Shown: piece after piece, positions 1 to 64,000 of the stretch | How the letters are laid out: each line of letters begins with the position of its first letter | Position numbering within the stretch: position 1 is the first letter of the stretch | Assembly (NCBI GenBank): GCA_048886685.1 | Contig: JBHLKM010000004.1 | Location: 114,486 to 178,485, forward strand | From: Candidatus Hodarchaeota archaeon | GTDB lineage: Archaea; Asgardarchaeota; Lokiarchaeia; Sigyniarchaeales; SOKP01 | Length of the DNA: 64,000 nt | Reading direction: 5' to 3' | The notes under the pieces: generated by a model | Databases searched by the model: none | What the model was told of the DNA's origin: nothing | The model's input: the letters and a program-made list of their open reading frames with translations, nothing else | Program-made: the position numbers and the translations under genes

Positions 1-815
1 TTGATTTAATTGATGCAAGCAAAAAGGAAGAATATCTTCAAACAATTAAGAATGCATATGATAAAATCGTTAAAGATGTAGATTATATTGTAATTGAAGG
101 AAATCCAAGTATCAGAAGGTTTATAAGAACAGGGATTGATGATGTGTCTATAGCACAAAATTTAGGAATAGATGAATTAATTTATGTTTCTATCGAATCC
201 TCAGATAGTTGTATTGATAACTTCTTTTTTACAAAAAACTATTTCGAGTTCCGCAATATAAAGATTTTGGGAATTCTTTTTAATAAAATAGATTTCGAAT
301 ATATAGCGAGAATAAAAGAACTTTCAGAGGATCATATCGCTAAATATAAAATTCCAGTTTTGGGGATTATAGAAAAAAGTGTTGAGCTATTCTCTCCTCG
401 AGTAAACGAAATAAAGGAGCAAATAGGGGGAGAATTAATTAATGAACAAGCATCTATGGGTTTAAACAATCTTGTAGAGACATTTCTCATTGGTGCTATG
501 AATGCTCAAAGTGCTTTGAAATACTTGAGACAAGTTAAAAGAGCAGCTTTTATTACAGGGGGTGATCGAACAGACTTAGCAATGACAGCATTAGATCAGG
601 ATGTATCAACATTGATATTAACTGGTTTCATTCAACCTGATATGGGTGTAATTACTGCTGCAAATGAGAAAGGTATTCCAATTATATTAAGCCCATCTGA
701 TACTTATACCACTATGAGAAATTTAGAGCGTTTACGACCGGGTATTCAAGAAGATGAAATGGATAAGGTTTTAGCCTTGATCGAAAAGGAAATTGATTGG
801 AGTTTATTATTATAA
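1..815 (+). CDS. Phosphotransacetylase-family protein (BioD-like N-terminal region + DRTGG domain), 5' truncated by the window edge
   Basis: Frame is open from position 3 (DLIDASKKEEYLQTIKNAYDKIVKDVDYIVIEG...). Motifs IGAM, ITGGDRTD, LILTG, GIPIILSPSDTY. Confidence 0.85.
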   Translation, partial: DLIDASKKEEYLQTIKNAYDKIVKDVDYIVIEGNPSIRRFIRTGIDDVSIAQNLGIDELIYVSIESSDSCIDNFFFTKNYFEFRNIKILGILFNKIDFEYIARIKELSEDHIAKYKIPVLGIIEKSVELFSPRVNEIKEQIGGELINEQASMGLNNLVETFLIGAMNAQSALKYLRQVKRAAFITGGDRTDLAMTALDQDVSTLILTGFIQPDMGVITAANEKGIPIILSPSDTYTTMRNLERLRPGIQEDEMDKVLALIEKEIDWSLLL

Positions 816-823
816 TTCAACCA

Positions 824-1411
824 TTATTTTTTCTTCTTAAAACTATGTTCATATAATTTGTCCGTTATGGGTTTCATAGCAGGACATTCATCCCAATTGC
901 CCTCAAATTCACACTGTAAACATCTTTTCTTTATATGTTTTACTCTTATATATGCAATTGCCCCAGTAATGAAATGTATTTCAAATAAGATTGAAATCTT
1001 TATGAAAAGGAAAATCGGAAGAAAAAGTGTCGAAATTATTAATAAGCCTGCCCCTATACCGATTGAAGTTTTTGTAAGAATTTTTAGAAACTTGTATTTA
1101 GTTAACCCAAAAATGTTTAAGACGATAGGTATAAAAAATGCAAATGAGAGAAAAAACATAATAAAAAGATTAGTTAATGTTAGTTTAATGAATGTTATTA
1201 TGAATAGGATAGTTACTCCAACTGTGGGATAAAAAGTGAAACAGCCAATACATAATTTAATTCTTCCAAGGGTATATACATGGTTAGAGAATACATCGCA
1301 ATTTGGATGATGTGACAATAATATTGGTTTCATATCTGAGAAAAAAAGTTTTATACGAGAAAAATTCATCCTTGAATCATTACTCTTTTTGACATTAATA
1401 AAAGGTAGCAA
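824..1411 (-). CDS. Multi-pass membrane protein with His/Cys motifs (DUF2085-like)
   Basis: LSHHPNC...H...LCIGC, four hydrophobic segments, C-terminal CxxC...C. True start may be a downstream Met. Confidence 0.6.
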   Translation of the reverse strand: MLPFINVKKSNDSRMNFSRIKLFFSDMKPILLSHHPNCDVFSNHVYTLGRIKLCIGCFTFYPTVGVTILFIITFIKLTLTNLFIMFFLSFAFFIPIVLNIFGLTKYKFLKILTKTSIGIGAGLLIISTLFLPIFLFIKISILFEIHFITGAIAYIRVKHIKKRCLQCEFEGNWDECPAMKPITDKLYEHSFKKKK

Positions 1412-1438
1412 AAAAAAAAGGGGAAATTATGTTAAAAT

Positions 1439-1648
1439 CTAATCTCTCACAATTAAGTAAATTATGCATCCACAACATCCTGTCAGGAGCACAATTAATA
1501 ACCAAACAGCCGCATTCATGTCTCTTTTCTTTGCGTCATTGTATACCCATACGGCTATTAAAATGCCGATGACATAAAATACCACTATTAAAATAGCAAA
1601 AAGTATCCAAAATCCTGCTAAGAAATCAAAAGGATCCTGAAAAAGCAT
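1439..1648 (-). CDS. Small membrane protein, PLDc N-terminal-like domain
   Basis: Pattern WVYNDAKKRDMNAAVWLLIVLLTG..G.IIYLIVR; GAGG upstream of the ATG. Confidence 0.75.
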   Translation of the reverse strand: MLFQDPFDFLAGFWILFAILIVVFYVIGILIAVWVYNDAKKRDMNAAVWLLIVLLTGCCGCIIYLIVRD

Positions 1649-1911
1649 AATATTTTCCTCTTCATAATTCTATTGGTTTTTATTAAGGGTTTTTAATTAA
1701 AGATTATAATATAATGTTTATCTATTATATATTTAAATCTTTATGAAAATACCCAAATATATAGATTTTTTAAAAGTATGGATCTCAATATTATGGGAAA
1801 TTAAAAATTCTTTTTGTTTGGGTTGATCTCATCCCGAAAAAAATTCTTAAAGTTTCAAATATAACTATTAAATAACTTCTATATTAAATTATCTTCGAGA
1901 GTGAATGAACG

Positions 1912-3099
1912 ATGGTCATTTCACAAAGAATTAAGGAAATCTCCTACGCAATACGAGAAATAGCTGCGATTGCCAATAAAGTTGCTAAAAGCGGGAAAAA
2001 AATATATCACTTGAATATTGGAGACCCAGTAATATATGATTTTAATACTCCTCAATATATCTCCCAAGCATTAGCAGATGCTTCTTTTGCAGGTAAAAAT
2101 TATTATGTTGATTCATTAGGAGCTCCAGAACTTAGAGAGGAACTCAGTAAGTCTTTAACTCAGAATTATAATCTTAAAATTAGCCCAAATGATATTTTAG
2201 TTACTACAGGGGTAACTGAAGCAATTTTTTTTCTCATAGCTGCAATGATAGAGAATAAGAAACAGATATTAATTCCTGGTCCAAGTTATCCATTATACAT
2301 AAATTATGCTAAATTTTTTGATGGAATACCTGTAGAATATGCATTAGATGAACTTAATGATTGGGAACCAGATATAGATGATCTAAGGAAAAAAATTACT
2401 AAAAATACTCAAGCAATCTTAATTTGTTCTCCCAATAATCCGACTGGTGTAATGTTTAGTGAAAAAATGATAAAACAAATAATAAACATTGCAGGAGAGT
2501 ATGATATACCTGTTTTATCAGACGAAATTTATGATCAAATTATATATGAAAAACCATTTACATGTCCTGCGAGCCTTAGTAAGGATGTTCCAGTAATCGG
2601 ATTGAATGGTTTTTCAAAATCCCATCTTGCTACAGGATGGCGCTTAGGGTATATGTATTATCATGATCCTGAAAATAAATTAGAAGAATTAAAAGAAGGT
2701 ATTGCAAAAATGGCCAGAGCAAGATTATCTGCAAGTTCAACAGCTCAATATGCTGCTATTGAAATTCTAAGGAATCCGGGAACACACACGAAAGAAATGG
2801 TAACAAAACTAAAAGAGAGAAGAGACTATTCATATGAAAGATTGAGAAAAATCGAAGGGATTACATGTGTTAAAGCGAATGGTGCATTTTACTTATTTCC
2901 AAAATTTGATTTTACTGAATTAGGAAAATGGAAGGATGATAAGGAGTTTGTCATAGACTTACTTGAAACGACAGGAATTTGTACCGTTTATGGTTCTGGA
3001 TTCGGCGAATACGGAAAAGGCCATGTTAGGTTCACATTCTTACCTAATTTGGAAATTTTAGAAACTGTGTATAATAAACTCGAAAATTTTATCAAATAA
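1912..3099 (+). CDS. PLP-dependent aminotransferase class I/II (AlaA/alanine aminotransferase-like)
   Basis: ISYAIR, LNIGDP, PNNPTG, SDEIYD, GFSKSHLATGWRLGY (PLP lysine), GAFYLFP. Confidence 0.92.
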   Translation: MVISQRIKEISYAIREIAAIANKVAKSGKKIYHLNIGDPVIYDFNTPQYISQALADASFAGKNYYVDSLGAPELREELSKSLTQNYNLKISPNDILVTTGVTEAIFFLIAAMIENKKQILIPGPSYPLYINYAKFFDGIPVEYALDELNDWEPDIDDLRKKITKNTQAILICSPNNPTGVMFSEKMIKQIINIAGEYDIPVLSDEIYDQIIYEKPFTCPASLSKDVPVIGLNGFSKSHLATGWRLGYMYYHDPENKLEELKEGIAKMARARLSASSTAQYAAIEILRNPGTHTKEMVTKLKERRDYSYERLRKIEGITCVKANGAFYLFPKFDFTELGKWKDDKEFVIDLLETTGICTVYGSGFGEYGKGHVRFTFLPNLEILETVYNKLENFIK

Positions 3100-3420
3100 T
3101 CATAAATTTTTACTACATTGCCTCGCAAAGATAAAGTTCAGCAAGAAAGAGCCTTTATTTTGATTTAATATGTGGTATAATTAACTCAACATTTGCATTA
3201 TTTTGCATTATTTTTGTCTCTATAGTATATCGAATTAAATTACAGAGCGGGTTTTTATATTGGACTTACATTTTGTATTTGCTATTTAGGAGTTTCAATG
3301 TTTCTAATTCTTTATGGTATTTATATTAGGCAAAAAGAAAGGATTTACGGTATTATTAGTAAAAAAAAGAAAAAAAGAGAGCTAAAACCACCTATAGTCT
3401 CTTGATGACTAAATAAAAAT

Positions 3421-3655
3421 AAAGAAAAGCTTTATATACACTTTTGTCTTATTATTTCTGTATAGTTGTAATTCATCATTTCCTTTACAAATGGGGTGAT
3501 ATATAGAGAAACACGTATATTCACTGTACTATAAAGGAGAATGATTACATTTGCCTTATCAGAAGTACACGTGATACACGAGACAGGAAAACAACCGTTA
3601 TTCCAAAAAAAGACTTTTTCTATATACACCCCGCCTTAAAGATCATACCCCATGT
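3421..3655 (-). ncRNA. Candidate structured non-coding RNA, family unknown
   Basis: Nested inverted repeats read by hand: 3493-3508 with 3618-3632, 3514-3530 with 3564-3580, plus an inner hairpin. A G-U pair favours the minus strand. GC is higher than in flanking intergenic DNA. Confidence 0.35.
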
Positions 3656-3666
3656 TATTAATATTT

Positions 3667-4293
3667 TTACTTAAGAATCTTTCCAGTTTCCATATACCAC
3701 ATATAAAGATCAAGTTCGGCAAGATTAAGGTTTAATTTTACTGCGATTTGTTCTAATAATTCCTCTATTTCAAGGTATTTTGTTTTTGTTAAGGTTTTTG
3801 GTTTTTCAATTAATCTAAATTTTGTTAAGAGATCTAAAATATGAAAATCTATTATCGCATATTCAGTAAATCCTATATTCCTTAAAAAATGGCTAGCTTC
3901 TTTATAACCTAATCCTTTAATATTTGATACAATCCATTCTCTTAATTCAGGGAGGCCCTTATAAGTTTTAATTTTGATCTTTAATTCCTTTTGAAATTCT
4001 CTTGCTCTTACAATGTATTTTGCTCTAATATTGGGAAATCTATAACCATATAGTTTTAAATTTTGAGCTAACTCCTCTTCAGGTAAATTATTGAATCCAT
4101 CACCTATTAACTTTTGAACTTCAATACATTTATCTGCGCTGCAATTTGCTGTCATAATACAAAAACATAATTCTTCGAATATTTTATTATGAGAACTGTT
4201 CCGAATTTCTTTAAATCTGTTAATTCTGCTTTCTATTAATTTGTTAACTTCACTCTTCTTAAGAAGGTTTATAGCATTAAAAAAATCTTGCAT
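3667..4293 (-). CDS. ogg: 8-oxoguanine DNA glycosylase/AP lyase (archaeal Ogg)
   Basis: ELCFCIMTAN, GYRFPNIRAKYI, KGLGYKEASHFLRNIG, AIIDFHIL, C-terminal LDLYMWYMETGKILK. Confidence 0.93.
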   Translation of the reverse strand: MQDFFNAINLLKKSEVNKLIESRINRFKEIRNSSHNKIFEELCFCIMTANCSADKCIEVQKLIGDGFNNLPEEELAQNLKLYGYRFPNIRAKYIVRAREFQKELKIKIKTYKGLPELREWIVSNIKGLGYKEASHFLRNIGFTEYAIIDFHILDLLTKFRLIEKPKTLTKTKYLEIEELLEQIAVKLNLNLAELDLYMWYMETGKILK

Positions 4294-4458
4294 TTTTTAT
4301 TAAGAATTAAGCATAATTTTTATTTTAAATTCTTTAATTAAATAAGTCTAAATTGCTTTTTCCAAACCACTTCCAGATCCTGTTCCTGAGTTAGAAAGTG
4401 AGTTAAACAGGCTTAAGGGTAATAATTCCGAATAATATGATAGAGAGGTATCTTATCT

Positions 4459-4671
4459 ATGACCAAAATTAGTGCATTTGAAAGAGTATGCATCTTAACG
4501 GTTGACGATCTTGAAAAGAAGATCCTAAAGGTTTTAGGAATTTTGCGAGATATAGAAGAGAAAGAGTTATTTTCTTATGTAGAAAAGGAGATCAAGCAGC
4601 TCTTCACTTATTATAAGGAGCGAGTTATCTTTATCAAGTTTAAACCGGAAATAATACAAGAGGTATTATGA
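4459..4671 (+). CDS. Hypothetical small protein, possibly a mobile-element remnant
   Basis: 70 aa ORF with GAGGT ribosome-binding site. Overlaps (ATGA) a second very short ORF that has its own GAGGT. Confidence 0.45.
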   Translation: MTKISAFERVCILTVDDLEKKILKVLGILRDIEEKELFSYVEKEIKQLFTYYKERVIFIKFKPEIIQEVL

Positions 4672-4832
4672 CCAGAATCGATCCTAAAGTTAAAGTGTAG
4701 AGGATCTAAGTTCTTAAAAGGAAACTTATATTCAATAAAATAAAAAAAATTTTAATAGACTAGTGGCTATAGGAAATATAGAAATTTAATAGCTGAAACT
4801 TTTTGGGTAATTTAACCTAACCATAATTGCTT

Positions 4833-5072
4833 TTATTTGTTTTTTTCTCCCCTTTCTTCCTTATATTGCCTTAATATATCAATTATTCCTTTTATAAGCC
4901 AATAAAATATTGGAACAGAAAGCAAATAAGAAAAATTTGGCATTGGTGGTATTAGATAATAAAAGAATATATTTAAGATAAAACCATATATCCAAAGGCA
5001 TATAAAAAATATATGTACTAATAATTGATATATTTTTTTCTTTTTAGTTAAATCAAATATTATATCGTTCAT
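4833..5072 (-). CDS. Small two-TM membrane protein
   Basis: 79 aa, two hydrophobic segments with charged termini; AAGGA upstream. Confidence 0.55.
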   Translation of the reverse strand: MNDIIFDLTKKKKIYQLLVHIFFICLWIYGFILNIFFYYLIPPMPNFSYLLSVPIFYWLIKGIIDILRQYKEERGEKNK

Positions 5073-5163
5073 TCTTTCCTTTAATAATTAAATTAATTTA
5101 ATGTTTAACAAATTTGTAAATAGATTTGCGTATGATTCTATTTCTTTCATATTTTTTAAATTT

Positions 5164-5290
5164 AATTAAGTAGGCTTTGTGACGTTGTTTATTTAAGTTT
5201 AAGAAATTTAATTTAAATATAATTAAGTACGTTTTATGACTTACTTTACTTAAGTTTAGGTTTTTTAATTTAAGTATAATTAAATTATCA
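5164..5290 (+). repeat. Degenerate 57-bp tandem repeat (2 copies + start of a third) downstream of the TPR gene
   Basis: AATTAAGTA... units start at 5164, 5221 and 5278 (period 57). They align with the degenerate last unit of the 30209 array (30499-30555). Confidence 0.7.
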
Positions 5291-5304
5291 ATAAAAACTC
5301 GTAT

Positions 5305-7269
5305 TTATGCAATTAGAGGAACACTTTTTTCAATAAAGATTTTAGTTATCAACGGTTCCAGAGAAGGGATATCTTCTAACTGTACCATTCTGCATGTTTG
5401 ATTATATTCATTAAAAGTCTTCCATATGGTTGTATCCTCTTTAATATTATCAATAAATTTTATTACTCTTTGCTGCGCACGATATGATTGTCCCTTGAAT
5501 AAATAACATACTAAGAAGGGATGAAGGGAATTCATAATAATAGTATACTCCCCAAAATTAGCCCTATTGAGTCCCTCAGAGAACATCTCATCACTAAAGG
5601 AATTTATAGCTGTCAAAAAACCTCCAAAAAGATGATCTTCGAAAGCCCATTCTTCCGCAAAGGATTCAGAGAATACAGGCCTTCCCCCCTCTGAAATAAT
5701 CAAAAGTACGATAGGGTCTTCGTCAGTAATCTCAGGAACAGCTATTTCTCGTTTTCGGATCATTTTCTCCATCTGTTCATTTAGTTGTGCTAACTTCAAG
5801 CGTTCAGATAAGGGTGCTTTTGATTCTTTTAATTTGTCCCACACATCTAATTGCTTAATTAATTCATCGTGCTCATTCGAAATTTTCATGGCTATTAAAT
5901 TAAGACCGTATTTTTCGGCAATTTCCTGAGCTCGTGTCAAAAAGCGTCGAGCTTCGTTCGTATCAAAAGTTATTAATGCTACTTTGGCTTGTAATAGGTA
6001 GGTTTCAGCGAGAATCCGAAACGAGTTTATTTTCTCAGAAGATTCTAATATACGATTTAGATTAGTTTTAATCTCTTTTAGCACTTCAGCATCGTTAGTT
6101 ATGCGTAGTTCAACCAATAATAAATCACAAAGCTCTAATAATGCGTCAACTTTTAAATAAAATCCTTCTTCTTCAATAATTTCTTTATATATTTCTTCTG
6201 CTTTGACCCGATTTTTAGCTCGTGTGCTTGTTTTCAGTAGGTTAGCGTTCGTAAAGCGAAAGTGTAAATTAATCCATTTACTATCCTCTTGTTCGTTGAG
6301 CTGCTTTAAGCGGTTAAAGTATTTTTGGGCTAATACAAGATCGCCCATATCGACTGCTAACTCAATCAAACCACAGAGAGTTATAGCTGTAGTCATATTA
6401 ACCCCGAGTTCCTCTCTTAATGTTAGACCTCGTTCTAGATGCTCTAAAGCTTGACCAAAATTACCCTTTGCTTTATAGATATCCCCAATTTGGGTAAGTG
6501 AAGCTGCGATCCACTGTTTATTATTAATTTTTTCGAATAATTGTAAACATTGCTCTCCATACATGAGACCTCGATCTAATTCACCTTTATCTTTATGAAA
6601 AATCATTAACCATGCCAAGACCCAAGCAATATTATACTTGCTATTACTTTCCTCCGCAAATAATAAGCTTCGCTTTAGATATTCAATAGCATGATTCAAT
6701 TCACCTTTTTTCATACCAAGAATACCAGCGATGATATAAAGGGATTCAGTAATTATAACTTTATTGCCTAATTTCTCTCCCAGTACTAAGCTCTGTTCTA
6801 AAAACTTTAGTTGATCATCCGTTTTATAAGAAGATGATAGATTTTTCATACCTTTAACTAAATAAATCTGAGCTTCTCGTTGCATGTAATCTTCTGGTAA
6901 TTCTTGGGTAAATTTTTTTAATAATTCTTCGGCTTGGTTAACGTCATTAATAGCTTCCTCTTCTCTATCAAGAAATTTTAAAACCTTCGCGCTGAGTAAT
7001 AAGGCGTCAACTGATTGGAGATTTCTTCCCAACTCTAAACTCTCTTTATATGTTTGATCTGCTATTTTAAGCATTTCCTCAAATTTCCATTGCCAAAATA
7101 AAAGGTTGCACTTGAGGAGCTGACATGATACTTTATCCTGAAGTGTGAGGTTCTTCATTTGCTCGAGATTGTCTATAAGTTGGAGGGCTTCATCATACTT
7201 GCCTTCATTAATGAGTTTTTTTGCCTGAGTTAGCTCCTTTAATTCTGAGTGGGACATACAATCATCCAT
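5305..7269 (-). CDS. TPR-repeat protein with C-terminal longin-like domain
   Basis: About 40-aa TPR units (GELDRGLMYGEQCL, GNFGQALEHLERGL). C-terminal LLIISEGGRPVFS...LFGGFLTAINSF. Paralogue of 30584-32779. Likely start 7257 (MSHSELKEL). Confidence 0.88.
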   Translation of the reverse strand: MDDCMSHSELKELTQAKKLINEGKYDEALQLIDNLEQMKNLTLQDKVSCQLLKCNLLFWQWKFEEMLKIADQTYKESLELGRNLQSVDALLLSAKVLKFLDREEEAINDVNQAEELLKKFTQELPEDYMQREAQIYLVKGMKNLSSSYKTDDQLKFLEQSLVLGEKLGNKVIITESLYIIAGILGMKKGELNHAIEYLKRSLLFAEESNSKYNIAWVLAWLMIFHKDKGELDRGLMYGEQCLQLFEKINNKQWIAASLTQIGDIYKAKGNFGQALEHLERGLTLREELGVNMTTAITLCGLIELAVDMGDLVLAQKYFNRLKQLNEQEDSKWINLHFRFTNANLLKTSTRAKNRVKAEEIYKEIIEEEGFYLKVDALLELCDLLLVELRITNDAEVLKEIKTNLNRILESSEKINSFRILAETYLLQAKVALITFDTNEARRFLTRAQEIAEKYGLNLIAMKISNEHDELIKQLDVWDKLKESKAPLSERLKLAQLNEQMEKMIRKREIAVPEITDEDPIVLLIISEGGRPVFSESFAEEWAFEDHLFGGFLTAINSFSDEMFSEGLNRANFGEYTIIMNSLHPFLVCYLFKGQSYRAQQRVIKFIDNIKEDTTIWKTFNEYNQTCRMVQLEDIPSLEPLITKIFIEKSVPLIA

Positions 7270-7309
7270 ATTTTAGAGATTTGAAAAGTTTGGATTATAA
7301 TTTTTCAGA

Positions 7310-7433
7310 TACAAGTTATATATTAAGATAATGACAATTTTAAATATAATTATGTGGGTAAAAACACACCTTCTACTTAAATATTGGATACTATCACCTT
7401 TTATTTAAGTATTCATTTAAAAAAGTAACTAAA
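7310..7433 (-). promoter_or_regulatory. Conserved upstream non-coding block of the TPR gene (copy 1)
   Basis: Ungapped match to 32833-32956 (104/124 identical, hand count). Contains the inverted repeat TACTTAAA-N22-TTTAAGTA. Confidence 0.7.
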
Positions 7434-7477
7434 GTACGCTAAGAAATCAGCAAAGCTATTTTGTATATTGTATATAA

Positions 7478-7651
7478 AAAAGAAGAAAACAGAGAGAGGA
7501 TAGAGAGGATAAGAAAGGATTCAAAATAATCAAAATTGGGAATTCTCAGGGAGTAATTATAGATAGCAGAACATTAGAATATCTTGGTTTAGATGAGGGG
7601 GATTGGGTTGAGCTTATTATAAGAAAAGCTGAAGAGGAAAAAGAAGACTAA
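7478..7651 (+). pseudogene. AbrB/MazE/SpoVT-family DNA-binding domain lacking a canonical start codon
   Basis: Translates as ...KIIKIGNSQGVIIDSRTLEYLGLDEGDWVELII.... In-frame TAA at 7475 and no ATG/GTG/TTG before the domain. Duplicated AGAGAGGAT at the 5' end. Confidence 0.65.
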
Positions 7652-7923
7652 TTTTTTATCTCTTTTGTTATAGTGTTGTCATGACAAAAACGACATCATA
7701 TCTATATATTATATTAGAAAATAAAAAAGCACAAAAATTTATTATCTAAATATGGAAAGGATTTTACACACAAATTAGAATCCACAAATTTAGCGCTGTA
7801 AGGGGTTTATATAATCAGTAAGACTAAGATTATCTAATATTGTGAGGATTATTATAACAAAAAATCAAACAAAAAAACCGGCTTAAAAATATATGTTATC
7901 ATTAAATAATTAGAATCGACTTT

Positions 7924-8253
7924 TTGTTTATAAAAAAGATGAAAATTAACAATAATACTGAAGATTTTGAGTTAGATTGTTATTTGAAGATACTTGAGTA
8001 TTTCCAAACTGAAAAAGTAAGCAAGGAAAAAACTGAGATTTGGAAAGACCACTCCTTAATAGAATTGATGAAATTATTAGATAAAAAAAAAAACCGAGTT
8101 TTAGTTACTAATGCTCTTATTTTAATGTTGTCTTTATTTGAGGATATACCTCCCGATATTTATAATAACCGGGGAGTTGATATAAACCTTATCTCTATTG
8201 AAGAGAGAAAATCTTTAATTGCTGATTTAAAGGAAGAATTTCTACCTAATTAA
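7924..8253 (+). CDS. Hypothetical protein
   Basis: 109 aa ORF (probable ATG at 7939), globular composition, no motif recognised. Confidence 0.6.
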   Translation: MFIKKMKINNNTEDFELDCYLKILEYFQTEKVSKEKTEIWKDHSLIELMKLLDKKKNRVLVTNALILMLSLFEDIPPDIYNNRGVDINLISIEERKSLIADLKEEFLPN

Positions 8254-8392
8254 AGAATAAAATTTGAAGAAATATACCTAAATTCATGAGACATTAATTT
8301 AAATTTGCATAATTTTATTCTTATTACATAAGAATATAATTTTTAATTAGGTAAATTGGGATATTATTTAGTAATTTCAATAGCTGTTAGGT

Positions 8393-11300
8393 GTGTTTTT
8401 TATAATGAAATTAAAAACTCTCAAAAATAGAAGAATTATCATTGCATTTACAATTCTAGGCTTCTTATCATTAAACATATTCTTTTTGAATTTGAATACA
8501 AATCAAAACTCAGGAATAAACCATCGAAATAATGATGACAATTTAGATAAAAATTTAAAACTTCAGGATTTAGCTTCTGATAACACCTATAGTGGAATAG
8601 GGGCACCTTGGAATGTAACCCACTGGGCTAACCGAACAGATTATAATTTAGAGATCGAATTTGAAAACAATACGTATGATATTCTAGAAATCCCTTTAAC
8701 TACGGGTTGGGAAGGTTACACATTAAATGCTAAGATAAATAATTTATTTGATAAACGAAATTGGTGTAATGGTTCATTTAATTTTGGAACTGATGATAAT
8801 ATAGAAACTCCAGATGATGATACGGAATTGATTGAAAATAACTTTCAAAATTGGACTTTTGGTTATGAGGATGTTATCACTTACCCAGCTCCTCCCCCAC
8901 CTGATTGGTTTGTTAATCCAATGAGTGGTAATTACTTAGATACTACTTATGGCCCAACCGATGGCCATGATTGCTTGGAATTAAGAATAGACGGAATGGA
9001 TCTTAGTGGAGATTATTATTATGATCAAGGTGATAGATGTTGGTGGAATAGTTCTTTTGAGATTCCAAGAGGTAAAGTTATTGATAGTAAATTAGAATTT
9101 GAAGTAAAAGCCATTCATATAATGGATTTTAATGATTTCGAGTTAAGATTTTATTTAAATAATGAAAGGATTTACTCAATTGGGGGATATAATATAAAAC
9201 AGCTTCATGGAACTTCATGGGGTAGTTTTTCAATACCACAAGGTCTTTGGACTAATTCTTCAAATGTATATACTAATCCAGTAAATTCATCAGTTATAGA
9301 TATTAGAGTGGAATTAAGACAATTAATCGAATGCGGATATGGTAGTGGTTTTACAAATTACGAGTATCACCAAATTTTTATTGATAATGTAAAGTTAACT
9401 GTAAAGGCGGAAGCGAAACCATCACAAATCCAGCTTAAAATGAATGAACATACAGTAAATGATATTGTTTGGGGTAAAGGAACAGTTAATCAAGTAAATA
9501 ATTGGACTACAAGTCTTGTCCAAGTAAATTATTCCAGCACTGATGTTGGGGAATTAGGAGGTTATATAATAGATTTAAATTCTGATATAAATCTATATGT
9601 AAGAAAAGATAGTCCAGAGACTAATTATGAAACTAATACCGGCTCATTAGGCACCGGCTTTTCTGTGAATAATAATAGTATAGTAAATTGGGAGTGTTAT
9701 TCTTATTTTGCGGTTCCAACAGGTTATCAAGAAACAGAAATGAGACTACAATTCCCTACAGATGTAAATATAACATGGATATCTGAACCTCAAGATCCAA
9801 ATACTAACAGATTGAGTTTGTGTGATAATTCAACTCAAGGACTTTTAATAATTCCTGTAAATGCTATATCTACAACTCCAGATGGGTATTGGAGGATTGA
9901 AGCAACATCTCCAAATTATTGTGAGCGATTAACTATATATAATAATGTGACAGGCGAATGGCTTCAAAATAATACATTTTTAAGTGGAGATTTCATTAAC
10001 ATAACTGGAAAAATAACAGATTCGTCATTGATTTCAAGTTATATCCAACAAACTGAAGCTCAGCTCCATATAAAATTTCCAAATGGTACAGTTTGGTATA
10101 GCCAAAACCAATTAAAATCTCCTGATAGTAATGGTTACATCTATTTTGATAACTTCCAGATACCTTCATTACCCCCAAATTATGAAGTTGGGGAATATCA
10201 GGCAATAATTACATGGAACAATTCATATATTTCAGGACTAAATGAAACTGGAGTTATTTGTAAGGATTTTACCATAATACACAAATCTCTCTTAATTTCT
10301 GATCAATATTTTTACGATGAAATTTTTGAAGGTGAAATGATTAATTTGAAGGTTTCCTTTAACGATAAAGAAAATTATGATGCAATACAGAATGCCATAG
10401 TATATTTAGATAATTTTAGTGGGGGAAGACAATATTTTAGTGAAATTAGTCCTGGGTATTACTTTCTGGAGTTTGATACTACTGGTGGAGTTGCCGATAA
10501 TAACACTCTTACAATTTATGCTAATTCTACATCATATACAAATTCGCAAGTAAATGTCAGTGTTGAATTAATTCAACAAACAGTCCTTACTGCTGAAGAA
10601 TATCCAACTATGCAAGTTATCTGGAATGATAATTTTACAATCCATCTTAATTATACTATGAAATCAACAGGAGATGGTATATCAACTATGCCTACAAATA
10701 ATTGGCTTGGTGAAACCCATACTGTTGAAGGGAATCCTGGAGAGTATAATATCACTTGTAATAGTTCTGCTTATGAAGTGAATAAAATTCATTCTTTAAT
10801 AATAAATGCGGATAAGGAGGGATATGAATCCAAAACGATAATTATAGGAATTTTTTTGATAAAAAGACAAATAAATATGTCAGTATATATAGATTCTTTG
10901 AAAGTTCCAGAATTATATCAAGCTAAAAAATCTTTTCATGAAGTCCTATCAGTATCTGTAAGGATTTCCGATACGGTTACAAGTGATTTCTTATCTGGTG
11001 AAGTATTAACTTTAATAAGTGAAAATTATATTCAAAATTTAACGTATACCGCTGATTTCTGGTATAATCTGTCTATTCCTTGTTCTCCCTCAAATTTCTC
11101 ATTAGGATTGAATTCAATTGATATTCGTTTTATAAAGGATAATTATGAGATATGTATTTTTTCGTTTCAATTATTAATTAATCAAATTGAGTTAACCATT
11201 GAAACAATTGGATTTGAAGATACAATTAATGCCGAAAAAGGAGAAACAATAACAGTTCAGCTACAGTTATTAGATCCTAATACAAATAAAAGTGTTGAAA

Positions 11301-12337
11301 ATGCATCTATTACTTATTCATGGAAATATGGAATAGGTTCAATTAATCAAACTACTCCAGGCATGTATCAAGCAAGTATAATTTTACCGGAAGATATACA
11401 AGGAAATTATAAATTCGAATTAATTATAACTCCTGATAATTCAACTTATAGAACAACTATATACTCTTTTATAGTTATAATTGGTGATCCTATTCCCGGT
11501 GGAAATCAATTACCAAGTATTCTATTATGGATAATCATCGCGATTTTAGTGAGTATAGTTAGTGTTTTAGGTGCTTTAAGTATGAGATCTTACGTGATTT
11601 TACCGCGAAAGAGGAAGAAAGAATCAGAATTATTATCAAAAACACAAAGATTTAAGGATCTTAAAAATATTCAGGCTATTGTAGTTGTCCATAAGTTGAG
11701 CGGGATACCTATTTATTCGAAGAGCTATTCGATTTTGGAAAAACACAAGAAGGAATTATTTTCAGGATTTATTCAAGCTATAACCACAGTTGGAGAAGAA
11801 TTTTCTGAAAGGGAAGCTAGTATGGAAGAATCTAAAGACTCATCGAAAGGTTATGGCATTGAGAAAATAATTGAATTGGATTTCAAGTATTTCTATTGTT
11901 TAATTGCAGATAAGGATGATATAAGAGTTGTATTCATCTTAAGAGAAAAATCTTCTGAAAGGTTAAAAAGTCAAGTATCTAATTTAATTTTAGCTTTAAA
12001 CCTAAAATTATCTATAGAATTGGAAAATTGGGATGGTTCATTAGACAGGTTCGAAGAAGTGGTTCCTTTAATAATAAATGAATACTTTGAATTGCACTAC
12101 AAAGGCTCTTTCAGATTACCTGGAAAGATAAATCTCTTTCAATTACGAAAAGATAAAAGCTTGAACAAGTTAGAAGTCCGTACGTTAAACGTGATCCAAT
12201 CAATATCAAAAAGAAACAATAATATTGTTAATCTGGATAATGTTATAGAATTAGTTCACGAGGAAAATAAAGATCTCATAATTGTAGCTATTGAATCGTT
12301 GATAGAGAAAAAATTTATTTTACCGATTAATTCTTAA
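8393..12337 (+). CDS. Large single-pass surface protein: beta-rich glycosylated ectodomain, TM, cytoplasmic longin-like + winged-helix-like tail
   Basis: N-terminal signal/anchor (probable start 8405), many N-x-S/T sequons, TM ILLWIIIAILVSIVSVLGAL, then AIVVVHKLSGIPIYSK...LFSGFIQAITT. Confidence 0.85.
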   Translation: MFFIMKLKTLKNRRIIIAFTILGFLSLNIFFLNLNTNQNSGINHRNNDDNLDKNLKLQDLASDNTYSGIGAPWNVTHWANRTDYNLEIEFENNTYDILEIPLTTGWEGYTLNAKINNLFDKRNWCNGSFNFGTDDNIETPDDDTELIENNFQNWTFGYEDVITYPAPPPPDWFVNPMSGNYLDTTYGPTDGHDCLELRIDGMDLSGDYYYDQGDRCWWNSSFEIPRGKVIDSKLEFEVKAIHIMDFNDFELRFYLNNERIYSIGGYNIKQLHGTSWGSFSIPQGLWTNSSNVYTNPVNSSVIDIRVELRQLIECGYGSGFTNYEYHQIFIDNVKLTVKAEAKPSQIQLKMNEHTVNDIVWGKGTVNQVNNWTTSLVQVNYSSTDVGELGGYIIDLNSDINLYVRKDSPETNYETNTGSLGTGFSVNNNSIVNWECYSYFAVPTGYQETEMRLQFPTDVNITWISEPQDPNTNRLSLCDNSTQGLLIIPVNAISTTPDGYWRIEATSPNYCERLTIYNNVTGEWLQNNTFLSGDFINITGKITDSSLISSYIQQTEAQLHIKFPNGTVWYSQNQLKSPDSNGYIYFDNFQIPSLPPNYEVGEYQAIITWNNSYISGLNETGVICKDFTIIHKSLLISDQYFYDEIFEGEMINLKVSFNDKENYDAIQNAIVYLDNFSGGRQYFSEISPGYYFLEFDTTGGVADNNTLTIYANSTSYTNSQVNVSVELIQQTVLTAEEYPTMQVIWNDNFTIHLNYTMKSTGDGISTMPTNNWLGETHTVEGNPGEYNITCNSSAYEVNKIHSLIINADKEGYESKTIIIGIFLIKRQINMSVYIDSLKVPELYQAKKSFHEVLSVSVRISDTVTSDFLSGEVLTLISENYIQNLTYTADFWYNLSIPCSPSNFSLGLNSIDIRFIKDNYEICIFSFQLLINQIELTIETIGFEDTINAEKGETITVQLQLLDPNTNKSVENASITYSWKYGIGSINQTTPGMYQASIILPEDIQGNYKFELIITPDNSTYRTTIYSFIVIIGDPIPGGNQLPSILLWIIIAILVSIVSVLGALSMRSYVILPRKRKKESELLSKTQRFKDLKNIQAIVVVHKLSGIPIYSKSYSILEKHKKELFSGFIQAITTVGEEFSEREASMEESKDSSKGYGIEKIIELDFKYFYCLIADKDDIRVVFILREKSSERLKSQVSNLILALNLKLSIELENWDGSLDRFEEVVPLIINEYFELHYKGSFRLPGKINLFQLRKDKSLNKLEVRTLNVIQSISKRNNNIVNLDNVIELVHEENKDLIIVAIESLIEKKFILPINS

Positions 12338-12382
12338 ATTTATTACACAAAAATTCAAATTTTAAAATTCTTTTCTTTTATT

Positions 12383-13024
12383 TTGATGCTAAATCCGAAG
12401 GATTTAAAATTTGCCTGTACTAGGTGTGGGAATTGTTGCACTGATAGAAATACGCTTGTAAATGTTACTTACTTAGATATTGGTAGAATAATTAACAGTT
12501 TAAACTTGGATTTAAAAGAATCGCTTGAAATTTTCGGATTTTACATATATGATAAAGCCTTAAATAATATCATCCTTGAGAAAATGGTAATTTCACCAAT
12601 AGAAACTGAAAAGGGATTAGCTTTTATTGGACTTATGAAAAATAATCGGGGTGAGTGTTACTTCTATGATAAAAAAAATCAGAAATGTTTAATTTATAGT
12701 TTAAGGCCCTTACTTTGTAAATCATTTCCTTTTTCATTTATTCAGTTAAATAATAACAATTTTATTACTGAAGGAAGAATTCAAATTATATATACTGAGA
12801 AGGCTAAGAAATATTGCCCCGGAATAGGTAATAATGCTCCTCCTATTGACATTGATTATTGGCTTGAATTAGCAAATAGGACGTTAAGGGAATTAAAGGA
12901 TAATTATATTTTTAATGAAAATTGGAATAATATTGTAAAAAATAGAGAAATTATTCCTTCTGCAAAGAATTTTATTAATAGAATAATTAGTATGGTTGAA
13001 GAACAAGTTTTTAATTTAAATTAA
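12383..13024 (+). CDS. YkgJ-family CxxCxxCC cysteine-cluster protein
   Basis: FACTRCGNCC, CYFYD...CLIYSLRPLLCKSFPF, CPGIG. Confidence 0.9.
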   Translation: MMLNPKDLKFACTRCGNCCTDRNTLVNVTYLDIGRIINSLNLDLKESLEIFGFYIYDKALNNIILEKMVISPIETEKGLAFIGLMKNNRGECYFYDKKNQKCLIYSLRPLLCKSFPFSFIQLNNNNFITEGRIQIIYTEKAKKYCPGIGNNAPPIDIDYWLELANRTLRELKDNYIFNENWNNIVKNREIIPSAKNFINRIISMVEEQVFNLN

Positions 13025-13048
13025 GCTTAATTTTTTCTATTTTTCACT

Positions 13049-14260
13049 CTAGAGGTTTAATAAATTTTTAGGAGAATATTGAGAGCACGCTAATAATGCC
13101 CAAAACAGCATTCTTAATTCTATTTTATATGCTAATTTGTCAATACGCCAATTAAAATCTCTATCAAGATTCTCCAAATTAAAGAAGTCCGTCGATTTTA
13201 TAATATAATTGAGTAATCGGCTACATAAAATTGACTCTTGCTCTTTTAAGTTAAGCATATCTAAGATTAACAATGTTTTAGCAGATTCTGTTATTGAATC
13301 ACTAATAGCTCCCTTCGGTGTCAATAATTTTTTGAGCTCATTTACATAAGGCACTGATAATTCTGTAAGCTTTACATTCTTATCCAAAAATTTAATAACA
13401 GCTAATTGACTATAAAAATCTAAGGTTGGGTTCAGGCCTTTTATATTTAATATATTTAAATTTAATACTTGTTTTAATAAGGCATCTTTACGCGATGATA
13501 TTATTTCATTTCGTGCTAATAGTTGTAAGCAAAGCAAAGTGTAGTAATTCAATTCTAATTTTTCAGGCAGAAAATCCTTCAATTCCATTTTAAGAAATTC
13601 TTCAGTAGCGTTTAGGTTTATAATGTTAGTTTTGTGGATTAAATTCAATTCAGTTACAATTGAAAGACCATAAAATATGTTAATTGAATCTGGTATCGCA
13701 TTTCTTGATGAGCTAAAGATCATTTCAGTTATATGATTTCTTAGAACATCTAATATCTCGATTGAAGAGAAAGGAAATTTTGCATTTGTCATTTTCAAAA
13801 TAGATATAAAATAGAAGAGGGTTTCTAAATCTAAAAAATCTGGATTAATCAGTCTAGAATTTAAAAGATTTTCAAAATTTATTTTGAATTTATTAAGAAG
13901 TTCAGGGTGTATTGAGGGTAAGTTACCAAAATGATCAAGAAAAATTACCTCCTCTGTCTTGAAGGCAAAATCTCTTGGTACAGTTTTTAAGGGATCAGAG
14001 ATGTTTTGAGTTGTTGAAGTAGGTGTCTGATTGATTTTTTTCTTAACTTTTAATGACTTTTCTTTAGGAATAACATTTTCCAATTGGTCTAGTGAAGATT
14101 GTAATAGATCTTTTTTAGGGGTCTTTAGAGTTTCAATAATATCCTTTTTAGCTTCTTGTAATTGTACAAGAATATTTGATTCACAACTGATCTTCTCTTC
14201 TTGTTTCTCTATTTCTTCCTCTTTTTTCATGGTGGAATAGTGAGTCTTTTTTGGATTCAC
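13049..14260 (-). CDS. Hypothetical alpha-helical protein, possibly with a decayed 5' end
   Basis: 403 aa ORF. Coding-like sequence continues upstream to about 14373 across a stop and a frameshift. Confidence 0.65.
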   Translation of the reverse strand: MNPKKTHYSTMKKEEEIEKQEEKISCESNILVQLQEAKKDIIETLKTPKKDLLQSSLDQLENVIPKEKSLKVKKKINQTPTSTTQNISDPLKTVPRDFAFKTEEVIFLDHFGNLPSIHPELLNKFKINFENLLNSRLINPDFLDLETLFYFISILKMTNAKFPFSSIEILDVLRNHITEMIFSSSRNAIPDSINIFYGLSIVTELNLIHKTNIINLNATEEFLKMELKDFLPEKLELNYYTLLCLQLLARNEIISSRKDALLKQVLNLNILNIKGLNPTLDFYSQLAVIKFLDKNVKLTELSVPYVNELKKLLTPKGAISDSITESAKTLLILDMLNLKEQESILCSRLLNYIIKSTDFFNLENLDRDFNWRIDKLAYKIELRMLFWALLACSQYSPKNLLNL

Positions 14261-14449
14261 TTTGAATGTTTTTATATTAATAGATTAATCAGAGAAATTT
14301 AAATTTTCTTCAATACCTGGGAAGGTCTCAATAATTGTATAAATTTAGTGAGAAAAATGACACGATCTTCCATTTCCTAATTTCCTAACAATTCACTGTT
14401 AAATGTTGAAAATTATTTAACTATATTAACATTTATATGTCATAAAAGA

Positions 14450-15208
14450 ATGAAACATTTTCATTTCATGGAGGGTTATAACTACAACCATATTGCAAAA
14501 GACTATCATTTAAAAAGAAGTAAACCATGGAGACCACTTGAGTTTTTTTTAAATTTTTTAAAGAATAAGGGTTATAATTTTAGTGGATTAGGTTTGGATT
14601 TAGGATGTGCTAATGGCAGAAACTTTAAAATTTTAGGAACACATCCTAAGAAATTAATAGGTATTGATCTATCACTTGAACTAGTAAAAATTGCTAATAT
14701 TGATTTAAGGAATACCGATCATTATTCTAAAATTGAATCGAATTTAATTCAAGTTCTTCTTGCTGACATAAGAAACCTCCCGATTCGAAGAAATTCAATC
14801 CAAAATATTTATTCAATTGCTACAATTCACCACATCAAAAATAGATCTGACAGAAAAGATTTAATAACACAAATCAATGATTTACTCTCATTTAAGGGAA
14901 ATTTAGTTATCACAGTATGGCGTAAGTGGCAAAAAAAATATAGAAGTTATTTTCTTTTAGATGGATTTAAAAGAAAATTTAGTTTTAACCATGACAAACA
15001 GCAAAAAATGGTTGGTTTGGAAGAATTTGGTGATAAGTTTGTCCCATGGAGTCTTCCAGGAGAAAATAAAGTATATAATAGGTTTTATCACTTTTTCTCC
15101 AAACGGGAGATAAAAAAACTGTTAAAGATCTTTAATATCAAAGAGTTTAATATAATGGGAGGCCCAAGTAATAGTGATAACTTCTTTATATTCGCTCAAA
15201 AAAGATAA
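14450..15208 (+). CDS. Class I SAM-dependent methyltransferase, Trm9/ALKBH8-like (tRNA wobble uridine)
   Basis: LDLGCANGRN, SIATIHHI, ITVW, FGDKFVPW, RFYHFF, the motif series seen in Trm9-type enzymes. Confidence 0.75.
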   Translation: MKHFHFMEGYNYNHIAKDYHLKRSKPWRPLEFFLNFLKNKGYNFSGLGLDLGCANGRNFKILGTHPKKLIGIDLSLELVKIANIDLRNTDHYSKIESNLIQVLLADIRNLPIRRNSIQNIYSIATIHHIKNRSDRKDLITQINDLLSFKGNLVITVWRKWQKKYRSYFLLDGFKRKFSFNHDKQQKMVGLEEFGDKFVPWSLPGENKVYNRFYHFFSKREIKKLLKIFNIKEFNIMGGPSNSDNFFIFAQKR

Positions 15209-15703
15209 TTATTGATGACATTCAATAAATTTATATGATTTTATTATATACGGTTGGTAATTTTCGTACATACTTTCTATTATAGAAGTGTGAATGTCAA
15301 ATAATCGTTCAGAAATTTCACAATAGAAAATACCATGTATTACTTTTTCAACATAATATCTTTTCCTTATCATCTTCCTTCGCTGCCCAAACCAAAATGT
15401 AAATTCATGACTCATTAACCAGTCTCTTTCCTTTTTAGTAACTACAATCCCAATCGCATTATAAGTCTCAATACTCTTCTCTACTTCTTTATAGTAAAAA
15501 AGATTCATCCTTTCTCTTTTCTCCCATTTTATTTCAAATGTAGAGGTTGCCCCCCAAATCTCATCATAATCATCTTGAGAATGCAATAGAATGTATCCAT
15601 TATTCTCATCGCCTTCATATTCTATTTCTTTAAACCAAATTGGCATTTTGTTAATATTTAAATTACATTCTGGTTTATTGTAGATAAAAAAATTGTATTC
15701 CAT
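15209..15703 (-). CDS. Hypothetical protein
   Basis: 164 aa ORF, aromatic-rich, ends ECHQ; abuts the convergent gene. Confidence 0.65.
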   Translation of the reverse strand: MEYNFFIYNKPECNLNINKMPIWFKEIEYEGDENNGYILLHSQDDYDEIWGATSTFEIKWEKRERMNLFYYKEVEKSIETYNAIGIVVTKKERDWLMSHEFTFWFGQRRKMIRKRYYVEKVIHGIFYCEISERLFDIHTSIIESMYENYQPYIIKSYKFIECHQ

Positions 15704-15849
15704 GTTTATACTTGTCTTATTTGATTTTAGATTTATTAAATAAACTTATTTCTAAAATAGATTATGTATTTATAAAACTTCTGATATTTGAAAAGACCTT
15801 CATAATAAAGGAAAAGTAAGATTTTGAAGAATAAGAAGAATCAATAATA

Positions 15850-16458
15850 TTACTTGGTGATCTCTTTACCTTCTTCAATCCAAAATTTTAATCTATCTAA
15901 TGATACTCCTTTGATTAACGACGCTAATTCCTCTGGATTTTCATTACATAGATCTTCAACTGTATTAACTCCAAGTTCAATGAATTTTTTTGCTGTAGTA
16001 GCACCTAATCCCGGTAAATCAGTTAAAGGAGTTCCTCTCTCTTCAATTTTAATTTTCTCGGCTTTAACAGGTTTAATTTTCTCTTTTTTCACGGGTTTTG
16101 GTTTTTCTTTAACCACAGCTTTTTTAGGTGCTTTTTCAATGACCTTTTTGGGTACAACTTTGGGTTTTTCTTTCTTAGGTTTGAAAGGAGTACCTTTTTT
16201 CTCCTTTTTAATAAATGGTTCTCTCTTCGTAATTTTTTTCTCTTGTATTTTTAAATTCTTTAATAGTTCAATATTCTCAGGATAAGCAGAAACTCTAAAA
16301 TAATCTATATTAATTCTCAGCTCTTTTAATTGATTAATACTCCTCCCAGATTCTTTTATCTCCTTTAAAGAGAAGCCTTTACCCTTCCTCCTATGTGAAT
16401 CTTTAGTGGGACTCTTTACAGTAGCAATGACTTCCGTTTTGCTCTTCATAATTATCAC
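15850..16458 (-). CDS. rpl13e: Ribosomal protein L13e with Lys-rich linker and C-terminal helix-hairpin-helix domain
   Basis: RKGKGFSLKEIKESG...INIDYFRVSAYPENIELL (L13e); LTDLPGLGATTAKKFIELGV (HhH). Confidence 0.85.
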   Translation of the reverse strand: MIIMKSKTEVIATVKSPTKDSHRRKGKGFSLKEIKESGRSINQLKELRINIDYFRVSAYPENIELLKNLKIQEKKITKREPFIKKEKKGTPFKPKKEKPKVVPKKVIEKAPKKAVVKEKPKPVKKEKIKPVKAEKIKIEERGTPLTDLPGLGATTAKKFIELGVNTVEDLCNENPEELASLIKGVSLDRLKFWIEEGKEITK

Positions 16459-16583
16459 ATTATTATAAGGTAGTTTTGATAAACTAAGAAAACTTTTATT
16501 TTTTTCTATTTAGATACAATCCTATTTAGAAGATATATTCATTATTTAGTTTAAGCGACTATAAATATAGAAGAAGAGAATTC

Positions 16584-17219
16584 TTATATCCTAATAATAT
16601 CCAATTTTTCTAAATTCTTAAGGGCATCATAGATTTCATTTCTTTTTTTATCTAAGTTTCTCGAAATCTTTAATGGCGAATTTTTCCCTGTACATAACAA
16701 GGCAATTTGAAATTCAATATTATTAATCACTCCCATGGTTAAGATTTTATCTAACACGTTTTTGGCAACAAGTAATTTTGGAAATACCTCTGCTATTTTT
16801 CCTCCTATAGTAAGATTCTCAATATCCGCATTTAAAGTCTGGAACCTACTTTTTTCAGTTGTAGTTCTGAATACTTTGAGATCCGACCGATGTTTTTTCC
16901 AAAACCTATTAGCAATTTTATGAATAACTTCTTTTATTTTCTCAGTATCATCATCTGCATCTGAAATCGAACAAAAGAGAATTCTAGAGAGGGGATGATA
17001 ATATATAAAAATTGTCGAATCTTCCGACTCTAAAACTCTATCCATCTCATTGACTCTTCTTCCTTTAGCCATAGATTCTTGTATAATATCAATCGTCTTA
17101 TTAATTGCATTAAAAAATCCAGTTAATAAATCATCTTGAATCTTTTTTAATTCTTTAAATGTTGCCTCAAAGAGAGAGATTCCATTATCAGCATCAATTA
17201 AATATGTCTTATAGATAAT
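16584..17219 (-). CDS. Longin-like domain + C-terminal winged-helix protein (probable ATT start at 17219)
   Basis: Frame of ORF 16584-17072 stays open 49 codons upstream: IIYKTYLIDADNGISLFEATF...DDLLTGFFNAIN, preceded by GAGG. C-terminal SPLKISRNL...EIYDALKNLEKLDII. Confidence 0.7.
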   Translation of the reverse strand: MIYKTYLIDADNGISLFEATFKELKKIQDDLLTGFFNAINKTIDIIQESMAKGRRVNEMDRVLESEDSTIFIYYHPLSRILFCSISDADDDTEKIKEVIHKIANRFWKKHRSDLKVFRTTTEKSRFQTLNADIENLTIGGKIAEVFPKLLVAKNVLDKILTMGVINNIEFQIALLCTGKNSPLKISRNLDKKRNEIYDALKNLEKLDIIRI

Positions 17220-17421
17220 TTTTTCCTCAACTGGCCTTAATTCGTTAGAGATTTAAAAAGTTAATAATAATTTTCCTATTAAAGACATAAAAATTTACAA
17301 TAATAAAAATATCCAAACAGAAATTAAGATATGATTTTCATTCAAATTCAAAAGAAATAAAATTATAAGTTGAGAGTTTTATACATTTTATAACAAATAT
17401 TCATACACTAAATTTTTAAGA

Positions 17422-18627
17422 ATGAAAGCTAAAGCTAAGTACATTGGAATATATTTACTCTTCTTCCCTATCGTATTTTCAGCCTATTCAACTATCCCAT
17501 TACTTTCTACGGTATCGCATACTAATCCTTTCATTTCATCCCCGGTTTTTGGTGTTTCTAATTTTGAAATAACTCAAAATGTAACATATCAAGTTGAAAT
17601 CAATTTTACGCTGACACAGACCTTAGGATCTGGAAATTATTATTTTAAATTTCCTAGGATAGATGATAGATTGCCTAATTCTTTAGATACTATGTATACG
17701 CCACCCTATCAAGATAGTGAACTTCTACATAACAATATAACGGGATACGATGCGATACTTATGAATATTAAAGATAAATTTAACAATACTCATGATTGGT
17801 TTAATGCTACATTAGGAGCTGGAGAAAAAGTTTCAATAAGTCAAAAATATATTGTCGGATTAAATGCGATTAAATTTTCCGGGATTAACGAATCTGAGAT
17901 TGGAATTTATGATACTTCAGATGAAATTTTTGAATTATACTGTAATAAAACAGAAACTTGTTATGAAAGGAATGAAACATCTTTAATTTCTTTATCTAAT
18001 AGTATTGTAAATCCTAGCGATAATCCTATAGAAAAAGCAAAAAAGATTTATAACTGGGTTTCTGATAATATTGAATATACCGGGGATCTAACTGACGAAA
18101 TGGGAGCCTTATGGGCGTATACCAATTTAAAAGGTGATTGTAGTGAGTTTTCAAGCTTAATGATTACATTATTGCGAATTCAAAATATACCTGCTCGTAA
18201 AATAACAGGTTATTTAGTGTCAAATAATCCCTCATTACGCCCAAAGCCAGGGGATATATGGAGTTTTGATGCCAATGAAATTATGGGACATGCATGGATG
18301 GAATATTATGTTCCTGATATAGGTTGGATAGCTTGTGATCCTTTGTGGGAATATTTTAATAGAATTGATTATCTTCGCTTTAATTTAAATGTAGGTGCTA
18401 ATTTTTTCTTCCCACCTGGCGATGTCATAAGTGAATTTAATAGGTTATTCTCTGCAACTTCAATGTTCCATGATTATGATTACAACATTACTGTAACGGT
18501 AATAGAATCTAATCTTGCTCCTTTAGATTCAATTCCATTGATGTTTTATGTGTTTATTGCAATTGGGTTAGCTGCTATACTAATCACTGTTCTTCTCATC
18601 ATACGAATTAAGAGACATAAAGGATAA
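17422..18627 (+). CDS. Membrane-anchored transglutaminase-like protein
   Basis: Catalytic triad motifs GDCSEFS, GHAWMEYY, WIACDP; N-terminal signal and C-terminal TM with basic tail. Confidence 0.9.
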   Translation: MKAKAKYIGIYLLFFPIVFSAYSTIPLLSTVSHTNPFISSPVFGVSNFEITQNVTYQVEINFTLTQTLGSGNYYFKFPRIDDRLPNSLDTMYTPPYQDSELLHNNITGYDAILMNIKDKFNNTHDWFNATLGAGEKVSISQKYIVGLNAIKFSGINESEIGIYDTSDEIFELYCNKTETCYERNETSLISLSNSIVNPSDNPIEKAKKIYNWVSDNIEYTGDLTDEMGALWAYTNLKGDCSEFSSLMITLLRIQNIPARKITGYLVSNNPSLRPKPGDIWSFDANEIMGHAWMEYYVPDIGWIACDPLWEYFNRIDYLRFNLNVGANFFFPPGDVISEFNRLFSATSMFHDYDYNITVTVIESNLAPLDSIPLMFYVFIAIGLAAILITVLLIIRIKRHKG

Positions 18628-18657
18628 TATTAGTGAATATTAAATTATTTTTTTTTT

Positions 18658-20124
18658 TTAAATATATGTATGAATTAAATCTATAAGGTTTTTAGAAAAA
18701 TCTGGTAAATTCTTCTCAATCTTTTCGATTTGGAGAGATTTTTCAATAAATAATAGCAAGTATAGATTATACTTTTCAACCTGGATTTTTTTAAATATTA
18801 CTTTTTTCGATTCATCTGCTATTCCTGAAGATACTAAAAAATCTTGTTGTAAAATCTTAAATTCTTTAAACGTTTTATATAATTCTTGGAAATGAGGGGC
18901 AGAAATTTCAAATACTCTTTCAGATATTTCATCTTTAGAATAATTAGATAAAATAATTCCATTTTCATTTAATAATAATATTGCATCTGATTGAGTTTTC
19001 TTCGCAAACTTTTTTAATTGATTTCTAAATAATTCTCGATTAGGACTAAGTTGTGAAAGCCCAAATGAATATGCTGTTATTAGGCTCCAATGATCAAAAA
19101 TACTAGTTTGAAAAATTTTAATTAAAAATCTATCAGAATTCTTCTCAATTTCATCTGCAATAATCTCTAAATTTTTGAATATTTCTTTTGATCCCTTTAA
19201 ATCTGGATCAAATTTATTTAAACAAACAACAATAGGAGGGAATTCCTCTAAGTCAATTAAAGAAACTATAATTTTCCTAAAAAGGTCTAAGGCCTCTTCT
19301 ATTCTCTCAACATCTTGAATATCAATAAAAAAGAAGATTAAATCCACATTATAGAGATAAATTTTACTTTGTTCAAGAAATCTCTCTCGATATTGTTTTT
19401 GACCAGCTAGATCCCAAAGTGAGATTACAGAATTCTGCTCTTCAAAAATATTTTCTTCAGATCTTTCAACACCTCTAGTAGGTAAAGCCTTTATGATTTC
19501 TGAATATCTCTTCTTTATTCCAAACAAAAAACTTGATTTTCCTGCCTTATCCAATCCAGTTAATAGTACCTTGATTTGCCTTCTCACAGAAAATGGATCT
19601 TTTAATTCCTTAGTGAATTCAAACAATTCATTTTTTATATCATCCATTATTCTTTTATGATCTTCAAGTTCTTTTTCTGCTTGTATCTGGCTAGCAGCCT
19701 TATCAATAATTATTCTTAAGTATTTCATATTTTCATAAAAGAAGACTCTATCATTTTCACTGATTAGTATGGTAATAGTAGCTGCTAAAGCTTGACCTCG
19801 GGCTTTTTCTTCAGGGATGAGAAAAAAGTATGTTAGACCATTTAATTTTAAGTCTGGAAACGGTAAAATACCAAAATAGTTAACACCCACGTCTGAACCT
19901 TGTGAATCTTGATAAACGGAATCACCCATAAGTAAACTGATGGTTTTCATTGCAATTAAAAGTCCAGCTTTTTCATCTAAATCAATAGGCCAAATAACTC
20001 TAGGAATGGGCCCCTTTTCATCAAATATGCTTAGAACTATTGCTTTTATTAAATCAGATTTGTTAGCATTTTCGGTTTTTTTATTGGTTTGTTTCATTTT
20101 CGATTTAGAGTCGTTATTGGTCAA
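18658..20124 (-). CDS. uDENN/longin-like domain + Arf/Rag-like small GTPase + roadblock-like domain
   Basis: AIVLSIFDEKGPIP..WP and EEKARGQ; G1 GLDKAGKSS, G3 WDLAGQ, G4 NKFD, G5 TSI; C-terminal AILLLNENGIILS. Confidence 0.85.
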   Translation of the reverse strand: MTNNDSKSKMKQTNKKTENANKSDLIKAIVLSIFDEKGPIPRVIWPIDLDEKAGLLIAMKTISLLMGDSVYQDSQGSDVGVNYFGILPFPDLKLNGLTYFFLIPEEKARGQALAATITILISENDRVFFYENMKYLRIIIDKAASQIQAEKELEDHKRIMDDIKNELFEFTKELKDPFSVRRQIKVLLTGLDKAGKSSFLFGIKKRYSEIIKALPTRGVERSEENIFEEQNSVISLWDLAGQKQYRERFLEQSKIYLYNVDLIFFFIDIQDVERIEEALDLFRKIIVSLIDLEEFPPIVVCLNKFDPDLKGSKEIFKNLEIIADEIEKNSDRFLIKIFQTSIFDHWSLITAYSFGLSQLSPNRELFRNQLKKFAKKTQSDAILLLNENGIILSNYSKDEISERVFEISAPHFQELYKTFKEFKILQQDFLVSSGIADESKKVIFKKIQVEKYNLYLLLFIEKSLQIEKIEKNLPDFSKNLIDLIHTYI

Positions 20125-20288
20125 TTTATCCCCTTATCTTTGGCTATAAAGTAATATTTTAAAAAGTACCGTATTTATTCTTTAGATTATAATATAATAA
20201 AATCAATATATTACATTAATATACTCAAAATAATAATTACTATTAAATAATTACTTTTCTCACCCAACGTTCCATATGTTTTAATCTT

Positions 20289-22088
20289 TTATGATAAAAA
20301 CTTTAAACTTACAAGTTTAGATGGGAGGAATATTTTTTTTATAAAATCTACCAAAGTGAGATTACTTCTTTTTAGTTCATTTAAAGATATATACTCAATT
20401 GCTCCACTTTGGATGAAAATTTGATACTCTTCTTGTTTCTTAATCTTTTCTAATACGTCAATTTTAGCATCTTTCCTAAAGTGAGTAGAGTTAGTATAAT
20501 AAAAGATATCTCTACTAGATTGAGGTAGCGCAATTTTTGGAAAATGTTTTAAATCTAATTTCGCAAAACGGTATGGTGCTTTCTTTGAGATATTTTCACT
20601 TAAAATAAAGGATTTATCATGTATTTTAGAGAATTCTAAACATTTTTTATACATCTCACTTAAGATTTTTTTTCCCAGATTGAATGAGTTTGAATTTTCA
20701 TGCAATTCAAAATCAGTTAGAAACTTAACAGCTTCATTTAATCCTATAAAACTAATTGACATATGTTGTTCTTCTAAATTATAGAGTGATATATTATTGA
20801 TTTTACCGCTACATAGCGGTAAATGTTTCGATTTTAACCTCTTTTTTATTATTTTATATTTTTTTAATAATATCTGAGAAGATATTTTCATATTTGTATC
20901 GATTATCTCAAAGAAATTTGACTCATCTTTACTGGTATACGCAAATCGAGGAAGATTTATACAAATTTCTTGAAGCATACCTGAATTAATAAGATTACTT
21001 GAATAAAACGACTCTGGATAATTATCATTTAAAGATTTAACATTTGAATTTATTAAAATAGGTGTTTTCATACTATCAATTTCATCACAAACATTCATAA
21101 AAGCTCCCTTATACTTATCTATCCAAAGGTTATTCACTAAAATCTCACGTATTGGGGATTTAAACGGATTTTTATTATTATCACCTTCTTTGAAGGTTAA
21201 TGTCAGCGCGTTAAACAATCTTAGACACTCTTCATAATATTCTTCATAGAAATCCCTCGCTTTATTGGTGATAGGAACCTTTAAAAATGGTTCGAGAAAA
21301 GTAGGACTAGTTAACAATGAACTAGAAGAAATCGAACCACCCGTCATTACTGATAGATGATTTAATTCGTAGATTAAGTCTTTCATTGCAAGAATTAACT
21401 CTGAATCACTCACTCCTTTAGCATAAGGTGATAAAAACATTGTTAAGTAATTATATCCCTGGTTTCCACAAAACTCATTTTGAGTTAATGCTACCCATTT
21501 AACTAGATGACTAATTGCTTCTTTTAGAGTGCCTGCTGGTTTTAATTTACAGCAAGGGACAAAATTATTTATAGGGGGCAACCCATGTTCTAAAATTATG
21601 CGAGGATCCCACATCTGAGATAAAGGTCTTAAATCAAAATACCGTAACTTATGAATATGAAGATCGCCAGATAAATGAGCTGCTGATTCCTCACTCGATA
21701 AAATTCTTAAATGAGCATATTCTTCAGATATTCGATTTGCGGCCCAATTATGGATTTTTTCTGGATTAATTATTTTTTCTGGATGGTCTCCAAATCCTTT
21801 TTCAAGAATTTTTTCATAGTCCATTAACGGCATACCTATTCTCGTATATAACTTACGTTCATTTTCAAAGTGTTGTTCAGAAAGTATAGAACAAACTATT
21901 TCTCTTATATGAGGTCCTGAGAGAAATTTTATTCCAGAACTAATAATCCTCCTAACAACTAATTCTGTAATTTTGTTGGCATCAGCTTCGCTCATCCCAG
22001 TTTCTTTTATAATACTTTCAAGAATTCTTGAGGATTCAAATTCAGCAAAATCACCTTCGGTTCTAAAAACTTTTGGAAATAAGTCCAT
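20289..22088 (-). CDS. ATP-cone + class III ribonucleotide reductase (NrdD)-like protein, probably non-catalytic
   Basis: ATP cone (FESSRILESIIKETG...LSGPHIREIV), HLSGDLHIH, INLPR, IGLNEAV, YYTNSTH. No C-terminal CxxC/RxxGY glycyl-radical domain. Confidence 0.8.
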   Translation of the reverse strand: MDLFPKVFRTEGDFAEFESSRILESIIKETGMSEADANKITELVVRRIISSGIKFLSGPHIREIVCSILSEQHFENERKLYTRIGMPLMDYEKILEKGFGDHPEKIINPEKIHNWAANRISEEYAHLRILSSEESAAHLSGDLHIHKLRYFDLRPLSQMWDPRIILEHGLPPINNFVPCCKLKPAGTLKEAISHLVKWVALTQNEFCGNQGYNYLTMFLSPYAKGVSDSELILAMKDLIYELNHLSVMTGGSISSSSLLTSPTFLEPFLKVPITNKARDFYEEYYEECLRLFNALTLTFKEGDNNKNPFKSPIREILVNNLWIDKYKGAFMNVCDEIDSMKTPILINSNVKSLNDNYPESFYSSNLINSGMLQEICINLPRFAYTSKDESNFFEIIDTNMKISSQILLKKYKIIKKRLKSKHLPLCSGKINNISLYNLEEQHMSISFIGLNEAVKFLTDFELHENSNSFNLGKKILSEMYKKCLEFSKIHDKSFILSENISKKAPYRFAKLDLKHFPKIALPQSSRDIFYYTNSTHFRKDAKIDVLEKIKKQEEYQIFIQSGAIEYISLNELKRSNLTLVDFIKKIFLPSKLVSLKFLS

Positions 22089-22345
22089 GGTTAGTCTTAA
22101 AGAAGTAATTTATATAATTTTAAAAAATATCTATTGAACTATTAAATTCAAGAGATTTAAAAAATTAAATTATTAATAGGTTAAATGCGAGAATTATAGT
22201 TTATTTCATAAAAATATAAACAACTGTTTAAAAGGATAATTAAGCTTGCTATATTATGAAATCCTTTAAAATCTCTATCAATTTATTTTTATAGAACTTC
22301 TATACTCTCTATGATTTATTTTATAAAGTTGCTAATGAGAAATAT

Positions 22346-23128
22346 ATGTCAAATTTATACTCTGAAGCGTCTCTCCAAAATTTTTTTACTGAAATTTATT
22401 CCATATTGAAGGAAACTGATCCGAAAATAATTGAAATATGGTGTGAAATTTCAAAAATTTCCTTTTTCAATGGATTGAGAAAAACAGAGTTATATAATTT
22501 CTTAGATAAGTTTGAATTTATATCTCTTAAAAAGGGAAATTATGTTTACTATATTGTAATTGATAAGGTTTTATTTATTATCAACTGTATCAAGTTCTTG
22601 AAGTATGATGTTGCACATCTTTCTGAAATATTGGATTATAACGGTTTTGAGTCATTAATAAAGGAAATTTTATCTAAAAATAATTTTCGGACAATTACGA
22701 ATTTTAGATTTTCTGAAATTTCTAAACTATCATCAAATATTTCTCAGAAAAAATTTGAGATTGATGTTATTGGAATTTATTTAAACTATATTTTAATCAT
22801 AGATGCAAAACAATGGAAGCGCAAAGATTCATATGGATCGCTTAATAAAGCAGCCAATCTCCAATATAATCGGATTAGAGCATTGCAGCACAATGACGAA
22901 GCTTTTTCAAAGCTCATTAAAACAATTTTAGGTAAAGATCCTCAAGTGAAAAGGCATTTACCGTTCATACTTATACCGGTTATGGTTACCCTTGAAGATA
23001 ATAGCATAAAGTTAAATGAAAACCAGATACCACTCGTATCTATATATGAATTCAATGTTTTTTTACAAGAGTTCCCAAATTATCTACATTACTTTAAATC
23101 AGTTCAAGTGAATAAAGTAGTACTATAA
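22346..23128 (+). CDS. PD-(D/E)xK restriction endonuclease-like protein
   Basis: FESLIKEIL, FEIDVIG, IIDAKQW motifs. Confidence 0.75.
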   Translation: MSNLYSEASLQNFFTEIYSILKETDPKIIEIWCEISKISFFNGLRKTELYNFLDKFEFISLKKGNYVYYIVIDKVLFIINCIKFLKYDVAHLSEILDYNGFESLIKEILSKNNFRTITNFRFSEISKLSSNISQKKFEIDVIGIYLNYILIIDAKQWKRKDSYGSLNKAANLQYNRIRALQHNDEAFSKLIKTILGKDPQVKRHLPFILIPVMVTLEDNSIKLNENQIPLVSIYEFNVFLQEFPNYLHYFKSVQVNKVVL

Positions 23129-23169
23129 AAGAAAACTGAAAATTCTCACGTTAAATTTTTAAAACAAAA

Positions 23170-24228
23170 TTATTCTTCTAAACCCAAATAGTATTTTATT
23201 TGTTTCTTTATTAGATTGATAGCAACGGAAATAATTCCACTTTTAACTTTGGGATGAGAAAATAGAATCAAAATCATATCTTTTAAACTTGGAGATTCAC
23301 GATCGATAGGTGCTAAGTCTAATACCCCTTCACTTCCTTTTACACTTATAGATTTTAAAGCACCTGCGCTTAAACCATGAATAATATCCGAACCAATCAT
23401 AGAAAGATTCACCCCTATCGTGCTAAATAAAGAATCTGACATCCTACTTGAAATTGCTGAAGCTAAGATTGTTCCATCTGTTTTGATAATCGCTGAAGCT
23501 TCTATTCGAGAGTCAAGCGTAATCAATTCGCGTAAAATTTCATTCATACTCGCAGGAGGGATCTTTTCTTCAGGTTTTTTTTCAATCTTAGACTCAACTA
23601 CAGGTGATTCTAATTTCTTCACTGATATTTTCTTTGATAGAAAGCTTAGAACTTCAGTCATATCTTTTTCTAATCTTTTCTGTTTTGAAATAGAAACTTC
23701 AGTTTCTGGCCTCTTGGTAGGAATAGGAACTAATGTAGATTTTAGTTTTTCTTTCTCATCTTCAATAATTGATTGTTTAAGTTCTGAAAACGCATCAGAA
23801 ATGGAATCTTGGGTGGTAACAGGAGGAGGTTGAAAGCCTTTTTTATCTGATATTAATGAACTTTGAAATGGTTTTGGTGTAATTTCTTGAAGAACTTGGT
23901 TTTTATCTTGTTCAGATTTATCTTGAATTTCATTAAAAGAATCATCTTCACTAATTTCACTAGTTTCTGAGGGAATATCATCAAGATTTAATTCCATTTC
24001 TTTTGGAATTTCGTGTAATTCAATCTTTTCCTGGTCTTTTTCAACGGTTTCAATTGATATTTCAATTTTTTCACTAGAAAACTCTTTATCAACTTTTTTC
24101 TCTGATTTCTTTTTTTTAGTTTTAACTCTAGAAGGTTTGGAAGAAATTGGCAGTAAAGCACCACATTTTCTACACGTACGACTTACTGCTTCGTTATTTG
24201 TGGTACCACAATTCTGGCAGATAATAAT
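23170..24228 (-). CDS. Zinc-ribbon + disordered linker + roadblock/LC7 domain protein (probable ATT start at 24228)
   Basis: Frame of ORF 23170-23997 stays open 77 codons upstream: IIICQNCGTTN...CRKCGALLP, preceded by GGAGG. C-terminal IEASAIIKTDGTILAS...LKSISVKGSEG. Confidence 0.8.
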   Translation of the reverse strand: MIICQNCGTTNNEAVSRTCRKCGALLPISSKPSRVKTKKKKSEKKVDKEFSSEKIEISIETVEKDQEKIELHEIPKEMELNLDDIPSETSEISEDDSFNEIQDKSEQDKNQVLQEITPKPFQSSLISDKKGFQPPPVTTQDSISDAFSELKQSIIEDEKEKLKSTLVPIPTKRPETEVSISKQKRLEKDMTEVLSFLSKKISVKKLESPVVESKIEKKPEEKIPPASMNEILRELITLDSRIEASAIIKTDGTILASAISSRMSDSLFSTIGVNLSMIGSDIIHGLSAGALKSISVKGSEGVLDLAPIDRESPSLKDMILILFSHPKVKSGIISVAINLIKKQIKYYLGLEE

Positions 24229-24510
24229 AGTTTTATCTCTCCTCCATGAGTTTAAATTACTAAAAAATTATTATAGGTGCTAATTTTCATAAAGTTTAGA
24301 TATGAATCTTTATTTTATTTATATTAAATTAATGATTTTCTTGATTTTTAGTTTTTTGTTGTATAAATTACTAGTAAAAATTTGATTTTATTAATATTTA
24401 TCATCTTAAATTAATGTTTTAATATATTCGCTGGATGTAAAGTTTGGGAGTTTAATCTCACTAATGAAACCTACAATTTTGGAGAAATATAGTTAGATCA
24501 GTGGTTTTTA

Positions 24511-25485
24511 TTATCTATAAAGTATTTCTTTCATTATATTCGTAAACGTTTCAAAATCCTCTTTTTGGAAAACTGGATCCTCCTTAAGTAGCAATAAATA
24601 ATATGGAGTTGAATCTTTCTGTAATGAAATTTGCTTAAATATAAAATTTTTCCCAAATCTTTGAACAATCATTCTATCCTCATATTTATTGTCCATAACG
24701 CCAGTAAATTGTATATTATCACTAAGGGTTAAAAAATAGGGCGTTGAGGCTGTCAGTAAATGCTTAGTCTCAGCATCTTTATAAAAAGAGCCAATTACAA
24801 GTGAATTATCATCAATAACTACTACACCAGCTGAATCGATTTTTTTGGCAAACTCGATTATTGTTCTCTCAATAAGTTCTGATTTTGGATATAAGCTTAA
24901 AAGGATTTCCGACATTGCCTTAATTATGGATCCAAAATCATAAATAGATGTCTCATAAAAGTATATTTCCTTATAATCAGTAGCACCTTTTACTTGCTCT
25001 TTTAAATCTATTGTAAGATTTTCCATTTCATTTAAAGCCCCTCTTCTTAAAGCGGGATCATATTTGTGAAGAAAAACATAAATCGGGGGTTCAATCTCTA
25101 ATTTGTTGAACTGTTCAATTACATCCTTAAAATAACTTATTGCTTCTGGTATTCTAGGTTTGTTTTGAATATCGATGACATAAATAGCAATTTCCGTACC
25201 ATCGAAAAATTTTCCTGGATTCTTTAAATACGAGATTCTATAGCTAATTTGTCCACCTAAATCCCATTCTGCAATTTCTTTTCCTAAAAAATCAAAAACT
25301 CTTCTTTGGGCACCTCTGGTTGGAGATAATACGGCTATTTTTGAAAATTCTCTTTGAAGTGAGAGAATAATACTTGTCTTTCCTGCATCGTCCAATCCCG
25401 TAAATAATAACTTTGATGGTTCCGGTTTCGGTTCCGGTTCTTCTTTTTTCAAATACATTATTGATTGTTTTAGATTTTTCTCCAA
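24511..25485 (-). CDS. Arf/Rag-like small GTPase with C-terminal roadblock-like domain
   Basis: G1 GLDDAGKTS, G2 PTRG, G3 WDLGGQ, G4 HKYD, G5 ETSI; C-terminal GVVVIDDNSLVIGS. Confidence 0.88.
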   Translation of the reverse strand: MEKNLKQSIMYLKKEEPEPKPEPSKLLFTGLDDAGKTSIILSLQREFSKIAVLSPTRGAQRRVFDFLGKEIAEWDLGGQISYRISYLKNPGKFFDGTEIAIYVIDIQNKPRIPEAISYFKDVIEQFNKLEIEPPIYVFLHKYDPALRRGALNEMENLTIDLKEQVKGATDYKEIYFYETSIYDFGSIIKAMSEILLSLYPKSELIERTIIEFAKKIDSAGVVVIDDNSLVIGSFYKDAETKHLLTASTPYFLTLSDNIQFTGVMDNKYEDRMIVQRFGKNFIFKQISLQKDSTPYYLLLLKEDPVFQKEDFETFTNIMKEILYR

Positions 25486-25581
25486 AGTTAAATTTCACCT
25501 TTACACATCTAGAAAGCAATTAATTAATATATATTCTTTTATAAGATAAAATATGATCTTATCGCTTATTTAAATTTTGCT

Positions 25582-26937
25582 TTATAACTTATTTTTGATG
25601 AATAATTTCAGATCTTCATACTTATTAATTTCTACTGGATTCGAGAATTCCTTTTTATTTTGAATAATCTCCAATGCTTTTGGTAATTCTGGTTTAACTT
25701 TTATTAATGAGATAATTTCATTAGGAAATTTAGCTGGATCAGCAGTTTCGAAAGTAATAGATTTGATTTGACTTTGAGAAGGATTGTTATTACGGTAGAT
25801 CTGAAGAGCTGCCCATCCGACGGCACCATGAGGTTCTATAATTTTCTCATATCTTCTATAAAATTGTACAATTGTTTCTCGTGTTAAATCATCACTTATG
25901 GAGTATGATGCTATATTAGCTCTAAGTTTTTCTAAATCTGGATTTCTTTGAATATTTCCATTTTCATCAATTTGTCCTCCATATAAATCAAATATACGGG
26001 CTAAATTACTAGGATTACCTACATTCATAGCAGAAGAGAGGCAATTTCTTGAGGGAACGATTTTTGAATAAATTCCTGATTTTAGAAATTTTGGGAATTC
26101 ATCATTCTCATTTACAGCAGAAATAAATTTATCAACTGGCAAGTCCATTTTAGATGCTATAAGTCCACCAGTAAGATTACCAAAATTACCTGAAGGTACT
26201 GAAAAAATCACTTTTTCATTTAGGTGTTGGATTATTCGTGAATAACTCCAAAAATAATAAATGACTTGGGGGACAAGACGACCAATATTAATAGAATTTG
26301 CAGATGATAGGTTATAATCTTGTAAATCTTTATCTGCAAAAGCGGTTTTTATAATTTTCTGACAATCATCAAATTTCCCATTGATTCCTATTGCTATAAC
26401 ATTTTTTCCAAGAGTTATCATTTGTTTTCTTTGCAGTTCGCTGATTTCTTTTTTAGGATAGAGTACAATTACTTTAATTCTTGACATTTTATAGAATGCT
26501 TGCGCTACAGCGCCCCCCGTATCCCCAGAAGTTGCTGTTAATATTATTATTTCTTTTTTCTCAAGTGAAAGAAAATATTCCATGATTCTTGCTAAGATTC
26601 TTGCTCCAAAATCTTTGAAACTACAAGTAGGACCTTTACTTAGATGGCATAAATAGTCAGATTTTTCAATTGTCTCTAATCCAATTTCAAAATTCAAAGC
26701 ACTTCGTATAATCTTTTTTAATGACTTTTCAGGTATTTGATCTTTTAAAATTTTTAATAAAATCTCAAAAGCAATTTCTTGTAAACTTAAGTCTTTAAAA
26801 CTAAATATTTTTCGATGATCTATTGTTGGAATCTTATTTAACATGTATAAACCCTTATCTAAGGCTTGCCCTCTCAAAACAGCCGTTTTAAAGTCGACAT
26901 CTGGAGTGTTGTAGTTTGTTGAATGGAATTTAATCAT
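25582..26937 (-). CDS. thrC: Threonine synthase (long form)
   Basis: GPTCSFKDFG, ATSGDTG, SANSINIGRL, SVPSGNFGN, ETADPAKF. Confidence 0.93.
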   Translation of the reverse strand: MIKFHSTNYNTPDVDFKTAVLRGQALDKGLYMLNKIPTIDHRKIFSFKDLSLQEIAFEILLKILKDQIPEKSLKKIIRSALNFEIGLETIEKSDYLCHLSKGPTCSFKDFGARILARIMEYFLSLEKKEIIILTATSGDTGGAVAQAFYKMSRIKVIVLYPKKEISELQRKQMITLGKNVIAIGINGKFDDCQKIIKTAFADKDLQDYNLSSANSINIGRLVPQVIYYFWSYSRIIQHLNEKVIFSVPSGNFGNLTGGLIASKMDLPVDKFISAVNENDEFPKFLKSGIYSKIVPSRNCLSSAMNVGNPSNLARIFDLYGGQIDENGNIQRNPDLEKLRANIASYSISDDLTRETIVQFYRRYEKIIEPHGAVGWAALQIYRNNNPSQSQIKSITFETADPAKFPNEIISLIKVKPELPKALEIIQNKKEFSNPVEINKYEDLKLFIKNKL

Positions 26938-26955
26938 AGTTGATATTGATTAATT

Positions 26956-27474
26956 TTATTTTAATAAATCATTAATTTTGTTGATTGCTTCTAATGGAGT
27001 ATTTACACCATATATCATGTCATTTCTTCTATTATCTAACTTTTGATTAGCAATTTTAGAAGACCAACCCTGAACACTCGATAAAGCTACTAAAGGTTTA
27101 TCATATATCCATGCGAAACAAATTTCAGATAAAGTTCCTGCTTTTCCACCAATAGCTAAACATATGTCACCTGTAAGTACGACAACAATATTTCTTGCTT
27201 GTGAAAACGGACATGGAATTACAAGATCTACATATTTGTTAGCTAAGCTTTTTTCTGTATGTGGAATAATTCCGACTGTAAAGCCTCCTTCTTCTTTGGC
27301 ACCTTTACATACTGCTTCCATTACACCAGAAAGACCACCACAAGCCACAGCGTACTGGTTTTTTGCGATTAATCTCCCGATTTCTATGGTTTTATCCTCT
27401 ATTTCTTTATCAATTTCACTTGCTCCTATAACAGAAATTACAGCTTTAAAGTTATTTTTATAATTTAAACTCAT
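26956..27474 (-). CDS. LOG/Rossmann-fold nucleotide-binding protein (TIGR00725-like)
   Basis: CGGLSGVMEAVCKGAKEEGG, ARN, GGKAGTLSEI. Confidence 0.88.
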   Translation of the reverse strand: MSLNYKNNFKAVISVIGASEIDKEIEDKTIEIGRLIAKNQYAVACGGLSGVMEAVCKGAKEEGGFTVGIIPHTEKSLANKYVDLVIPCPFSQARNIVVVLTGDICLAIGGKAGTLSEICFAWIYDKPLVALSSVQGWSSKIANQKLDNRRNDMIYGVNTPLEAINKINDLLK

Positions 27475-27509
27475 AATATTGAATCTATATTTATTAAATT
27501 AAAAATATA

Positions 27510-28523
27510 TTACGTAATATATCCTCTTTTTATTGAAATATCTATTAAATCATTTAGTATAGCCGATGCGGCTTCAAAACCCCCAGCACCTCTCCCCATT
27601 AAGATTATTGGCCCTGCATATTTAGTTTCTAGTTCGACCACATTTAAATTTCCGCTAATATTAAGAGGAGAATACTTATCAATCAAACGTGGTTCTACAG
27701 ATAATTCATTATTTTCTGCTATAGCCAGATGTTTAATGACAAAACCATCTGGTTTAACTAATTCAATCGCATGAGGGGTTACCTTCGAAATACCTTCTAC
27801 TTTAACATCCGTTATACTTTTTGACCATCCTAACAATTCGTTCGCTAATATAACTAACTTTCCAGCAGCATCATAACCTTCAATATCTAAAGTAGGATCT
27901 GATTCAGCATATCCCAACTCCTGTGCTTCTTTTAAAGCTAAAGGAAAATTAACTCCTTCCGCAGTCATTCTGCTTAATATGAAATTGGAAGTGCCGTTTA
28001 ATATTGCTTTTATGCTAAGAATTTCATTTCCAATTAAATCTTCTTTGATCTTTAATGAAGGAACACAACTCGCAACAGTTGCTTCAAATTTTACGTAGCA
28101 ATTATTCTGTTCAGCTAAATTCTTAATCTTTTTATATTCGAGATAAAATGGTCCTTTATTAGAAGAAATAACGTCTATATGGTTATTAAGAGCTTCAATA
28201 ACATGAGACAAACCGGGTTCTCCTGTTTCCGGATTTGTAGGTGTGGTTTCTATACAAATATTTACATCTAATTTAGAGATTAAATCGATTGCTTTTAGAT
28301 CACTTTTCCAATATGAAAGATTTCTAAAATCGTTGTCCGCATCCAAAACTTCTTTTAAATCAATTCCTTTTTTATTGATAAGTGCTCCATCGATTTCGAA
28401 AATTGAATTCACAATAACTTTTAAATTAAATTTCTGCTTTAAAAAATCTTTTTTTTGATATAATAATTGAATTAAACTAGTTCCAACCACCCCTTTCCCG
28501 ATTAAACAGATTTTAACAGTCAT
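27510..28523 (-). CDS. hom: Homoserine dehydrogenase
   Basis: GKGVVG, SNKGP, FEATV, ILNGTSNFIL, AQELGYAESDPTLDIEGYDAAGK, GRGAGG. Confidence 0.95.
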   Translation of the reverse strand: MTVKICLIGKGVVGTSLIQLLYQKKDFLKQKFNLKVIVNSIFEIDGALINKKGIDLKEVLDADNDFRNLSYWKSDLKAIDLISKLDVNICIETTPTNPETGEPGLSHVIEALNNHIDVISSNKGPFYLEYKKIKNLAEQNNCYVKFEATVASCVPSLKIKEDLIGNEILSIKAILNGTSNFILSRMTAEGVNFPLALKEAQELGYAESDPTLDIEGYDAAGKLVILANELLGWSKSITDVKVEGISKVTPHAIELVKPDGFVIKHLAIAENNELSVEPRLIDKYSPLNISGNLNVVELETKYAGPIILMGRGAGGFEAASAILNDLIDISIKRGYIT

Positions 28524-28622
28524 TGTTTTGATTAGAACAGATTTTAATTATTGTTTGGTTTTACAGAGAATTTAGTCGGTTTATTATCATTTGATTTATG
28601 ATACATATTAAACTCATTCAAT

Positions 28623-29114
28623 TTAACTTGTAATTAAAAATAAATTCTTTTCTTCACATATTTTTCTAAGTTCATTATTAAGTTCCTTTTTATTCATATA
28701 TTCAGGGAATTCAATTCTTAACTTAACATTACTTACTTCTTCTAATTCTGTAAATTTAGCTTGTAATTCTAACACATTAATGTTTTTAGATGCTAATCTT
28801 TTAATTGTATCCATCACATCTGTATCAAATACATGTCCGGTTAAAATTATTGTGATCAGTTTCTTCTCAATCCCATAATTTATGTTCTCTATTTGAATAT
28901 TTTTTTCCTTTAACTCTTTTTTTATATTTTTTATGCTAACTTCTTGAATTTCCTTACTCAATTCAAAAGTAACGTTTACAGGAATCATGTTATTTATTTT
29001 TCTATCATGGAAATGAAGGATACCATAAATATTTCCCCCATTATTAGAGATCGGTTTGATTAATTCAATTAAACTTCCAGGCGTGTCAGGTAATTTAACT
29101 TCTAAATTTATCAT
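28623..29114 (-). CDS. ACT-domain protein (archaeal homoserine dehydrogenase regulatory partner type)
   Basis: LPDTPGSLIELIKPISNNGGNI, ILTGHVFDTD; directly upstream of hom. Confidence 0.8.
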   Translation of the reverse strand: MINLEVKLPDTPGSLIELIKPISNNGGNIYGILHFHDRKINNMIPVNVTFELSKEIQEVSIKNIKKELKEKNIQIENINYGIEKKLITIILTGHVFDTDVMDTIKRLASKNINVLELQAKFTELEEVSNVKLRIEFPEYMNKKELNNELRKICEEKNLFLITS

Positions 29115-29224
29115 AATTATTTTTCTATTTTCTGTAATTTTCTCTTGATATTCCTTGATTGGATCTTAAGAATTTAGGATTATTACGTTATTAGCAATTC
29201 TATTACTTATATTAACTAAAAATT

Positions 29225-30190
29225 TTAAAATCTAATTACATCAATAGACTCTTCTTTTCCATTATTTATCCTCAGAAGATTTGGATCTTTAATAATATTT
29301 CCTATAATATTAGCATTTAACCCATATTCTTGAAATGTTTCTATAATTTCTTCGCAGTTTATTTCAGGGGCAGTCAATAGAAATGAGGTAGTTAAATACA
29401 TTTGAATATAGGTTTCTAAATTATATCCATTATCCTGTAATTTTGGGGGAATTTTAATTTTTGATATATTCACATCTGCTCCTACATTTGAATAATTTAT
29501 CATTTGAAATAGTGTTCCAAAAATTCCACCATTAGATATGTCTTTTGATGCATTGGCTAGATGTTTTTGCGCAATCATATTCATAGCTTTTCTCTTTCTT
29601 AAAACTTCTTCGGAACTTTTAAAAGTGGTAGTATCATAATATAGGTTGCTTGCTTTACCCTTTTTTCCATCGAAATCAACTGCTAATATAATATTATCTC
29701 CTACTTGTGCATTTCCTGCAGAAATGTAATCTTCCTTTTTAATTTCACCAATCATTGTAGAACTTAACTCATAACATTTTCCATGGACGTTAGTATGTCC
29801 TCTAATAATCGGAACATTAAATTTCTGGGAACCCGCACATATTCCTTCAAGCAATTCTTTACAGATATCTGGTTCTTTCACTGAAATAATTATGCTTGCT
29901 GCTAATGGGACTCCCCCACATGCATAAATATCATCTACACTAACCAGAATTGAGCTAAAACCAGCACCAAATGGGAAATTTTCGATAAAAGTAGTTTTTA
30001 TTCTATCTGTAGTAACCAGTATATATTTATCATCATCTTTTATAGTGGCAGCGTCTTCACCTATATCTGTGAATATATTTGCACTTTTAAACGAATTTTT
30101 GTCAATAAATTGAACTATAGGACTAATTTGTCGCTTTTCTAGAATGTATTGATTATTTTTAATGCTATTAGCAATCTTTTTAAGTGTCAT
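29225..30190 (-). CDS. AIR-synthase/PurM-like protein (methanogenesis marker 2-like)
   Basis: IGEDAA, VSVDDIYACGG, VPIIRGHT, ASKDISNGG. Confidence 0.8.
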   Translation of the reverse strand: MTLKKIANSIKNNQYILEKRQISPIVQFIDKNSFKSANIFTDIGEDAATIKDDDKYILVTTDRIKTTFIENFPFGAGFSSILVSVDDIYACGGVPLAASIIISVKEPDICKELLEGICAGSQKFNVPIIRGHTNVHGKCYELSSTMIGEIKKEDYISAGNAQVGDNIILAVDFDGKKGKASNLYYDTTTFKSSEEVLRKRKAMNMIAQKHLANASKDISNGGIFGTLFQMINYSNVGADVNISKIKIPPKLQDNGYNLETYIQMYLTTSFLLTAPEINCEEIIETFQEYGLNANIIGNIIKDPNLLRINNGKEESIDVIRF

Positions 30191-30208
30191 CTATGAATTT
30201 AATATGAA

Positions 30209-30555
30209 GTTATTAATAAATAACTGAGTAAAATTACTCGGTTTACTTATTTATACTTAATATTGTTATTAATAAATAACTGAGTAAAAATACCCAGTTT
30301 ACTTAATTATAGTTATATAAAGTTATTAATAAATAACTGAGTAAAATTACCCAGTTTACTTATTTATACTTAATATAGTTATTAATAAATAACTGAGTAA
30401 AATTACCCAGTTTACTTATTTATACTTAATATTGTTATTAATAAATAACTGAGTAAAATTACCCAGTTTACTTATTTATACTTAATATTGTTATTATAAA
30501 TTAAATACGTTAAATAACATTATTTACTTAATTTTAAGTTATTTTGTTTAAGTTT
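30209..30555 (+). repeat. 56-57 bp tandem repeat array (5 near-identical units + 1 degenerate), each with a 22-bp imperfect palindrome
   Basis: Unit GTTATTAATAAATAACTGAGTAAAATTACCCAGTTTACTTATTTATACTTAATATT at 30209, 30265, 30322, 30378 and 30434; degenerate unit from 30490. Confidence 0.97.
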
Positions 30556-30583
30556 AGTTTAAATCATCAATAAAAACTAAAAT

Positions 30584-32779
30584 CTAAGCAATTAAGGGGA
30601 CACTTTTATCTATGAAGATTTTGGTTATCATAAGCTCAAGAGAAGGAATATCTTTTACTTGAATTTCCTTATTTAACCGGTAAAAATCCCTAAAAGTCTG
30701 CCAGGCATCTTTATCTTTCTGTAATTCGTCAATGAAATATCTAATCCTCTGTTGTGCCGAATATGATTGCCCCTTGTATACATAACACATCAGAAAGGGT
30801 GAAACAGAGTTCATTAGGAGAGTATGTTCACCAAAAGTAGCTCGATCAAGCCCCTCAGAGAATTTTTCATTTATAAATGAATTAATTGCTGTAAAGAAAC
30901 TCCCAAGTAGATCATTCTCCAAAGACCATTGTTCAGTAAATGATTGAGAGAATATTGGTATTCCCCCTTCTGAGACAACTAAAAGTAGAACAGGATCTTC
31001 ATCTGAAAGTTGAGGAGCTTCCACTACTCGCCTTCTGATCATATTCTCCAATTGTTCATTTAATCGAGCAAATTCTATACGATCTTTTATTGATGAACTT
31101 GATTCTTTTAAACTCTCCCATACATTTAATTGTTTTAGAAGATCATCATGTTCATTTGAAATTTTTATAGCTAGCAATTTAAGACCGAATTTTTCGGCGA
31201 TTTGCTGAGCTTGAGTTAAAAATCGCTGAGCCTCCTTCATATCAAAGGTTAATAGAGATAATTTAGCTTTTAACAAGTAAGTTTCGCATTGAACCGAGAA
31301 AGAACCCGTATTTTCGGCAATATTTAATAATTGAGCAATAAGAGGTTTGATTTCCTCCAGTACCTCTAAGTCGTTAGTCATTCGTAACTCGGTTAAGAGC
31401 AATTCACATAAGTTAGTTAGTGTTTTTATTGTTAGCTCGTAATCTTCATCCTTATCTTCAAGAATTTGCTTCAATACTTTCTCGGATTCAGCTCTATTCT
31501 GAGCTCGAGTGCTCGTTTTCAGCAATAAAGCTTTATTTAAGAGATACCTCAAATTATAATCTTTTTCTTTAAGCTGATTGTTTAGTTGTTCATAACGGTG
31601 AAGAAATTGTTGCGATCGTTCAAGGTCTCCCTTTTCAATTAATGTTTGAATTAAATAATCGTAAATACTAGCCAGACGTCTTAAATTTCCCGAATCTTCA
31701 TATAGCGCCAAGCATTGTTCTATACACTCTAAAGCACGATCTAATTCTCCTCTCTGTCTATAGGCTTCCCCCATATTATTAAGAACACCAGCAATCCACC
31801 TTTTAATGTTAAGGTCACTGAAAATTGTCAACGCTTGCTCATAAAGCTTAATACCACGATCCAAATCACCTTTAAATATATATACTGCTGCCATACTATA
31901 AAAAGAAAATCCGATAAGCCATTTAATGCCACTTTCCTCGGCGATAATCATTCCTCGTTCCAGGGTTTTTAAAGCACGATCTAATTCTCCTCTCCTTATA
32001 TAGGCTAAGCCCCTATTGTTAAGATGAATTCCGATCATAAATTCATTGTTAATACTATTGAAAACTGCTAAACCCCGATCCGAAAACATTAAACCAAGCT
32101 CCAAATCACCTTTACCATAATACTTAACAGACATACTACTCAAAGAATATCCGATAACCCATTTATTACCACTTTCCTCGGCAAGTGGCCTAGCTTGCTT
32201 GGAAAATTTTAAAGCTTGATCATAATCGGATTTCAAAAAAGTATATACCCAAGAAATTGCTATAAGGGTAATAGTCATATCCTTTTTAGCGTTAAGTTCT
32301 TCTCGTAACGCTAAACTATACCCAAGATGCTTTAATGCTTGATCAGCTTCATCTATTAATATGTAATACCAACCCTTAAGATAAGCTAAATAAGCCTTTC
32401 TTTTCTTATAATCTTCTGATATCTCTTGCGGTGAAACCTTTAGCAGTCCTTCTACTTGTTTAATAATATTGTTAAGTTTATCCGATTGTTTATGCCATAC
32501 TAAAGCATCGGCCATTCTAAGTAAGATATCGACTGACAGGAGGTTTTTTTCTAATCCTAAACTCTCTTTATATGTTTGTTCAGCAAGTGTAATAACATCT
32601 TTATGTAAACCTCTCCAAAATAAAAGATCACATTTGAGGAGATGAGATAAAACAATACTATGAAGAGAGTGTCCTCCCTTTTCCTCGAAGTTTTTAAGTA
32701 ATTGATTCGCTTCATCTAATTTACATTCTTCAAGGAGTTGTTTTATAAGAATTAATTCCTTAGGTTCTAAATAAGACAT
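30584..32779 (-). CDS. TPR-repeat protein with C-terminal longin-like domain
   Basis: 40-aa TPR units (RGELDRAL twice, KGDL twice); C-terminal LLVVSEGGIPIFSQSF...LLGSFFTAINSF. Paralogue of 5305-7269. Confidence 0.9.
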   Translation of the reverse strand: MSYLEPKELILIKQLLEECKLDEANQLLKNFEEKGGHSLHSIVLSHLLKCDLLFWRGLHKDVITLAEQTYKESLGLEKNLLSVDILLRMADALVWHKQSDKLNNIIKQVEGLLKVSPQEISEDYKKRKAYLAYLKGWYYILIDEADQALKHLGYSLALREELNAKKDMTITLIAISWVYTFLKSDYDQALKFSKQARPLAEESGNKWVIGYSLSSMSVKYYGKGDLELGLMFSDRGLAVFNSINNEFMIGIHLNNRGLAYIRRGELDRALKTLERGMIIAEESGIKWLIGFSFYSMAAVYIFKGDLDRGIKLYEQALTIFSDLNIKRWIAGVLNNMGEAYRQRGELDRALECIEQCLALYEDSGNLRRLASIYDYLIQTLIEKGDLERSQQFLHRYEQLNNQLKEKDYNLRYLLNKALLLKTSTRAQNRAESEKVLKQILEDKDEDYELTIKTLTNLCELLLTELRMTNDLEVLEEIKPLIAQLLNIAENTGSFSVQCETYLLKAKLSLLTFDMKEAQRFLTQAQQIAEKFGLKLLAIKISNEHDDLLKQLNVWESLKESSSSIKDRIEFARLNEQLENMIRRRVVEAPQLSDEDPVLLLVVSEGGIPIFSQSFTEQWSLENDLLGSFFTAINSFINEKFSEGLDRATFGEHTLLMNSVSPFLMCYVYKGQSYSAQQRIRYFIDELQKDKDAWQTFRDFYRLNKEIQVKDIPSLELMITKIFIDKSVPLIA

Positions 32780-32832
32780 ATTTTTTCCTAGAAATTATTG
32801 AATCAGATAGCTTGGTATTATCACTTTTTAAT

Positions 32833-32956
32833 TACAAGTTACATATTAAGAATATTACACTTTAAAATATAGGTACATGTGTAGAAATACAAATTCTACT
32901 TAAATATAGGATACCATCACCTTTAGTTTAAGTATTCATCTAAAAAAGTAACTAAA
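32833..32956 (-). promoter_or_regulatory. Conserved upstream non-coding block of the TPR gene (copy 2)
   Basis: Ungapped match to 7310-7433. Confidence 0.7.
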
Positions 32957-32967
32957 AAAATTAAAAT

Positions 32968-33051
32968 TACGTATTTATATATTAATAACTTTATAAAGTA
33001 TAATTAAGTAAAGTGGGTAATTTTACACACTTATTAATAAATAATAATAAC
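32968..33051 (-). repeat. Inverted copy (plus inner degenerate part-copy) of the 56-bp repeat
   Basis: AAGTATAATTAAGTAAAGTGGGTAATTTTACACACTTATT matches the reverse complement of the array unit; core at 33011-33032. Confidence 0.85.
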
Positions 33052-33095
33052 AATAAAAAAAAAAATATATTTTTTAACAAATACTTATTTTAAAT

Positions 33096-33329
33096 TTACT
33101 CTCCGCGTCCAACGAACTTTTCAAATATAAATGCGACAATACATATAATACCTGAAATGAGAATCCCAATAGGTGCGAAACCAATAGTAGTTTCACCCAT
33201 CGCAATATTTTCTGAATCAAATACAATATATAAGATTGGAAATATAATCAGTGCAATTCCTACTAGTGCATAGACTAACCAATCCCATTTAAAATCCATA
33301 CCTTTCATATTATGGATTCCATAAAACAA
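33096..33329 (-). CDS. Small two-TM membrane protein
   Basis: 77 aa with two hydrophobic segments; probable start 33308. Lies between two repeat copies. Confidence 0.6.
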   Translation of the reverse strand: MFYGIHNMKGMDFKWDWLVYALVGIALIIFPILYIVFDSENIAMGETTIGFAPIGILISGIICIVAFIFEKFVGRGE

Positions 33330-33508
33330 TAAAACACTATATAAAACTATCGCATTCTCTCAATTGTGTTACAATCCAACTTTCTTTTTTATCTATTAAT
33401 TGCTTTTATTTCAATTGTATTACAAAAAATTATTTTTATAAAAATAACAAAGTAAAAACTTTTTCTTATTGTGTACACATTAAAAAAATATTTATTGATA
33501 AAGGTTAT

Positions 33509-33555
33509 GTAAAATTAAATAAAGTGAGTAAAATTACTCAGTTATTAATAATTAA
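33509..33555 (-). repeat. Further inverted copy of the 56-bp repeat core
   Basis: AAATAAAGTGAGTAAAATTACTCAGTTATTAATAA, core TGAGTAA-AA-TTACTCA. Confidence 0.8.
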
Positions 33556-33614
33556 TTTTGCTTAATTACTTTAAGAAATTTAAAATTTAAAACAAAAAAA
33601 AATTACTTCAAGCA

Positions 33615-35120
33615 ATGGAGGAATTATTCAAAACTTCAATTATCAAGGGATTAATTTTTTCATCTTACGGAGATTTAGGTCCACAACCAATTTATGTATG
33701 GCCTAAATATTATACCGATAAAGAGATAGAAATTGTTAAAGAAGAGAGGGAAAAACAAAACCTTCTCACTCTAACAACTAGAGATGTTACACAAATCTCA
33801 ATTAAAAACCTTAGTTTGTTTATTAGTGATAGAGCATTTACTCCAGATATAGATATTCAAGGTTTAATGTATTTTGCCATCTTACCTTATCCTGATTTCA
33901 ATGCAACATCTTTAACATATTTTCATTATATCAACACTGGTCCTTCTAACTCCCAGATTCCTACAGCTTTTTCAATCTTAGTTGATGAAATTAGTAGAAG
34001 TTTTTTATATAATAATATAAACAGAATTAAACCTATTGTTATTGAATTTTTTAAAACTTTTGATAATAAATTAACTGATGGGTTTCCACCTCAATTGGAG
34101 ATAGAATCTGCATTTCATGATTTATTCAAAAAAATTATAGAGATCGAAAGAAATCCATCAACTCCAATTACTACTCATCGAAAGATGAAGATTTTATTTG
34201 CTGGGCTTGACGATAGTGGTAAAACAAGTTTTTTACTTTCTGTAGATCGAAAATATAGTAAGTTGATTGGATTAAAACCTACTACTGGTGCTAGTATTAA
34301 ATCAATAGAAGCTTTAGGAGCAACAATCTTTTTATGGGATTTAGGTGGACAACTAGAATTTAGAAAAAAATACATTAGTAAAGCAGAAATATATTTATAT
34401 GAAGCAGATTTATTATTTTATTTTATTGATATCAGGAATAAAATTAGATTTGAAGAAAGTATTGAATATCTTCTTGATTTAAAAAGAGTCTTAAAACAAT
34501 TTAATCAAAATACTCCGATTATCTATATTCTATCAAAAGGGGATTCTGATATTATAAAAACTGGGGAAATTATAGAAAATATTGAAACTATTAGAAATAG
34601 TTTAACTGAAATTTCACCAGAAGAACCACCTGAAATATATGTGACTAGTATTTTTCAGATATTTACAATATTAAGAGCCTTCTCTTCAGGAATCTCAAAA
34701 TTAAGTCCTAACAGAAATCTTATCAATCATAATCTTAGGAATTTCTCTTTAAAAACTAACGCTTATTTAACTCTATTGTTAAGTGTAGATGGGTTGGTTT
34801 TAGCAGATTTCTATTCCCCAAAAGCGAAAAAATTGACAAGGTTACCTGAATCCGAGGAATTAGTTAATGTTTTTGAGATAACTGCCCCACAATTTGCTAT
34901 GTTATTCAAAATTTTCTCTAGATTCAAGGCACTACAGGAAGAAGAAGCAATCTTTAAAGTAGCAGATTCAGTGATACTTTTCAGAAGGGTTCAAGCAGCA
35001 GAAAACGATATGTTCATGTTATTTCTGATTGATAACGAAAAAAGAAAAGAAAAAATAAATGCTAAGCTAGTTGATTTCCTTGGTCAAACAAAAGATCTTT
35101 TATTAAGATATATTGCTTAA
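33615..35120 (+). CDS. uDENN/longin-like domain + Arf/Rag-like small GTPase + roadblock-like domain
   Basis: GLIFSSYGDLGPQPIYVWP; G1 GLDDSGKTS, G3 WDLGGQ, variant G4 SKGD; LLLSVDGLVLAD. Paralogue of 18658-20124. Confidence 0.85.
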   Translation: MEELFKTSIIKGLIFSSYGDLGPQPIYVWPKYYTDKEIEIVKEEREKQNLLTLTTRDVTQISIKNLSLFISDRAFTPDIDIQGLMYFAILPYPDFNATSLTYFHYINTGPSNSQIPTAFSILVDEISRSFLYNNINRIKPIVIEFFKTFDNKLTDGFPPQLEIESAFHDLFKKIIEIERNPSTPITTHRKMKILFAGLDDSGKTSFLLSVDRKYSKLIGLKPTTGASIKSIEALGATIFLWDLGGQLEFRKKYISKAEIYLYEADLLFYFIDIRNKIRFEESIEYLLDLKRVLKQFNQNTPIIYILSKGDSDIIKTGEIIENIETIRNSLTEISPEEPPEIYVTSIFQIFTILRAFSSGISKLSPNRNLINHNLRNFSLKTNAYLTLLLSVDGLVLADFYSPKAKKLTRLPESEELVNVFEITAPQFAMLFKIFSRFKALQEEEAIFKVADSVILFRRVQAAENDMFMLFLIDNEKRKEKINAKLVDFLGQTKDLLLRYIA

Positions 35121-35138
35121 ATAATAAGAGTTAATGAA

Positions 35139-36041
35139 TTAAAATATTACATTTAATGGGGTTTTTTCAGATATTTTTTCCCTTAATATTCTCTTTCTAT
35201 AATAGGAGTTAACGCCAGAGATTAATGCAACTGCAGGTACGGCACATTTTGCGAATTTTACAGGGCCAAATAATATGAAATCGCTTGGGGCACATGCACA
35301 ATAGGTCATAATAGAGGCTATTGCTCCACATCTAGGGATATCCCCATATTTCTTAACAAAATCCCATCCATAAATTGCATTTGAAGGAGCAAATCCCGTA
35401 GGTAAACCTAATTCACTTTTTACCATATGATTCGTTTCAAAATTTATTGAAATTGAAGGTAAATCTAATACAGCACTATCAATAATTATATTTTTAATAT
35501 TTGCTTTATTAGCTTTGGGAATTAATATTTCTTTTAACAATTTTAGTTTTTGATGAGGAAAAACATATTTACTTCCAAATGTTAGCAATACTGCATTTTT
35601 AACTCCAATTTCCTTTAATTTTTCAAGATTTTCTTCGTTAGTAGCGTCATCGATACTATTTAAGATAGCTCTATCAATTAAACCAATTTCCTTCAACCCT
35701 TCCATAGCGGGAATACGGGATGAATCATTTAACCCATCAACTAGAAAAGGATAATTTATTAAATCTGCCACAAATTCGCACTCTTTTAATAATGCATCGG
35801 GATATGCTCCAACGACATCCACTATTCCTTGCATTTTAGTTTCTTCTATAATCTCAGTAAATTCATTTAATTCTCTTTCCACAAGGAGTTTATCTATCTC
35901 ACCAGTTTTTTCATTTAATAAAGCTGCATGTTTCGAGTAGAAAACAGTGCCAACCATCACAATTGGATTTTCTCCTGGTTGTCCTCCTATCCTAATCTCA
36001 CCAATTTGAGCTACTTTTTGCTCAGATTCAAAATTTAGCAT
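35139..36041 (-). CDS. mtrH: Tetrahydromethanopterin S-methyltransferase subunit H-family protein (stand-alone)
   Basis: IGGQPGENPIVMVGTVFY, ILNSI, GLPTGFAPSNA, DFILFGPV. Confidence 0.85.
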   Translation of the reverse strand: MLNFESEQKVAQIGEIRIGGQPGENPIVMVGTVFYSKHAALLNEKTGEIDKLLVERELNEFTEIIEETKMQGIVDVVGAYPDALLKECEFVADLINYPFLVDGLNDSSRIPAMEGLKEIGLIDRAILNSIDDATNEENLEKLKEIGVKNAVLLTFGSKYVFPHQKLKLLKEILIPKANKANIKNIIIDSAVLDLPSISINFETNHMVKSELGLPTGFAPSNAIYGWDFVKKYGDIPRCGAIASIMTYCACAPSDFILFGPVKFAKCAVPAVALISGVNSYYRKRILREKISEKTPLNVIF

Positions 36042-36109
36042 AATTCATCACAGGATTTCTTCCATATTTATTTGATTAATAATAACTCAATTACTCTATT
36101 AAAGTTGAT

Positions 36110-37003
36110 TTAAGTTTTCTCTTTTGCAAATGGCTTGTTCTGCATAAGTAATTCAATGAAATTAGATATTTCATTATCAGGAATAAGCAAGAAGTTCCCT
36201 TCTACTGTGTATCCATATTCTTCAGACCATTTAACAATATCTTTTAAATATGTTTTCTTTTCCATTCTTAGAACTTTTCTTATTAGATTTAAATCAACTT
36301 TACCTGTTTCTTTTACAAGTTCCTTAACTTTTTTCTTTCTATTCTGTTTAACTGGTTCACTTACAAGTGTTCCTACATATATTATTGAAATAATAAATTC
36401 TGGAATCCACTTATGCATTAATAGTACGATTATAGCCGCTATAAAAGAGCTTGCCGCACTTATTGAGAAATGAATGTCTTCCCATGCATAGCCAATATTA
36501 TATAACTCAATTTGGATAAGCATTCTAATAATGTTGACAACATAAAAGATTATTGATGATATAATGAGCGCTTTGGTTTTTCGCCATATAACATCTCTTT
36601 TTGTGTCTGAATCTTGACTGTGGGGTGTAAAAATGATGACACCAGCAAATACGCATATTGCCTGAATCCCAGTACAGAATGTCTCGAAGGAAATATTTGA
36701 TTTCCCCGGAATTACAAAATCCCAGTGATATTTTCCTACGGGATTATAGACCGCGCTCGCATTCATATCAAAAAATAAATTTAGAAAATAAACTGTTTGT
36801 TTTACCACAATCTCATGAAGATAGTAGTTTATCTCTAAATCAAAGAACAGATAAATGAGGTAGGCAGATAAGGGGGCTCCAATAGCAAATATAACCAAAA
36901 ATCTAATAGAAAAAATATATTTTCGTTCATTATATTCAATTATTGGCTTTTTGATTTTTTTTATTCCTTCAATCTTTAACATTGAGTTTCTCCTCTTTAT
37001 CAT
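36110..37003 (-). CDS. Exosortase/archaeosortase-family membrane transpeptidase
   Basis: Cys-Arg-His triad motifs FCTGIQA, NIIRM, IHF; multi-TM. Probable start about 36982. Confidence 0.8.
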   Translation of the reverse strand: MIKRRNSMLKIEGIKKIKKPIIEYNERKYIFSIRFLVIFAIGAPLSAYLIYLFFDLEINYYLHEIVVKQTVYFLNLFFDMNASAVYNPVGKYHWDFVIPGKSNISFETFCTGIQAICVFAGVIIFTPHSQDSDTKRDVIWRKTKALIISSIIFYVVNIIRMLIQIELYNIGYAWEDIHFSISAASSFIAAIIVLLMHKWIPEFIISIIYVGTLVSEPVKQNRKKKVKELVKETGKVDLNLIRKVLRMEKKTYLKDIVKWSEEYGYTVEGNFLLIPDNEISNFIELLMQNKPFAKEKT

Positions 37004-37208
37004 TAAGCTGAGTAATTATATAATGAAATCTATCTACTATGATGTAATTTAAAATAATTAACAAGGGAATCATTACAAATCCGAAGATATAACTATTCCT
37101 TGTTTCTAATAGTGGAATAGTGAATCCAATAAGATATGCAAACAGTAAATTTATTGACAATAATAGCCATATATATACTTTCTTTAAAGTTATTTGCTCC
37201 ATGATCAT
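36969..37208 (-). CDS. Small two-TM protein overlapping the archaeosortase start
   Basis: 79 aa, two TM segments, apparently translationally coupled. Confidence 0.65.
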   Translation of the reverse strand: MIMEQITLKKVYIWLLLSINLLFAYLIGFTIPLLETRNSYIFGFVMIPLLIILNYIIVDRFHYIITQLNDKEEKLNVKD

Positions 37209-37517
37209 GATAACAACTATTTTAATATAAAAATGACAAATTAACCATCGATAAAAAACCTTTATTAGAAAGTGAAAATATTGCTTTCATTTATTTTTAT
37301 CTCTTATATAACTTTGGTAAATTGCTTAAAAGAGCTAATATTTACTCATTCATAATTTTTTTATATCTAAAATTTTTGTAGATACTTCAATTATGCCATA
37401 AACGGGATTTAAGTCTCATTTTGGGCAAATCTTAAGTAAAATATTATAGTTAAATAGAATGCAATCTTAATATGTTTATAAAAATCAAAGGTTATCATTA
37501 ATCTTCGGAGTTCTTTA

Positions 37518-38117
37518 ATGGTTCTTGAAATCCAAACTAGAGAAGATATAAGTAGTCTGACATATACTATTCAAAACATCGTTGTTAAATCATTTTTAAA
37601 AGTTGCCGAAGATCTTGATTTAGTATTATTATCAGAAAAATTGAAAAACTCACAATATGATAAAGATCGCTTTCCTGGGCTTTTTACGAGGTTTAGTCAT
37701 CCTAAAAGTGCCATTATAATTTTTAGAAATGGAAAGTTGATTCTAACGGGATTAAAAGCATTTTCTCATGTTGATCTAATAATTAATAGACTAATTTTAA
37801 AACTAAAAGAGATTTTTCCAATTGATATACAAATTGATTTAGTTGAAACTCAAATTGTCAATATAGTAGTAACCGCTGATTTTTCTAAGCCAATCAACTT
37901 AGATGCAGCGTCTATCAAACTAGAAAATGTTATTTATGAGCCAGAAGTTTTCCCTGGATTGACATATAATTCCTCTATTCCTGTGAAATCAGTATTTTTA
38001 ATATTCAGTACAGGGAAAGTTGTACTTACGGGAATTAGAGATAAAAATATGATTGAACCTGTATTAACTAACCTTGGACGATTGTTTAAAAAGGAGAAAT
38101 TATTTAAAAGTAGATAA
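37518..38117 (+). CDS. tbp: TATA-box binding protein (divergent)
   Basis: Two TBP repeats: IQNIV...RFPGL...IFRNGKLILTG and IVNIV...YEPEVFPGL...IFSTGKVVLTG. Confidence 0.9.
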   Translation: MVLEIQTREDISSLTYTIQNIVVKSFLKVAEDLDLVLLSEKLKNSQYDKDRFPGLFTRFSHPKSAIIIFRNGKLILTGLKAFSHVDLIINRLILKLKEIFPIDIQIDLVETQIVNIVVTADFSKPINLDAASIKLENVIYEPEVFPGLTYNSSIPVKSVFLIFSTGKVVLTGIRDKNMIEPVLTNLGRLFKKEKLFKSR

Positions 38118-38224
38118 AATAGTTTTTCAACAAAGTCAATAATTATTAAAAATAAAATTTTTAGTCAAAGAAATATAGTAATTTATGATAAATTAAAGTA
38201 AAAGATCTTTTTGGGAAAAATAAT

Positions 38225-38971
38225 ATGTCAGATAATAATCAAGAAAATCAAAACTCAGATAAGAAAGAAGATCCTGAAATAACAGAATCGGAAGCAAGTG
38301 GAATTAGTGATGAAGAGAAAGAAGTTAAAACTAAATTTACATTCAAATGTACCCGCTGCGATGCATGCTGCTTAGCTAGAGGTCCCGTTCCAATCACTTT
38401 TTGGGATTTAGAAATGTGGGCAAGAAATGGAGTAGTTGCAAACTTTATGCCCTATTTGGATATCTACCAAAAACCAGATGGTGGGATTGATTTAATATTA
38501 AAACCATTACCTCCACCTAAAGAAGGAGATGCAGAAAGTCCTCCTCAAGATCCATTTGAGACAGCACCAATTGAGGAACTGCTTGATGTTAAATGTCCTT
38601 TATATAATAAAGATGACAAAAAATGTCTTATTTATGATAATCGTCCATTAAGTTGCAGAACGTACCCTTTAGAATTTGATGGAAAAAATTTTATAGTGGT
38701 TGATGCTGATTGTCCTGGTATAGGTGAAGAAGGTATGACAAAAGAAGATCTTGCTGAGATGAGAGAAACAGCAAAAACAATGCATTATGAATTAACTCGT
38801 ATGAGGATTGCTTTACCCGTTCTAAATCAAATTGTATCAAGTAATTTCATGAAGATGCTAATGAAACAACAAATGGAAGCAATGAGTAAAATGTCAGATG
38901 ACGATAAAGCCAAATTAGACGAAATTTTTAAGAAACAAGAACAGAGCCACGATCATGATCATGAATCTTAA
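38225..38971 (+). CDS. YkgJ-family CxxCxxCC cysteine-cluster protein
   Basis: FKCTRCDACC, CPLY...CLIYDNRPLSCRTYP, CPGIG; His-rich tail. Confidence 0.9.
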   Translation: MSDNNQENQNSDKKEDPEITESEASGISDEEKEVKTKFTFKCTRCDACCLARGPVPITFWDLEMWARNGVVANFMPYLDIYQKPDGGIDLILKPLPPPKEGDAESPPQDPFETAPIEELLDVKCPLYNKDDKKCLIYDNRPLSCRTYPLEFDGKNFIVVDADCPGIGEEGMTKEDLAEMRETAKTMHYELTRMRIALPVLNQIVSSNFMKMLMKQQMEAMSKMSDDDKAKLDEIFKKQEQSHDHDHES

Positions 38972-39054
38972 ATTTTTTATTTCTTTCTATAAATTTTTTT
39001 AAAAATCTTATCTACTTATATCATATTTGAAAATAATAGCAAAAGTGTAATTGT

Positions 39055-39573
39055 ATGAAAGAAATAATTATAAAAAATTCTAAAATTAAACTTGTTCAAG
39101 GGGATATAACGGAGTTGGAAACAGATGCCATTGTTAATGCGGCAAACGCTCAACTAATATTAGGAGGAGGGGTTGCAGGAGCAATTAAGAAGAAAGGTGG
39201 ATCCTCAATTCAAGAGGAATGCAATAAAATTGGTGGTACGTTTGTGGGTGGTGCTGTTATTACAACAGGGGGAAATTTAAAAGCAAGACATGTAATTCAT
39301 GCAGTAGGGCCTAGAATGGGAGAAGGGAATGAGGATGAGAAATTAAAAAATGCTACTATTAATAGTCTAAAATTAATGGATGAGCATAAATTAAAAACAA
39401 TAGCATTTCCTGCTATATCTACTGGCATATTTGGTTATCCAATCGATAGATGTTCAAAAATCATGATTTCTACAGCGAAAGAATATTTAAGTGGTAATAC
39501 TCAAATTGATGAGGTTATTTTTTGCCTTTATACCGCTTCAGATTATGATATCTTTTTCAAAGAGTTAAAATGA
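39055..39573 (+). CDS. Macro-domain protein (ADP-ribose hydrolase / O-acetyl-ADP-ribose deacetylase)
   Basis: GDIT, AIVNAAN..L..GGGVAGAI, HAVGP, AFPAISTGIFGYP. Confidence 0.93.
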   Translation: MKEIIIKNSKIKLVQGDITELETDAIVNAANAQLILGGGVAGAIKKKGGSSIQEECNKIGGTFVGGAVITTGGNLKARHVIHAVGPRMGEGNEDEKLKNATINSLKLMDEHKLKTIAFPAISTGIFGYPIDRCSKIMISTAKEYLSGNTQIDEVIFCLYTASDYDIFFKELK

Positions 39574-39683
39574 TTAATTTTTGACGTTACTTTTTTTATT
39601 AACGTTTAATTTATAATTAGAAGAAGAATAATTATTATTTAGAGAAAGTCGCATTATTACTATAGTTTAAGGTTTCTCTTTAA

Positions 39684-42596
39684 ATGAGTAATTATAGATA
39701 TATCAAGTTCTTTGAAGATTTAAGAGTTGGAGATGTGCCTCTCGTAGGAGGCAAAAATGCATCACTTGGGGAATTATTAAGTTTTGGGATAGCAGTTCCA
39801 CTTGGTTTTGCTGTAACTTCTACAGCTTTTGACTATGTTCTGGATACTAACTACTATACAATTAAAGAAAAGGAAGTCTCACTTCGAGAATTGATTGCAA
39901 GAGACATAAAAAGAATATCTAATGAATTAAAATCAGAAGATATTAAAGCTGTAGAAAAAGTTGATAAAATTTGTGCAAATATTCGATATGTCATTGAGCA
40001 ATCCAAAATTCCAGATTCACTCGCTGATGAGATCCTAGATGCTTATAACAAATTAATTGAAAAGATTGGAGAAGAATCCACGTTTGCCGTGAGAAGTTCT
40101 GCTACAGCAGAAGATCTTCCTGATGCTTCTTTTGCGGGACAACAAGACACACATTTAAATATCTCTGGTGAGAAGGAAATATTGGAATATATTCTAAAGG
40201 ATATGGCTTCTGTATTTACCACAAGAGCCACAATGTATCGTGAACGGGCAGGCTTTGATCACTTTTCAGTTAAACTTTCTGTAGGAGTTCAAGAAATGGC
40301 TGGTGGTTTGGGTGGAGTAAAATCTTCTGGTGTAATGTTCACAGAAGATCCTGATTCTGGTAATCCGAACGTTGTTGTTATTAGATGTACTTGGGGTTTA
40401 GGCGAATTAATTGTACAAGGTGTTGAAAAAGGGGATGAATTTATCGTCTTTAAGCATGATCCAAAAGCTCTCAGAATTATTCGACGAGAACTTGTTAAGA
40501 AAGAGAAAATGATGATTTTTTCTGAAGGTAGGGAAAAAATTGGAACTGAAGTCGTCTCTGTGCCAGAAGAAAAGCAAACATTATACTGCTTAACAGAAGA
40601 AGAAGTCTTAACTCTTGCAGAATATGCCCAAAAAATCAGAAAACATTACGGCAGACCGATGGATATTGAATGGGCTGTTGGCAACAACGGAAATGTTTAT
40701 ATTGTCCAAGCGCGTCCTGAAACTGTCCATAGCATAAAAGGTGATGTCGAGGAAATTTTTTATCTACTTGAAAGTCCAGAGGAATTGACAGAGAAAGGTT
40801 TATTAATCGAAAATTCAGGTATTGCTATTGGTAGAAGAATTGGATATGGGAAAATAAAGGTAATAGAGTCTATAAATGATGCTCATTTGTTAAGAGAAGG
40901 AGATATCCTTATCACTGAAGAAACTAATCCTGATTGGACATCATATATGCAGAATTTAGGGGGTGTAATCACTGAAAGGGGGGGACCAACTTGTCATGCA
41001 GCAATAGTTTCAAGAGAATTAAATATTGCCTCTATAGTAGGAGCAGATGAGATAGTCCAAACAATGAAGGAAAAACAAAGGGAAGGTATTGAGTACGTTA
41101 CAATTGATTGCAGTGAAGGTGAACCCAAAATATGGTTGAAAGATGTTGAATACGATTCTGATACAATCGAATTTGCTAAACTTCCGCATACAAAAACTAA
41201 GGTATTAGTGAATTTAGGAATCCCTAAAGGAGCATTATCTGCCGGGAAGTACCCCGATGGAACTGGATTAGCAAGATTAGAGTTTATCATCAACGATGAG
41301 GCTCAAATTCACCCGAATGCGTTAATAGATTTTGAAGCCTTAATAATGAGATATGAGATATTATTAGATCAACGAAAAAAAATAGAAAATATCAAAAAAA
41401 GTGATTTATATCATAAAGATCCTTTTAATAAAGAAATTTTTCAATTAAAGGAAACTCTTGATAATATAAGGACTCAAACCGTTGGTTATGAGGATAAAGA
41501 AGAATTTTACGTAGATAAATTAGCTGAAGGTATTGCTACAATTGCTGCTGGTGTATGGAAAACATTGGACGATGGGAGTATAGCTGAATGTGTTGTTAGA
41601 CTTTCAGATTTTAAAACAAATGAATATGCTAATCTTATTGGTGGTTGGATTTATGAAGGAGAAGAGAATAATCCTCTACTAGGTTTTCGAGGAGCATCAC
41701 GTTATGTACATAATGAGTTTCAAAATGCTTTTATTTTAGAATTAAGAGCAATTAAAAAAGCTAGAGATTGGGGTTTAACAAATATAATTCCAATGGTTCC
41801 ATTCTGTCGATCCCATCTTGAAGGGAAACAAATTTTAGAAATAATGGAAAGCGAAGGATTAATAAGAGGTCAAGATGACCTAAAAGTCTACGTTATGGCT
41901 GAAATTCCTTCAAATATCATATGTGCAGACTTATTTTGCCAATATTTTGATGGATTTTCTATAGGATCAAATGACCTCACAATGCTCACTTATGGAGTTG
42001 ATAGAGATGAAGCAAAGTTAATTCCGATAGCGAAAGAATTTAAATATAGCACAAATAGTGAAGCTATTCGAAGATCTCTAAGCTTTCTAATAAAAACAGC
42101 TCATGAACATGATAGAAAAGTTGGTATTTGTGGACAAGCTCCAAGTGATGACCCTGACTTTTTAAGATTTTTAGTACGAGAAGGAATTGATTCAATTTCC
42201 TTAAATTTCGATACATTTGCCCGAGGACGAATTAATACCTGGAGAACTGAGATAATCGAAGCTAAATTGGATGATATCAATAAATCTAAATCTTATGATT
42301 TTTTAAATGATTGTGATAAACTTATAGAAAATATCAGGATCCCAAGAGGCAAACTTCGAAATATGGTTAGAAAACAAGGTAGAAATGTAAATCCTAGACT
42401 AATTGAATCTACAGAACAATTTAACCAAATTTTTGATACTATCCAGAAGTTATCATATGATTTTGTAGAAGGTATTGACAAGGGAAAAATTAATAAATTC
42501 GACGATTATTTTGAAAATTTAAATAACCAGATCAAAGAATTTAAAAACAAAATTCCTTTAATGAAACGCGAAATTCGTGAATTTGGTATTTACTGA
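39684..42596 (+). CDS. ppsA: Phosphoenolpyruvate synthase (pyruvate, water dikinase)
   Basis: VGGKNASLGE, AVRSSATAED, SFAGQQDT, TCHAAIVSRE (phospho-His), RLSDFKTNEY, FSIGSNDLT, GICGQAPS. Confidence 0.95.
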   Translation: MSNYRYIKFFEDLRVGDVPLVGGKNASLGELLSFGIAVPLGFAVTSTAFDYVLDTNYYTIKEKEVSLRELIARDIKRISNELKSEDIKAVEKVDKICANIRYVIEQSKIPDSLADEILDAYNKLIEKIGEESTFAVRSSATAEDLPDASFAGQQDTHLNISGEKEILEYILKDMASVFTTRATMYRERAGFDHFSVKLSVGVQEMAGGLGGVKSSGVMFTEDPDSGNPNVVVIRCTWGLGELIVQGVEKGDEFIVFKHDPKALRIIRRELVKKEKMMIFSEGREKIGTEVVSVPEEKQTLYCLTEEEVLTLAEYAQKIRKHYGRPMDIEWAVGNNGNVYIVQARPETVHSIKGDVEEIFYLLESPEELTEKGLLIENSGIAIGRRIGYGKIKVIESINDAHLLREGDILITEETNPDWTSYMQNLGGVITERGGPTCHAAIVSRELNIASIVGADEIVQTMKEKQREGIEYVTIDCSEGEPKIWLKDVEYDSDTIEFAKLPHTKTKVLVNLGIPKGALSAGKYPDGTGLARLEFIINDEAQIHPNALIDFEALIMRYEILLDQRKKIENIKKSDLYHKDPFNKEIFQLKETLDNIRTQTVGYEDKEEFYVDKLAEGIATIAAGVWKTLDDGSIAECVVRLSDFKTNEYANLIGGWIYEGEENNPLLGFRGASRYVHNEFQNAFILELRAIKKARDWGLTNIIPMVPFCRSHLEGKQILEIMESEGLIRGQDDLKVYVMAEIPSNIICADLFCQYFDGFSIGSNDLTMLTYGVDRDEAKLIPIAKEFKYSTNSEAIRRSLSFLIKTAHEHDRKVGICGQAPSDDPDFLRFLVREGIDSISLNFDTFARGRINTWRTEIIEAKLDDINKSKSYDFLNDCDKLIENIRIPRGKLRNMVRKQGRNVNPRLIESTEQFNQIFDTIQKLSYDFVEGIDKGKINKFDDYFENLNNQIKEFKNKIPLMKREIREFGIY

Positions 42597-42691
42597 AAAT
42601 TGCTTAAAATCAAAAAAATTAAATTTCAAAAAATATTTCACAATTTAAATTTCTCACTAACTAAAAACACTATTTTTGGAGATTTCTGATC

Positions 42692-42967
42692 ATGACTAAA
42701 GGATTTAGTGATGAAGTTAAAACTGCTTTTGAAACTGTTGAGGAGCTTTTAAATGGAATGTTAGGAGATCGAAGTGTGCCCCGAAACATAAAACGGGTGG
42801 CTCAAAGGAGTATTGATGAATTACATAAGGAAGATGAGACCCCGGGTGTGATTTCCAGTAATGTAATGTATATGGTTGATGATCTTGCTCAGGACGCTAA
42901 TATTCCATTTCATGCGCGCACTACAGTTTACCGAATTATTTCAATATTAGAGAACATTAAAGATTAA
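42692..42967 (+). CDS. UPF0147-family protein
   Basis: DRSVPRNIKR...DANIPFHART. Confidence 0.85.
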   Translation: MTKGFSDEVKTAFETVEELLNGMLGDRSVPRNIKRVAQRSIDELHKEDETPGVISSNVMYMVDDLAQDANIPFHARTTVYRIISILENIKD

Positions 42968-43098
42968 AAAAGTGTATAAACGATTCTCTTTCTACTTATT
43001 TTTTAACCAATTATTTATTAAACCGAAAGGTCATATAATAAGTTAAGATTATATCTTTTTCCAATAAATTATACGAATTAATTTGGTGGATTATACTT

Positions 43099-43812
43099 TT
43101 GGCTATAGAAGATATAAATGGATGGGTTGATGGTATTACCGCAACCGGAGTAGTTCTTCTTGGTATCATATTCGGTTTATTCTTCATCTACAAATCACGA
43201 AAAACTGGTGCAAAACTACTTTTATATTTAGGCTTAGCAAATGTACTTGCAGGATTAATGTTTTTAGGAGTATTCATGGATTTCTTATTTGTTATATTAT
43301 TAAAAGAGAATATAAAAAACAATGGAACAGTTGCCATATTATCATATATCTGGTTTGCGCCTGTTATTATTACTGCAATGTATATTGGAACAGAACTTTT
43401 AATACCAAAAATAAAACTACATATCTTTATAATAGTTTTAATTATCTCCATATTCTTTGAGATAATAATCTTCATGGATCCTCTAAATTCTTTTAATTTT
43501 AATCCAGAACCACCAATACCACAAACTGAAAATTTAATTGATTATAATGTAAATTTATTTACCCTAGCAGGTATGGTGATGGGAGGTTTACTATTGGTTG
43601 TTATAATCTTTCTTGGGTTAGGATTTCTCTTAAAAGGTTTGAAATCTTCAGGAGTAATAAGAAAAAATTTCTTGTTCTTATCAGGAGGTTCTTTATGCTT
43701 CTGCATATTCGGATTACTAGAAGGATTGACAGTTCCTGGATTTCTTGTGATTGTAGTGAGGATAGGTTATCTTAGCTCATTTTGGCTGATGTATCTTGGA
43801 TTAAAAGATTAA
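43099..43812 (+). CDS. Stand-alone seven-TM membrane protein (sensor-like)
   Basis: Seven hydrophobic segments by eye, no cytoplasmic domain; GGTGG upstream of the TTG start. Confidence 0.75.
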   Translation: MAIEDINGWVDGITATGVVLLGIIFGLFFIYKSRKTGAKLLLYLGLANVLAGLMFLGVFMDFLFVILLKENIKNNGTVAILSYIWFAPVIITAMYIGTELLIPKIKLHIFIIVLIISIFFEIIIFMDPLNSFNFNPEPPIPQTENLIDYNVNLFTLAGMVMGGLLLVVIIFLGLGFLLKGLKSSGVIRKNFLFLSGGSLCFCIFGLLEGLTVPGFLVIVVRIGYLSSFWLMYLGLKD

Positions 43813-43926
43813 CGCAATTTTTTTTTCTTATCGATCATTATTTATAGTATTAAATTTTATTACTAGTTATATTAACATTATATCCAAATAATTACAATTC
43901 GGTATTATCAACGTTTTTTATCTATC

Positions 43927-44967
43927 ATGGAAAGGCAAATAATCAAAGCTCTTATATATAGTAATTTAGATGATGAAATCGGCCCTAATCCTAAAGCATA
44001 TTCTCCCCAAGATTTTTCTCAACTAAATCTATTGCATATTAGTGTTAAAACTTTTGCAATTCTTACAGGTGAGAGAGGAATGATACCTGAGTCTTTAGTT
44101 ATTTTACCATTTCCATCTCTGCAATTAAAAGCTTTGATTAAATATATTCAATGGAAAGATCCTGATATACGAGGAGGTATTGGTCAATCTAATATAGCTT
44201 TATTATTTCAAGAGATGGATGATGTAATTTTCTATAAGTACTTGAAAGAATTTTCAAATACTTTTGACGATATTGCTCAAAATATTGCTTTCTTAGAAAG
44301 ATCCAAGGCAAGTAAAGAGGAATTTGGTGATGAATTAAAAAATCTTGAAGCTTCAATAACAGAGCTTATAGAAAAATTAAAAAATCAAGAACTAACAGAA
44401 TATAGGATTGAGGCATTAGCAGAGGAAATAGATAGAAGTTTGATTGATTATCAATTCAAGATAATAGTTGTAGGAGATCCAACTGTTGGAAAAACAAGCT
44501 TAATCTTAAGGTATACTAATAATGCGTTCAGAAGATCATATGTATCAACCCTAGGTGTTCATGTTTCAAATAAGATATTTAAAACTGAAGACTCCACTAT
44601 TATCCAGCTTGTTTTATGGGATGTAGGGGGTCAAGAAAGGTTTAAACTTATGAGAAAACAGTTTTATCAAGGATCTGATGCTATTCTTTTGGTTTTTGAT
44701 TTAACTAACCCTGAAACTTTTAGCAATATCCCCGTCTGGTTTTTAGATATAAAGAAACAGATTAATAAGCTGGATGAAGATTTTACAGGTTATATCATTG
44801 GAAACAAAAAAGATTTAAAGGAGGATATAAAAATAACTGCTGATAATGCTCAAAAGCTAGCCGATCAAATGAATTTAAAATATCTTGAAACTTCTGCTTT
44901 ATCTGGGGAAAATGTAGATTATGCCTTCACAACACTCGCAAAATTCCTTTACGAGTCGCGAAAGTGA
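43927..44967 (+). CDS. uDENN/longin-like domain fused to a Rab-like small GTPase
   Basis: ALIYSNLDDEIGPNP, DPDIRGG; FKIIVVGDPTVGKTS, STLG, WDVGGQERF, GNKKD, ETSAL. Confidence 0.9.
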   Translation: MERQIIKALIYSNLDDEIGPNPKAYSPQDFSQLNLLHISVKTFAILTGERGMIPESLVILPFPSLQLKALIKYIQWKDPDIRGGIGQSNIALLFQEMDDVIFYKYLKEFSNTFDDIAQNIAFLERSKASKEEFGDELKNLEASITELIEKLKNQELTEYRIEALAEEIDRSLIDYQFKIIVVGDPTVGKTSLILRYTNNAFRRSYVSTLGVHVSNKIFKTEDSTIIQLVLWDVGGQERFKLMRKQFYQGSDAILLVFDLTNPETFSNIPVWFLDIKKQINKLDEDFTGYIIGNKKDLKEDIKITADNAQKLADQMNLKYLETSALSGENVDYAFTTLAKFLYESRK

Positions 44968-45127
44968 TAAAGAATGAATTTTTCGTGAAAGGTTAGTTTC
45001 ACGACCAATCAAATTGATTTAGACTTATAATGATAAATATGATTCAATCTTTTATTATTTATATCCTATAAGATGAACTCATTTAATCATGAAAAAACTA
45101 TTTTATATATAACTGCACTCAATAATT

Positions 45128-46159
45128 ATGTCTGAAGAGATTATCAAGGCAATCATATATATTTCGCTTGACGAGTCCATAGGACCCAATCCTCTTTTAT
45201 GGATTCCACTTGATTTATCAGAAAGGATTAGAATGGGAGTAAGTATTAAGACTATTACTATGCTTACTACAGATCAAGGAATCGTTCCTAATTCATTAGT
45301 CATTATGCCGTTCCCTGCATTCAAATTAAAGGGAATTATCAAATATATTGAGAGAGAAGATAATTCTCGACGAGGGGGGATTGCTTTGTCATCAATTGCT
45401 CTATTGTTTAATGAGGCAGATGATCTTATTTTTTATAAGTACATGGATTATCTTGAGCCTGCGTTTTCTAAATATGCAGAAAATATCATTGAATTAGAAA
45501 ATGCAAATGTAAATATTGATGATATATTTGTTGAGATAAATAAACTTCGAAGTGAATTATCAGGTATTCTTAAAGATTTGTATAATAAAGAGAAAGCGAC
45601 TTTAGAGTTAGAAGCTTTTCCTGAGCAGAAAGAAATAGGGGAAGAGATATTAGAATTTGTTTTTAAAGTGGTGGTATGTGGTGATCAGGGTGTTGGTAAA
45701 ACAAGTACAATATTGCGGTTTACTGATAATGCTTTTATGCGTACGTACGTCCCAACACTAGGTGTAAACATTACAGAAAAGGTAATAAAAGTAAAGGATA
45801 AACCTGTTAATTTAATTCTTTGGGATATTGCAGGTCAAGCTAAATTTGAATTAATGAGGCGACACTTTTATCAAGGCGTTAATATAGTTATTTTAATATT
45901 TGATCTTACAAACCCTAAATCATTGGAGAATGTATCTAAATGGTACAATGATATAAGAAAATATCAAAGGGAATTTATTGGTTTCATTTTGGGAAATAAA
46001 GAAGATTTAGTTGATGAGAGAAAAATCCTTTTTGAGGAAGCTTTAAAGATAGCTGAAACTCTAAACCTTAAATATTTTGAGACATCTGCAAAAACTGGTA
46101 AGAATATTGAAGAGAGTTTTTATAAGATAGCAGAAACTTTAGTTAAATCAAATGAATAA
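45128..46159 (+). CDS. uDENN/longin-like domain fused to a Rab-like small GTPase (tandem paralogue)
   Basis: AIIYISLDESIGPNP, DNSRRGG; FKVVVCGDQGVGKTS, PTLG, WDIAGQ, GNKED, ETSAKTG. Confidence 0.9.
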   Translation: MSEEIIKAIIYISLDESIGPNPLLWIPLDLSERIRMGVSIKTITMLTTDQGIVPNSLVIMPFPAFKLKGIIKYIEREDNSRRGGIALSSIALLFNEADDLIFYKYMDYLEPAFSKYAENIIELENANVNIDDIFVEINKLRSELSGILKDLYNKEKATLELEAFPEQKEIGEEILEFVFKVVVCGDQGVGKTSTILRFTDNAFMRTYVPTLGVNITEKVIKVKDKPVNLILWDIAGQAKFELMRRHFYQGVNIVILIFDLTNPKSLENVSKWYNDIRKYQREFIGFILGNKEDLVDERKILFEEALKIAETLNLKYFETSAKTGKNIEESFYKIAETLVKSNE

Positions 46160-46178
46160 TTAAAAATCAGATGAAAAA

Positions 46179-46754
46179 ATGAATATAGAGGATATTATTT
46201 ATAGGAGGAGAACAATCAGAAGATTTAAACAAGAGCCGATTTCTTTAGATACATTAAAAAAATTAATAGATTTTGCTCGGGTTGCTCCTATGGCAAGGAA
46301 TGTTCAAGCACTTGAATTTATTATCGTTGAGAATGCTGAAGTAAGGGAAAAATTATTCCCATTAGTAAGTTGGGCAGGATCTTTACCTGCAGATCAAAGA
46401 ACACCTGAAAATGGAAGAGAACCCACTGGTTATATTATAGTTTTAGTAAATACTAAAATCAAAAAGGTATATGTAGATTTTGATGTAGGTGCTGCCGTTG
46501 AAAATATATTACTTGGAGCAGCAAGTTTTGGGATCGGAACTTGCTGGATGGGTGCAATCAACTTTAAAAAAATAAGAGAATTATTTGAAATCCCTGAACA
46601 TTATGATATAAAACAGGTAATTAGTTTAGGATATCCTGATGAAGAATCGGTTATGGAAACGTACAAAGATTCATTTACATATTGGAAAGATTCTAATGGA
46701 AAGATGCATGTTCCCAAAAGGGAATTAGATGATATAATTCTTAAAACATACTAA
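46179..46754 (+). CDS. Nitroreductase-family protein
   Basis: RRTIRRF, AP..N.Q, DVGAAVENILL...GIGTCW, LGYP, PKR. Confidence 0.92.
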   Translation: MNIEDIIYRRRTIRRFKQEPISLDTLKKLIDFARVAPMARNVQALEFIIVENAEVREKLFPLVSWAGSLPADQRTPENGREPTGYIIVLVNTKIKKVYVDFDVGAAVENILLGAASFGIGTCWMGAINFKKIRELFEIPEHYDIKQVISLGYPDEESVMETYKDSFTYWKDSNGKMHVPKRELDDIILKTY

Positions 46755-46797
46755 TTAGTAATTTCTTTAAAAAATTTAAAAAGGAATAATAAAAAAA

Positions 46798-47391
46798 TTA
46801 TTTAACTTCGATTTTCTTCTTTTCTTTTTTCTCTTCTTCTTTTTTAGGTAATTTCAGAGTTAATATTCCCTTTTCAAGCTTAGCGTCAATATTCTCCTCA
46901 TCTATATTTTCAGGGATCATAAAACTTCTATGATAACTTGCACTGTGATATTCTCTCCTGACATAACCATCTTTCTTCTCTTCATGTTCATTCTTTTGTT
47001 CTCCTTTAATCTCTAAAACACCATCATGAACTGAAATTTCTATGTCACCCTTATCTATACCGGGTAATTCAGCAGTAATACTATAATTATCACCATTATC
47101 CGTTATATTTGTGAGAGGTGTTCGGAAAAACTTCTCTTCGTCAAAAATTTTAAGATTAAATGGCTCAAAATCCCAGAATCTAGAAGGTCTCCATAAATTG
47201 TTGAAATATCTATCTAAATCATCAAATAAATGGTCAAATCTTTTAAATATCGAAAGTGGTTTGTAGCGTCTTAACTGAATTGCACCTTTTTTAACATCCT
47301 CTTTAGGATGTTCTTCTTCTTTAATATCTATGCTTTCTTTTTCTTTTATATCTGACACAATTTTTACCTCCATTATTTTGTTTATTGTCAA
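46798..47391 (-). CDS. Small heat-shock protein (Hsp20/alpha-crystallin)
   Basis: AELPGIDKGDIEI, RRE....YHRSF.IP, AKLEKGILTLKLPK, KKIEVK. True start probably a little downstream. Confidence 0.93.
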   Translation of the reverse strand: MTINKIMEVKIVSDIKEKESIDIKEEEHPKEDVKKGAIQLRRYKPLSIFKRFDHLFDDLDRYFNNLWRPSRFWDFEPFNLKIFDEEKFFRTPLTNITDNGDNYSITAELPGIDKGDIEISVHDGVLEIKGEQKNEHEEKKDGYVRREYHSASYHRSFMIPENIDEENIDAKLEKGILTLKLPKKEEEKKEKKKIEVK

Positions 47392-47570
47392 TCATGCATT
47401 GGCAATCCATATTTAACATATATTGATTTACATATTTAAATGTTTTGTTTAAATCCAATATTATTAAAAATAGATAGTCTGATATGAATAATCCTTTTGA
47501 TTGAAATATAATTGCTATTACAATTAACCGCTTTGTACTATTGAACCAATATTAGTAGAGTAAATAGTTT

Positions 47571-49244
47571 TCAATTAGTAATTTCTTCTTCTTCTACGTT
47601 TAATAATAATTTGAAAGTACTCCCTTTCCCAAATTTGCTTTTTACTAGAATATCTCCTCCTAAAAGATTTGCTAATTTTTTAGAGAGATGAAGTCCTAGG
47701 CCACTCCCTTCTTCGAATTTCCCAGATTCATCAATTCGACTAAATGGTTTAAATAATTTTTTTATATCTTCTTTTTGTATTCCTAGTCCAGTATCTTTAA
47801 CTGAGATAACAATTTCCCTTTTTGATGTTCGAACTTTTATCGTAATTATTCCTTTATCCGTGAATTTTACTGCGTTTCCAATTAGATTTAAAAGAATTTG
47901 GTTTATTCGCTTCTTATCATTGTAGATTGTAAGATGTTCGGGAGTATCCATGAACATTTCTAGTTCTTTTTCCTTAATAGCAACATCAAATGTATCTTTC
48001 AGGATAGCTAGCTCATTTATAAGATCAAATCTCTGTTTTCTTACGTTCAATTTATCAATTTCTATTTTAGCAATATCAATTACGTCATTAATTAATTCAT
48101 GTAAATGATTTGCGCTATTTAGAATAATATTAAGCTGCTTTTCTTGTTCTTTATTTATTTCTCCAGTTCTACCCTTCAAAATCGTATTAGCAAAACCTAT
48201 AATTGAAGTTAATGGCGTTTTTAATTCATGACTTATGCTTGCTAAAAAATTAACTTCTTGTGGTCTAGTAAACATTGCTAAAAAATCAGCTTTAAAATCT
48301 TCATCAGCTTCATGTGTTTCTTGACTTACCGAAACAATTTCAGATTTTATATCTCTTATTATTAAAAGAAATAAGAAGAGTATATAGAAAAAGGCTATAA
48401 AAAACATAATGATAAACAATGGATTAAATCCTTCCGGAATTCCTTCTACTATATCAATAAATATCAAAGCTATGAGGATAGGAAAAGTTAAAATAGCGAA
48501 TGATAACCAATAAGTTAAAGCTCGAGAAATAATCTTAGGATTAATAATTATTGGTAATATAATTATGCAGCAACCTAACATAAAAAGAATCGGACTCAAT
48601 TCTAATGGGTAAACATCAATCTTTTTATGAGCTCTTTCTGCTAGTACTAATGAAATCATGAATAAAATAAATCCGAACAATAAAAATGAAGAAACAGCCT
48701 TAAACTCAAGATGTGACCACTTTGTATAAAGATATAAGATAAATGGAACAAGGATTATTAATGCGGGAAATAAAAATATATTAAAAATACCTCTTGTCAA
48801 ATCATAGTCAAGAGATAGAATCTCTATTATTATTATAATTATTATAATAATTATAAAACCTGTAGTGAGAAGGAATTTTGTTCGCTTTATTATTATTTCG
48901 AAAGCCAATGCGAAGATCATACCTGCTAATCCAACCAAGATATAACTTAACGTGCCGAAAAATTCATAATCTGCTGTATCCGAATAGAAACCGCAGAAAA
49001 AAAAGTTATTAAACTCAATTACTTCGAGTTGAAGAACTTGGAAGAATGTGAAAAACAAACTAATTGCAAAACCAAGAGGTAAACTTGCTAGTCCTAACAT
49101 AATGATTCTTTCATTAAAGACTTCTCTTTTTCGAGCTATATGTATAAAATATAAGCCACACATTATTGCTATTATAAAAGCAGTCCCCCACAAAAATCGT
49201 TCAAGGGGATTCCATATCATTACCGGTTCATTCGGACATGCCAT
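47571..49244 (-). CDS. Multi-TM sensor histidine kinase (HisKA + HATPase)
   Basis: About 9 TM segments; H box ISHELKTPL, N box NLIGNAVKF, DTGLG, LFKPF, GSGLGL. ATG at 49244 has GAGG upstream. Confidence 0.93.
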   Translation of the reverse strand: MACPNEPVMIWNPLERFLWGTAFIIAIMCGLYFIHIARKREVFNERIIMLGLASLPLGFAISLFFTFFQVLQLEVIEFNNFFFCGFYSDTADYEFFGTLSYILVGLAGMIFALAFEIIIKRTKFLLTTGFIIIIIIIIIIEILSLDYDLTRGIFNIFLFPALIILVPFILYLYTKWSHLEFKAVSSFLLFGFILFMISLVLAERAHKKIDVYPLELSPILFMLGCCIIILPIIINPKIISRALTYWLSFAILTFPILIALIFIDIVEGIPEGFNPLFIIMFFIAFFYILFLFLLIIRDIKSEIVSVSQETHEADEDFKADFLAMFTRPQEVNFLASISHELKTPLTSIIGFANTILKGRTGEINKEQEKQLNIILNSANHLHELINDVIDIAKIEIDKLNVRKQRFDLINELAILKDTFDVAIKEKELEMFMDTPEHLTIYNDKKRINQILLNLIGNAVKFTDKGIITIKVRTSKREIVISVKDTGLGIQKEDIKKLFKPFSRIDESGKFEEGSGLGLHLSKKLANLLGGDILVKSKFGKGSTFKLLLNVEEEEITN

Positions 49245-49329
49245 ATTTTCGTCCTCTCTATACAAATTGAATGTTACATTTAAATTTAATAATAACATAA
49301 ATATCAATATTATTCATGAGGGAGTTAAA

Positions 49330-50229
49330 ATGAAACCTTTAATATTAATAGTTGAAGATGACCCAAATATTTTAAAATACCTTAAAATAACATTAGAATT
49401 TAATGAGTGCCAAATTATTACAGCAGAAAATGGAAAAGAAGGATTAAAAGTTCTTTCGGAGTTAAAAAACACCCCTGATCTTATTATAAGTGATATAATG
49501 ATGCCAGAAATTAATGGATATGACTTTTTTAATACAGTTTCTAATAATCCTGCTTATTATCACGTACCGTTCATCTTTTTATCTGCTCTTGATTCTCCTG
49601 AAGATGTCCGACTAGGAAAAATGCTTGGAATTGATGATTATCTCACCAAACCCATTAATGAGGAGGACCTACTGGCAATAGTTGCTGGTAAAATTAAACG
49701 TAGTAAAACAAGCAGTTTGATTAATAAAAAAATTACGGAAATTTTTGGTTCATATGAAATTGAAAAAGAAAATATTCTTGATGAGCATAAAGATTTAATA
49801 ATATTAATAGAAGTAGAATGGGATGACGTTGTAGGTCCAAAAATTGTGAATAGCTTCCCGAAAGATATCAAATTAGACTTTTCACTCAAAAAGATTGGTG
49901 AAGAGCTCTATGATGGAGTTGTAGCAATGTATGGTCAGGATAGCATATTAGATGCTGATGGTTTTTTAGTACCTAAAAAGAATATTAATATTATGGCATA
50001 TGTGTTTTTTGATTCTTATCCTGATAGTTCTTATAGAGGGGGAAGAAAACAATATATGGTTTCTCTTATTGCTACAAAGATTACATATTTCCAATCATTA
50101 AAATTAAAGCAACTATTTATAGAACAATCTTCATTATATAAAAATCAAGATAAATGGGATATTGAAGAATTTTGGAATAAGGCTTCGGATATCCTTACAA
50201 AATCATCATTAATTACCGGTTCTAATTGA
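49330..50229 (+). CDS. Response regulator receiver fused to a C-terminal uDENN/longin-like domain
   Basis: Start at 49330 after GGAG: MKPLILIVEDD...SDIMMPEING...LSA...TKP. Then IEVEWDDVVGPKIVNSFP...DSSYRGGRKQYMVSLI. Confidence 0.88.
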   Translation: MKPLILIVEDDPNILKYLKITLEFNECQIITAENGKEGLKVLSELKNTPDLIISDIMMPEINGYDFFNTVSNNPAYYHVPFIFLSALDSPEDVRLGKMLGIDDYLTKPINEEDLLAIVAGKIKRSKTSSLINKKITEIFGSYEIEKENILDEHKDLIILIEVEWDDVVGPKIVNSFPKDIKLDFSLKKIGEELYDGVVAMYGQDSILDADGFLVPKKNINIMAYVFFDSYPDSSYRGGRKQYMVSLIATKITYFQSLKLKQLFIEQSSLYKNQDKWDIEEFWNKASDILTKSSLITGSN

Positions 50230-50271
50230 AATTTTTATTTAATAATTAAAAGTAAAGAGATGAAATAATTA

Positions 50272-50826
50272 ATGGTAAATGCTGAAAATGAAGAAAAACC
50301 AATAAAGCTTGTAATTATGGGCATGGAAAATGCTGGAAAAACCACGATATTGGATGTGCTTATGGGCAAAATTAATGAAGCACCTAATAGACCACCAAGT
50401 ATGAATCCAACCAAGGGTATAGAAAGGAGTACTTTTTTGTTTTTTGAGAAAGAGACTAAAATTTGGGATTTTGGGGGGCAAGAGTTATATCGTAATGAAT
50501 ATTTACTAAATCCCGAAAATTATTTTTATACAATCTCATTCTTTTATTACGTGGTGGATATTCAAGATTACTATCGTCTTGCTCCCTCAGTGATGTACTT
50601 CAAAGGCGTTTTTAATCTTATTAAAAGATACAGTCCTGATGCAAAAATTATTTTTTTATTTCACAAAATGGACCCCGATTATATTTCAGATGAGAGAAAT
50701 CTAAAGGGAAAATTCCTAGAACAAGTTGAACCAGATTTAAAGTCAGCAAACACACCATATATAATGTTTGATACAACAGTTTTTGATATCCATAGTATTA
50801 AAACTGCTTTTGCTCAAGATTCATAG
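50272..50826 (+). CDS. Single-domain Arf/Rag-like small GTPase
   Basis: G1 GMENAGKTT, G2 PTKG, G3 WDFGGQ, G4 HKMD; 42 bp after the response regulator. Confidence 0.9.
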   Translation: MVNAENEEKPIKLVIMGMENAGKTTILDVLMGKINEAPNRPPSMNPTKGIERSTFLFFEKETKIWDFGGQELYRNEYLLNPENYFYTISFFYYVVDIQDYYRLAPSVMYFKGVFNLIKRYSPDAKIIFLFHKMDPDYISDERNLKGKFLEQVEPDLKSANTPYIMFDTTVFDIHSIKTAFAQDS

Positions 50827-50891
50827 CTATAAATCGAGACTCAAAAAAAAATGACAAAAAATTGATAAAATTTATCTTGTTTTTTAATTAA

Positions 50892-51632
50892 CTATTCCAA
50901 GATTTTCCCATTTGGTAATATGAAATCGTATTCTGCGTAAAAACCTCCTAAGTCTTTAACTGCATTTTCGAGCACTTCATCGGAAATATCATATTGAGAA
51001 CGTTGACTTTTTAGGTAATTAGCAAGTGCACCATTTTGAGTATGAACTTTTTCTATTTTTATGGAGGTTTCTGTTAATTGTCGAAGCGCTGCCTTTGTAT
51101 TATTTTCAACATCTGGGATTAGTTTCAAATTGTAAAAAGGTAGGCTTTCAAACATATCTTTAGGATTTAAACCTGGTTCAGTGTCCATGATTTCAGCACT
51201 GATATCAAAGATTGTCGTTCCTTTCCGTGTAACTTTTCCATTTATTTCATTTTTCTTGATTTTAGATAACCTAATTTCTGCTATTTTCTTAGGAATTCCC
51301 CATATTTCTCTACCTGCGGCTAATGCTACATCATCATCCACATATATACTATAAATGTATAACCCTGGTTTATTTTGATATGTACAACTTAGCACAAGTA
51401 TAGCTTCATTATAAGGACCAATTGAAGTCTCTGGATATTCTAATATAATAACTGTGTCAAGGCTACTTTCTATAGGTTCTAGTTCCCTGGGTAAATAGGA
51501 TTTTTTCTTGTTAGGTGAACACTGAAATACTAATGCAAGAGCCCGTGCATTTTTTTAATAGATTGGGGGGGGAGGATACAAACCACATTGACGTGGCATG
51601 GAATAATCCACATTTTGATTATTTTCTATCAT
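50892..51632 (-). pseudogene. Acetoacetate decarboxylase-family gene interrupted by an in-frame TAA
   Basis: ATG 51632 ...YSMPRQCGLYPPPPIY*KNARAL...IGPYNEA...AAGREIWGIPKK. Single stop at 51557-51555, same frame throughout. Confidence 0.8.
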
Positions 51633-51655
51633 TTTATAACACCTTCCTATTATTT

Positions 51656-51889
51656 TTAAAGCGGTACTACTATATGAGTTTGTGTTCTATCGACACCTTC
51701 AATTTTATGAATTTTAGCTAAAATAGTTTTAGCGATGGTCTCAACATCTTTACCCTCTACTTTTGTGATAATATCAATACCTCCTGTTACTGGATAAGTT
51801 TCTTTTATTTCCGATATTTTATTTAATTCATCGACAACGGATACAACAAAACCAGCTTTAACTTTCATTAATACGAAGCATAAAGTCAT
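51656..51889 (-). CDS. Stand-alone Lrp/AsnC ligand-binding (RAM) domain protein
   Basis: FVLMKV.AG, YPVTGGIDII.KV, IHKIEGVDRTQT. Confidence 0.88.
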   Translation of the reverse strand: MTLCFVLMKVKAGFVVSVVDELNKISEIKETYPVTGGIDIITKVEGKDVETIAKTILAKIHKIEGVDRTQTHIVVPL

Positions 51890-51965
51890 TTTTTAGTATC
51901 GCCTCTTTAAAATTATTTTTATTATTGTTAAGATTATTATTAAAATTTAAAAGTTTTACAGTTAT

Positions 51966-52652
51966 CTATGGAAGAAGCACTTGTTCAATCAAAAAATAAA
52001 AGAATACAGCACTTCCAAGATATAAAATCATTACAATATAAGCTAAGGGAATTTTATACCAATGCTTTTTCTCTTTTACCAGTTCATAGGAATAATAAGT
52101 ACTTAATCCAAGTATAATCTCAGGCACAATGATATATAATGCGATATGCCCGATCATTACTACATTTTGAGCATACCAAGATTGAAGCATCCACATCGAT
52201 TGTTCAGCTAACCCAAAGATTAATAATGACAATAATATAACAAAAATATAACTTACTTTCCTAGAATAACGTTCTTGAAGCTGTTGAGCAATAAATAAAA
52301 TTAAAAACAAAGGGATTACCCATAATCCTGCCATATATCCTGAGACTGTTCCAATTTTAAATGACCCATCTTCAGGAAAAACTAATATATCGAGTTCTGC
52401 CGATAAAACCCAATCTGGCCATATTTGAAAAAAGCTTATAAATAAAGTGAAAAACCAAATATTTAACCAATTTTTATGTTTTTGCCATATTCCTACCGAT
52501 AAAATTAGAATATTATAGATAATTACTAAAATGAATAATTTAATACCAATTTCAATCCCAAAAGGTATTAATAATACCACAATACATGAAATAATAAAAG
52601 CTAAATGCGTTAGTATAGCATCTTTTTCAATTTTAGATAAGAAATCTTTCAT
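51966..52652 (-). CDS. Multi-pass membrane protein of unknown function
   Basis: Six to seven TM segments; FQIWPDWVLS...LVFP.DG...MAGLWVIP. Confidence 0.75.
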   Translation of the reverse strand: MKDFLSKIEKDAILTHLAFIISCIVVLLIPFGIEIGIKLFILVIIYNILILSVGIWQKHKNWLNIWFFTLFISFFQIWPDWVLSAELDILVFPEDGSFKIGTVSGYMAGLWVIPLFLILFIAQQLQERYSRKVSYIFVILLSLLIFGLAEQSMWMLQSWYAQNVVMIGHIALYIIVPEIILGLSTYYSYELVKEKKHWYKIPLAYIVMILYLGSAVFFYFLIEQVLLP

Positions 52653-52748
52653 TATTTTCTAAACTTTCTCTAATATCTTATTTTAAATTTTATAAAAAAA
52701 TTAATTGTAATTATTAACTTTAATTAATACAGAGAAATTTTTAATCAT

Positions 52749-53519
52749 ATGATAACTATGCAGGAAGAAATTAAAGATATGGCTAAGGATTTCATTGAAG
52801 AATATAAGAAAATAAATAAAATTAAAACTAAATGGAAAGAAACAATTGTAGCTTTTGCTAATGCTAAAGATCCAATTTTTCTGCAATTAAAACAAGCAGT
52901 AAATGAAGATCATAAGCTACCCCATGAATTACTTAAAAATGCTAATAGTATAATTACTTTTTTTGTATCCTTTAATAAAGAAGTTGTACTTAGCAATTCT
53001 AATGGTATTAATGCTTCAAAAGAATGGGCAATTGCGTACATCGAAACTAATAAATTAGTGTCAGATTTATCAAGATTTTTAGCTAACTCTTTAAATGAAA
53101 AAAATTATGATTGTTTTGAAGTTCCACCAATCCTTGATTTTGATAAAAAAAAATTGATGTGTTATTGGTCTCATAAACATGTTGCTTATATTGCGGGATT
53201 AGGAAAATTCGGCCTGCATAAACTATTGATAACTGAAAAAGGATGTTGTGGGAGATTAGGGAGTTTAATAACCTCAGCTAAAATTGAGGCTACAAAAAGA
53301 AGTGAAGAAAATTATTGTCTCTATTTTCAGAATGGAAGTTGTACACATTGTATTGATAAGTGTATATTTGGCGTGTTCAATAATGATTTTTTTGATCGGC
53401 ATAAATGTTATGAGATTTGTTTAAAAAATGGTAAGTTTTATTCAAAATTGGGTCCTTCAGATATGTGTGGAAAATGTGCTTGCGGAGTTCCCTGTTCATT
53501 AACAAATCCTTGTAAATAG
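52749..53519 (+). CDS. QueG/epoxyqueuosine reductase-like Fe-S protein
   Basis: WSHKHVAYIAGLGKFG, GCCGRLGS, C.....GSCTHCIDKC, CGKCACGVPC. Confidence 0.8.
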   Translation: MITMQEEIKDMAKDFIEEYKKINKIKTKWKETIVAFANAKDPIFLQLKQAVNEDHKLPHELLKNANSIITFFVSFNKEVVLSNSNGINASKEWAIAYIETNKLVSDLSRFLANSLNEKNYDCFEVPPILDFDKKKLMCYWSHKHVAYIAGLGKFGLHKLLITEKGCCGRLGSLITSAKIEATKRSEENYCLYFQNGSCTHCIDKCIFGVFNNDFFDRHKCYEICLKNGKFYSKLGPSDMCGKCACGVPCSLTNPCK

Positions 53520-53599
53520 ATTGATATTTACTTTCTATTAAGTAGAATAGTGATTAAAATCAATAATTTAATATAAAAAAAAAGAAGTATAAAAAAAAA

Positions 53600-55015
53600 T
53601 TATTTTAATTCAGGGTGTTTTTCTAATTCTTCTCTCACTTTTTCGAGTTTTTCTCCATGTAAATCGTAAGATCTGAAGAATAGGATTGATCCAATAAGTG
53701 CTATTGAAGGAAATAGAAATATTAACGCTTTTATGCCAAGTTCTATTAAAACACGATTAGTAGTAATGAGAGAATATTCACTCCAACCTGTTCCTGAGAA
53801 TACAATATAAATCGAAGTAATACCTAGAATCATTGAAAAACGATGAACAAACGCATTAACACCATAATAACTAGCAGCTCGTTTTATACCAAAATTAAGT
53901 GCGTCCTGATCGATTATGTCTCCATGAATTATATCAATAAAAAACAGTGCAGCTGACAGACCATAGCCTATAGTAATAAAAATTATCATTGACATTAATC
54001 TACTTATATTATTATCTGAAAGAAAAACTAAAGGAAATAAGGTGATAATCCATATTCCCATTCCTAACATAAGTCCCTTCCGTGTACCTATCTTCTTTCT
54101 TATCCAAGATTGAAGTGGCATAAAAGCAGCGGCAGATAATAGGGCTAACATTAAAGTTATTCCTATTAATAAAGATTCATCTTTACCTCTTCCAAGTATT
54201 TCGACTGAAAATAGAGGAAAGACGGTTAACAAAACATTAAAACAATACCATATAAGCATGTTACCTAAAGTGAATTTTATAAAGGTCTTATTGGAAAATG
54301 TTATTTTAATTGATTCAAAAAATCCAGGTCTTCTTTGAAAATCAGATGCATGTTCTTCTTTTTCCTTGACTGCAAAGAAAATGAATAATATTGCCATTAT
54401 TAATACTATAAAAGCTAAAATTATACCTGAAATAACATAATTTGGATGTATTTCCTTTGCTTCTACAGCATCTGGTATTGCATCTTCAGTATTAGGTACT
54501 AAAGGATCAATGATGAAAGTTGGAATTATTGATGCTACTATTACAGCAATCATTGTAAAAATTTTTACAAACACATTAACCTCCCCTCTTTCTTTTTCTG
54601 TAGGAAACATTTCGGGGAATACTGCATTTGTATTTACTGAAAACATGGTATAAAATAATTCAAAGATAAAGATTATGAAAATAAAATACCAAAACTTAAA
54701 GCTGGAGGGCGTTGTAAAAAGAAAAATCATCATTAATGATAAAGGAATAAACGAAATTATTAAATAAAATTTCCGTTTTCCTAATTTTCCCTTATGCTTA
54801 GTTTTCTCGCTTAATGCCCCTAATAGAGGGTCATTGAACATGTTCCAAATGCCCCATAAAACGAAACCAATCCACATTTCAAGCATTGTAAGGCGTACAA
54901 TCGCAAAATAAAAAGTAAAAACATAGATGGTAAATGCTTGATAAGTTAATTGATCCGGGAAAGCACTTGTACCGAATAATATTCTTTCTTTTAATGGTAT
55001 TTTTTGTTCACTCAT
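53600..55015 (-). CDS. MFS transporter, GPH (glycoside-pentoside-hexuronide) family
   Basis: WNMFNDPLLGALSE, G.RK, FPEMF...ER, DIIDQD...G.KR; about 12 TM. Confidence 0.9.
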   Translation of the reverse strand: MSEQKIPLKERILFGTSAFPDQLTYQAFTIYVFTFYFAIVRLTMLEMWIGFVLWGIWNMFNDPLLGALSEKTKHKGKLGKRKFYLIISFIPLSLMMIFLFTTPSSFKFWYFIFIIFIFELFYTMFSVNTNAVFPEMFPTEKERGEVNVFVKIFTMIAVIVASIIPTFIIDPLVPNTEDAIPDAVEAKEIHPNYVISGIILAFIVLIMAILFIFFAVKEKEEHASDFQRRPGFFESIKITFSNKTFIKFTLGNMLIWYCFNVLLTVFPLFSVEILGRGKDESLLIGITLMLALLSAAAFMPLQSWIRKKIGTRKGLMLGMGIWIITLFPLVFLSDNNISRLMSMIIFITIGYGLSAALFFIDIIHGDIIDQDALNFGIKRAASYYGVNAFVHRFSMILGITSIYIVFSGTGWSEYSLITTNRVLIELGIKALIFLFPSIALIGSILFFRSYDLHGEKLEKVREELEKHPELK

Positions 55016-55207
55016 AAAACATACTCTGTTGTAATTAAATTAACCTTAAAGTTTAGATATATGTATTTAGATTTTGATCGTTTTAAAACTATATCATTGA
55101 TAATTTTGAACAATATTAGTCTTAATAATATTCATTTAATTTGAATCATATTCTATCTATAGAAAAAATTCTATTTTAATTACAAAAATTGAAGAGTTTG
55201 ATATAAG

Positions 55208-55792
55208 ATGACTGATTTAAATATAGAGGTAACATATTTTGAAAGGGGAGGTCCTCATAATACAAAAAAGGCTTTAGAAATTGCAAAAAAATATGCCGAT
55301 CAATTTGCTATTAGGGATATTATTATGGCTAGCACGACTGGAACTACTGCAGAGAAATCGCTTGATGTTTTTGACCCTAATGAATATAATTTGGTGGTTA
55401 TAACCCATTCTTATTATTTTGCTGGTGTAAATAATAGGCAAGAATTCCCTAAAGAAAAAATGGATGATCTAAAAAATAAGGGGTTGAAATTCTTTGTAGG
55501 TACTCATGCTTTTGCTGGTCCAGAAAGGAGTATGAGAATTTCATTAAAGCAATGGGGTCCTGTTGAATTAATGGCTAAATATTTGCGAACAAACTTTAGT
55601 CAAGGTATGAAAGTTTGTATGGAAATTGCTATTATGGCTGTTGATGCAGGATTAATAGAAGATATTGAAAGAGACATTATTTGTATAGGAGGAACTGGGC
55701 GAGGAGCAGATACAGTATGCGTTATTAAACCCGTACCTACTAGTTTATTTGATAAATTACGAGTTAAAATGATACTCTGTAAACCATTATAA
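55208..55792 (+). CDS. Pyruvate kinase C-terminal alpha/beta domain-like protein
   Basis: YFERGGPHNT, ASTTGTTA, FSQGMKVCMEIAIMAVDAG, GGTGRGADT, ILCKP. Confidence 0.85.
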   Translation: MTDLNIEVTYFERGGPHNTKKALEIAKKYADQFAIRDIIMASTTGTTAEKSLDVFDPNEYNLVVITHSYYFAGVNNRQEFPKEKMDDLKNKGLKFFVGTHAFAGPERSMRISLKQWGPVELMAKYLRTNFSQGMKVCMEIAIMAVDAGLIEDIERDIICIGGTGRGADTVCVIKPVPTSLFDKLRVKMILCKPL

Positions 55793-55849
55793 TACTGTAT
55801 TGTATTCAATCACTAAAAATAAAAGTAAGAAATGAAATAATAAAGAAAT

Positions 55850-57037
55850 TTAGATTATTTTTAATTTTTTTCCAACTTTTTCTATCGCCCCTAATGCCTT
55901 ATCCAAGTCTTCTTTTGTTAACAACGCATTCATCTGAACTCGAATTCTAGAAAGCTCTCTCGCGACCATAGGAAATACTATAGGGGTACCATAAATATTT
56001 TCCTCTTCAAATAGTATTCTAGCTAGTTCTTGGGCTTTACCGGGATCACCAATTATTAAAGGAATGATAGGTGTATCTGAATTACCCGTATTATACCCCA
56101 TATTTTGTACTTCTTTTTTAAAGTAATTTGTATTATCCCAGACTCTTTGTACGTGCTGTGGTTCACTTTCTACCACTTCAATTGATGCTATATTAGCAGC
56201 GACCACTCCTGGTGGATGTGCTGTACTAAGGAGATAGGTTCTACTTTTATTCGCACAAAACTCAATTAAATCTTTTGAACCGGCTACTGTTCCCCCAAAA
56301 ACCCCAAAACCTTTGCTCATTGATCCTCCTTCTACATGTACTTTTCCCTGTAGATTAAAATGAGCTACAATTCCTCTTCCTTCTCCTAAAACACCTTCAC
56401 CATGACAGTCATCAACAAAGATCATAGCTCCAAAATCTTCTGCTACTTTTGCTATTCCTGGTAATGGTGCCACATCACCGTCCATTGAAAAGACACCATC
56501 CGTTATTATACATATTCGCCTTGCTCCTTCTTTTTCTGCTTCTTTAAGTTGCCTTTCTAAATCCCCAACATCATTATGTTTATAAATAATTCTTTTTGCT
56601 CCAGATAAACGTACACCATCGATAATAGATCCATGATTTAATTCATCCGACACTACAATATCAGGTTTTCCTACTAACATAGGGATTAATCCTGAATTGA
56701 CTGCAAATCCAGTTTGACATAAAAGAGAGGCTTCCACTTCTTTAAATTTGGCAAATTTCTTTTGGAATTCCTTAGTTAAATCAAAACTACCTGCAATAAC
56801 TGGAACCGCGCCAGCACCAGCGCCATATTTCTTCGTAGCATCTATAGTAGCTTGAATAATTTTGGGATGTGTCGCAAGACCAAGATAATTATTGGTATTT
56901 AACATTAGCACTTCTTTACCATCAACAACAGAATGTGGTTTAGAACCTTCTTCTAAGTATCTAATTATCCACTCTAAGTTATTTTTCCTTAATTCAATCA
57001 TGTCTTCCTTAAGGAAGGCAACAGGATCTCTTTTCAT
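55850..57037 (-). CDS. kbl: Glycine C-acetyltransferase (2-amino-3-ketobutyrate CoA ligase)
   Basis: NNYLGLA, SDELNHGSIIDG, TDGVFSMDG, VDDCHG, SMSKGFG; divergent from the threonine dehydrogenase gene. Confidence 0.88.
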   Translation of the reverse strand: MKRDPVAFLKEDMIELRKNNLEWIIRYLEEGSKPHSVVDGKEVLMLNTNNYLGLATHPKIIQATIDATKKYGAGAGAVPVIAGSFDLTKEFQKKFAKFKEVEASLLCQTGFAVNSGLIPMLVGKPDIVVSDELNHGSIIDGVRLSGAKRIIYKHNDVGDLERQLKEAEKEGARRICIITDGVFSMDGDVAPLPGIAKVAEDFGAMIFVDDCHGEGVLGEGRGIVAHFNLQGKVHVEGGSMSKGFGVFGGTVAGSKDLIEFCANKSRTYLLSTAHPPGVVAANIASIEVVESEPQHVQRVWDNTNYFKKEVQNMGYNTGNSDTPIIPLIIGDPGKAQELARILFEEENIYGTPIVFPMVARELSRIRVQMNALLTKEDLDKALGAIEKVGKKLKII

Positions 57038-57221
57038 TATATCACCATATTTGATTTTAAAACAAGTGAGTGAAATTATAAGTTATTGGTATTCTGAAAA
57101 CTATATTAGTTTTTCTCATTATAAGGAGAGGGTAAAAAGTGGGAAAATAATGAATAAACCTTTTTTTATGGAGTAAATTATGAATTATACTATCAACTTA
57201 ATATGTTAAAATCTGATAAAA

Positions 57222-58166
57222 ATGAGACGAATCCTTGTTATTGGGGCAGCGGGACAAATAGGGAGTGAGTTAGTACCTTTTCTTAGGAAAAAATATGGAA
57301 ATGATAATGTTATTGCAACGGGAAGAAAAACTCCCCTTCCAGATGTTATCAAAAAAACAGGTCCCGTTATATATTTAGATACTTTAAAGAGAGAAAGATT
57401 ATCAGAAATTTTATATGAATATGAAATCAATACTATTTTTCACATGGCATCAGTTCTATCAGCCACAGGGGAAAAGATACCTCAAACCGCATGGGATATT
57501 AATATTAATGGATTAATTAACGTCCTAGAAGAAGGGAGAAGTTATAATATTGATAAAATTATCTGGCCAAGTTCTATAGCTGCATTTGGGCCTACAACTC
57601 CAAGAGAAAACACACCAAATATTACTGTGCTTCAACCAACTACAATGTATGGAATTACAAAAGTAGCTGGGGAGTTATTAGCTGAATATTATTATAAAAA
57701 GTATAACTTAGACGTTAGATCAATTAGATTGCCTGGAATTATAAGTAGTGAAACTTTACCCGGAGGTGGGACTACAGATTACGCTGTAGAAATCTTTTAT
57801 GAAGCTATTAAGAATAAGAAGTATACCTGCTTTTTAAGAGAAGATACAGTTTTACCCATGATGTACCAACCTGACTGTTTAAAATGCATGGTTGATTTAT
57901 TAGAAGCAGACAATTCTAAATTAAAAAGACGAGTTTATAATATAACTGGTATGAGCTTCTCTGCTGGCGAAATCGCAGCGGAGATTAAGATATATATTCC
58001 AGATTTTGAAATTGATTATAAACCAGATTTCAGACAAGAAATTGCAGATTCTTGGCCTAAAACGATTGATGACTCTCTGGCTCGTGAAGAATGGGGATGG
58101 AATCCTTCATACGACTTATCATCTATGACTAAAGATATGATCGAAATACTTAGTAAAAAATTATAA
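57222..58166 (+). CDS. tdh: L-threonine 3-dehydrogenase (SDR/epimerase type)
   Basis: GAAGQIG, LSATGE, PSSIAAFG, MYGITK, PGGGTTDYAV, RQEIADSWP. Confidence 0.88.
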   Translation: MRRILVIGAAGQIGSELVPFLRKKYGNDNVIATGRKTPLPDVIKKTGPVIYLDTLKRERLSEILYEYEINTIFHMASVLSATGEKIPQTAWDININGLINVLEEGRSYNIDKIIWPSSIAAFGPTTPRENTPNITVLQPTTMYGITKVAGELLAEYYYKKYNLDVRSIRLPGIISSETLPGGGTTDYAVEIFYEAIKNKKYTCFLREDTVLPMMYQPDCLKCMVDLLEADNSKLKRRVYNITGMSFSAGEIAAEIKIYIPDFEIDYKPDFRQEIADSWPKTIDDSLAREEWGWNPSYDLSSMTKDMIEILSKKL

Positions 58167-58201
58167 AAATAAACTATGATCTAATTTCTTAAAATTAAAA
58201 T

Positions 58202-59062
58202 TTATGAAAAGAATTTAGTCCGTAATTCATTGTGAAAAGCAACCCCTTTTTCTGGAAGAGAGGGGTATTTTTTCCTGTTAATGAGTCTTCTGGTCGCTCT
58301 CAATCCAATTGAATTGGATGGATTGAATCTTCTCATGAATTTTAATTCTTCTGCGGTGGGAGGTTTTGTTTCCGATAAATTTGGTGATATTTTTAACTCC
58401 CATGGAATATCTTTTTTAATTTCATCAACTGTAATGCTTGGGTGATTATAAGCAAGAAACATTTCTTTACTCGCAGGATCAAACTTAAAAATACCCTTTC
58501 TACTAATGAGAGAACACGGACCACTTCCTTTCAAAAAATGCCTTGAATTATCTCTGCTATCACTCCCATCTAAATATCCTGGAGAAGTTAAATAATCAAG
58601 CTTTTCCACAAATTGACCCCTATTCAAGGTTAGTATCGTCCGTTTGGCATAAGAAATAAAATCTGAGGCACCCCCTGAACCTGGAAGCCGTCTTTCAAAA
58701 TTATCATAATCTCCTATTACTGTTGAATTTACATTTCCAAATTTATCAACCTGCCCAACACCTAGGAAGCAAGAATCCACAAAACCACGATAGGTATGCG
58801 TCGTGAAAATAGAAAACATATCTGTTGAATAAGAAAATCCTCTACAAGCTTCTACGTCTGCTATACCAATTAAAGGAATTAATGGATCAAATCCTATCAT
58901 ACCAGATTCTGTAATCAAAATCGCATTTTTAGCATGCAAACCCTTTGCTAATGCACATGCGGTCACAGGAATACCTGCACCAATAACAACATTCTCATAA
59001 TCACGGATTTCTCGGGCAATTGCAATATTTAATAATTCATCAATTGAATAGCGATTATTCAT
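58202..59062 (-). CDS. Family I CoA-transferase beta subunit (glutaconate CoA-transferase-like)
   Basis: GAGIP, ITESG (catalytic Glu), QVDKFGNVNS, LPGSGGA; ATG at 59062 overlaps the alpha-subunit stop. Confidence 0.88.
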   Translation of the reverse strand: MNNRYSIDELLNIAIAREIRDYENVVIGAGIPVTACALAKGLHAKNAILITESGMIGFDPLIPLIGIADVEACRGFSYSTDMFSIFTTHTYRGFVDSCFLGVGQVDKFGNVNSTVIGDYDNFERRLPGSGGASDFISYAKRTILTLNRGQFVEKLDYLTSPGYLDGSDSRDNSRHFLKGSGPCSLISRKGIFKFDPASKEMFLAYNHPSITVDEIKKDIPWELKISPNLSETKPPTAEELKFMRRFNPSNSIGLRATRRLINRKKYPSLPEKGVAFHNELRTKFFS

Positions 59063-60089
59063 GAAAAAGCCCCTCCTTTTCCATGATTTTTTCAATATCT
59101 TCATATTTTATTCCCAACGTCGTGTGTACACCATTTTCATCCCAACTTGGATGAGGATCGCCGAAATTTGTTGGAGCTGAATAAAATGGTTTACATTTAA
59201 GGGAATTTAACATATTACTTCCATAATATTCTCCATATTTCTGAATATAAGCATCATGATCTTCACAGCCATAAACCCATTCATCCAACCATCTTTTTGT
59301 TCCTTCATCTGACGTCATTAGACCAAAAGCCCAATTATTGAAAAAGCTATCATCTTTATAATATCCTGCCACGGGAGTTGGATGTGCTCCAAATTTAGCC
59401 TTAACAATGGCATTAGTTCTATAAGCTGGAATGATTGTACAATGGGGACTTGACTGAATGATTTCATGGTCAACAATCTCTTCACATGATACAACAACCT
59501 TTTTACTTGCAAGTGCTGCGGCTTGAACGCTTCCCATTGCTCCCCAGTATTGAGCATTTCCATATTTATCCGCTCTCTGCACATGTACTATGCATACATC
59601 AGGATTTGCAGCAGGTACCGTAAGAATATCTTTTCCTGTATAAGGACACTTAATAATCTTAAATTTATTTTCTCCCATAAATGTCCTTTTTTTGAAAAGA
59701 TCTGTATCAATAGCACTCTCAAGCACAGGCATGAAAGAAAAACCATACATCCCCGCTTGAAGCCGTGCATTATAATGAAAATTTGAATATTCTTCTACCT
59801 CAATTTCTCCTCTTTGCATCCTACGAATCACGTTACCGGTTCCACCAATTACAGATATAAAATTAGTGATTATTTTATCTATGCAATTCGCTCCAGCTAA
59901 ATATTCAAGATCAATATGACTGGATTGTGAATAAACAGTAAGGTGCTTCTTTTTTTGTCTGATTACTTCCGAAGCTAATGCGACGCACATTGAAAGTGTA
60001 TAATTTCCGAGAACTAATTCATCACCATCTTTTACATTATTACTAATGGCTTCCTTTAGACTCATAACCTTATTATTCGAATTAACCAT
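59055..60089 (-). CDS. Family I CoA-transferase alpha subunit (glutaconate CoA-transferase-like)
   Basis: KVMSLKEAI...VKDGD, CPYTG, PDVCIVHVQRAD.YGN, FGAHPT. Confidence 0.88.
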   Translation of the reverse strand: MVNSNNKVMSLKEAISNNVKDGDELVLGNYTLSMCVALASEVIRQKKKHLTVYSQSSHIDLEYLAGANCIDKIITNFISVIGGTGNVIRRMQRGEIEVEEYSNFHYNARLQAGMYGFSFMPVLESAIDTDLFKKRTFMGENKFKIIKCPYTGKDILTVPAANPDVCIVHVQRADKYGNAQYWGAMGSVQAAALASKKVVVSCEEIVDHEIIQSSPHCTIIPAYRTNAIVKAKFGAHPTPVAGYYKDDSFFNNWAFGLMTSDEGTKRWLDEWVYGCEDHDAYIQKYGEYYGSNMLNSLKCKPFYSAPTNFGDPHPSWDENGVHTTLGIKYEDIEKIMEKEGLFHE

Positions 60090-60199
60090 TATTCAATCAT
60101 CTGTGATAGATATATTATCTAATATTATGGACAAATAATAATAAATATTATTTCTCAATTCCTTTTATTATCATTTAATTCAAATGGAGAAATATTTGA

Positions 60200-60970
60200 A
60201 TGAAAATTGTATTTCATGAAAGATACTATAATTCAGATTACGCAATGGATCCTGCTGCAAGACAGGGTCGTCTAGAAGGAATTATTGAATTATTACACGA
60301 AACTAAAGATTTTGAATTTATAACCCCGAAACCAGCAACAAAAGTAGATATATTGCGAGCCCATACGGAAAGACATTTTAATAATATTAGAAAAAATTCA
60401 TTGTTATTTGAATTAGCTTCATTAGCCGCAGGTGGTTCAATCTTAGCCGCTGAAGAAGGACTTAATGGAAATCCTACTTTTGCAGTAATTCGGCCCCCAG
60501 GGCACCATGCTTCAGCAGACTCTTGCTGGGGATTTTGCTATTTTAATAATATAAGTATAAGTTTATTGAAATTATTTTCGGAGCGAAAAATCACTTCTGC
60601 TTTTGTTTTAGATTTTGATCTCCATACTGGTGATGGTAATATCAATATTCTAACAAATAGAGATGATGGATTCAAAGTGAAGATCTTAAATCCAATTTCG
60701 AGTGGACATATTAATTACGTTAGAGAAGTTGAGGATTTTATGCAAAATTTAAAAGATATTGATATTTTTGTCGCGAGTGCTGGATTTGATCAAGGTATTG
60801 AAGATTGGGGCAATCTTTTGTATCCTGAAGATTATTATGAATTAGGTAGACTAATGAAAGATTATTCGGAAAAACTGTGTAAGGGAAGACGATATGCCTT
60901 ATTAGAAGGAGGATACAATCACAGCGTATTACCTAAAAATGTAAATGAATTTTGTCAAGGATTTAAATAA
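60200..60970 (+). CDS. Histone deacetylase-family protein
   Basis: RPPGHHA, GFCYFNN, DFDLHTGDG, SAGFD, LEGGY. Confidence 0.93.
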   Translation: MKIVFHERYYNSDYAMDPAARQGRLEGIIELLHETKDFEFITPKPATKVDILRAHTERHFNNIRKNSLLFELASLAAGGSILAAEEGLNGNPTFAVIRPPGHHASADSCWGFCYFNNISISLLKLFSERKITSAFVLDFDLHTGDGNINILTNRDDGFKVKILNPISSGHINYVREVEDFMQNLKDIDIFVASAGFDQGIEDWGNLLYPEDYYELGRLMKDYSEKLCKGRRYALLEGGYNHSVLPKNVNEFCQGFK

Positions 60971-61034
60971 AGGATTATTTTTTTAAGGGGAAAAAATCTC
61001 ATTACATTATATTATCTTTATTAAGAATTTTTAG

Positions 61035-63146
61035 TTGAATATTATGGAAAAGCATCGAGTAGGTATCATACACTATAGGAAAAAAATTAAATCTTTAAAA
61101 AGGGTTATAGAGCTCTCTGGAGCATTCGAAGGATTAAATGGGGATGAGAGAATATTTTTAAAACCGAATATTGTTTATTGGTTTCCTTCTTGTCCCCCCT
61201 ATGGGGTTGCAACAACCTCCAGAATAGTTGAAGATACAATCATTTTATTAAAAGAACTTGGAATTAAAGATATTACTATAGGTGAAGGGACTGTTACTAT
61301 GAATCCTAAAGATATTCAGACTACTCAACATGCATTTGAGTATTTAGGATACAATAGGTTTAAAGAAAAATATGGAATTAAAGTTATTAACGTTCTCGAA
61401 AGGCCCTTTAAAAAATTAGATTTAGGTGATAATATTGAATTAAATTTTAATGCTGATGCTTTAAACACTGACTATATCATTTCACTTGCAGTTCTTAAGA
61501 CCCATAGTCAATCAAAAGTAAGCTTGAGTCTAAAAAATTTAAAAGGTCTAATCGATGTTACTTCACGAAAAAAATGCCATTCCCCAGATGAAATCAAAGA
61601 TTTAGAATTTTACTTATACCATCTACCGAAGAAATTACCCCCAGTAATTCCCATTATCGATGGTATTTATACTAACGAATTAGGTCCTGGATATGATGGG
61701 ACGATGAGAAGAAGTAATATATTAATTGCTTCTTCAGATATGTTTTCAGCCGATAAAATTGGCACTTCAATTCTTGGATATGATCCTTCAGATGTGTCAT
61801 ATTTGTCTTATTATGCTCAAGAAAATAATCGCCCTATTGACTTTTCAGATATTGAGGTTATTGGAAAATCTATTGAGAGTATTAGCGATCCTCATAGATA
61901 TCAATTTCCATACACGGAGGATCATACGCTTCCACTAGCACTTTCTAAGCAAGGTGTTAAGGGAATATCTTATCGTCAATATGATAATACAACTTGCACT
62001 TATTGTGCCCTTATTACAGGATTACTCCCCATAGCAATTACATATGCCTGGAATAGTTCACAAGGAGATCCTTGGGATAATATTGAGGTTATTATGGGAA
62101 AAAGGATGAAACCTACTCCAGGAAAGAAAAAGACAATCTTATTAGGACAGTGCATGGTAAATAAACACAGGAATAATCCAGATATTAATGAAATGCTCCC
62201 TATAAAGGGTTGTCCTGTAAAATTAGAAAACATAGCAAAAGTTTTTCATCAAGCAGGTGTAAATATTCATCCAGAATTTTTTGAAAATCTTGATAATATT
62301 GCTCGATTTCTTGGTTTAGTATATAAAAATCGGTTTAATGAATTTCAAGAGTCTTTTTTTAATGATGAAGTTAAGGATGAAACTGTCCCTCCTATAGATA
62401 ATATCGGTGTAAGTCAATTTTTCTTAGATGGCAGAGGTTCAAAAGATTTACCAGAAAAACAAGGTAAATTTGAAGTGAGATTTTTTGGATTAGTTGGAGA
62501 AAAGAATACTAATGCAATAAAAAATATTACAGTTGAAGGTCCAAAAGGATATGAATTTCAATTTAAAAACCAACCCTTTGACTATCGAAATGGAAATGGA
62601 TATATAGTTGACAACTACAATCGTCAGATGGTGTGGTACCTTGGGTATGATAGAAATGGCTTTTTAGAAGATGGAGAGTATAAATTTAAGATAGATTATT
62701 GGAATGGTGAGACGCGATTTAAAACTCGCATTTTAGACGCTAATAATAAATTATTAGAGAATTATTTGAAACTTAAAAACAGGATTGAATATTCCTATGA
62801 GGAAAAATCTAAATACATGGGAGATCCAAAGATTTATGTTAATGCAAAATGGACAACGCTGGATAAATTAAAAGGTGTCGATGCCTATTATGCGTTTTAT
62901 GTTTCTAAAGGAAGAGAGGATTTCATTAATTTACATGATTTGACTCATTTTGACAATATATTTGCAACCTCAATTTTAATCCCTTCTTATGGATTGAATA
63001 AAAATTCAGGGTTAATAAACACTCGATGGAGACCATTAACTCCTGATACTTATTACTCATGGGTAACCGAAATTTGCGACTTTAATACATATAAAAATAT
63101 TAATATGACGATTCATCAGCCAACTCAATATTTTAAAACTAATTAA
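61035..63146 (+). CDS. DUF362-domain Fe-S protein with long C-terminal extension
   Basis: IFLKPN, IGEG, LKTH, SLKNLKG, DG....GP; later CTYC, GQC, KGCP. Confidence 0.8.
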   Translation: MNIMEKHRVGIIHYRKKIKSLKRVIELSGAFEGLNGDERIFLKPNIVYWFPSCPPYGVATTSRIVEDTIILLKELGIKDITIGEGTVTMNPKDIQTTQHAFEYLGYNRFKEKYGIKVINVLERPFKKLDLGDNIELNFNADALNTDYIISLAVLKTHSQSKVSLSLKNLKGLIDVTSRKKCHSPDEIKDLEFYLYHLPKKLPPVIPIIDGIYTNELGPGYDGTMRRSNILIASSDMFSADKIGTSILGYDPSDVSYLSYYAQENNRPIDFSDIEVIGKSIESISDPHRYQFPYTEDHTLPLALSKQGVKGISYRQYDNTTCTYCALITGLLPIAITYAWNSSQGDPWDNIEVIMGKRMKPTPGKKKTILLGQCMVNKHRNNPDINEMLPIKGCPVKLENIAKVFHQAGVNIHPEFFENLDNIARFLGLVYKNRFNEFQESFFNDEVKDETVPPIDNIGVSQFFLDGRGSKDLPEKQGKFEVRFFGLVGEKNTNAIKNITVEGPKGYEFQFKNQPFDYRNGNGYIVDNYNRQMVWYLGYDRNGFLEDGEYKFKIDYWNGETRFKTRILDANNKLLENYLKLKNRIEYSYEEKSKYMGDPKIYVNAKWTTLDKLKGVDAYYAFYVSKGREDFINLHDLTHFDNIFATSILIPSYGLNKNSGLINTRWRPLTPDTYYSWVTEICDFNTYKNINMTIHQPTQYFKTN

Positions 63147-63162
63147 CGAGAATGGGTTTTAT

Positions 63163-63795
63163 ATGGATAAGAAAGAAATGGTTAGAGTCGGTTATAATGA
63201 AGCTGCCCAGAAGCTGGAAAAAATCCTGGGTGTATTTAGAGAAGAAGAGGAAGAAATTAGAGCTTTATCTGAATTCTCGTCTCGAATAGAATCAAATAGT
63301 CGAGTGTTGGATGTTGGTTGTGGAAATGGCGCGTATTCTCGAATTTTAAGTGAGAAATTCGAAGTAATTGGTGTGGATATCTCCGAAAAACAAATTGAGT
63401 TAGCGAAACAAAATGCTCCTAATGCTAAATTTATTTGTCAAGATATAACAAGAGTTAGTTTCCCTGATGAGCAATTTAATGGAATCCTGGCTTACTATTC
63501 TATAATTCATATACCAAGAGAGGAGCATTATGAACTCTTAAGAAAATTTCATCGTATGTTAAAAACGAAGGGTATTATTCTCATAATTTTTGAGAATTTT
63601 GATAATCCTGAATCTTATAATGGAGATTTTTTTGGAACTGGATCCAAAATGTTTTGGAGTGGTTTTGACAAAGAAACTAATATAAAAATGGTTCAAGAAG
63701 TGGGATTTAAAATCATTTGGTCGAAATTGGTGCAAGAATCACCTAAATGGGGAAGTACCTATCATTTATTTATAATGGCAGAGAAGGTACTGTAA
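63163..63795 (+). CDS. Class I SAM-dependent methyltransferase
   Basis: VLDVGCGNG, GVDISEKQIELA, YSIIHIPR. Confidence 0.9.
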   Translation: MDKKEMVRVGYNEAAQKLEKILGVFREEEEEIRALSEFSSRIESNSRVLDVGCGNGAYSRILSEKFEVIGVDISEKQIELAKQNAPNAKFICQDITRVSFPDEQFNGILAYYSIIHIPREEHYELLRKFHRMLKTKGIILIIFENFDNPESYNGDFFGTGSKMFWSGFDKETNIKMVQEVGFKIIWSKLVQESPKWGSTYHLFIMAEKVL

Positions 63796-63865
63796 TACTT
63801 TCTTAAAAAAATCAAATTTTGACTAATTCAAAATTAAAAAAAAATAGATTTTTTATTATTGAATC

Positions 63866-64000
63866 TTATAAGGGGATTAAGGGCTTTTCCTTTTTTTCTA
63901 ATTCCATTTCCCTTAACTTTCTTCGAAACACTTTGCCTATTGCTGTTCTTGGTAAAGATCTTAAGAATTCTACATGGCGAGGATATTTATATGTTGCCAT
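63866..64000 (-). CDS. C-terminus of an AMP-binding acyl-CoA ligase (gene continues beyond the window)
   Basis: ...ATYKYPRHVEFLRSLPRTAIGKVFRRKLRE, the A10 motif PxTxxGK. Confidence 0.85.
   Translation of the reverse strand: MATYKYPRHVEFLRSLPRTAIGKVFRRKLREMELEKKEKPLIPL

Follow-up and report, generated by a model that had tools for sequence, protein, structure and literature searches.

The DNA analyzed here (the window, 64,000 nucleotides) belongs to a 267-kb contig in the metagenome-assembled genome of a Loki-type Asgard archaeon (estimated contamination, 8%). It contains two genes encoding TPR repeats followed by a predicted longin-like C-terminal domain (TPR-longin genes, copies 1 and 2; Table 1), which lie 25 kb apart, each within an insertion of its own. 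Both insertions are located well inside the contig, with conserved gene order on either side, and could represent strain variants. The start of copy 2 aligns with the second ATG of copy 1, at 7257, which is likely the actual start codon. A preceding, sequence-only reading of the window had placed each copy between divergent genes, next to a small two-TM gene. The divergent neighbors are there, whereas the small two-TM ORF is on one side of the TPR-longin gene at copy 1 and on the other side at copy 2, and comparison of the two ORFs revealed no homology.

Table 1. Features of the two TPR-longin loci (positions in the window)
Feature	Position	Strand	Description
Insertion 1	4367..7697		3,331 bp, absent from the glycosylase/109-aa ORF intergenic region of relatives
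22-codon 3' gene fragment	4367..4432	+	Left edge of insertion 1
Small two-TM ORF in insertion 1	4833..5072	-	79 aa; no relation to the small ORF near copy 2
57-bp units, x2.3	5155..5283		AT-rich box TTTAAATATAA, dyad AAGTACG-N8-CGTACTT and TTTACTTAAG in each
Shared 3' flank, copy 1	5220..5304	-	Oligo-T stretch AGTTTTTATTGAT immediately past the stop codon
TPR-longin gene, copy 1	5305..7269	-	654 aa
Proximal 5' module, copy 1	7280..7352	-	Two TATA-like boxes, ATTATATTTAAAAT and TTATAATCCAAA
Distal 5' block, copy 1	7353..7435		~92% identical between copies; sharp end at 7435
56-bp unit array, x5.2	30210..30501	+	Unit: 10/11-bp core (G)TTATTAATAA and one 45-bp element terminus
Insertion 2	30220..33541		3,322 bp and one additional core, between the divergent PurM-like and GTPase genes
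TPR element	30445..33030	-	2,586 bp; cores at 30435-30444 and 33031-33040
Shared 3' flank, copy 2	30500..30583	-	Aligns with the copy 1 flank
TPR-longin gene, copy 2	30584..32779	-	731 aa, ~2 extra TPR units relative to copy 1
Shared 5' block, copy 2	32780..32956	-	Proximal promoter module (putative) and distal block with inverted repeat
Second-element remnant	33041..33541		Same kind of terminus, internal deletion; stacked against the TPR element
Truncated membrane-protein gene	33096..33329	-	77 aa, C-terminal half of the 157/159-aa genes of the G060 element
Inverted terminus and core (33542-33551)	33505..33551	-	Adjoins the ancestral GTPase upstream region

The TPR repeats of the two proteins match Pfam families above the curated cut-off (TPR_12, 63 and 80 bits; TPR_MalT, 45.1 and 65.8 bits). 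No Pfam family covers residues 510-654 of copy 1 or 590-731 of copy 2, so there is no curated longin match. An AlphaFold model of the C-terminal 140 amino acids, built from an alignment of 23 sequences (pLDDT 79.7), predicts a longin-type fold, with the order strand-strand-helix-strand-strand-strand-helix(-helix) and without the N-terminal helix of the roadblock type (modelled elements: E15-22, E27-32, H41-61, E65-68, E71-78, E81-88, H92-107, H109-120). Foldseek retrieved AP-2 sigma, zeta-COP, VAMP7, Sec22b and sedlin for this domain (E 1.7e-4 to 4e-3, TM ~0.5), with roadblock matches (LAMTOR, MglB) scoring nearly as high as the longin ones. The modelled order of elements and these matches bear out the longin-like domain that had been proposed from the sequence.

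The host genome encodes ~26 full-length TPR-longin proteins. The family often expands by tandem duplication, and close relatives have anywhere from none to dozens of copies; at E<=1e-100, G056 yielded no hits and G017 a single one. In the phylogenetic tree, copy 1 pairs with a gene of G008 (support 1.0), and copy 2 belongs to a clade of 18 leaves without copy 1 (support 0.91); the two are not sister genes. Their dS is ~1.7, that is, saturated, against ~0.5 between the host genome and G017 or G056, and is nearly saturated even in the first 130 codons (1.3); the two genes diverged long before the insertions entered the host lineage. Overall, their coding sequences are 61% identical, with 47% identity at third positions. 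Strong divergence of the N-terminal region next to a very similar C-terminal domain had been claimed; the gradient exists but is modest, with amino acid identity of 44% in residues 1-130, 36% in 131-340, 55% in 341-510 and 58% in 511-654. The ratio of dN to dS per domain is not interpretable because dS is saturated.

The non-coding flanks of the two genes are indeed better conserved than the genes themselves. Upstream, 7310-7433 and 32833-32956 are identical at 104 of 124 positions without gaps (81% over 145 nt by BLAST), whereas aligned coding windows of 124 nt reach 99 at best, with a mean of 75. The proximal part of this region, a putative promoter to judge by its pattern and position, has also been conserved ahead of subfamily genes in numerous other genomes of the genus, including members of the family that are arranged in tandem and are not mobile. 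The proximal module is shared genus-wide by other paralogs, and the distal block (~70 bp) by this pair only, with nothing above chance in 52 genomes of the genus. Among the chance hits of that search were the 3' end of a uvrA-like gene and the upstream region of an aldolase. Both copies retain the inverted repeat noted in the sequence, at 7374-7382/7403-7411 in copy 1 and at 32897-32904/32927-32934 in copy 2. We rejected it as a significant feature on its own because such repeats are common by chance: 28% of shuffled sequences and 11% of random genome windows contain an inverted repeat of 8 bp whose spacer does not exceed 30. Another proposed motif, a weak inverted core (TGGGTAATTT) at about 4804, is a 10-mer not distinguishable from chance.

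Downstream, the flanks match as well, with clear similarity along ~85 nt and an identity of 64% across 210 nt; the first 30-40 nt of the copy 1 flank are also kept behind subfamily genes of G013 and G002. The oligo-T stretch past the stop codon is a probable terminator. Tandem units are present in both 3' flanks, with a period of 57 repeated 2.3 times at 5155-5283 and a period of 56 repeated 5.2 times at 30209-30501, and the heptamer TTAAGTA forms only six clusters genome-wide, three of them at the two TPR-longin loci. A scan for promoters and terminators of the bacterial type was set aside as uninformative for archaeal DNA.

Both copies reside in insertions specific to the host, because the genes that flank them are directly adjacent in relatives. 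At the copy 1 locus, the glycosylase gene and the 109-aa ORF are 311-403 bp apart in at least nine relatives (G056, G048, G011, G058, G003, G038, G016, G035 and G062, of which G056 and G048 are close). Positions 1-73 of this empty site correspond to 4294-4366 of the window and positions 82-303 to 7698-7919, such that insertion 1 replaces ~8 bp of the empty site. No inverted or direct repeats and no duplicated target or core were detected at its junctions, and its ends show no similarity to those of insertion 2. The 22-codon gene fragment at its left edge, which has no second copy in the host genome, marks insertion 1 as a patch of DNA from elsewhere; no donor locus for its parts was found in the host genome. 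The 57-bp units of copy 1, present in the host genome and nowhere else in the genus, weakly resemble the reverse-complemented units of copy 2 (local alignment score 22; shuffles 13.2, sd 2.2, p~0.002), which suggests that they are distant relatives of the units that make up the copy 2 terminus.

At the copy 2 locus, 29 loci of relatives were fetched, and in 28 of them nothing separates the PurM-like gene from the GTPase gene but a short gap; the ten gaps that were read are put at 94-138 bp or at 51-138 bp, mostly 94-95 bp. The sequence GTTATTAATAA occurs once in the empty sites and is found at both junctions of insertion 2. Its core, TTATTAATAA, is a perfect 10-bp palindrome that is single in the empty site and brackets the TPR element, and seven copies of it fall within 30210-33551, compared with 0.035 per kb genome-wide. 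The inverted termini of the element (30449-30490 and 32989-33030, 42 bp) are identical at 35 of 42 positions, and each contains an 18-20-bp dyad followed by TTTACTTA; a 120-nt inverted match between the flanks of copy 2 scores 62, against 22.4 in shuffles (sd 3.3, p<0.003). Thus, the empty site and both junctions have the core in common, and inverted arms surround it, the arrangement expected of site-specific recombination. A 42-bp terminus segment is also seen inverted between two cores.

The remnant stacked against the TPR element (33041-33541) is 89-95% identical to an element in G060, a distant congener. Over 33032-33559 of the window, nucleotide identity to this element is 94-95%, although the PurM-like proteins of G060 and the host are only 70% identical. 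The truncated membrane-protein gene in it has a paralog at C6:148283-148500. In two further genomes, different cargo is found between the same ends: G034 has, at the chromosomal site of insertion 2, a 1.8-kb insertion with a beta-propeller (SBBP) gene, and the G060 element, at a different site, carries two membrane-protein genes. The empty site of the latter in G009 reads TTATTTATTT and the filled site beside the terminus TTATTAATAAC; as the two differ, the G060 element probably brings its own core. This argument comes from one locus, the right junction of which is cut after 9 nt by the end of the contig.

The termini are present in three of the 52 genomes of the genus, each time at a single locus. 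Searches of species representatives and JGI metagenomes found no further termini of the group in other taxa, returning the known G034 locus and two hits outside the group. Of these two, one is in a Bacteroidetes contig and the other in a metagenome contig without related genes. No autonomous copy with these termini was found in the 52 genomes, the species representatives or the metagenomes, and no junction of joined ends, as in a circle, in any assembly of the genus. A search of the host genome recovered one tyrosine recombinase (PF00589, C2:183383-183856, on another contig) and no resolvase, no transposase of the IS4/IS5 type (DDE_Tnp_1) and none of the Mutator type. At least eight other TPR-longin paralogs (group B) lie between copies of a 45-nt cassette-junction repeat, which is represented by ~43 co-oriented copies in the host genome and none in the window (nhmmer, 32-copy profile, best E 1.2).

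Here we show that both TPR-longin genes are cargo of insertions into two divergent promoter regions that occurred after the split from the nearest sampled relatives. The proposal that the family spreads as a cassette is upheld in part by the empty sites, by the inverted ends and duplicated core of copy 2, by the other cargo between the same ends and by the paralogs between junction repeats. It does not hold with respect to the ends: the shared blocks sit inside the true termini, the two copies have different ends, and clean ends are missing from copy 1.

The joint explanation that we favor, and consider probable though far from certain, is that such packets insert by site-specific recombination at the core and supply their own expression signals, with copy 1 having arrived through illegitimate recombination. 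Packets would move by conservative recombination within the palindromic core, catalyzed by an enzyme provided in trans and not encoded in the packet, and integration would regenerate the core on both sides. With the core regenerated, the site would stay usable, packets could stack, small segments could invert and solo units of core plus terminus could accumulate, the 56-bp tandem units being candidates for such accumulated units. The core lies 19-29 nt ahead of the start codon of the PurM-like gene and, given this position, probably doubles as its TATA box, so that insertion there would leave both neighboring promoters intact. A packet landing in foreign contexts would have to bring expression signals along, which would explain the shared non-coding flanks, namely, the promoter module, the ~70-bp block and the oligo-T terminator. 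The ~70-bp upstream block might bind a regulator or act as an inner arm for recombination. Copy 1 would have come within a 3.3-kb patch joined by illegitimate recombination and would retain only degenerate versions of such ends, in the form of the 57-bp units.

The best of the alternatives, which we still consider unlikely, invokes non-autonomous cut-and-paste transposons (MITE-like or Pack-type, bearing cargo) served by a DDE transposase encoded elsewhere; the 10-11-bp copy would be a target-site duplication, and the AT-rich palindrome a preferred target. The similarity of the inverted termini and their recurrence in G034 and G060, the flanking 11-mer that is single in the empty site, the subterminal heptamer repeats and the cargo that differs between copies all fit this scenario. 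The duplicated sequence at the PurM-like/GTPase locus equals that of the empty site; the left junction core of the G060 element, however, differs from the G009 target. Tandem units of core plus terminus and an inverted 42-bp terminus segment between cores would also be atypical products of transposition, and the single locus per genome, the lack of an autonomous copy in the 52 genomes and the lack of IS4/IS5-type and Mutator-type transposases in the host genome speak against it as well.

Alternatively, the flanks might have been kept alike by conversion or ectopic recombination between these loci rather than by selection on function, a possibility that we regard as quite improbable. In its favor, the distal block has sharp outer boundaries and is unique to two non-sister genes; the histories of flank and gene therefore differ. 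However, the flanks are 84-92% identical, not nearly 100%, the mismatches are evenly spread, the adjacent first 130 codons are nearly saturated, and the proximal part shows the same degree of conservation in other species, which cannot have undergone conversion with these loci. The identity of the flanks thus seems to have been held by selection while synonymous sites were randomized; for the distal block, represented by two sequences, selection and old gene conversion look alike and cannot be separated.

An old ordinary duplication, with the block a retained promoter and the genes lost in relatives, is very improbable. Although the proximal 5' module is a putative family promoter genus-wide and the family often grows in tandem, losses would have needed to re-create the short conserved intergenic regions exactly, at 28 loci in one case and at least nine in the other; moreover, the core is duplicated at the junctions, the ends are inverted, the same ends bear other cargo elsewhere, and the two genes are not sisters. 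A promoter left over from one duplication with stable synteny was what the sequence-only reading had named as incompatible with its proposal; the empty sites contradict it, and for the same reason we dropped the notion of a co-regulated pair with a conserved operator in stable synteny. A structured leader RNA or small RNA gene in the 5' block is hardly credible either: the contiguous conserved stretch is unusually long for a protein-binding site and the inverted repeat is kept in both copies, but folding energies are no better than those of shuffled sequences (both strands and consensus fold, z -0.6 to +0.6), there are no compensatory changes between the copies, Rfam gave no match at either locus, and TATA-like boxes conserved in the genus lie downstream of the block. 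A conserved small ORF in the block, sought by eye on both strands, was rejected, with frames that differ between copies.

The packets resemble integron cassettes and CALINs in their single-gene, unrelated cargo, in the short, regenerated recombination site and in carrying no enzyme; insertion at such a site lets packets stack at one chromosomal place. Integrons reportedly exist in archaea, in work attributed to Ghaly et al. 2022. Here, however, the sites are inverted around each cargo, whereas those of integrons are all co-oriented; the core is a perfect 10-bp palindrome and probably not a folded site of the attC type; no IntI-type integrase is next to the array, the only PF00589 match being on another contig; and each packet appears to bring a promoter along, in contrast to integron cassettes, which depend on a shared promoter. 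The arrays with 45-nt junction repeats, found in the same genus with the same kind of accessory cargo, differ from the packets in their co-oriented, numerous repeats, as opposed to inverted pairs at one locus per genome.

IMEX elements, such as the CTX phage, integrate via the Xer recombinase of the host. The packets are similar to these in lacking a recombinase of their own, in the short, dyad-symmetric site and in tandem stacking, and the single tyrosine recombinase of the host would be the candidate enzyme; the landing sites, however, are AT-rich promoter palindromes at several places rather than a single dif site. MITE-derived cargo elements and Pack-MULEs have in common with the packets inverted termini, a short flanking duplicate, no internal transposase and variable captured genes, but the packets are set apart by very low copy number, evidence of an element-borne core, tandem terminus units and the lack of a matching autonomous element. 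The ups promoters of Plasmodium var genes and the trypanosome VSG cassettes with their 70-bp repeats offer an analogy that would extend only to how the system works: a large family with fast turnover and class-specific flanks, including tandem repeats of ~57-70 bp, that are kept better than the coding sequences. In contrast to those systems, we saw no sign of switching, silencing or expression-site recombination, and the organisms and enzymes are unrelated.

More ambitiously, these observations might reflect an undescribed packet system of Loki-type Asgard archaea, with symmetric ends, a palindromic, TATA-like 10-bp core, promoter-sparing insertion, its own promoter and terminator, mobilization by an enzyme of the host (perhaps its single recombinase of the Xer type) and transfer between species, which would drive the 0-to-40-copy swings of the TPR-longin family; we put this forward tentatively, as possible but rather doubtful in its entirety. 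Asgard genomes are large and rich in eukaryote-like signalling paralogs, and the case described here provides one concrete route of family expansion, in which a TPR-longin scaffold gene, together with its own putative expression signals, is contained in insertable packets with defined ends. Cargo of this type passes laterally within the genus, because near-identical packets are found in species with 30% divergence of core genes. Paralog counts of 'eukaryotic signature' domains in Asgard genomes hence partly reflect mobile accessory DNA. The 10-bp palindrome with its arms of 20-40 bp, for which matched empty and filled loci are available, is a testable site that can be used to find the enzyme. 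As a separate observation, the TPR-longin family sits beside Rag-like GTPases.

Judged from gene order in related genomes, both TPR-longin loci of the genome under study, G000 (4.4 Mb in 47 contigs, 29% G+C; from a Loki-type Asgard archaeal genus), are insertions. For copy 2, the PurM-like and longin-Rag-type GTPase genes are adjacent and divergent in 28 of the 29 relatives' loci; the ten gaps read measure 51-138 bp, mostly 94-95 bp, whereas the gap in G000 is 3.4 kb. At the copy-1 site, a glycosylase gene and a small ORF are adjacent and divergent, 311-403 bp apart, in at least nine relatives, including the close ones G056 and G048; in G000, ~8 bp are replaced by 3,331 bp. The dS between G000 and either G017 or G056 is ~0.5, and therefore both insertions are far younger than the split of copies 1 and 2. 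G017 carries different accessory genes beside the glycosylase gene, including a 199-aa small GTPase and several membrane proteins (locus L108, contig C174, 8520-13040); this intergenic place is therefore a hot spot, variable in several species.

Features of the two insertion sites (positions in the window, which is C4:114486-178485 of G000) and the 45-nt repeat sites outside the window
Feature	Position	Strand	Remark
Glycosylase gene	3667-4293		borders copy-1 site
Insertion 1	4367-7697		holds copy 1
TPR-longin copy 1	5305-7269	minus	654 aa
109-aa ORF	7924-8253		borders copy-1 site
PurM-like gene	29225-30190		borders copy-2 site
Insertion 2	30220-33541		holds copy 2
2,586-bp element	30445-33030		inside insertion 2
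TPR-longin copy 2	30584-32779	minus	731 aa
Second-element remnant	33041-33541		89-95% identical to G060 element
Longin-Rag-type GTPase gene	33615-35120		borders copy-2 site
45-nt repeat sites	G000 C15:89-112 kb; C12:153-167 kb; C25:0.7-11 kb; C34:5-14 kb; C19:23-30 and 84-90 kb		outside the window

The sequence GTTATTAATAA, which occurs once in the empty copy-2 site, is found at both junctions in G000, and the palindromic core TTATTAATAA is represented by 7 copies in 30210-33551, against 0.035 per kb genome-wide. Five of the cores, together with the 45-bp terminus that comes after each, make up the 56-bp tandem units, and the copies at 33031 and 33542 are each preceded by this terminus in inverted orientation. 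This layout thus delineates an element with 42-bp inverted termini (35/42 identical) that encloses the 3' flank, the copy 2 gene and the 5' block. Next to it lies the remnant of a second element, the G060 counterpart of which carries two full-length membrane-protein genes, reduced in G000 by an internal deletion to a 77-aa stump. Given that the PurM-like proteins of the two genomes are just 70% identical, the much closer elements indicate that the second element crossed between lineages recently. The 42-bp terminus segment between two cores is flipped in G000 relative to G060. The membrane-protein genes in G060 are in tandem (locus L119, contig C27, 1889-2906; 157 and 159 aa) and weakly match DUF4293 (E 1.4e-3); a longer chromosomal paralogue is encoded in G000 (C6:148252-148545).

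An independent 1.8-kb insertion in G034 occupies the same PurM-like/GTPase site, with the same core and termini at both sides (the terminus unit is present twice next to the PurM-like gene), and carries a gene for an SBBP beta-propeller surface protein. Beyond these three genomes, no termini were detected in the genus, the species representatives or the JGI metagenomes. The system is a variant of the known kinds of gene packets: its ends are inverted, its core is palindromic, and the packet brings a predicted promoter of its own. The sequence-only reading, that the family spreads as a cassette, was right in substance, both loci being insertions, but the blocks that the two copies share are inner parts rather than the ends.

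The junctions in G060 and in G009, which has the empty site and a 98% identical adjoining gene, bear on how packets move. The empty site reads TTATTTATTT and the filled site beside the terminus TTATTAATAAC, which suggests that the element carries its core along and that strands are exchanged there; the right junction is TTATTTGTT, followed by the contig end. These sequences appear to fit conservative site-specific recombination, with strand exchange inside the element-borne core, better than target-site duplication. A symmetric-core site would also fit the reuse of the same core, the stacking of packets, the small inversion and the solo units of core and terminus. Alternatively, the packets could be non-autonomous transposons, with the core copies produced by target-site duplication, against which the difference between the core in the filled G060 site and the empty site speaks; because a single locus is informative, we consider site-specific recombination and transposition about equally probable. 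No recombination enzyme gene was found inside the packets; G000 encodes one tyrosine recombinase, on another contig, and searches of this genome for resolvases and for IS4/IS5-type and Mutator-type transposases yielded none. A junction of joined ends is absent from all assemblies. The core lies 19-29 nt upstream of the start codon of the PurM-like gene and probably doubles as its TATA box; under site-specific recombination, a core regenerated on both sides would leave both neighbouring promoters unharmed.

Insertion 1 has neither an inverted repeat nor a duplicated core at its ends, and a 22-codon gene fragment forms its left edge; the whole has the appearance of a DNA patch that came from a different context by illegitimate joining. 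Its 57-bp units share with the copy-2 units the layout of an AT-rich box, a dyad and TTTACTTA, and align with them weakly but above chance (p ~0.002); the dyads differ in sequence, each being symmetric. The heptamer TTAAGTA forms just six clusters in G000, three of these at the copy-1 and copy-2 loci. On the 5' side, the only unit-like sequence is the 9-mer AAGTACGCT, which is not significant. The segment 5071-5163, which comprises the 90 nt preceding the small TM ORF in insertion 1, has the appearance of a promoter region that was captured: it is 79-84% identical to a segment in four relatives, which in G011, G055 and G058 has a 53-aa zinc-ribbon ribosomal-protein-like gene on one side and, on the other, a conserved 100-aa gene beside the thermosome gene; in G049, its context differs. 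The small TM ORFs beside the two copies, proposed as a common feature, are unrelated. Within insertion 1 and divergent from copy 1, a small open frame at 7508-7648 (plus strand) contains IKIGNSQGVIIDSRTLEYLGLDEGDWVELIIRK and seems to resemble AbrB/MazE-type DNA-binding domains; it lacks an ATG, GTG or TTG start, is preceded by purine-rich AGAGAGG repeats and has no Pfam match at E<=0.01.

The flanks shared by the two copies were found largely as described from the sequence alone. The stretches 7310-7433 and 32833-32956 are identical at 104 of 124 positions without gaps (81% over 145 nt by BLAST), compared with 99/124 in the best coding window. The aligned coding sequences are 61% identical overall and 47% at third positions (dS ~1.7); the 5' flank is thus more conserved than even the best part of the gene, and exceeds synonymous sites ~10-fold. 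Both copies have the inverted repeat, but chance alone often yields one like it (in 28% of shuffles); RNA folding of the 5' block gave no signal, the two blocks show no compensatory changes, and the two loci have no match in Rfam. The 3' flanks are alignable over ~85 nt, with an oligo-T stretch directly after the stop codon, and are followed by tandem units (57 bp x2.3 in copy 1, 56 bp x5.2 in copy 2).

The near 5' part (7280-7352) contains two TATA-like boxes, ATTATATTTAAAAT and TTATAATCCAAA, and also precedes subfamily genes in many genomes of the genus, including tandem arrays, in which it comes directly after the oligo-T stretch of the preceding gene; from its position and pattern, we read it as the predicted family promoter. 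Together with the oligo-T stretch, it supplies the predicted expression signals of the gene itself, kept genus-wide, which a packet landing in foreign places would need. The far part (7367-7435), the best conserved (~92%), has a sharp outer end, was not found beyond the two copies in G000 and 52 genomes of the genus, and in copy 2 lies 36 nt inward of the inverted terminus. These ~70 bp may serve a regulator as its site or the recombination machinery as an inner arm; with two sequences to compare, their likeness might instead reflect an old gene conversion between the two loci.

Translation of copy 1 likely starts at the second ATG (7257). TPR repeats exceed the Pfam cut-offs in both proteins, and the C-terminal 140 aa have no Pfam match. 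The C-terminal domain, as modelled on an alignment of 23 sequences (pLDDT 79.7), shows the order strand-strand-helix-strand-strand-strand-helix-helix and best matches AP-2 sigma, zeta-COP, LAMTOR, MglB, VAMP7 and Sec22b; the element order and these matches make 'TPR-longin' a fair name for both genes. The proposed contrast between a strongly diverged N-terminal and a very similar C-terminal region is modest: amino-acid identity does rise, from 36-44% in the TPR part to 55-58% in the C-terminal half. In the maximum-likelihood tree, copy 1 and a G008 gene form a pair (support 1.0), outside an 18-leaf clade (support 0.91) in which copy 2 groups with genes from other genomes and two G000 paralogues; by these placements, the copies represent old, non-sister lineages.

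The family comprises ~26 full-length paralogues in G000, plus fragments and two TPR-only forms; relatives have from none to ~40 members, frequently in tandem, and the close relative G056 has no match at E<=1e-100. The TPR-only forms (C4:30666-32225 and C37:3152-4576, outside the window; 519 and 474 aa) end just before the longin domain. At least eight TPR-longin paralogues form a second group, in which a 45-nt repeat with the core GGTAAATTCAGCGTCTGATTTCAATGAAAATTCCTTTGA is found on either side of the gene; its ~43 copies in G000 (90-100% identity) are clustered and co-oriented at 1-3 kb spacing, and it is absent from the 64-kb window. Adjoining insertion 1, 8393-12337 (plus strand) encodes a 1,314-aa single-pass surface protein; its cytoplasmic tail has no match in a Pfam search and, by eye, resembles the C-terminal domain of the TPR-longin family.

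Follow-up and report, generated by a model that had tools for sequence, protein, structure and literature searches.

The window analysed here, a 64,000-nt stretch of DNA from a Candidatus Hodarchaeota archaeon (genome G000, 4.4 Mb), carries between two divergent genes a block in which a TPR gene and a short membrane-protein reading frame are bracketed by copies of a palindromic repeat. The features of this block, and of a second array elsewhere in the window, are as follows.

5155–5283, plus strand: second array, behind TPR paralogue B, of 57-bp type-2 units (2.3 copies)
5305–7269, minus strand: TPR paralogue B, neighbour of the second array
29225–30190, minus strand: flanking gene for an AIR-synthase-related protein, methanogenesis-marker-2-like (Pfam AIRS/AIRS_C)
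30208–30219, no strand: left copy of the 12-bp duplicated core AGTTATTAATAA, single in the empty sites of relatives and present twice here
30209–30489, plus strand: five tandem type-1 units of 56/57 bp (Tandem Repeats Finder; covariance-model matches of 72–84 bits)
30490–30551, plus strand: degenerate sixth unit, type-2 (TACGT), repeat family D2
30584–32779, minus strand: cargo 1, a TPR protein of 731 aa (Pfam TPR_12, TPR_MalT)
32944–32989, minus strand: inverted type-2 unit upstream of the TPR gene (inverted repeat I1), where the A/B homology with TPR paralogue B stops
32990–33051, minus strand: inverted type-1 unit with its palindrome at 33011–33032, left end of the TPR cassette
33096–33329, minus strand: remnant of cargo 2, 77 codons from the C-terminal part of a multi-pass membrane protein of 157/159 aa (by homology to genome G076)
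33330–33508, minus strand: non-coding 5' region of the membrane-gene cassette, common to G076
33509–33543, minus strand: terminal inverted type-1 unit with its palindrome at 33522–33543, left end of the whole insert
33540–33551, no strand: right copy of the 12-bp duplicated core AGTTATTAATAA, likewise single in the empty sites of relatives
33615–35120, plus strand: flanking gene for a Rag/Gtr1-like GTPase (Pfam Gtr1_RagA)

The AIR-synthase-related gene, a housekeeping gene, heads a co-oriented run of genes and has orthologues in 39 of 40 relatives, where the Rag/Gtr1-like GTPase gene is directly divergent to it; its product scores 253 bits against NCBIfam TIGR03267, under the family cut-off. 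The TPR protein of the block belongs to a set of about 27 paralogues in the genome, counting itself, and bears at its C-terminus a weak longin-like domain (Fuz_longin_1, E 0.0056, below cut-off). It shows at most 64% identity to proteins of the species representatives of the genus, and homologues with 95% (P0002) and 89% (P0003) identity exist. No repeat units were found around its closest homologues, nor around the membrane-gene homologues in G094, G016 and G023. The smaller reading frame had been taken initially for a small membrane gene; it does encode a membrane protein, but only the C-terminal half of one. Its 77 aa match residues 79–157/159 of proteins that are intact in G076, with 82–88% amino acid identity (94% in DNA over 301 nt), and it is therefore a truncated remnant. 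Further upstream, 33336–33427 and 33431–33597 are 93.5% and 86.8% identical to L027, respectively. All cargo genes have the same orientation relative to the ends.

The array of five 56/57-bp units and a degenerate sixth, as first described, is real and spans 30209–30551, being recovered as repeat families and by Tandem Repeats Finder (30209–30501, period 56, 5.2 copies, 93% matches, score 514), with the count of five units as given by the metagenome assembly. The initial annotation was also right in placing inverted copies to the right of the TPR gene (32944–33063) and beyond the 77-aa reading frame (33509–33551), and both the TAAATACGT variant on the two inner units and the 18 bp that separate the array from the start codon at 30190 are visible in the sequence. 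Each type-1 unit is laid out as a core, the 22-bp palindrome and a TTTACTTA(W)TTATA spacer. With up to three mismatches, the core AACTGAGTAAAATTACCCAGTT has seven matches in the window (30222, 30278, 30335, 30391, 30447, 33011 on the minus strand, and 33522), the expectation from shuffles being 0.00 in the window. The five type-1 units are repeated right-end (attR-type) sites; unit 2 (30265–30321) is the variant nearest to the ends found in G076 and G022 and matches the right end of G076 at 94% identity, and the unit at 32990–33051 is flipped in orientation relative to its G076 homologue. The array behind TPR paralogue B and unit a of G022 are both homologues of the type-2 unit at 30490–30551, in an alignment that is divergent (52% column identity). 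Long inverted arms pair 30416–30535 with 32944–33063 (120 nt, 76% complementary) and 30310–30373 with 33505–33568 (75% complementary), and the alignment of the ends (A1) covers about 45 alignable nt at a mean column identity of 71%, so that terminal inverted repeats are present. A single pair of the palindrome covaries, a weak signal that 33 of 500 shuffles equal, and the DNA hairpins of the repeat are weak as well (−5 to −8 kcal/mol). A CRISPR-like array was ruled out by the lack of spacers.

The 22-bp core occurs in the 4.4-Mb genome at this locus only and hence does not form a dispersed repeat family; within this genome, that is an outcome the initial annotation had named as speaking against its reading of the block. 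A covariance model located the element in three of 133 genomes of the family, at one locus each. Matches to the core with three mismatches in other genomes lack the flanks of the element and were hence discarded as chance, as were all 28 metagenome matches (JGI); a single one of 22 genome-contig matches among 185k species genomes, on a G022 contig, proved to be real, and a pattern scan of IMG/VR returned no match. Since the element is rare and has no true viral or metagenome match, it may have been active in the past and not be so now.

The closest relatives lack the block at a precisely defined site. Empty sites, in which the genes starting at 30190 and 33615 would lie side by side, had been anticipated by the initial annotation and were found in 11 genomes of the same genus, where the flanking genes are directly adjacent and a single copy of AGTTATTAATAA is present; at 10 of 12 same-genus loci they diverge from an intergenic stretch of about 100 bp that contains a single GTTATTAATAA. 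In the closest empty-site genome (G017), the flanking protein is 94% and the flanking DNA 94–96% identical to that of the window, and G076 is likewise empty at this position. The same ends bear other cargo in other species. The G022 genome has, at the site of the window, a 1.8-kb insert that places an SBBP beta-propeller surface protein between the same repeats, its boundaries reading ...TTATTAATAAC/TGAGTAATTTT on one side and, on the other, two units ending in ...TTATTTATTAATAAC/TTTATAT (the slash marks the boundary). At another locus, G076 carries a cassette of 1.5 kb in which the same inverted ends enclose two intact membrane genes (157/159 aa); parts of this cassette are 87–94% identical in DNA to the window, whereas the flanking core genes reach only 70.5–72.8%, so that one cassette is far more alike between species than the core genome. 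The flanks of the G076 cassette are contiguous in G009, with a 12-bp overlap (TTATTTATTTAT), which makes this an empty site as well. Together, the empty sites, the alternative cargo and the G076 cassette lead us to read the block as two serial, non-autonomous cassettes, in agreement with the non-autonomous cassette proposed initially: the segment 30214–33551 (~3.33 kb) is probably a recent, lineage-specific insertion moved by site-specific recombination. Cassette one would hold the truncated membrane gene and cassette two the TPR paralogue, each between inverted ends of ~45–60 bp.

The same comparison bears on the view of the block as a passive indel: a segment of ancestral or horizontal origin that other genomes lost or this one gained through homologous or illegitimate recombination at short AT-rich repeats, with the array arising by slippage and no dedicated recombination system involved. 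The very low copy number of the element suits this view, AT-rich direct repeats do favour slippage, and the second TPR block of the window (~4368–7694), which holds paralogue B and its array, is also an indel, missing from two relatives and devoid of repeat units at its outer junctions. Passive recombination is nonetheless very unlikely to account for homologous inverted ends common to three cargo sets, for precise junctions at two different targets, for different cargo at exactly the same nucleotide position in two species, or for a cassette that is much more similar in DNA than the core genome and lacks extended flanks of high identity. The relatives also speak to a regulatory origin of the repeats, as a multimerised operator or promoter of the AIR-synthase-related operon, or as terminators of the TPR gene, copied along with the genes. 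An array 18 bp upstream of the first gene of the operon, a TATA-like TTATTAATAA in every unit, a dyad typical of dimeric DNA-binding proteins and the presence of an array also behind TPR paralogue B would all fit such an origin, to which we assign a very low probability: in G076 these units flank unrelated genes at a different locus, and the core is unique in the genome, so there is no regulon. Moreover, because 11 relatives keep the operon and its conserved promoter without any palindrome, the regulatory or chromosome-organising alternative raised by the initial annotation is contradicted. A replication origin with ORB repeats was also discarded, as Cdc6_C genes lie on contigs C15, C2 and C1, not on C4, the contig of this locus, and the repeats are absent from relatives.

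The junctions suggest how the cassettes of the preferred reading may have integrated. The left AGTTATTAATAA copy spans −29 to −18 relative to the AIR-synthase-related gene, the expected place of a TATA box, and appears to contain a 6-bp exchange spacer (TAATAA on the plus strand, TTATTA on the minus strand); of 15 unit and junction sites read by eye, 14 contain TTATTA. When the left end is joined to the right end, the result is TTACTCAGTTAT-TTATTA-ATAACTGAGTAA, a perfect 12-6-12 inverted repeat, and both sets of junctions fit this one reconstructed site. Strand exchange would take place in TTATTA(AT), since this is the sole stretch common to the element and both targets, and would thus lie beside the palindrome rather than at its centre. 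The crossover of serine recombinases is the central 2-bp overlap of a dyad, and the initial annotation had likened the palindrome, with its 2-bp centre, to such a site. This likeness is not supported: the junctions fall outside the 22-bp palindrome, and no Resolvase-family (PF00239, serine recombinase) gene was found in G000, G076 or G017. One break, that of the G022 left end, does lie at the palindrome centre and is not predicted by the exchange model. Core sites of tyrosine recombinases consist of two inverted arms of ~11–13 bp around a 6–8-bp spacer, within which exchange occurs. The reconstructed site has both inverted arms around a spacer and spacer identity between partner sites, and by resemblance its 12-6-12 layout may represent this architecture, with the adjacent 22-bp palindrome as a putative recombinase-binding element. 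Integration would then be a conservative site-specific recombination directed, in the window, at the TATA-box region of the AIR-synthase-related gene, whose promoter would be rebuilt after insertion because every end unit brings its own copy of the core. The five-unit array, in turn, may derive from right-end sites amplified through unequal crossing-over or through repeated integration and excision.

These junctions might also be those of a non-autonomous transposon with terminal inverted repeats, MIC- or MITE-like and carrying passenger genes, moved by a DDE transposase with a 12-bp staggered cut. Under that reading the 12-mers would be genuine duplications of the target site, and the terminal inverted repeats would include the palindromes. 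Inverted ends of ~30–45 bp agree with it, as does a direct duplication of 12 bp in both independent events (G000 and G076), and elements without an enzyme of their own are found among mobile insertion cassettes (PMC6199540). Yet the positions of the duplicated stretches, measured from the palindromes, differ by 4 nt between the two events, with only TTATTAAT in common, both targets resemble the core of the element itself, and a search of 133 family genomes, 185k species genomes and IMG/VR turned up no autonomous partner with these ends. We regard this transposon as unlikely. The palindromic nature of TTATTAATAA makes it difficult to distinguish a duplicated target site from a shared core, and only two independent targets are known.

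Under site-specific recombination, the catalyst must act in trans, since none is encoded in the cassettes: neither the open reading frames nor Pfam reveal a recombinase in the block, as had been stated initially. The genome has a single match to PF00589 (C2:183383–183856), located 1 kb from an orc1/cdc6 gene, with tyrosine recombinase counterparts of similar length (309–315 aa) in G017, G022 and G076. This sole tyrosine recombinase, which is probably XerA, would be a candidate catalyst, as would the enzyme of an unsampled extrachromosomal element. No second attP-like or dif-like twin of the reconstructed site was found in G000 when at least 22 of 30 matches were required, and hence nothing ties the sites to a chromosomal dif. 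Palindromic elements derived from IS200/IS605, or REP, were rejected, given that the core is at one locus only and that no Y1 transposase (PF01797) gene was found in G000, G022, G076 or G017.

Several known systems share part of this organization. The consensus of integron attC sites is RYYYAAC/GTTRRRY for R''/R'. The element resembles integron cassettes in its variable, promoter-proximal and co-oriented cargo followed by an imperfect palindrome of ~56–60 nt, and in the implied circle, but GTTATTA and AATAAC agree with the R''/R' consensus only in part (by eye), there is no integrase in or near the block, inverted ends occur on both sides instead of one attC per cassette, and sites are found in a tandem array without intervening cargo. 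With MIC231-type cassettes and MITE-derived mosaics (PMC6199540; PMC4133298) it shares non-autonomy, inverted repeats, passengers and a short direct duplication, and it departs from them in that no cognate insertion sequence with the same ends was found, in a target that resembles the core and in a duplication offset that differs between events. In the pdif modules of Acinetobacter, discrete modules that differ in gene content and do not encode a recombinase lie between inversely oriented sites, each with two binding arms around a 6-bp spacer; serial modules share sites, and inversion, gain and loss occur between sites with identical spacers (PMC13141974; PMC6449649; PMC7399989). The likeness to these pdif (or IMEX) modules extends to recombinase-less modules in series, variable cargo, inverted sites and a 6-bp spacer, to the unit of the window that lies between two TTATTA cores in the opposite orientation to its G076 counterpart, and to a single tyrosine recombinase, probably XerA. 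Unlike pdif modules, the element occurs on an archaeal chromosome and is very rare; its sites resemble no other site in the genome and carry an extra 22-bp palindrome each, one end is amplified into a tandem array, and dependence on Xer would be hypothetical. A broader extension of this likeness, to a genus-wide Asgard system of promoter-targeting, recombinase-less cassettes that behave as dif modules, are served in trans by a tyrosine recombinase (possibly XerA), insert into and rebuild TATA boxes and spread paralogues, seems to us distinctly improbable. The paralogues so spread, within and between species, would be those of the expanded TPR-longin, surface and membrane protein families.

To our knowledge, little is known about gene movement in Asgard archaea. 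Their large families of paralogues, comprising small GTPases and the TPR, longin and roadblock proteins that partner them, are relevant to the origin of eukaryotes. The significance of the element is tempered by its rarity and by the fact that it may be inactive. Even so, the locus constitutes a testable example of a recombinase-less cassette with defined ends, two mapped targets with their empty sites and three cargo sets, and the DNA identity of its cassettes is a signature of transfer between species. It also shows how insertion of an element into a TATA box need not silence the operon downstream and, if a host recombinase is responsible, it would represent an archaeal counterpart of Xer-dependent modules.

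Judged from the comparison with relatives, the block lying between the AIR-synthase-related gene and the Rag/Gtr1-like GTPase gene (30214-33551) is an insertion. The window (C4:114486-178485) comes from a 4.4 Mb assembly with 29% G+C, and all genomes compared are metagenome assemblies. By the source names of its close homologues, the genome belongs to Promethearchaeota, the Asgard archaea of Lokiarchaeia type. The genes at the locus are:

29225-30190, minus strand, AIR-synthase-related gene, methanogenesis-marker-2-like with a score below the family cut-off
30584-32779, minus strand, TPR protein of 731 aa
33096-33329, minus strand, 77-aa ORF
33615-35120, plus strand, Rag/Gtr1-like GTPase

Between 26000 and 46000, cumulative GC skew dips to a local minimum around 36-38 kb, at a change of gene orientation; gene strand is probably the cause. 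Sequence ahead of the AIR-synthase-related orthologue was extracted at 12 same-genus loci, and in ten of these the two flanking genes are direct divergent neighbours, separated by a conserved spacer of ~100 bp without any palindrome. One of the ten is the relative G017, whose AIR-synthase-related protein is 94% and whose flanking DNA is 94-96% identical; the relative G076 likewise lacks an insert here. The 12-mer AGTTATTAATAA is present once in relatives and twice in the window (30208-30219 and 33540-33551), where its copies enclose ~3.33 kb, as seen on the window plus strand:

Empty site in relatives: ...AATATAA AGTTATTAATAA TTAATTTTGC...
Window left junction: ...AATATGA AGTTATTAATAA ATAACTGAGTAA...
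Window right junction: ...TTACTC AGTTATTAATAA TTAATTTTGC...

The repeats described in the initial annotation are borne out, with the tandem array, a degenerate sixth unit and inverted copies all present in the sequence. Tandem Repeats Finder assigns the array (30209-30501) a period of 56 and 5.2 copies with 93% matches, the copy number being that of the metagenome assembly, and the sixth unit (30490-30551) lies in register with it. Seven matches to the core AACTGAGTAAAATTACCCAGTT (at most 3 mismatches) occur in the window, where shuffled sequences give an expectation of 0.00; five of them lie in the array, one at 33011-33032 on the opposite strand and one at 33522-33543. The arms of a 120-nt inverted repeat (30416-30535 and 32944-33063) are 76% complementary, and the outer repeat copy (33505-33568) is 75% complementary to array units.

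The same ends bound other cargo in two relatives. The two flanking genes are separated in G022 by 1.8 kb coding for a 451-aa secreted, membrane-anchored SBBP beta-propeller protein. This insert starts at ...TTATTAATAAC/TGAGTAATTTT, with a half-degenerate palindrome, and ends with a type-2 unit (the TACGT variant) and then a type-1 unit (core, 22-bp palindrome and spacer), ...TTATTTATTAATAAC/TTTATAT, immediately ahead of the start codon. The genome of G076 carries a 1.5-kb segment with the same ends, in inverted orientation, on both sides, at an unrelated locus whose neighbours are an SCP2-like gene and a gene for an Fe-S protein. Its cargo consists of two tandem genes for multi-pass membrane proteins of 157 and 159 aa, a tandem duplication at 7919-8936 of this locus (L027, contig C27). 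The 77-aa ORF of the window matches only the C-terminal half of these proteins (82-88% identity to residues 79-157/159), and the window hence holds a truncated remnant of the membrane gene, which could have arisen by deletion across a tandem pair like that of G076. A full-length paralogue with 59% identity is found at C6:148282-148710 of the window genome. Window and G076 cassette DNA are 94% identical over 301 nt, 93.5% over 92 nt of non-coding sequence and 87% over 167 nt, whereas flanking core genes are 70.5% and 72.8% identical between these genomes, implying an exchange of the cassette far younger than the species split. In G009, ~90% identical to G076 around this locus, both flanks of the cassette are contiguous with a 12-bp overlap (aaattctaaat[TTATTTATTTAT]tttttt), and the G076 cassette has TTATTTATTAAT at one side and TTATTTGTTAAT at the other; by this comparison, G009 provides another empty site, independent of the first.

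In cargo-gene orientation, the end sites are:

Window genome, left end: AAGCAAAATTAA-TTATTA-ATAACTGAGTAA
Window genome, right end: TTACTCAGTTAT-TTATTA-ATAACTTCATAT
Empty site in relatives: AAGCAAAATTAA-TTATTA-ATAACTTTATAT
G076, left end: TTCTAAATTTAT-TTATTA-ATAACTGAGTAA
G076, right end: TTACTCAGTTAT-TTGTTA-ATCTTTTTTATA
G009, empty site: TTCTAAATTTAT-TTATTT-ATTTTTTTCATT

Joining right end to left end reconstructs a perfect inverted repeat of 12-6-12 architecture, TTACTCAGTTAT-TTATTA-ATAACTGAGTAA. In both events 12 bp are duplicated, but their position with respect to the palindromes differs by 4 nt; the duplicated sequence is TTATTAATAACT in the window genome and TTATTTATTAAT in G076, with only TTATTAAT in common. 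Shifted duplications of this kind are predicted by a core common to element and target and not by the fixed staggered cut of a transposase, and this pattern leads us to prefer conservative site-specific recombination. From these two targets, and with some ambiguity because TTATTAATAA is itself palindromic, we favour integration of the tyrosine-recombinase type, in which strand exchange would fall within the 6-bp spacer that adjoins the 22-bp palindrome; the junctions speak against a serine-type crossover at the 2-bp centre of the dyad. At the left end of the G022 insert (10836-10857 of locus L028, contig C26), only the outer palindrome half (AACTGAGTAATTTT) precedes divergent sequence, and this breakpoint at the palindrome centre is unexplained by core exchange. 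The block encodes no recombinase. The window genome has a single Phage_integrase match, which lies on another contig at 1 kb distance from an orc1/cdc6 gene. G017, G022 and G076, the three relatives searched, each have a match of similar length (309-315 aa); the gene is probably XerA. No Resolvase match was obtained in the window genome, G076 or G017, and no Y1 transposase in any of the four genomes searched. No site like the reconstructed 30-mer occurs elsewhere in the window genome, so nothing ties the element to a chromosomal dif.

Two serially arranged cassettes make up the window insert. One extends from the outer end unit (33509-33551) across the membrane-gene remnant; the other opens with ...TTATTATTAT/TTATTA/ATAAGTGTGTAA (unit 32990-33051), followed by an inverted type-2 unit, the TPR gene, a type-2 unit and the type-1 array. 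Unit 32990-33051 is flipped between two TTATTA cores with respect to the homologous G076 position. Of the variants, array unit 2 (30265-30321) comes nearest to the right ends of G076 and G022 (94%), and units 3-5 are nearly identical to one another, so that recent amplification of a right-end site would be the simplest origin of the array.

An array is also present behind TPR paralogue B (5305-7269), with 2.3 type-2 units (5155-5283) and a partial inverted copy upstream; type-1 ends are not TPR-specific, since elsewhere they carry the beta-propeller and membrane genes. Homology between the two TPR modules extends from the type-2 unit across the gene to ~177 bp upstream, ending at TACG boxes. 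TPR paralogues do move as modules. G003 and G011 lack a block of ~3.3 kb (~4368-7694) and have the two genes that flank it, one for 8-oxoguanine glycosylase and the other of 109 aa, side by side. In the window this block carries paralogue B together with its 57-bp array, an AbrB-like small ORF and several further small ORFs, with no units at its outer junctions; G017 has different DNA at this spot, which looks like a variable hotspot. The closest TPR paralogue (C12, 60% identity) and its orthologues occupy a stable locus without arrays, and no units were found around the homologues checked. Inside the window TPR gene (31730-32182), direct repeats of 120 and 240 bp, 85-86% identical, represent recently duplicated TPR units, which account for its 731 aa against ~655 aa in most paralogues. 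A dispersed repeat of the genome (~50 nt, GGAAAGGTAAATTCAGCGTCTGATTTCAATGAAAATTCCTTTGAAAA, some copies with a longer conserved 5' part) lies outside the window, at C15:91-112 kb, C25:0.7-11 kb, C12:153-167 kb, C19, C20 and C34. Its 45 matches (16-mer, 2 mismatches allowed) are mostly true copies, clustered 1-3 kb apart and often adjoining TPR paralogues or contig ends. A MITE, the end of an insertion sequence and a shared regulatory element are all candidates for its nature.

Across the whole window genome, the core and a covariance model made from 12 units match this locus only, which rejects a dispersed repeat family and speaks against an operator; a replication origin is rejected because the three orc1/cdc6 genes all lie on contigs other than C4. 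The covariance model matches 3 of 52 genus genomes and 3 of 133 family genomes, namely the window genome, G022 and G076. Among 185,579 species genomes, an exact degenerate pattern retrieved only the G022 contig; the pattern had no match in IMG/VR, JGI metagenomes yielded chance matches only, and weak matches in other genomes lacked unit flanks.

Among known systems, the element is nearest in behaviour to Acinetobacter dif modules, which are recombinase-less, bounded by inverted arm-spacer-arm sites, variable in cargo, serially arranged and able to invert between equal-spacer sites. Mobile insertion cassettes come second; no partner insertion sequence was found for the element. In neither case does the likeness establish membership. 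Segments of bacterial dif modules invert between inversely oriented sites with a common spacer (PMC13141974), and the flipped unit between TTATTA cores may be a parallel. Integron cassettes, serine-recombinase sites, IS200/IS605 derivatives, REP elements and CRISPR arrays are rejected, their defining features being absent. The element is rare, though comparison across genomes documents it well. Its core in the window lies at -29 to -18 relative to the AIR-synthase-related start codon, the expected TATA-box position of a leaderless archaeal transcript, and promoter-proximal sequence is restored because every unit brings its own copy of the core.

Follow-up and report, generated by a model that had tools for sequence, protein, structure and literature searches.

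An old and conserved pair of longin-Rab GTPases in Lokiarchaeia that probably does not require the seven-transmembrane protein encoded upstream

The window (the whole stretch of DNA analysed, 64,000 nucleotides long) contains three open reading frames at exactly the coordinates reported in the first-pass annotation, 43099-43812, 43927-44967 and 45128-46159, as established by an ORF check of the window. All three genes lie on the forward strand and are separated by spacers of 114 bp and 160 bp. The first encodes a predicted seven-transmembrane (7TM) protein of 237 amino acids, and the other two encode GTPases of 346 and 343 amino acids, designated here A and B, which have the same architecture (A by Pfam, AF2 and alignment; B by Pfam and BLAST to A). 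In A, a longin domain (residues 1-128, 43927-44310) is followed by a long helix with a hinge (44311-44448) and a Rab-like G domain (44449-44964). In B the longin domain is encoded at 45128-45511 and the G domain at about 45656-46156.

The product of the 7TM gene contains hydrophobic segments at about residues 12-32, 39-68, 76-98, 105-126, 152-178, 190-210 and 212-235, and the positive-inside rule, as read from its Lys/Arg-rich loops 1, 3 and 5, points to an N-out/C-in seven-helix topology. The Pfam and NCBIfam searches revealed no domain in this protein, even at E 10, and no homology to any receptor family, in agreement with its earlier description as a 7TM protein that lacks an output domain. 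Orthologues within the genus are 68-76% identical, and the family is multi-copy, reaching up to 11 members per genome. The Atlas cluster of the protein has 587 members, mostly Promethearchaeota, and the family appears to be confined to Loki-type archaea. When longer fused forms (416 aa and above) were sought, the sole find was a single relative of 591 aa that has no domains either. Among the named Atlas clusters HisKA_7TM comes nearest (score 0.86), which is a lead only. The likeness of the TM1-TM2 region to a nearby kinase, to which the annotation had drawn attention, was no better than chance: pairwise BLAST gave 31% identity over 52 residues at E 0.03, and the 7TM family profile scored -8.6 bits overall on the kinase, its best stretch of 8.2 bits being accompanied by a composition bias of 19 bits. 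As the profile match was not significant, a kinship of the 7TM protein with the histidine kinase was dropped.

The two GTPases are tandem paralogues, 44% identical over their full length (BLAST, E 2e-108). Both match the Pfam Ras family (E 1.9e-46 for A and 2.8e-48 for B) and possess the full set of G1-G5 motifs that had been ascribed to them; in the family alignment G1 GxxxVGKT, the switch-I Thr, G3 DxxGQ, G4 NKxD and G5 SA[LK] were invariant or nearly so. In A the P-loop is encoded at 44473-44496, DxxGQ at 44620-44634 and NKKD at 44803-44814. Each of the best 60 sequence matches in the PDB was a protein of the Rab, Ypt or Sec4 kind (E values from 2.5e-33 to 4e-29); for the G domain of A, the solved matches were headed by Rab1, Ypt1, Rab8 and Sec4, with E values of about 1e-33 to 1e-32. 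The RabF motifs, compared by eye, match partly (LGVHV, LVFDLT). As noted before, neither protein has a Cys prenylation motif at its C-terminus, and there is no Cys near the end of either chain (A ends in FLYESRK and B in LVKSNE); we therefore regard A and B as Rab-like proteins and not as bona fide Rabs. The AF2 model of A has a mean pLDDT of 86.5 and a pTM of 0.76, and places the long helix at about residues 130-164, with a low-confidence hinge at 163-167; an EAFPE-type motif is conserved in this region.

The longin-Rab fusion was detected in 56 of 60 genomes of the class Lokiarchaeia. It was not found in the family f2 (represented by the single-contig genome G054) or in the other Asgard classes sampled, and in the family of G054 the longin profile matched only frames of 473-497 aa and one frame of 297 aa. 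A and B are encoded in tandem, or nearly so, in the majority of g1 and g4 genomes and in the families f4 and f5; there are also genera with a single copy of the fusion. In the phylogenetic tree A and B formed separate orthologous clades, each spanning two genera, which places the duplication before the split of these genera. The genes that separate A from B in g4 are ORFs for membrane proteins and showed no relationship to the window genes compared; they were rejected as conserved partners of the pair. The spacer between A and B in the window (elements at 44984-45064, read directly from the sequence) contains a hairpin, CGTGAAA-N6-TTTCACG (44984-45003), 3' of the stop codon of A, and TTATTATTTATAT (45052-45064) about 70 nt upstream of the start of B; both may be functional elements.

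The N-terminal domain of A and B (~128 aa) belongs to no Pfam or NCBIfam family. According to AF2 it adopts a longin fold with the strand and helix order bb-a-bbb-a-a, a five-stranded sheet and no N-terminal helix, the domain of A being modelled alone with a pLDDT of 88. The top Foldseek match of this model was 8yqg (E 7e-7; all matches spanned E 7e-7 to 2e-4), and the search of PDB sequences with the longin profile likewise found only 8yqg (E 9e-4). In VIA-align the model reached Z scores of 19.8 with 8yqg, 13.3 with Lst4, 12.1 with the FLCN complex, 11.7 with the SEA complex, 11.6 with GATOR1 and 11.5 with C9orf72-SMCR8, compared to 8.9-10.2 with Mon1-Ccz1, TRAPP and DENND1. The first-pass annotation had described the domain as uDENN/longin-like. 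The longin part of this description was borne out by AF2, Foldseek and VIA-align, but the DENN type was not: DENND1 gave a Z of 8.9 against 11-13 for the GAP-type longins, and Pfam detected no DENN domain after the longin, where a helix and the G domain are found instead. Thus, identity as a uDENN/DENN-type GEF was rejected, and the structural models support the assignment of the domain to the longins of the FLCN/NPRL2/SMCR8/Lst4 subgroup, nearer to the GAP type than to the DENN-GEF type. Two members of the longin subfamily reach the Pfam Folliculin family, one of them, P0198, with 24.5 bits (cut-off 23.3). When the longin profile was run against 1.84 billion representatives, eukaryotic FLCN, NPRL2 and SMCR8 were absent among the 150 matches listed of 229 clusters. 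The same longin subfamily is represented elsewhere in the window by a longin-Rag-like protein whose C-terminal portion is unassigned (18658-20124) and a receiver-longin protein (49330-50229).

A GP motif together with an arginine finger is the signature of GAP longins and of the FLCN/SMCR8-type longins of Asgard archaea; the GP motif, located in the loop before strand 2 or at the start of this strand, is reported to be specific to GAP longins and missing in TRAPP, adaptin and DENND longins (PMC12290439). In A the GP motif (G19-P20, 43981-43986) opens strand 2 (residues 19-26) and Arg-Gly (R82-G83, 44170-44175) lies in the loop between strands 4 and 5; in B the respective positions are 45182-45187 and 45371-45376. 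The 'D..IGPNP' and 'R-G-G' motifs recognised in the initial reading are genuine, G19, P20, R82 and G83 being invariant in an alignment of 61 close family members. The GP motif is also invariant across A1, A2 and A3. Of 119 clusters representing the longin subfamily, 105 retain GP and 99 the arginine. The arginine is replaced by Lys in three B orthologues of the same genus and is missing from about 20% of the longin-Rab representative clusters, which implies that not every copy can be a finger donor. By analogy with FLCN R164, NPRL2 R78 and SMCR8 R147, R82 is a candidate arginine finger.

We consider it fairly probable that A and B represent an ancient, Lokiarchaeia-specific longin-Rab pair which forms longin dimers with a built-in GAP finger and for which the upstream 7TM protein is not a required partner. 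Each chain combines a longin of the FLCN/NPRL2/SMCR8 type with a hinged long helix and a Rab-like G domain that is complete, predicted to hydrolyse GTP and not prenylatable. The proposal that regulator and GTPase are joined in one chain thus held up, a regulator-type longin being fused to a Rab-like G domain twice at this locus. The chains would most likely dimerise through their longin domains, A with B where both exist. The longin platform would cup a G domain, with the arginine of the loop acting as an inbuilt GAP finger, and the switch would thus bring its own off-regulator along. Heterodimerisation of A and B through the longin domains, as suggested previously, is plausible, since 8yqg, the nearest relative of known structure, was deposited as a longin dimer and the GAP longins of eukaryotes function as heterodimers; SMCR8-C9orf72 (PMC8213707) and FLCN-FNIP2 (PMC9473554) are both longin heterodimers with an arginine finger. 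The genera with a single copy of the fusion show that a heterodimer is not obligatory.

The longin of A and B might instead not be a GAP at all and serve merely as a dimerisation or localisation platform, comparable to the C-terminal roadblock of the Rag heterodimers, or as a GEF-type platform of the Mon1-Ccz1, TRAPP or DENN kind. We regard this as the less likely reading, yet one that deserves serious attention: eukaryotic longin platforms are mostly GEFs or scaffolds (PMC10933270), Mon1-Ccz1, TRAPP and DENND1 also matched our model, and the arginine is replaced in some family members. However, the GAP-type longins fit the model better, and the GP motif, reported to be specific to them (PMC12290439), does not vary among the close homologues and is retained by most of the representative clusters.

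The first-pass annotation had further suggested that the 7TM protein is a sensor signalling to an A/B heterodimer in a GPCR-like manner, so that the three genes would form one functional module. The genes do share a strand and have short spacers, and the 7TM gene adjoins A in 14 of the 16 g1 genomes (G000 included). However, this adjacency occurs in the genus g1 only, where the site lies inside a long collinear housekeeping block (TBP-YkgJ-Macro-PEP synthase-UPF0147), and in one g1 genome (G052) there is no 7TM gene between UPF0147 and A, although both A and B are intact. In the genera g4, g6 and g3 the 7TM orthologue is located elsewhere, with no GTPase or longin gene nearby; in g4, the sister genus, it adjoins an MBL hydrolase gene. 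Moreover, no match to the 7TM family was obtained at E<=0.001 in 10 of 60 sampled genomes; the fusion is still present, in one to seven copies, in seven of the ten (from families f1, f3, f4 and f5). Linkage across Lokiarchaeia is thus not conserved outside one genus, and the coupling of the 7TM protein to the GTPases lost its comparative basis. Archaeal transcription generally terminates at oligo-T runs and starts from TATA boxes. Directly after the stop codon of the 7TM gene lies a run of nine T residues (43818-43826), followed by the TATA-like element ATTATTTATAG (43838-43848), and both are kept in register in five of six genomes of the same genus; they likely represent a terminator and a promoter of gene A's own, and the 7TM gene would then probably have its own terminator. 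Given also that Pfam and NCBIfam revealed no homology of the 7TM protein to any receptor family, we find a sensor module at this locus improbable. Its remaining support comes from 7TM-family paralogues, which recur within 0.1-5 kb of the A/B pair in two genera, those with TIR or RING-like tails lying just downstream of B in g1 and g4, and from the existence of one longin-Rab-TIR fusion. Through these nearby paralogues some link between the 7TM family and the A/B pair may exist in the two genera.

The same paralogues could indicate a variable signalling or defence island, in which longin-Rab switches cooperate with 7TM modules whose outputs are TIR or RING-like, the stand-alone 7TM protein being a tail-less member. 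In g4 genomes a 7TM::TIR gene directly follows B-nitroreductase, in g1 7TM::RING-like paralogues occur 1-5 kb downstream of the A/B pair, and in P0132 a longin-Rab unit is fused to a TIR_2 domain (E 7e-19). However, a query with the TIR of P0132 found no TIR in this genome, the association is known from two related genera only and may reflect one ancestral arrangement, and P0132 represents the only fusion cluster of this kind, no close copy with TIR having been found in the genome and metagenome contigs scanned. We therefore hold this explanation to be a long shot. There is a similarly slim chance that in the two related Lokiarchaeial genera the 7TM family, stand-alone or with TIR or RING-like tails, forms a membrane-to-switch signalling module with the longin-Rab pair. 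If this were true, an archaeon would possess a receptor-coupled small-GTPase system, and the rare longin-Rab-TIR fusion would provide the key to the link.

Coupling to a 7TM protein, had it held, would be the greater surprise at this locus, but the comparison of genomes does not bear it out; what stands is that A and B are a conserved pair of long standing and belong to a longin-GTPase kind that is already catalogued. Longin GAPs such as folliculin, GATOR1 and C9orf72-SMCR8 control eukaryotic nutrient signalling. The origin of these complexes is being traced to Asgard longins with the GP motif and the arginine, and the question on which Asgard GTPases the GAP-type longins act has been raised in print. 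A conserved fusion of a GAP-type longin to a Rab-like G domain names a partner directly. A and B also offer a compact, soluble two-protein system for asking whether the arginine-finger mechanism predates eukaryotes.

Longin-GTPase fusions of Asgard archaea ('L-G', 'L-G-R') were described by Klinger et al. 2016 (as summarised in PMC4917890), and further sources are Liu et al. (bioRxiv 10.1101/2020.10.19.343400) and Tran et al. 2024 (PMC10933270). Like these fusions, A and B have an N-terminal longin and a small GTPase in one chain, lack a prenylation Cys and occur in Loki-type archaea. The excerpts of this literature available to us name Arf-like and Rag-like partners, whereas the partner in A and B is Rab-like, and A and B additionally constitute a conserved gene pair. 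The closest solved structure, 8yqg, for which no describing paper was found in the literature, is the longin domain of a Lokiarchaeota Roadblock-Longin protein, deposited as a dimer; it superimposes on the longin of A with an rmsd of 2.2 A over 145 residues at 16-17% identity, but is fused to a roadblock domain and not to a GTPase. Paired small GTPases working with a roadblock/longin-superfamily platform, as proposed for A and B, are also found in the Rag heterodimers (RagA/C, Gtr1/2) and in MglA-MglB. However, the Rags dimerise through a C-terminal roadblock and have Rag-type G domains, and MglB is a separate protein, unlike the fused longin of A and B. The eukaryotic complexes FLCN-FNIP2, GATOR1 NPRL2-NPRL3 and C9orf72-SMCR8 share the longin subtype of A and B by structure (Z 10.6-13.3), together with the GP at strand 2, the Arg-Gly loop and two paralogous longins that could pair, and C9orf72-SMCR8 is also weakly active on Rab8a and Rab11a (PMC8213707). 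In contrast to these complexes, A and B have no DENN domain, both of them contain the arginine, which in the eukaryotic longin GAPs is present in one subunit only, and a substrate-type G domain is fused to the longin in cis.

The window occupies C4:114486-178485 of a 4.4-Mb genome in 47 contigs, has a G+C content of ~30%, and its proteins have public relatives named Promethearchaeota or Lokiarchaeota. The three open reading frames placed within 43099-46159 by the first-pass annotation were found there, all on the + strand: the gene for a seven-transmembrane (7TM) protein (43099-43812, 237 aa, TTG start with GGTGG ahead of it), followed by those for the GTPases A (43927-44967, 346 aa) and B (45128-46159, 343 aa). 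The genes upstream encode TBP, a YkgJ-like protein, a macro domain protein, a 970-aa PEP-synthase-like enzyme and UPF0147, and those downstream of B a nitroreductase, Hsp20, a multi-TM histidine kinase, a receiver-longin protein and a Rag-like GTPase.

A and B were confirmed as paralogues (44% identity) in which all G motifs are conserved. Residues ~175 to the end form a Ras-family G domain (Pfam), the closest solved proteins being Rab1, Ypt1, Rab8 and Sec4. As previously noted, both lack a C-terminal Cys, and judged by this feature of their sequences they are Rab-like and not true Rabs. The first ~128 residues had no Pfam match. In the AlphaFold2 models, which are confident (full length, pLDDT 86.5, pTM 0.76; N-domain alone, pLDDT 88), the N-domain consists of strands 6-15 and 19-26, helix 32-47, strands 58-62, 67-77 and 85-95, and helices 96-104 and 106-125, which is, as modelled, the longin order; a long helix then runs to residue ~164, followed by a hinge modelled with low confidence. 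The best Foldseek match of the N-domain was the longin-domain dimer 8yqg, from a Lokiarchaeal Roadblock-Longin protein (E 7e-7, TM 0.70/0.78), and chains of GATOR1, the SEA complex, C9orf72-SMCR8 and FLCN-FNIP2 came next. An independent structure search ranked 8yqg (Z 19.8) ahead of the Lst4 longin (Z 13.3), chains of FLCN-FNIP2, SEA, GATOR1 and C9orf72-SMCR8 (Z 12.1 to 10.6), and TRAPP, VAMP7, Mon1-Ccz1 and DENND1 (Z 10.2 to 8.9). The N-domain sequence profile also recovered 8yqg (E 9e-4), and two members of the wider longin subfamily reached Pfam Folliculin. Hence, of the original uDENN/longin-like assignment, the longin fold stands, but the uDENN part is not favoured, DENND1 (Z 8.9) scoring below the GAP-type longins. 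Both proteins do carry a regulator-type longin and a Rab-like G domain on one chain, as had been proposed.

The previously highlighted motifs D..IGPNP and R-G-G contain G19-P20, which opens strand 2, and R82-G83, which lies in the loop joining strands 4 and 5; both pairs are invariant among 61 close homologues. Across 119 representative clusters of the longin subfamily, GP is present in 105 and the Arg in 99; the latter is invariant throughout the A clade and is replaced by Lys in three same-genus B orthologues. According to a 2025 survey (PMC12290439), GP at the strand-2 position beside an arginine finger is a specific trait of GAP longins, namely SMCR8, C9orf72, FLCN and NPRL2, and is missing from FNIP2, NPRL3, TRAPP, adaptin and DENND longins; Asgard 'FLCN/SMCR8-type' longins share the GP and Arg arrangement, their GTPase partners being an open question. 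The GP position in A and B is exactly that of the GAP longins, and R82 would be equivalent to the arginine fingers of FLCN, NPRL2 and SMCR8. The P-loop of A (44473-44496) reads GDPxVGKT, with a nearly invariant Pro at the position equivalent to Ras G12, whereas that of B (~45680-45703) reads GDQGVGKT, unlike the A clade. This difference may matter for the entry of the arginine finger to the pocket.

In eukaryotic longin GAP complexes two longins make the pocket and one of them provides the Arg finger (PMC8213707, PMC9473554). By analogy, A and B would form longin-mediated dimers in which the RG loop would speed up GTP hydrolysis by a tethered G domain, either in cis or, across the dimer, in trans. 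The dimeric state of 8yqg, the closest solved homologue, points in the same direction as regards the longin dimer. The main rival explanation, that the longin domain of A and B is only a scaffold or is a GEF, seems to us rather unlikely.

The N-domain query matched more than 255 proteins (90% clustering), nearly all of 341-351 aa with Ras/Roc/Arf Pfam matches and, where named, called 'Rab family GTPase'. The full-length longin-Rab fusion was detected in 56 of 60 sampled genomes of the class. The four in which it was not found all belong to family f2, and one of them is a single-contig 4.4-Mb genome in which the longin profile matched only a 297-aa frame and frames of 473-497 aa, similar in size to the longin-Rag-like protein at 18658-20124. 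Among 150 genomes of the phylum, where the window's own family is the sole family of its class besides f2, full-length matches occurred only in the window's family (f1), so the fusion looks class-specific by sequence search; outside this family the query matched the G domain alone and found no full-length fusion.

In a maximum-likelihood tree of 38 copies, A and B formed separate clades (supports 90/89 and 88/88), each containing both the window's genus (g1) and genus g4, and the copies of other families formed a basal group with a weakly defined branching order. The pair is thus old and conserved: A and B lie 45-450 bp apart in many genomes, and 1-3 kb apart in g4, with unrelated membrane-protein genes between them. 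The fusion is single-copy in several genera.

Against the whole library the longin profile matched only 229 representative clusters. Among the matches listed, the ~345-aa form predominates; some proteins have 460-525 aa (one checked joins the longin to a Rag-like G domain, another to a TrmB domain), and some have ~290 aa with a C-terminal longin domain (E 4e-16 to 7e-12), the N-terminal part having no Pfam match in three checked. The window's receiver-longin protein (49330-50229, +) has the same C-terminal layout behind a response-regulator receiver and aligns with the longin profile so that the GP and RGG motifs of the two coincide (hhalign E 8e-4); a bare Gtr1/RagA-like GTPase gene (50272-50826, +) comes after it. 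The 488-aa protein at 18658-20124 (-) is of the longin-GTPase-roadblock type, with a longin of the same subfamily (HMM E 1e-22), a Gtr1/RagA-type G domain, a C-terminal part and a weak Pfam Folliculin match over the Arg-loop region. P0132 (525 aa), a single representative cluster among the matches listed, combines the same longin and a Ras-family G domain with a C-terminal TIR_2 (E 7e-19).

The 7TM protein was correctly described as lacking an output domain: it has seven hydrophobic segments (Kyte-Doolittle windows) and matches neither Pfam nor NCBIfam with the cut-off relaxed to E 10. Lys/Arg residues concentrated in loops 1, 3 and 5, together with an acidic N-terminus and an acidic long loop 4, suggest an N-out/C-in orientation, with which the cytoplasmic C-terminal domains of paralogues in related genomes are consistent. 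Some of these are TIR_2 (E 2e-11, 2e-7), others a RING, C1 or Prok-RING-like zinc finger (all sub-threshold), and tails of this kind make the 7TM module look like a membrane anchor or a sensor whose output can be swapped. The family has up to 11 copies per genome in the class and six in the window's genome. Its Atlas cluster has 587 members, nearly all Promethearchaeota, and the closest named cluster is HisKA_7TM (score 0.86), an affinity that is only a lead. The suggested TM1-TM2 likeness to the membrane part of the nearby kinase was indistinguishable from composition.

The distinctive claim of the first-pass annotation, a coupling of the 7TM protein to the GTPases, is not supported. The block TBP-YkgJ-Macro-PEP synthase-UPF0147-7TM-A-B-nitroreductase is collinear within g1, and a 7TM orthologue (68-76% identity) adjoins A in 14 of 16 g1 genomes, including the window's own. 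In the g1 genome G052, however, a 374-bp gap (locus L042, 10378-10752) separates UPF0147 from A with no 7TM gene, A and B are intact, and the only 7TM family member is distant. The g4 block (PEP synthase-UPF0147-A...B-nitroreductase) is likewise without it; the g4 orthologue (57-65% identity) has neither GTPase nor longin genes within 7 kb and consistently adjoins an MBL-fold hydrolase, so the gene has moved between these genera. This ~340-aa metallo-beta-lactamase-fold neighbour (loci L061-L066, L069, L070) is a homologue of C7:25720-26745 in the window's genome. The 7TM copies checked in g6 and g3 also had no GTPase or longin gene near. At E<=0.001 the 7TM family had no match in 10 of the 60 genomes, seven of which (f1, f3, f4, f5) keep one to seven fusion copies.

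In archaea, oligo-T runs act as terminators and TATA boxes belong to promoters. The 114-bp 7TM-A spacer has a T9 run right behind the stop codon and then ATTATTTATAG. Both keep their register in five of six genomes of the genus. The similar TTATTATTTATAT lies ~70 nt ahead of B, downstream of a hairpin. Read as an oligo-T terminator and TATA boxes, these elements suggest three transcription units.

A functional tie between 7TM-family paralogues and the longin-Rab pair is a low-probability lead: 7TM::TIR genes directly after B-nitroreductase in several g4 genomes, 7TM::RING-like genes 1-5 kb downstream of the pair in several g1 genomes and the single longin-Rab-TIR fusion P0132 speak for it, but the cases come from just two related genera, and one ancestral arrangement could explain them. 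The g4 paralogues with TIR_2 are at L044:11282-12508, L045:14435-15661 and L046:6077-7294, and the g1 ones with a sub-threshold zinc finger at L036:13569-14612, L036:14774-15841 and L037:12634-13680.

Among published accounts of Asgard longin-GTPase fusions, we found none that names the Rab-like partner or describes A and B as a conserved pair. The locus is a real feature, and fusions of longins to GTPases in Asgard archaea are already in print: Klinger et al. 2016, according to the summary in PMC4917890, report five longins fused to Arf-like GTPases; Liu et al. (bioRxiv 10.1101/2020.10.19.343400) describe fusions of longins to Rag GTPases and of NPRL2-like longins to two-component domains; and Tran et al. 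2024 (PMC10933270) count 26 roadblock or longin fusions among 74 MK-D1 GTPases.

Follow-up and report, generated by a model that had tools for sequence, protein, structure and literature searches.

Did the chemistry of longin GAPs exist before eukaryotes? Longin GAP complexes (folliculin, GATOR1, C9orf72-SMCR8) switch off eukaryotic Rag and Arf GTPases and are central to nutrient signalling and human disease. An obstacle described in the literature is the failure of gene order to pair Asgard GTPases with their regulators (PMC10933270). The locus described here lies in a 64,000-nucleotide stretch of DNA, the whole of which is referred to as the window. Three genes of a Loki-type Asgard archaeon form a signalling module here: a membrane kinase, a response regulator with a longin output domain (P0001) and a Rag-like GTPase (Table 1). 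The locus and its relatives supply such a pairing, namely a small, soluble regulator and a small GTPase, one of each, plus a candidate on-switch, phosphorylation of Asp55, which can be mimicked in vitro. For the module, the most likely predicted function is that of a GAP which is gated by phosphorylation and acts on the neighbouring GTPase.

Table 1. Coordinates of the locus features, counted from the first nucleotide of the window.
Feature	Position	Strand	Description and basis
Membrane sensor histidine kinase	47571..49244	(-)	557 aa from ATG at 49244; Pfam, hydropathy, ORF
Divergent intergenic region, kinase/response regulator	49245..49329	(.)	85 bp, AT-rich; sequence reading
Response regulator P0001 (receiver, long linker helix, longin output)	49330..50229	(+)	299 aa; AlphaFold2
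Receiver (REC) domain, residues 5-118	49342..49683	(+)	Response_reg 2.1e-24; phospho-acceptor D55, pocket D10/D11, S85, K107
Longin domain, residues 157-296	49798..50217	(+)	Models and fold searches; no Pfam family
W164-D165-x3-G169-P170 motif, β1-β2 hairpin (WDDVVGP)	49819..49839	(+)	Sequence; C9orf72 spacing
Arg236 (YRGG), β4-β5 loop, candidate arginine finger	50035..50037	(+)	Sequence, conservation, folliculin-like local pattern
Single-domain Rag-like GTPase	50272..50826	(+)	184 aa; Gtr1_RagA 6.6e-19, Arf 2.7e-14 (Pfam)

The kinase ORF extended over 47571-49307(-), with its first ATG at 49244. About 9-10 hydrophobic segments were located in residues 1-300 by a hydropathy scan, N-terminal to a HisKA domain (residues 332-395; 9.3e-18, 64.5 bits) with the H-box SHELKTPL, which was followed by a HATPase_c domain (residues 443-550; 5.5e-26, 91.6 bits). 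With the H-box histidine in HisKA and a HATPase_c domain, the product is an orthodox sensor histidine kinase. An earlier note on this DNA had described a multi-TM histidine kinase divergent from the regulator, and coordinates, Pfam and hydropathy agreed with it, including the distance between the two starts (49330-49244-1 = 85 bp). The sequence GAGGGAG was present 6 bp 5' of the regulator ATG. The receiver domain of the regulator matched PF00072 with 86.2 bits (cut-off 30.2). It was intact, as had been read from its EDD, D, S and K residues, since the pocket was complete (E9-D10-D11, D55, S85, K107-P108). Across 61 homologues, D55 and K107 were each conserved to 90% or more.

The full-length AlphaFold2 model of P0001 had a pLDDT of 89.6 and a pTM of 0.84. 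Foldseek results for the full-length protein were dominated by receiver domains, so the output domain (C-terminal 150 aa) was modelled separately (pLDDT 91.4). Its elements, assigned with DSSP, followed the order β-β-α-β-β-β-α-α: β1 (157-165), β2 (169-176), α1 (186-201), β3 (210-216), β4 (221-231), β5 (239-248), α2 (253-271) and α3 (278-296). The five-stranded sheet and the absence of an N-terminal helix are those of a longin fold. With VIA-align, the best matches were Lst4 (Z 12.4), C9orf72-SMCR8 (Z 12.2) and folliculin (6nzd_H, Z 11.7); further down came SMCR8/C9orf72 (6lt0, Z 10.6), generic longins (about 9) and roadblocks (about 7-8). With Foldseek, the top matches were GATOR1 chains as long as NPRL2 (4e-5 to 1e-4) and chains of FLCN-FNIP2 entries. 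Longin domains occupied the top ranks in both searches. The comparison with NPRL2, FLCN, SMCR8 and C9orf72 had been proposed in the earlier note, which regarded the output domain as a longin and not as DNA-binding; these proteins were the nearest solved structures, and the output domain is indeed a longin.

At the sequence level, Pfam searches with the output domain alone and with 19 family members returned nothing significant. The Folliculin (PF11704) and NPR2 (PF06218) profiles left the window's domain unmatched, and Folliculin matched one of the 19 members with an E-value of 0.14. Nor did a profile search across the full set of PDB sequences give a relevant match. A search of 1.84 billion proteins yielded 163 representatives of the family (E<=1e-3), which was present in 90 of 300 genomes of the window's phylum. 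A related-locus search with the whole protein retrieved bacterial receivers almost exclusively, along with one Asgard contig. The nearest ESM Atlas clusters, with weak scores (0.76-0.80), were from Promethearchaeota; NPR2 was annotated on 19% of one nearby cluster (weak score, 0.76). The P0001 chain ended 3 residues past helix α3, without a DENN-type domain, and no second longin gene that could encode a heterodimer partner was found at the locus.

Two sequence motifs that had been quoted for the regulator, IEVEWDDVVGP and DSSYRGGRKQYMVSLI, were both present. The GP motif at the β1-β2 hairpin, a feature of the FLCN/SMCR8/C9orf72/NPRL2 type, was found in P0001 as G169-P170, and W164, G169 and P170 were at least 90% conserved (61 homologues). 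The counterpart in C9orf72, W33-D34...G38-P39, has a spacing identical to that in P0001, and the GP motif is specific to GAP longins and missing from GEF longins (PMC12290439). The YRGG codons are located at 50032-50043. The surroundings of Arg236 shared D(-4), G(+1), R/K(+4) and Y(+6) with residues 150-178 of folliculin around R164, a likeness of local pattern and fold topology and not a residue-level superposition; the folliculin finger segment was confirmed in PDB 6ulg_L. From this FLCN R164-like pattern, Arg236 is a candidate for the arginine finger that FLCN, SMCR8 and NPRL2 provide with R164, R147 and R78. One chain combines the W-D-x3-G-P motif with the conserved Arg236 in the neighbouring β4-β5 hairpin loop. 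Arginine occupied this position in 35 of the 36 receiver-longin genes with both kinase and GTPase neighbours, whereas it has been lost from an orphan clade of paralogues (8 rows), whose genes have neither a kinase nor a GTPase beside them.

The GTPase gene starts 42 bp past the regulator stop codon and encodes a G domain only, without a C-terminal roadblock dimerisation domain. Its motifs were a GMENAGKT P-loop, DFGGQ and HKMD. HKxD is the Rag-typical G4 motif, and it was also found in LokiRagM when the two were aligned. The Gtr1_RagA match reached 68.7 bits (cut-off 22). The closest solved relatives were the Lokiarchaeota Rag-like GTPases 8zla/9m28 (LokiRagM, 3.3e-31), and the best eukaryotic matches were RagA and Gtr1 (about 5e-13). 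The protein had been called a single-domain Arf/Rag-like GTPase; its position, its single domain and its Rag-like character were borne out, the Arf-like part of the description was not. The switch I segment (MNPTKG) contains no arginine for a role in cis.

Linkage of the locus, on which the earlier proposal depended, proved to be conserved. An orthologue of the GTPase was present in 7 of 69 sampled family genomes. These 7 genomes span three genera, and every copy abutted a receiver-longin gene, with a different gene orientation in one. A divergent kinase was also present at three orthologous loci (L062, L179 and L180). More widely, 36 of 65 receiver-longin genes had a kinase at a distance of at most 400 bp and a GTPase at a distance of at most 3.5 kb, and 15 had neither neighbour, two of these in the host genome. 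An orphan paralogue without the arginine is encoded on contig 14 of this genome (38149-39036). A related cassette, with genes for ArsR, GTPase, kinase and receiver-longin on one strand, was widespread and also had a copy in the host genome, on contig 1 (about 102685-106818). Relative to this cassette, the locus is a paralogue, rearranged and lineage-restricted. Cassette GTPases from other genomes were mostly 180-199 aa long (31/39); the P-loop was kept, as were DxxGQ (40/41) and HKxD (36/41). In a phylogenetic tree, 33 cassette GTPases and the contig-1 copy formed one clade (support 0.996) to the exclusion of the genome's other 96 GTPase ORFs. A recent duplication of the widespread cassette's GTPase as the origin of the window's GTPase was unsupported, as the latter grouped with two further cassette GTPases in a separate small clade (support 1.0), the one placement among the Rag-like GTPases that the tree resolved for it. 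An Hsp20 gene adjoined both cassettes of the host genome, and at 8 loci from the same genus it lay directly downstream of the receiver-longin gene. It was absent at orthologous locus L062, and a link between the small heat-shock gene and the cassette was set aside.

Longins of this family were also found joined to GTPases. A longin-domain profile matched the N-termini of the window GTPases encoded at 43927 (E 1.5e-7), 18658 (1.8e-4) and 45128 (7e-3), and the N-domain of the 18658 protein matched that of the 33615 protein (8.5e-15). Through this chain of similarities, the claim that four GTPases of the window carry the same domain holds. Natural fusions included a Ras-longin protein (P0002, longin 62% identical), Arf-longin proteins (P0023 and P0135) and kinase-receiver-longin hybrids (P0030 and P0045), all of which retained WD..GP and the arginine. 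Proteins of about 650 aa from a second family (f24) were rejected as further hybrids of the latter kind; their longin is N-terminal and the kinase is absent. TPR, RsbRD_N and DUF1638 modules were fused to the same longin family as well. The features of the locus are not a chance pattern. Because of the strictly conserved adjacency and the natural GTPase-longin fusions, the bare Rag-like GTPase 42 bp downstream is the likely target of the regulator. The 42-bp spacer between the two genes is AT-rich and TATA-like, so that co-transcription is only a possibility, and since the genome has 97 GTPase ORFs, other targets are possible.

These observations led us to propose the following mechanism. The kinase would sense a signal that is probably membrane-associated and, judging from the domains and the conserved adjacency, phosphorylate Asp55 of the regulator. 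Phosphorylation may promote dimerisation of the receiver via the long linker helix, and this could assemble or unmask a longin homodimer. The homodimer would dock on the GTP-bound GTPase and insert Arg236, so that GTP hydrolysis becomes faster. In this way the module would work as an off-switch, with GAP activity gated by phosphorylation. Several points weigh against the GAP reading: the Folliculin and NPR2 Pfam models do not recognise the longin; longin/roadblock platforms are mostly GEFs or scaffolds, not GAPs; and eukaryotic GAP longins are heterodimers with DENN domains, and both features are missing at this locus.

The receiver-longin protein might instead act on the adjacent GTPase as a phospho-gated GEF, or serve as a scaffold or effector platform specific to one nucleotide state, with the arginine used for binding or structure. 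Conserved linkage and fusions show partnership, not direction. Longin/roadblock platforms being mostly GEFs (PMC10933270), it is also of note that TRAPP, Mon1-Ccz1 and DENN were among the structural matches of the output domain (VIA-align, Z 8-9.5). In the preprint of Liu et al. (bioRxiv 10.1101/2020.10.19.343400), an FLCN-like module of Asgard archaea was likewise suggested to act as a GEF. We nevertheless consider a GEF or platform unlikely, given that the GP motif is missing from GEF longins (PMC12290439), that the loop arginine goes with a linked GTPase and has disappeared from the clade without one, and that the GAP family provided the top structural matches.

The signal could also flow in reverse or in a loop, the GTPase modulating the kinase, as has been proposed for the actinobacterial G-protein systems (conservons), while the receiver-longin protein closes a feedback loop or acts elsewhere. 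In favour are the order of the widespread cassette, ArsR, GTPase, kinase and receiver-longin, all on one strand, and the conservons, whose single operon encodes a Ras-like GTPase together with a kinase and a roadblock protein (PMC13343842, PMC13621833). This is improbable as the main explanation: the window kinase is on the opposite strand, yet the receiver-longin gene still has the GTPase gene next to it, the orthologous locus L056 keeps this pair with no kinase found within a 14.4-kb stretch, and GTPase-longin fusions without a kinase exist. It is compatible with GAP activity, and the two are not mutually exclusive. Least probable of all is that the adjacency is functionally meaningless for the pair and the longin acts on others of the 97 GTPases, on membranes or on other partners, for although orphan receiver-longin paralogues, fusions to TPR, RsbRD_N and DUF1638, and the general absence of Loki GTPase genes from operons with longin genes (Tran et al., PMC10933270) speak for it, the pairing in each of the 7 sampled genomes with the orthologue, from three genera and with a different orientation in one, and the dedicated clade of cassette GTPases speak against it.

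Returning to the phospho-gated GAP, a bolder version of it can be put forward tentatively, with more doubt than confidence. The receiver-longin protein could be a still-living prototype, homodimeric in form, for the longin GAPs of eukaryotes, with a C9orf72-type WD-GP motif and an FLCN/SMCR8-type finger in one chain, in which phosphorylation by the kinase switches on GAP activity toward a dedicated roadblock-less Rag-like GTPase. If so, longin-GAP control of Rag-type GTPases would predate eukaryotes and would originally have been wired to a two-component phosphorelay, not to nutrient sensors.

Known eukaryotic longin GAPs are FLCN-FNIP (acting on RagC/D), GATOR1 NPRL2-NPRL3 (RagA/B) and C9orf72-SMCR8-WDR41 (Arf), and 'FLCN/SMCR8-type' longins are known from Asgard archaea (PMC12290439). 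P0001 shares with these proteins the longin fold, with the best structural scores, and the GP motif in the β1-β2 hairpin; it also has an arginine, the candidate finger, in the β4-β5 loop and a predicted Rag-like client. In contrast to them, it lacks a DENN domain and, at the locus, any separately encoded heterodimer partner, unites on a single chain a WD motif like that of C9orf72 with an arginine like that of FLCN/SMCR8, uses a receiver as input and is unmatched by the Folliculin and NPR2 Pfam models; its GTPase lacks a roadblock.

The actinobacterial G-protein systems (conservons CvnA-D/Mfp) include a roadblock GAP, MfpD (PMC13343842, PMC13621833, PMC9769811). They differ in being bacterial, in having no receiver, a stand-alone MglB-type roadblock regulator and an extra CvnC/DUF742 protein, and in that their GTPase is MglA/Ras-like, not Rag-like. 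A conservon is an operon of CvnA (kinase), CvnB (roadblock), CvnC (DUF742) and CvnD (GTPase), whereas here a receiver-longin replaces the roadblock protein and no gene at the locus takes the place of CvnC; the three-gene locus is an analogue of the conservon, not a member. To our knowledge, MglB of Myxococcus is not an arginine-finger GAP. In the Myxococcus MglA/MglB/RomR-RomX polarity module, a roadblock-fold GAP also controls a small GTPase with participation of a receiver protein, RomR, but receiver and roadblock are separate proteins and the input is chemosensory, without a dedicated adjacent kinase (PMC9481161, PMC6785124, PMC13408092). Closer by organism group are the Loki longin-GTPase(-roadblock) fusions, in which Rag/Rab-like G domains carry a longin of the same superfamily (Tran et al. 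2024, PMC10933270); four genes of this kind lie in the window. Unlike in these fusions and LokiRagM, regulator and GTPase are separate genes here, the regulator is predicted to be phospho-controlled and the GTPase has no roadblock.

Asgard longins' GP motif and their arginine finger, with the idea of GAP activity, were published in 2025 (PMC12290439). Fusions of NPRL2-like longins to two-component domains in Asgard archaea were described by Liu et al. (bioRxiv 10.1101/2020.10.19.343400, section 10, Fig. 5c; Nature 2021). P0001, with a two-component domain and an NPRL2/FLCN-like longin in an Asgard genome, belongs with these, and the inference drawn there is the same, namely that prokaryotic two-component systems, together with 'eukaryotic' regulators, are at the core of growth or GTPase regulation. 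As far as that section goes, its text describes no conserved cassette with a dedicated bare Rag-like GTPase, and most such genes are given as lacking conserved neighbourhoods. The receiver-longin fusion and the concept of two-component systems with NPRL2-like longins are therefore already published, and the locus is not a new kind of system. What the locus contributes is a concrete, testable regulator-target pair and the comparative evidence that the arginine is kept with a linked GTPase and lost without one; the two parallel cassettes in one genome can be used to compare specificity.

A membrane histidine kinase gene, a response regulator gene and a small-GTPase gene lie side by side in the window, which is AT-rich (G+C about 29%) and dense in small-GTPase genes (table). 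An earlier note had placed these three genes here, and ORF and domain matches found them where it did; every sequence string that it quoted was also present. The kinase and the response regulator are encoded on opposite strands, 85 bp apart, and the GTPase gene starts 42 bp past the stop codon of the response regulator. The receiver pocket of the regulator is complete (E9-D10-D11, D55, S85, K107). An Hsp20 gene was located 180 bp downstream of the kinase gene.

Features of the locus, its paralogues and related genes (C, other contigs of the source genome; L, loci from genomes of relatives)
Feature	Location	Coordinates	Strand	Description
Membrane histidine kinase	window	47571-49307, first ATG 49244	-	557 aa; ~9-10 hydrophobic segments, then HisKA + HATPase_c
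Response regulator (receiver-longin)	window	49330-50229	+	299 aa; Response_reg 2.1e-24
GTPase	window	50272-50826	+	184 aa; Gtr1_RagA 6.6e-19 best, Arf 2.7e-14 second
Hsp20 gene	window	46798-47391	-
Multi-TM protein gene, then two tandem longin-Rab fusion genes	window	43099-46159 (fusions 43927-44967, 45128-46159)	+	multi-TM protein without Pfam match
Further Rag-like GTPase	window	18658-20124	-
Further Rag-like GTPase	window	33615-35120	+
Further Rag-like GTPase	window	24511-25485	-
Common-form cassette	C1	~102187-107215	-	ArsR-type gene, 182-aa Rag-like GTPase, 839-aa PAS histidine kinase, 307-aa receiver-longin, Hsp20-like gene
Orphan receiver-longin paralogue	C14	38149-39036	-	no kinase/GTPase neighbour; same-genus 8-row clade, loop arginine lost
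Orphan receiver-longin paralogue	C13	70805-71791	+	no kinase/GTPase neighbour; YRGG kept; closest paralogue of window gene
GTPase-longin ORF	C18	69866-72706	+	946 aa
GTPase-longin ORF	C9	733-4194	+	1153 aa
Receiver-longin and orthologous GTPase	L183 (= L099, CAZGJX010000080.1)	915-2380		convergent
~650-aa protein	L184	4926-6845
~650-aa protein	L185	6725-8656
~650-aa protein	L186	4800-6647

Residues 146-299 of the regulator, its output domain, matched no Pfam family and, in a sequence search, no PDB entry. It is nevertheless a genuine family: in a set of 1.84 billion proteins, E ≤ 1e-3 was reached by 163 representatives and E ≤ 1e-10 by 99. Most members are about 295 aa long and carry the domain in the same place, C-terminal behind a receiver. 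An AlphaFold2 model of the whole regulator, built with 60 full-length homologues, reached a pLDDT of 89.6 and a pTM of 0.84, with a long helix (111-139) connecting receiver and output domain. A structure search with this full-length model retrieved receivers only, and the output domain was modelled alone (pLDDT 91.4) for the fold searches. With this model, Foldseek matched chains of the GATOR1 entries 9v0j_A (3.9e-5), 9o5d_D, 9o5a_H and 7t3b_B, taken to be NPRL2 from their length, and the folliculin-FNIP2 complex chains 6ulg_N and 8dhb_J. DENND1A/B, DENND10, yeast SEA-complex chains, the Lokiarchaeota longin 8yqg and C9orf72-SMCR8 were also matched. The exhaustive VIA-align ranking was headed by the Lst4 longin (Z 12.4), C9orf72-SMCR8 (7o2w_A, 12.2) and folliculin (6nzd_H, 11.7; identity confirmed against the PDB), followed by the Loki longin (11.5) and 6lt0_B (10.6). 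Lower Z scores went to TRAPP, sedlin and SNARE longins (about 8-9.5) and to roadblock proteins (about 7-8). Given its element order (b-b-a-b-b-b-a-a, that of longins) and the top matches to GATOR1, folliculin and C9orf72-SMCR8, the modelled domain adopts a longin fold, with the NPRL2/FLCN/SMCR8/C9orf72 family, to which the earlier note had likened it, as its nearest solved relatives.

W164, G169 and P170 are each conserved in at least 90% of homologues, and the W-D-x3-G-P spacing equals that of W33-D34...G38-P39 in C9orf72. This GP motif is common to C9orf72, SMCR8, FLCN and NPRL2, where it adjoins the arginine finger, and is missing in non-GAP longins (PMC12290439). Arg236 of the regulator lies in the b4-b5 loop; from longin topology (sheet order b2-b1-b5-b4-b3), this hairpin would sit beside the b1-b2 hairpin at the same sheet end. 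The finger segment of folliculin corresponds exactly in sequence to residues 150-178 of 6ulg_L, and its R164 is flanked by D (−4), G (+1), R (+4) and Y (+6); around R236, the corresponding places are taken by D232, G237, K240 and Y242. This local pattern, rather than a superposition, supports positional equivalence of R236 and R164. The loop arginine was present in 35 of the 36 receiver-longin genes with both kinase and GTPase neighbours. It was absent from a clade of eight rows with a longer loop and neither neighbour, the contig-14 copy included; these rows are kin and essentially record one evolutionary event, not a statistic. The direction, arginine kept with GTPase linkage and lost without it, is the one expected if the arginine acts in catalysis on the linked GTPase.

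The closest solved relatives of the window GTPase were two Lokiarchaeota 'GTP-binding proteins', among them the monomeric Rag-like GTPase LokiRagM (8zla, identical in sequence to 9m28; 3.3e-31). RagA and Gtr1 came next (about 5e-13), ahead of weaker matches to G-alpha and Arl proteins. In its sequence the P-loop is intact and both DFGGQ and HKMD are present; the switch I segment (MNPTKG) carries no arginine able to act in cis, and there is no roadblock domain of the kind that Rag proteins have. We call it, from these sequence features, a bare Rag-like G domain outside the Rag family proper. Among the cassette GTPases, DxxGQ is retained in 40/41 and HKxD in 36/41, and a length of 180-199 aa was found for 31 of the 39 from other genomes. 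Three more Rag-like GTPases are encoded in the window, two with an N-terminal longin (one with an A-R-G loop, one arginine-less) and the third with a C-terminal extension only.

Of 300 genomes sampled from the phylum, 90 matched a profile of the longin domain, with a concentration in the family of the window (59/67) and one other family (21/21). Neighbourhoods of about 14 kb were surveyed around 60 genes with this domain, to which the four copies of the source genome were added. Among the 65 receiver-longin genes classified, several at loci cut by contig ends, 36 had a kinase within 400 bp and a GTPase within 3.5 kb, nine a kinase only, five a GTPase only and 15 neither. The common cassette comprises GTPase, kinase and receiver-longin on one strand, usually with an ArsR-type gene ahead (at about 30 of the examined cassette loci it immediately precedes the GTPase gene). 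The source genome has such a cassette on contig C1, outside the window. An Hsp20-like gene directly follows the receiver-longin there and at eight same-genus loci; none was found at the orthologous locus L062.

The window has another arrangement, divergent kinase, receiver-longin and then GTPase, and its regulator falls in a small, well-supported clade. Orthologues of its GTPase (59-80% identity) occurred in 7 of 69 other genomes of the family, across three genera, and all seven directly adjoin a receiver-longin gene, so that the linkage was kept. A divergent kinase is present at three of these loci; contig ends truncate two, one lacks a kinase in the fetched stretch and one has the GTPase convergent. 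At this last locus (L183) the gene ends overlap by a few bases, so the two genes have stayed neighbours even in an arrangement that rules out a shared transcript. In a FastTree phylogeny of all 97 ORFs with a small-GTPase domain in the source genome and 39 cassette GTPases, whose deeper placements are unsure, 33 cassette GTPases and the contig-1 copy formed one clade (support 0.996) that excluded every other GTPase of the source genome. The window GTPase clustered with two other cassette GTPases in a clade of its own (support 1.0).

The longin also occurs fused to its presumed partners. Among family representatives, it stands behind a Ras-like G domain in P0002 (longin 62% identical), behind Arf-like G domains in P0023 and P0135, and behind a complete kinase and receiver in P0030 and P0045; it was also found on sensor-type or TPR modules. 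Wherever the longin sits in another architecture, its WD..GP signature was kept; of the examples examined, all but one also keep the arginine. Two long ORFs of the source genome join a small-GTPase domain to a WD/GP-type longin with an I-R-G-G loop. These fusions support a physical partnership of the longin with small GTPases and phosphorelay. The two tandem longin-Rab fusion genes in the window encode longins with D-x-x-I-G-P and R-G-G loops, distant relatives of the output domain. In a second family of the phylum, the proteins of about 650 aa at L184, L185 and L186 have the same longin N-terminally; the long region behind it matched none of the four profiles used, and these proteins are probably of the longin-TPR type to which P0122 and P0131 belong.

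Alongside the observed domains, fold, motifs, conserved adjacency and fusions of the module stands a mechanism in which the kinase would pass a phosphoryl group to D55, dimerisation would activate the regulator, the neighbouring GTPase would be its target and Arg236 would serve as arginine finger. The earlier note had left open whether the regulator is a GAP or a GEF; a GAP is favoured because of the GP motif, the arginine distribution and the ranking of structural matches. We regard the chances that the regulator is a GAP of the adjacent GTPase as about even. The broader reading, a phospho-controlled regulator of the adjacent GTPase, appears likely, and those parts of the earlier interpretation that can be tested in silico, the longin fold and the conserved linkage, are supported.

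The receiver-longin protein is of an already published kind. Liu et al. proposed that growth regulation in Asgard archaea is centred on two-component systems. From a cultured Loki archaeon, Tran et al. (PMC10933270) reported proteins that join longin and GTPase domains, with GTPase genes generally outside longin-gene operons, which hinders the matching of regulators to GTPases. A full-text search returned no paper that treats response regulators, longins and histidine kinases of archaea together in this way, and the portions of the literature examined contained no description of the conserved GTPase partner. The module has bacterial analogues in the actinobacterial conservons and the MglA/MglB/RomR module of Myxococcus. 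The worth of the locus lies in its testability more than in conceptual novelty.
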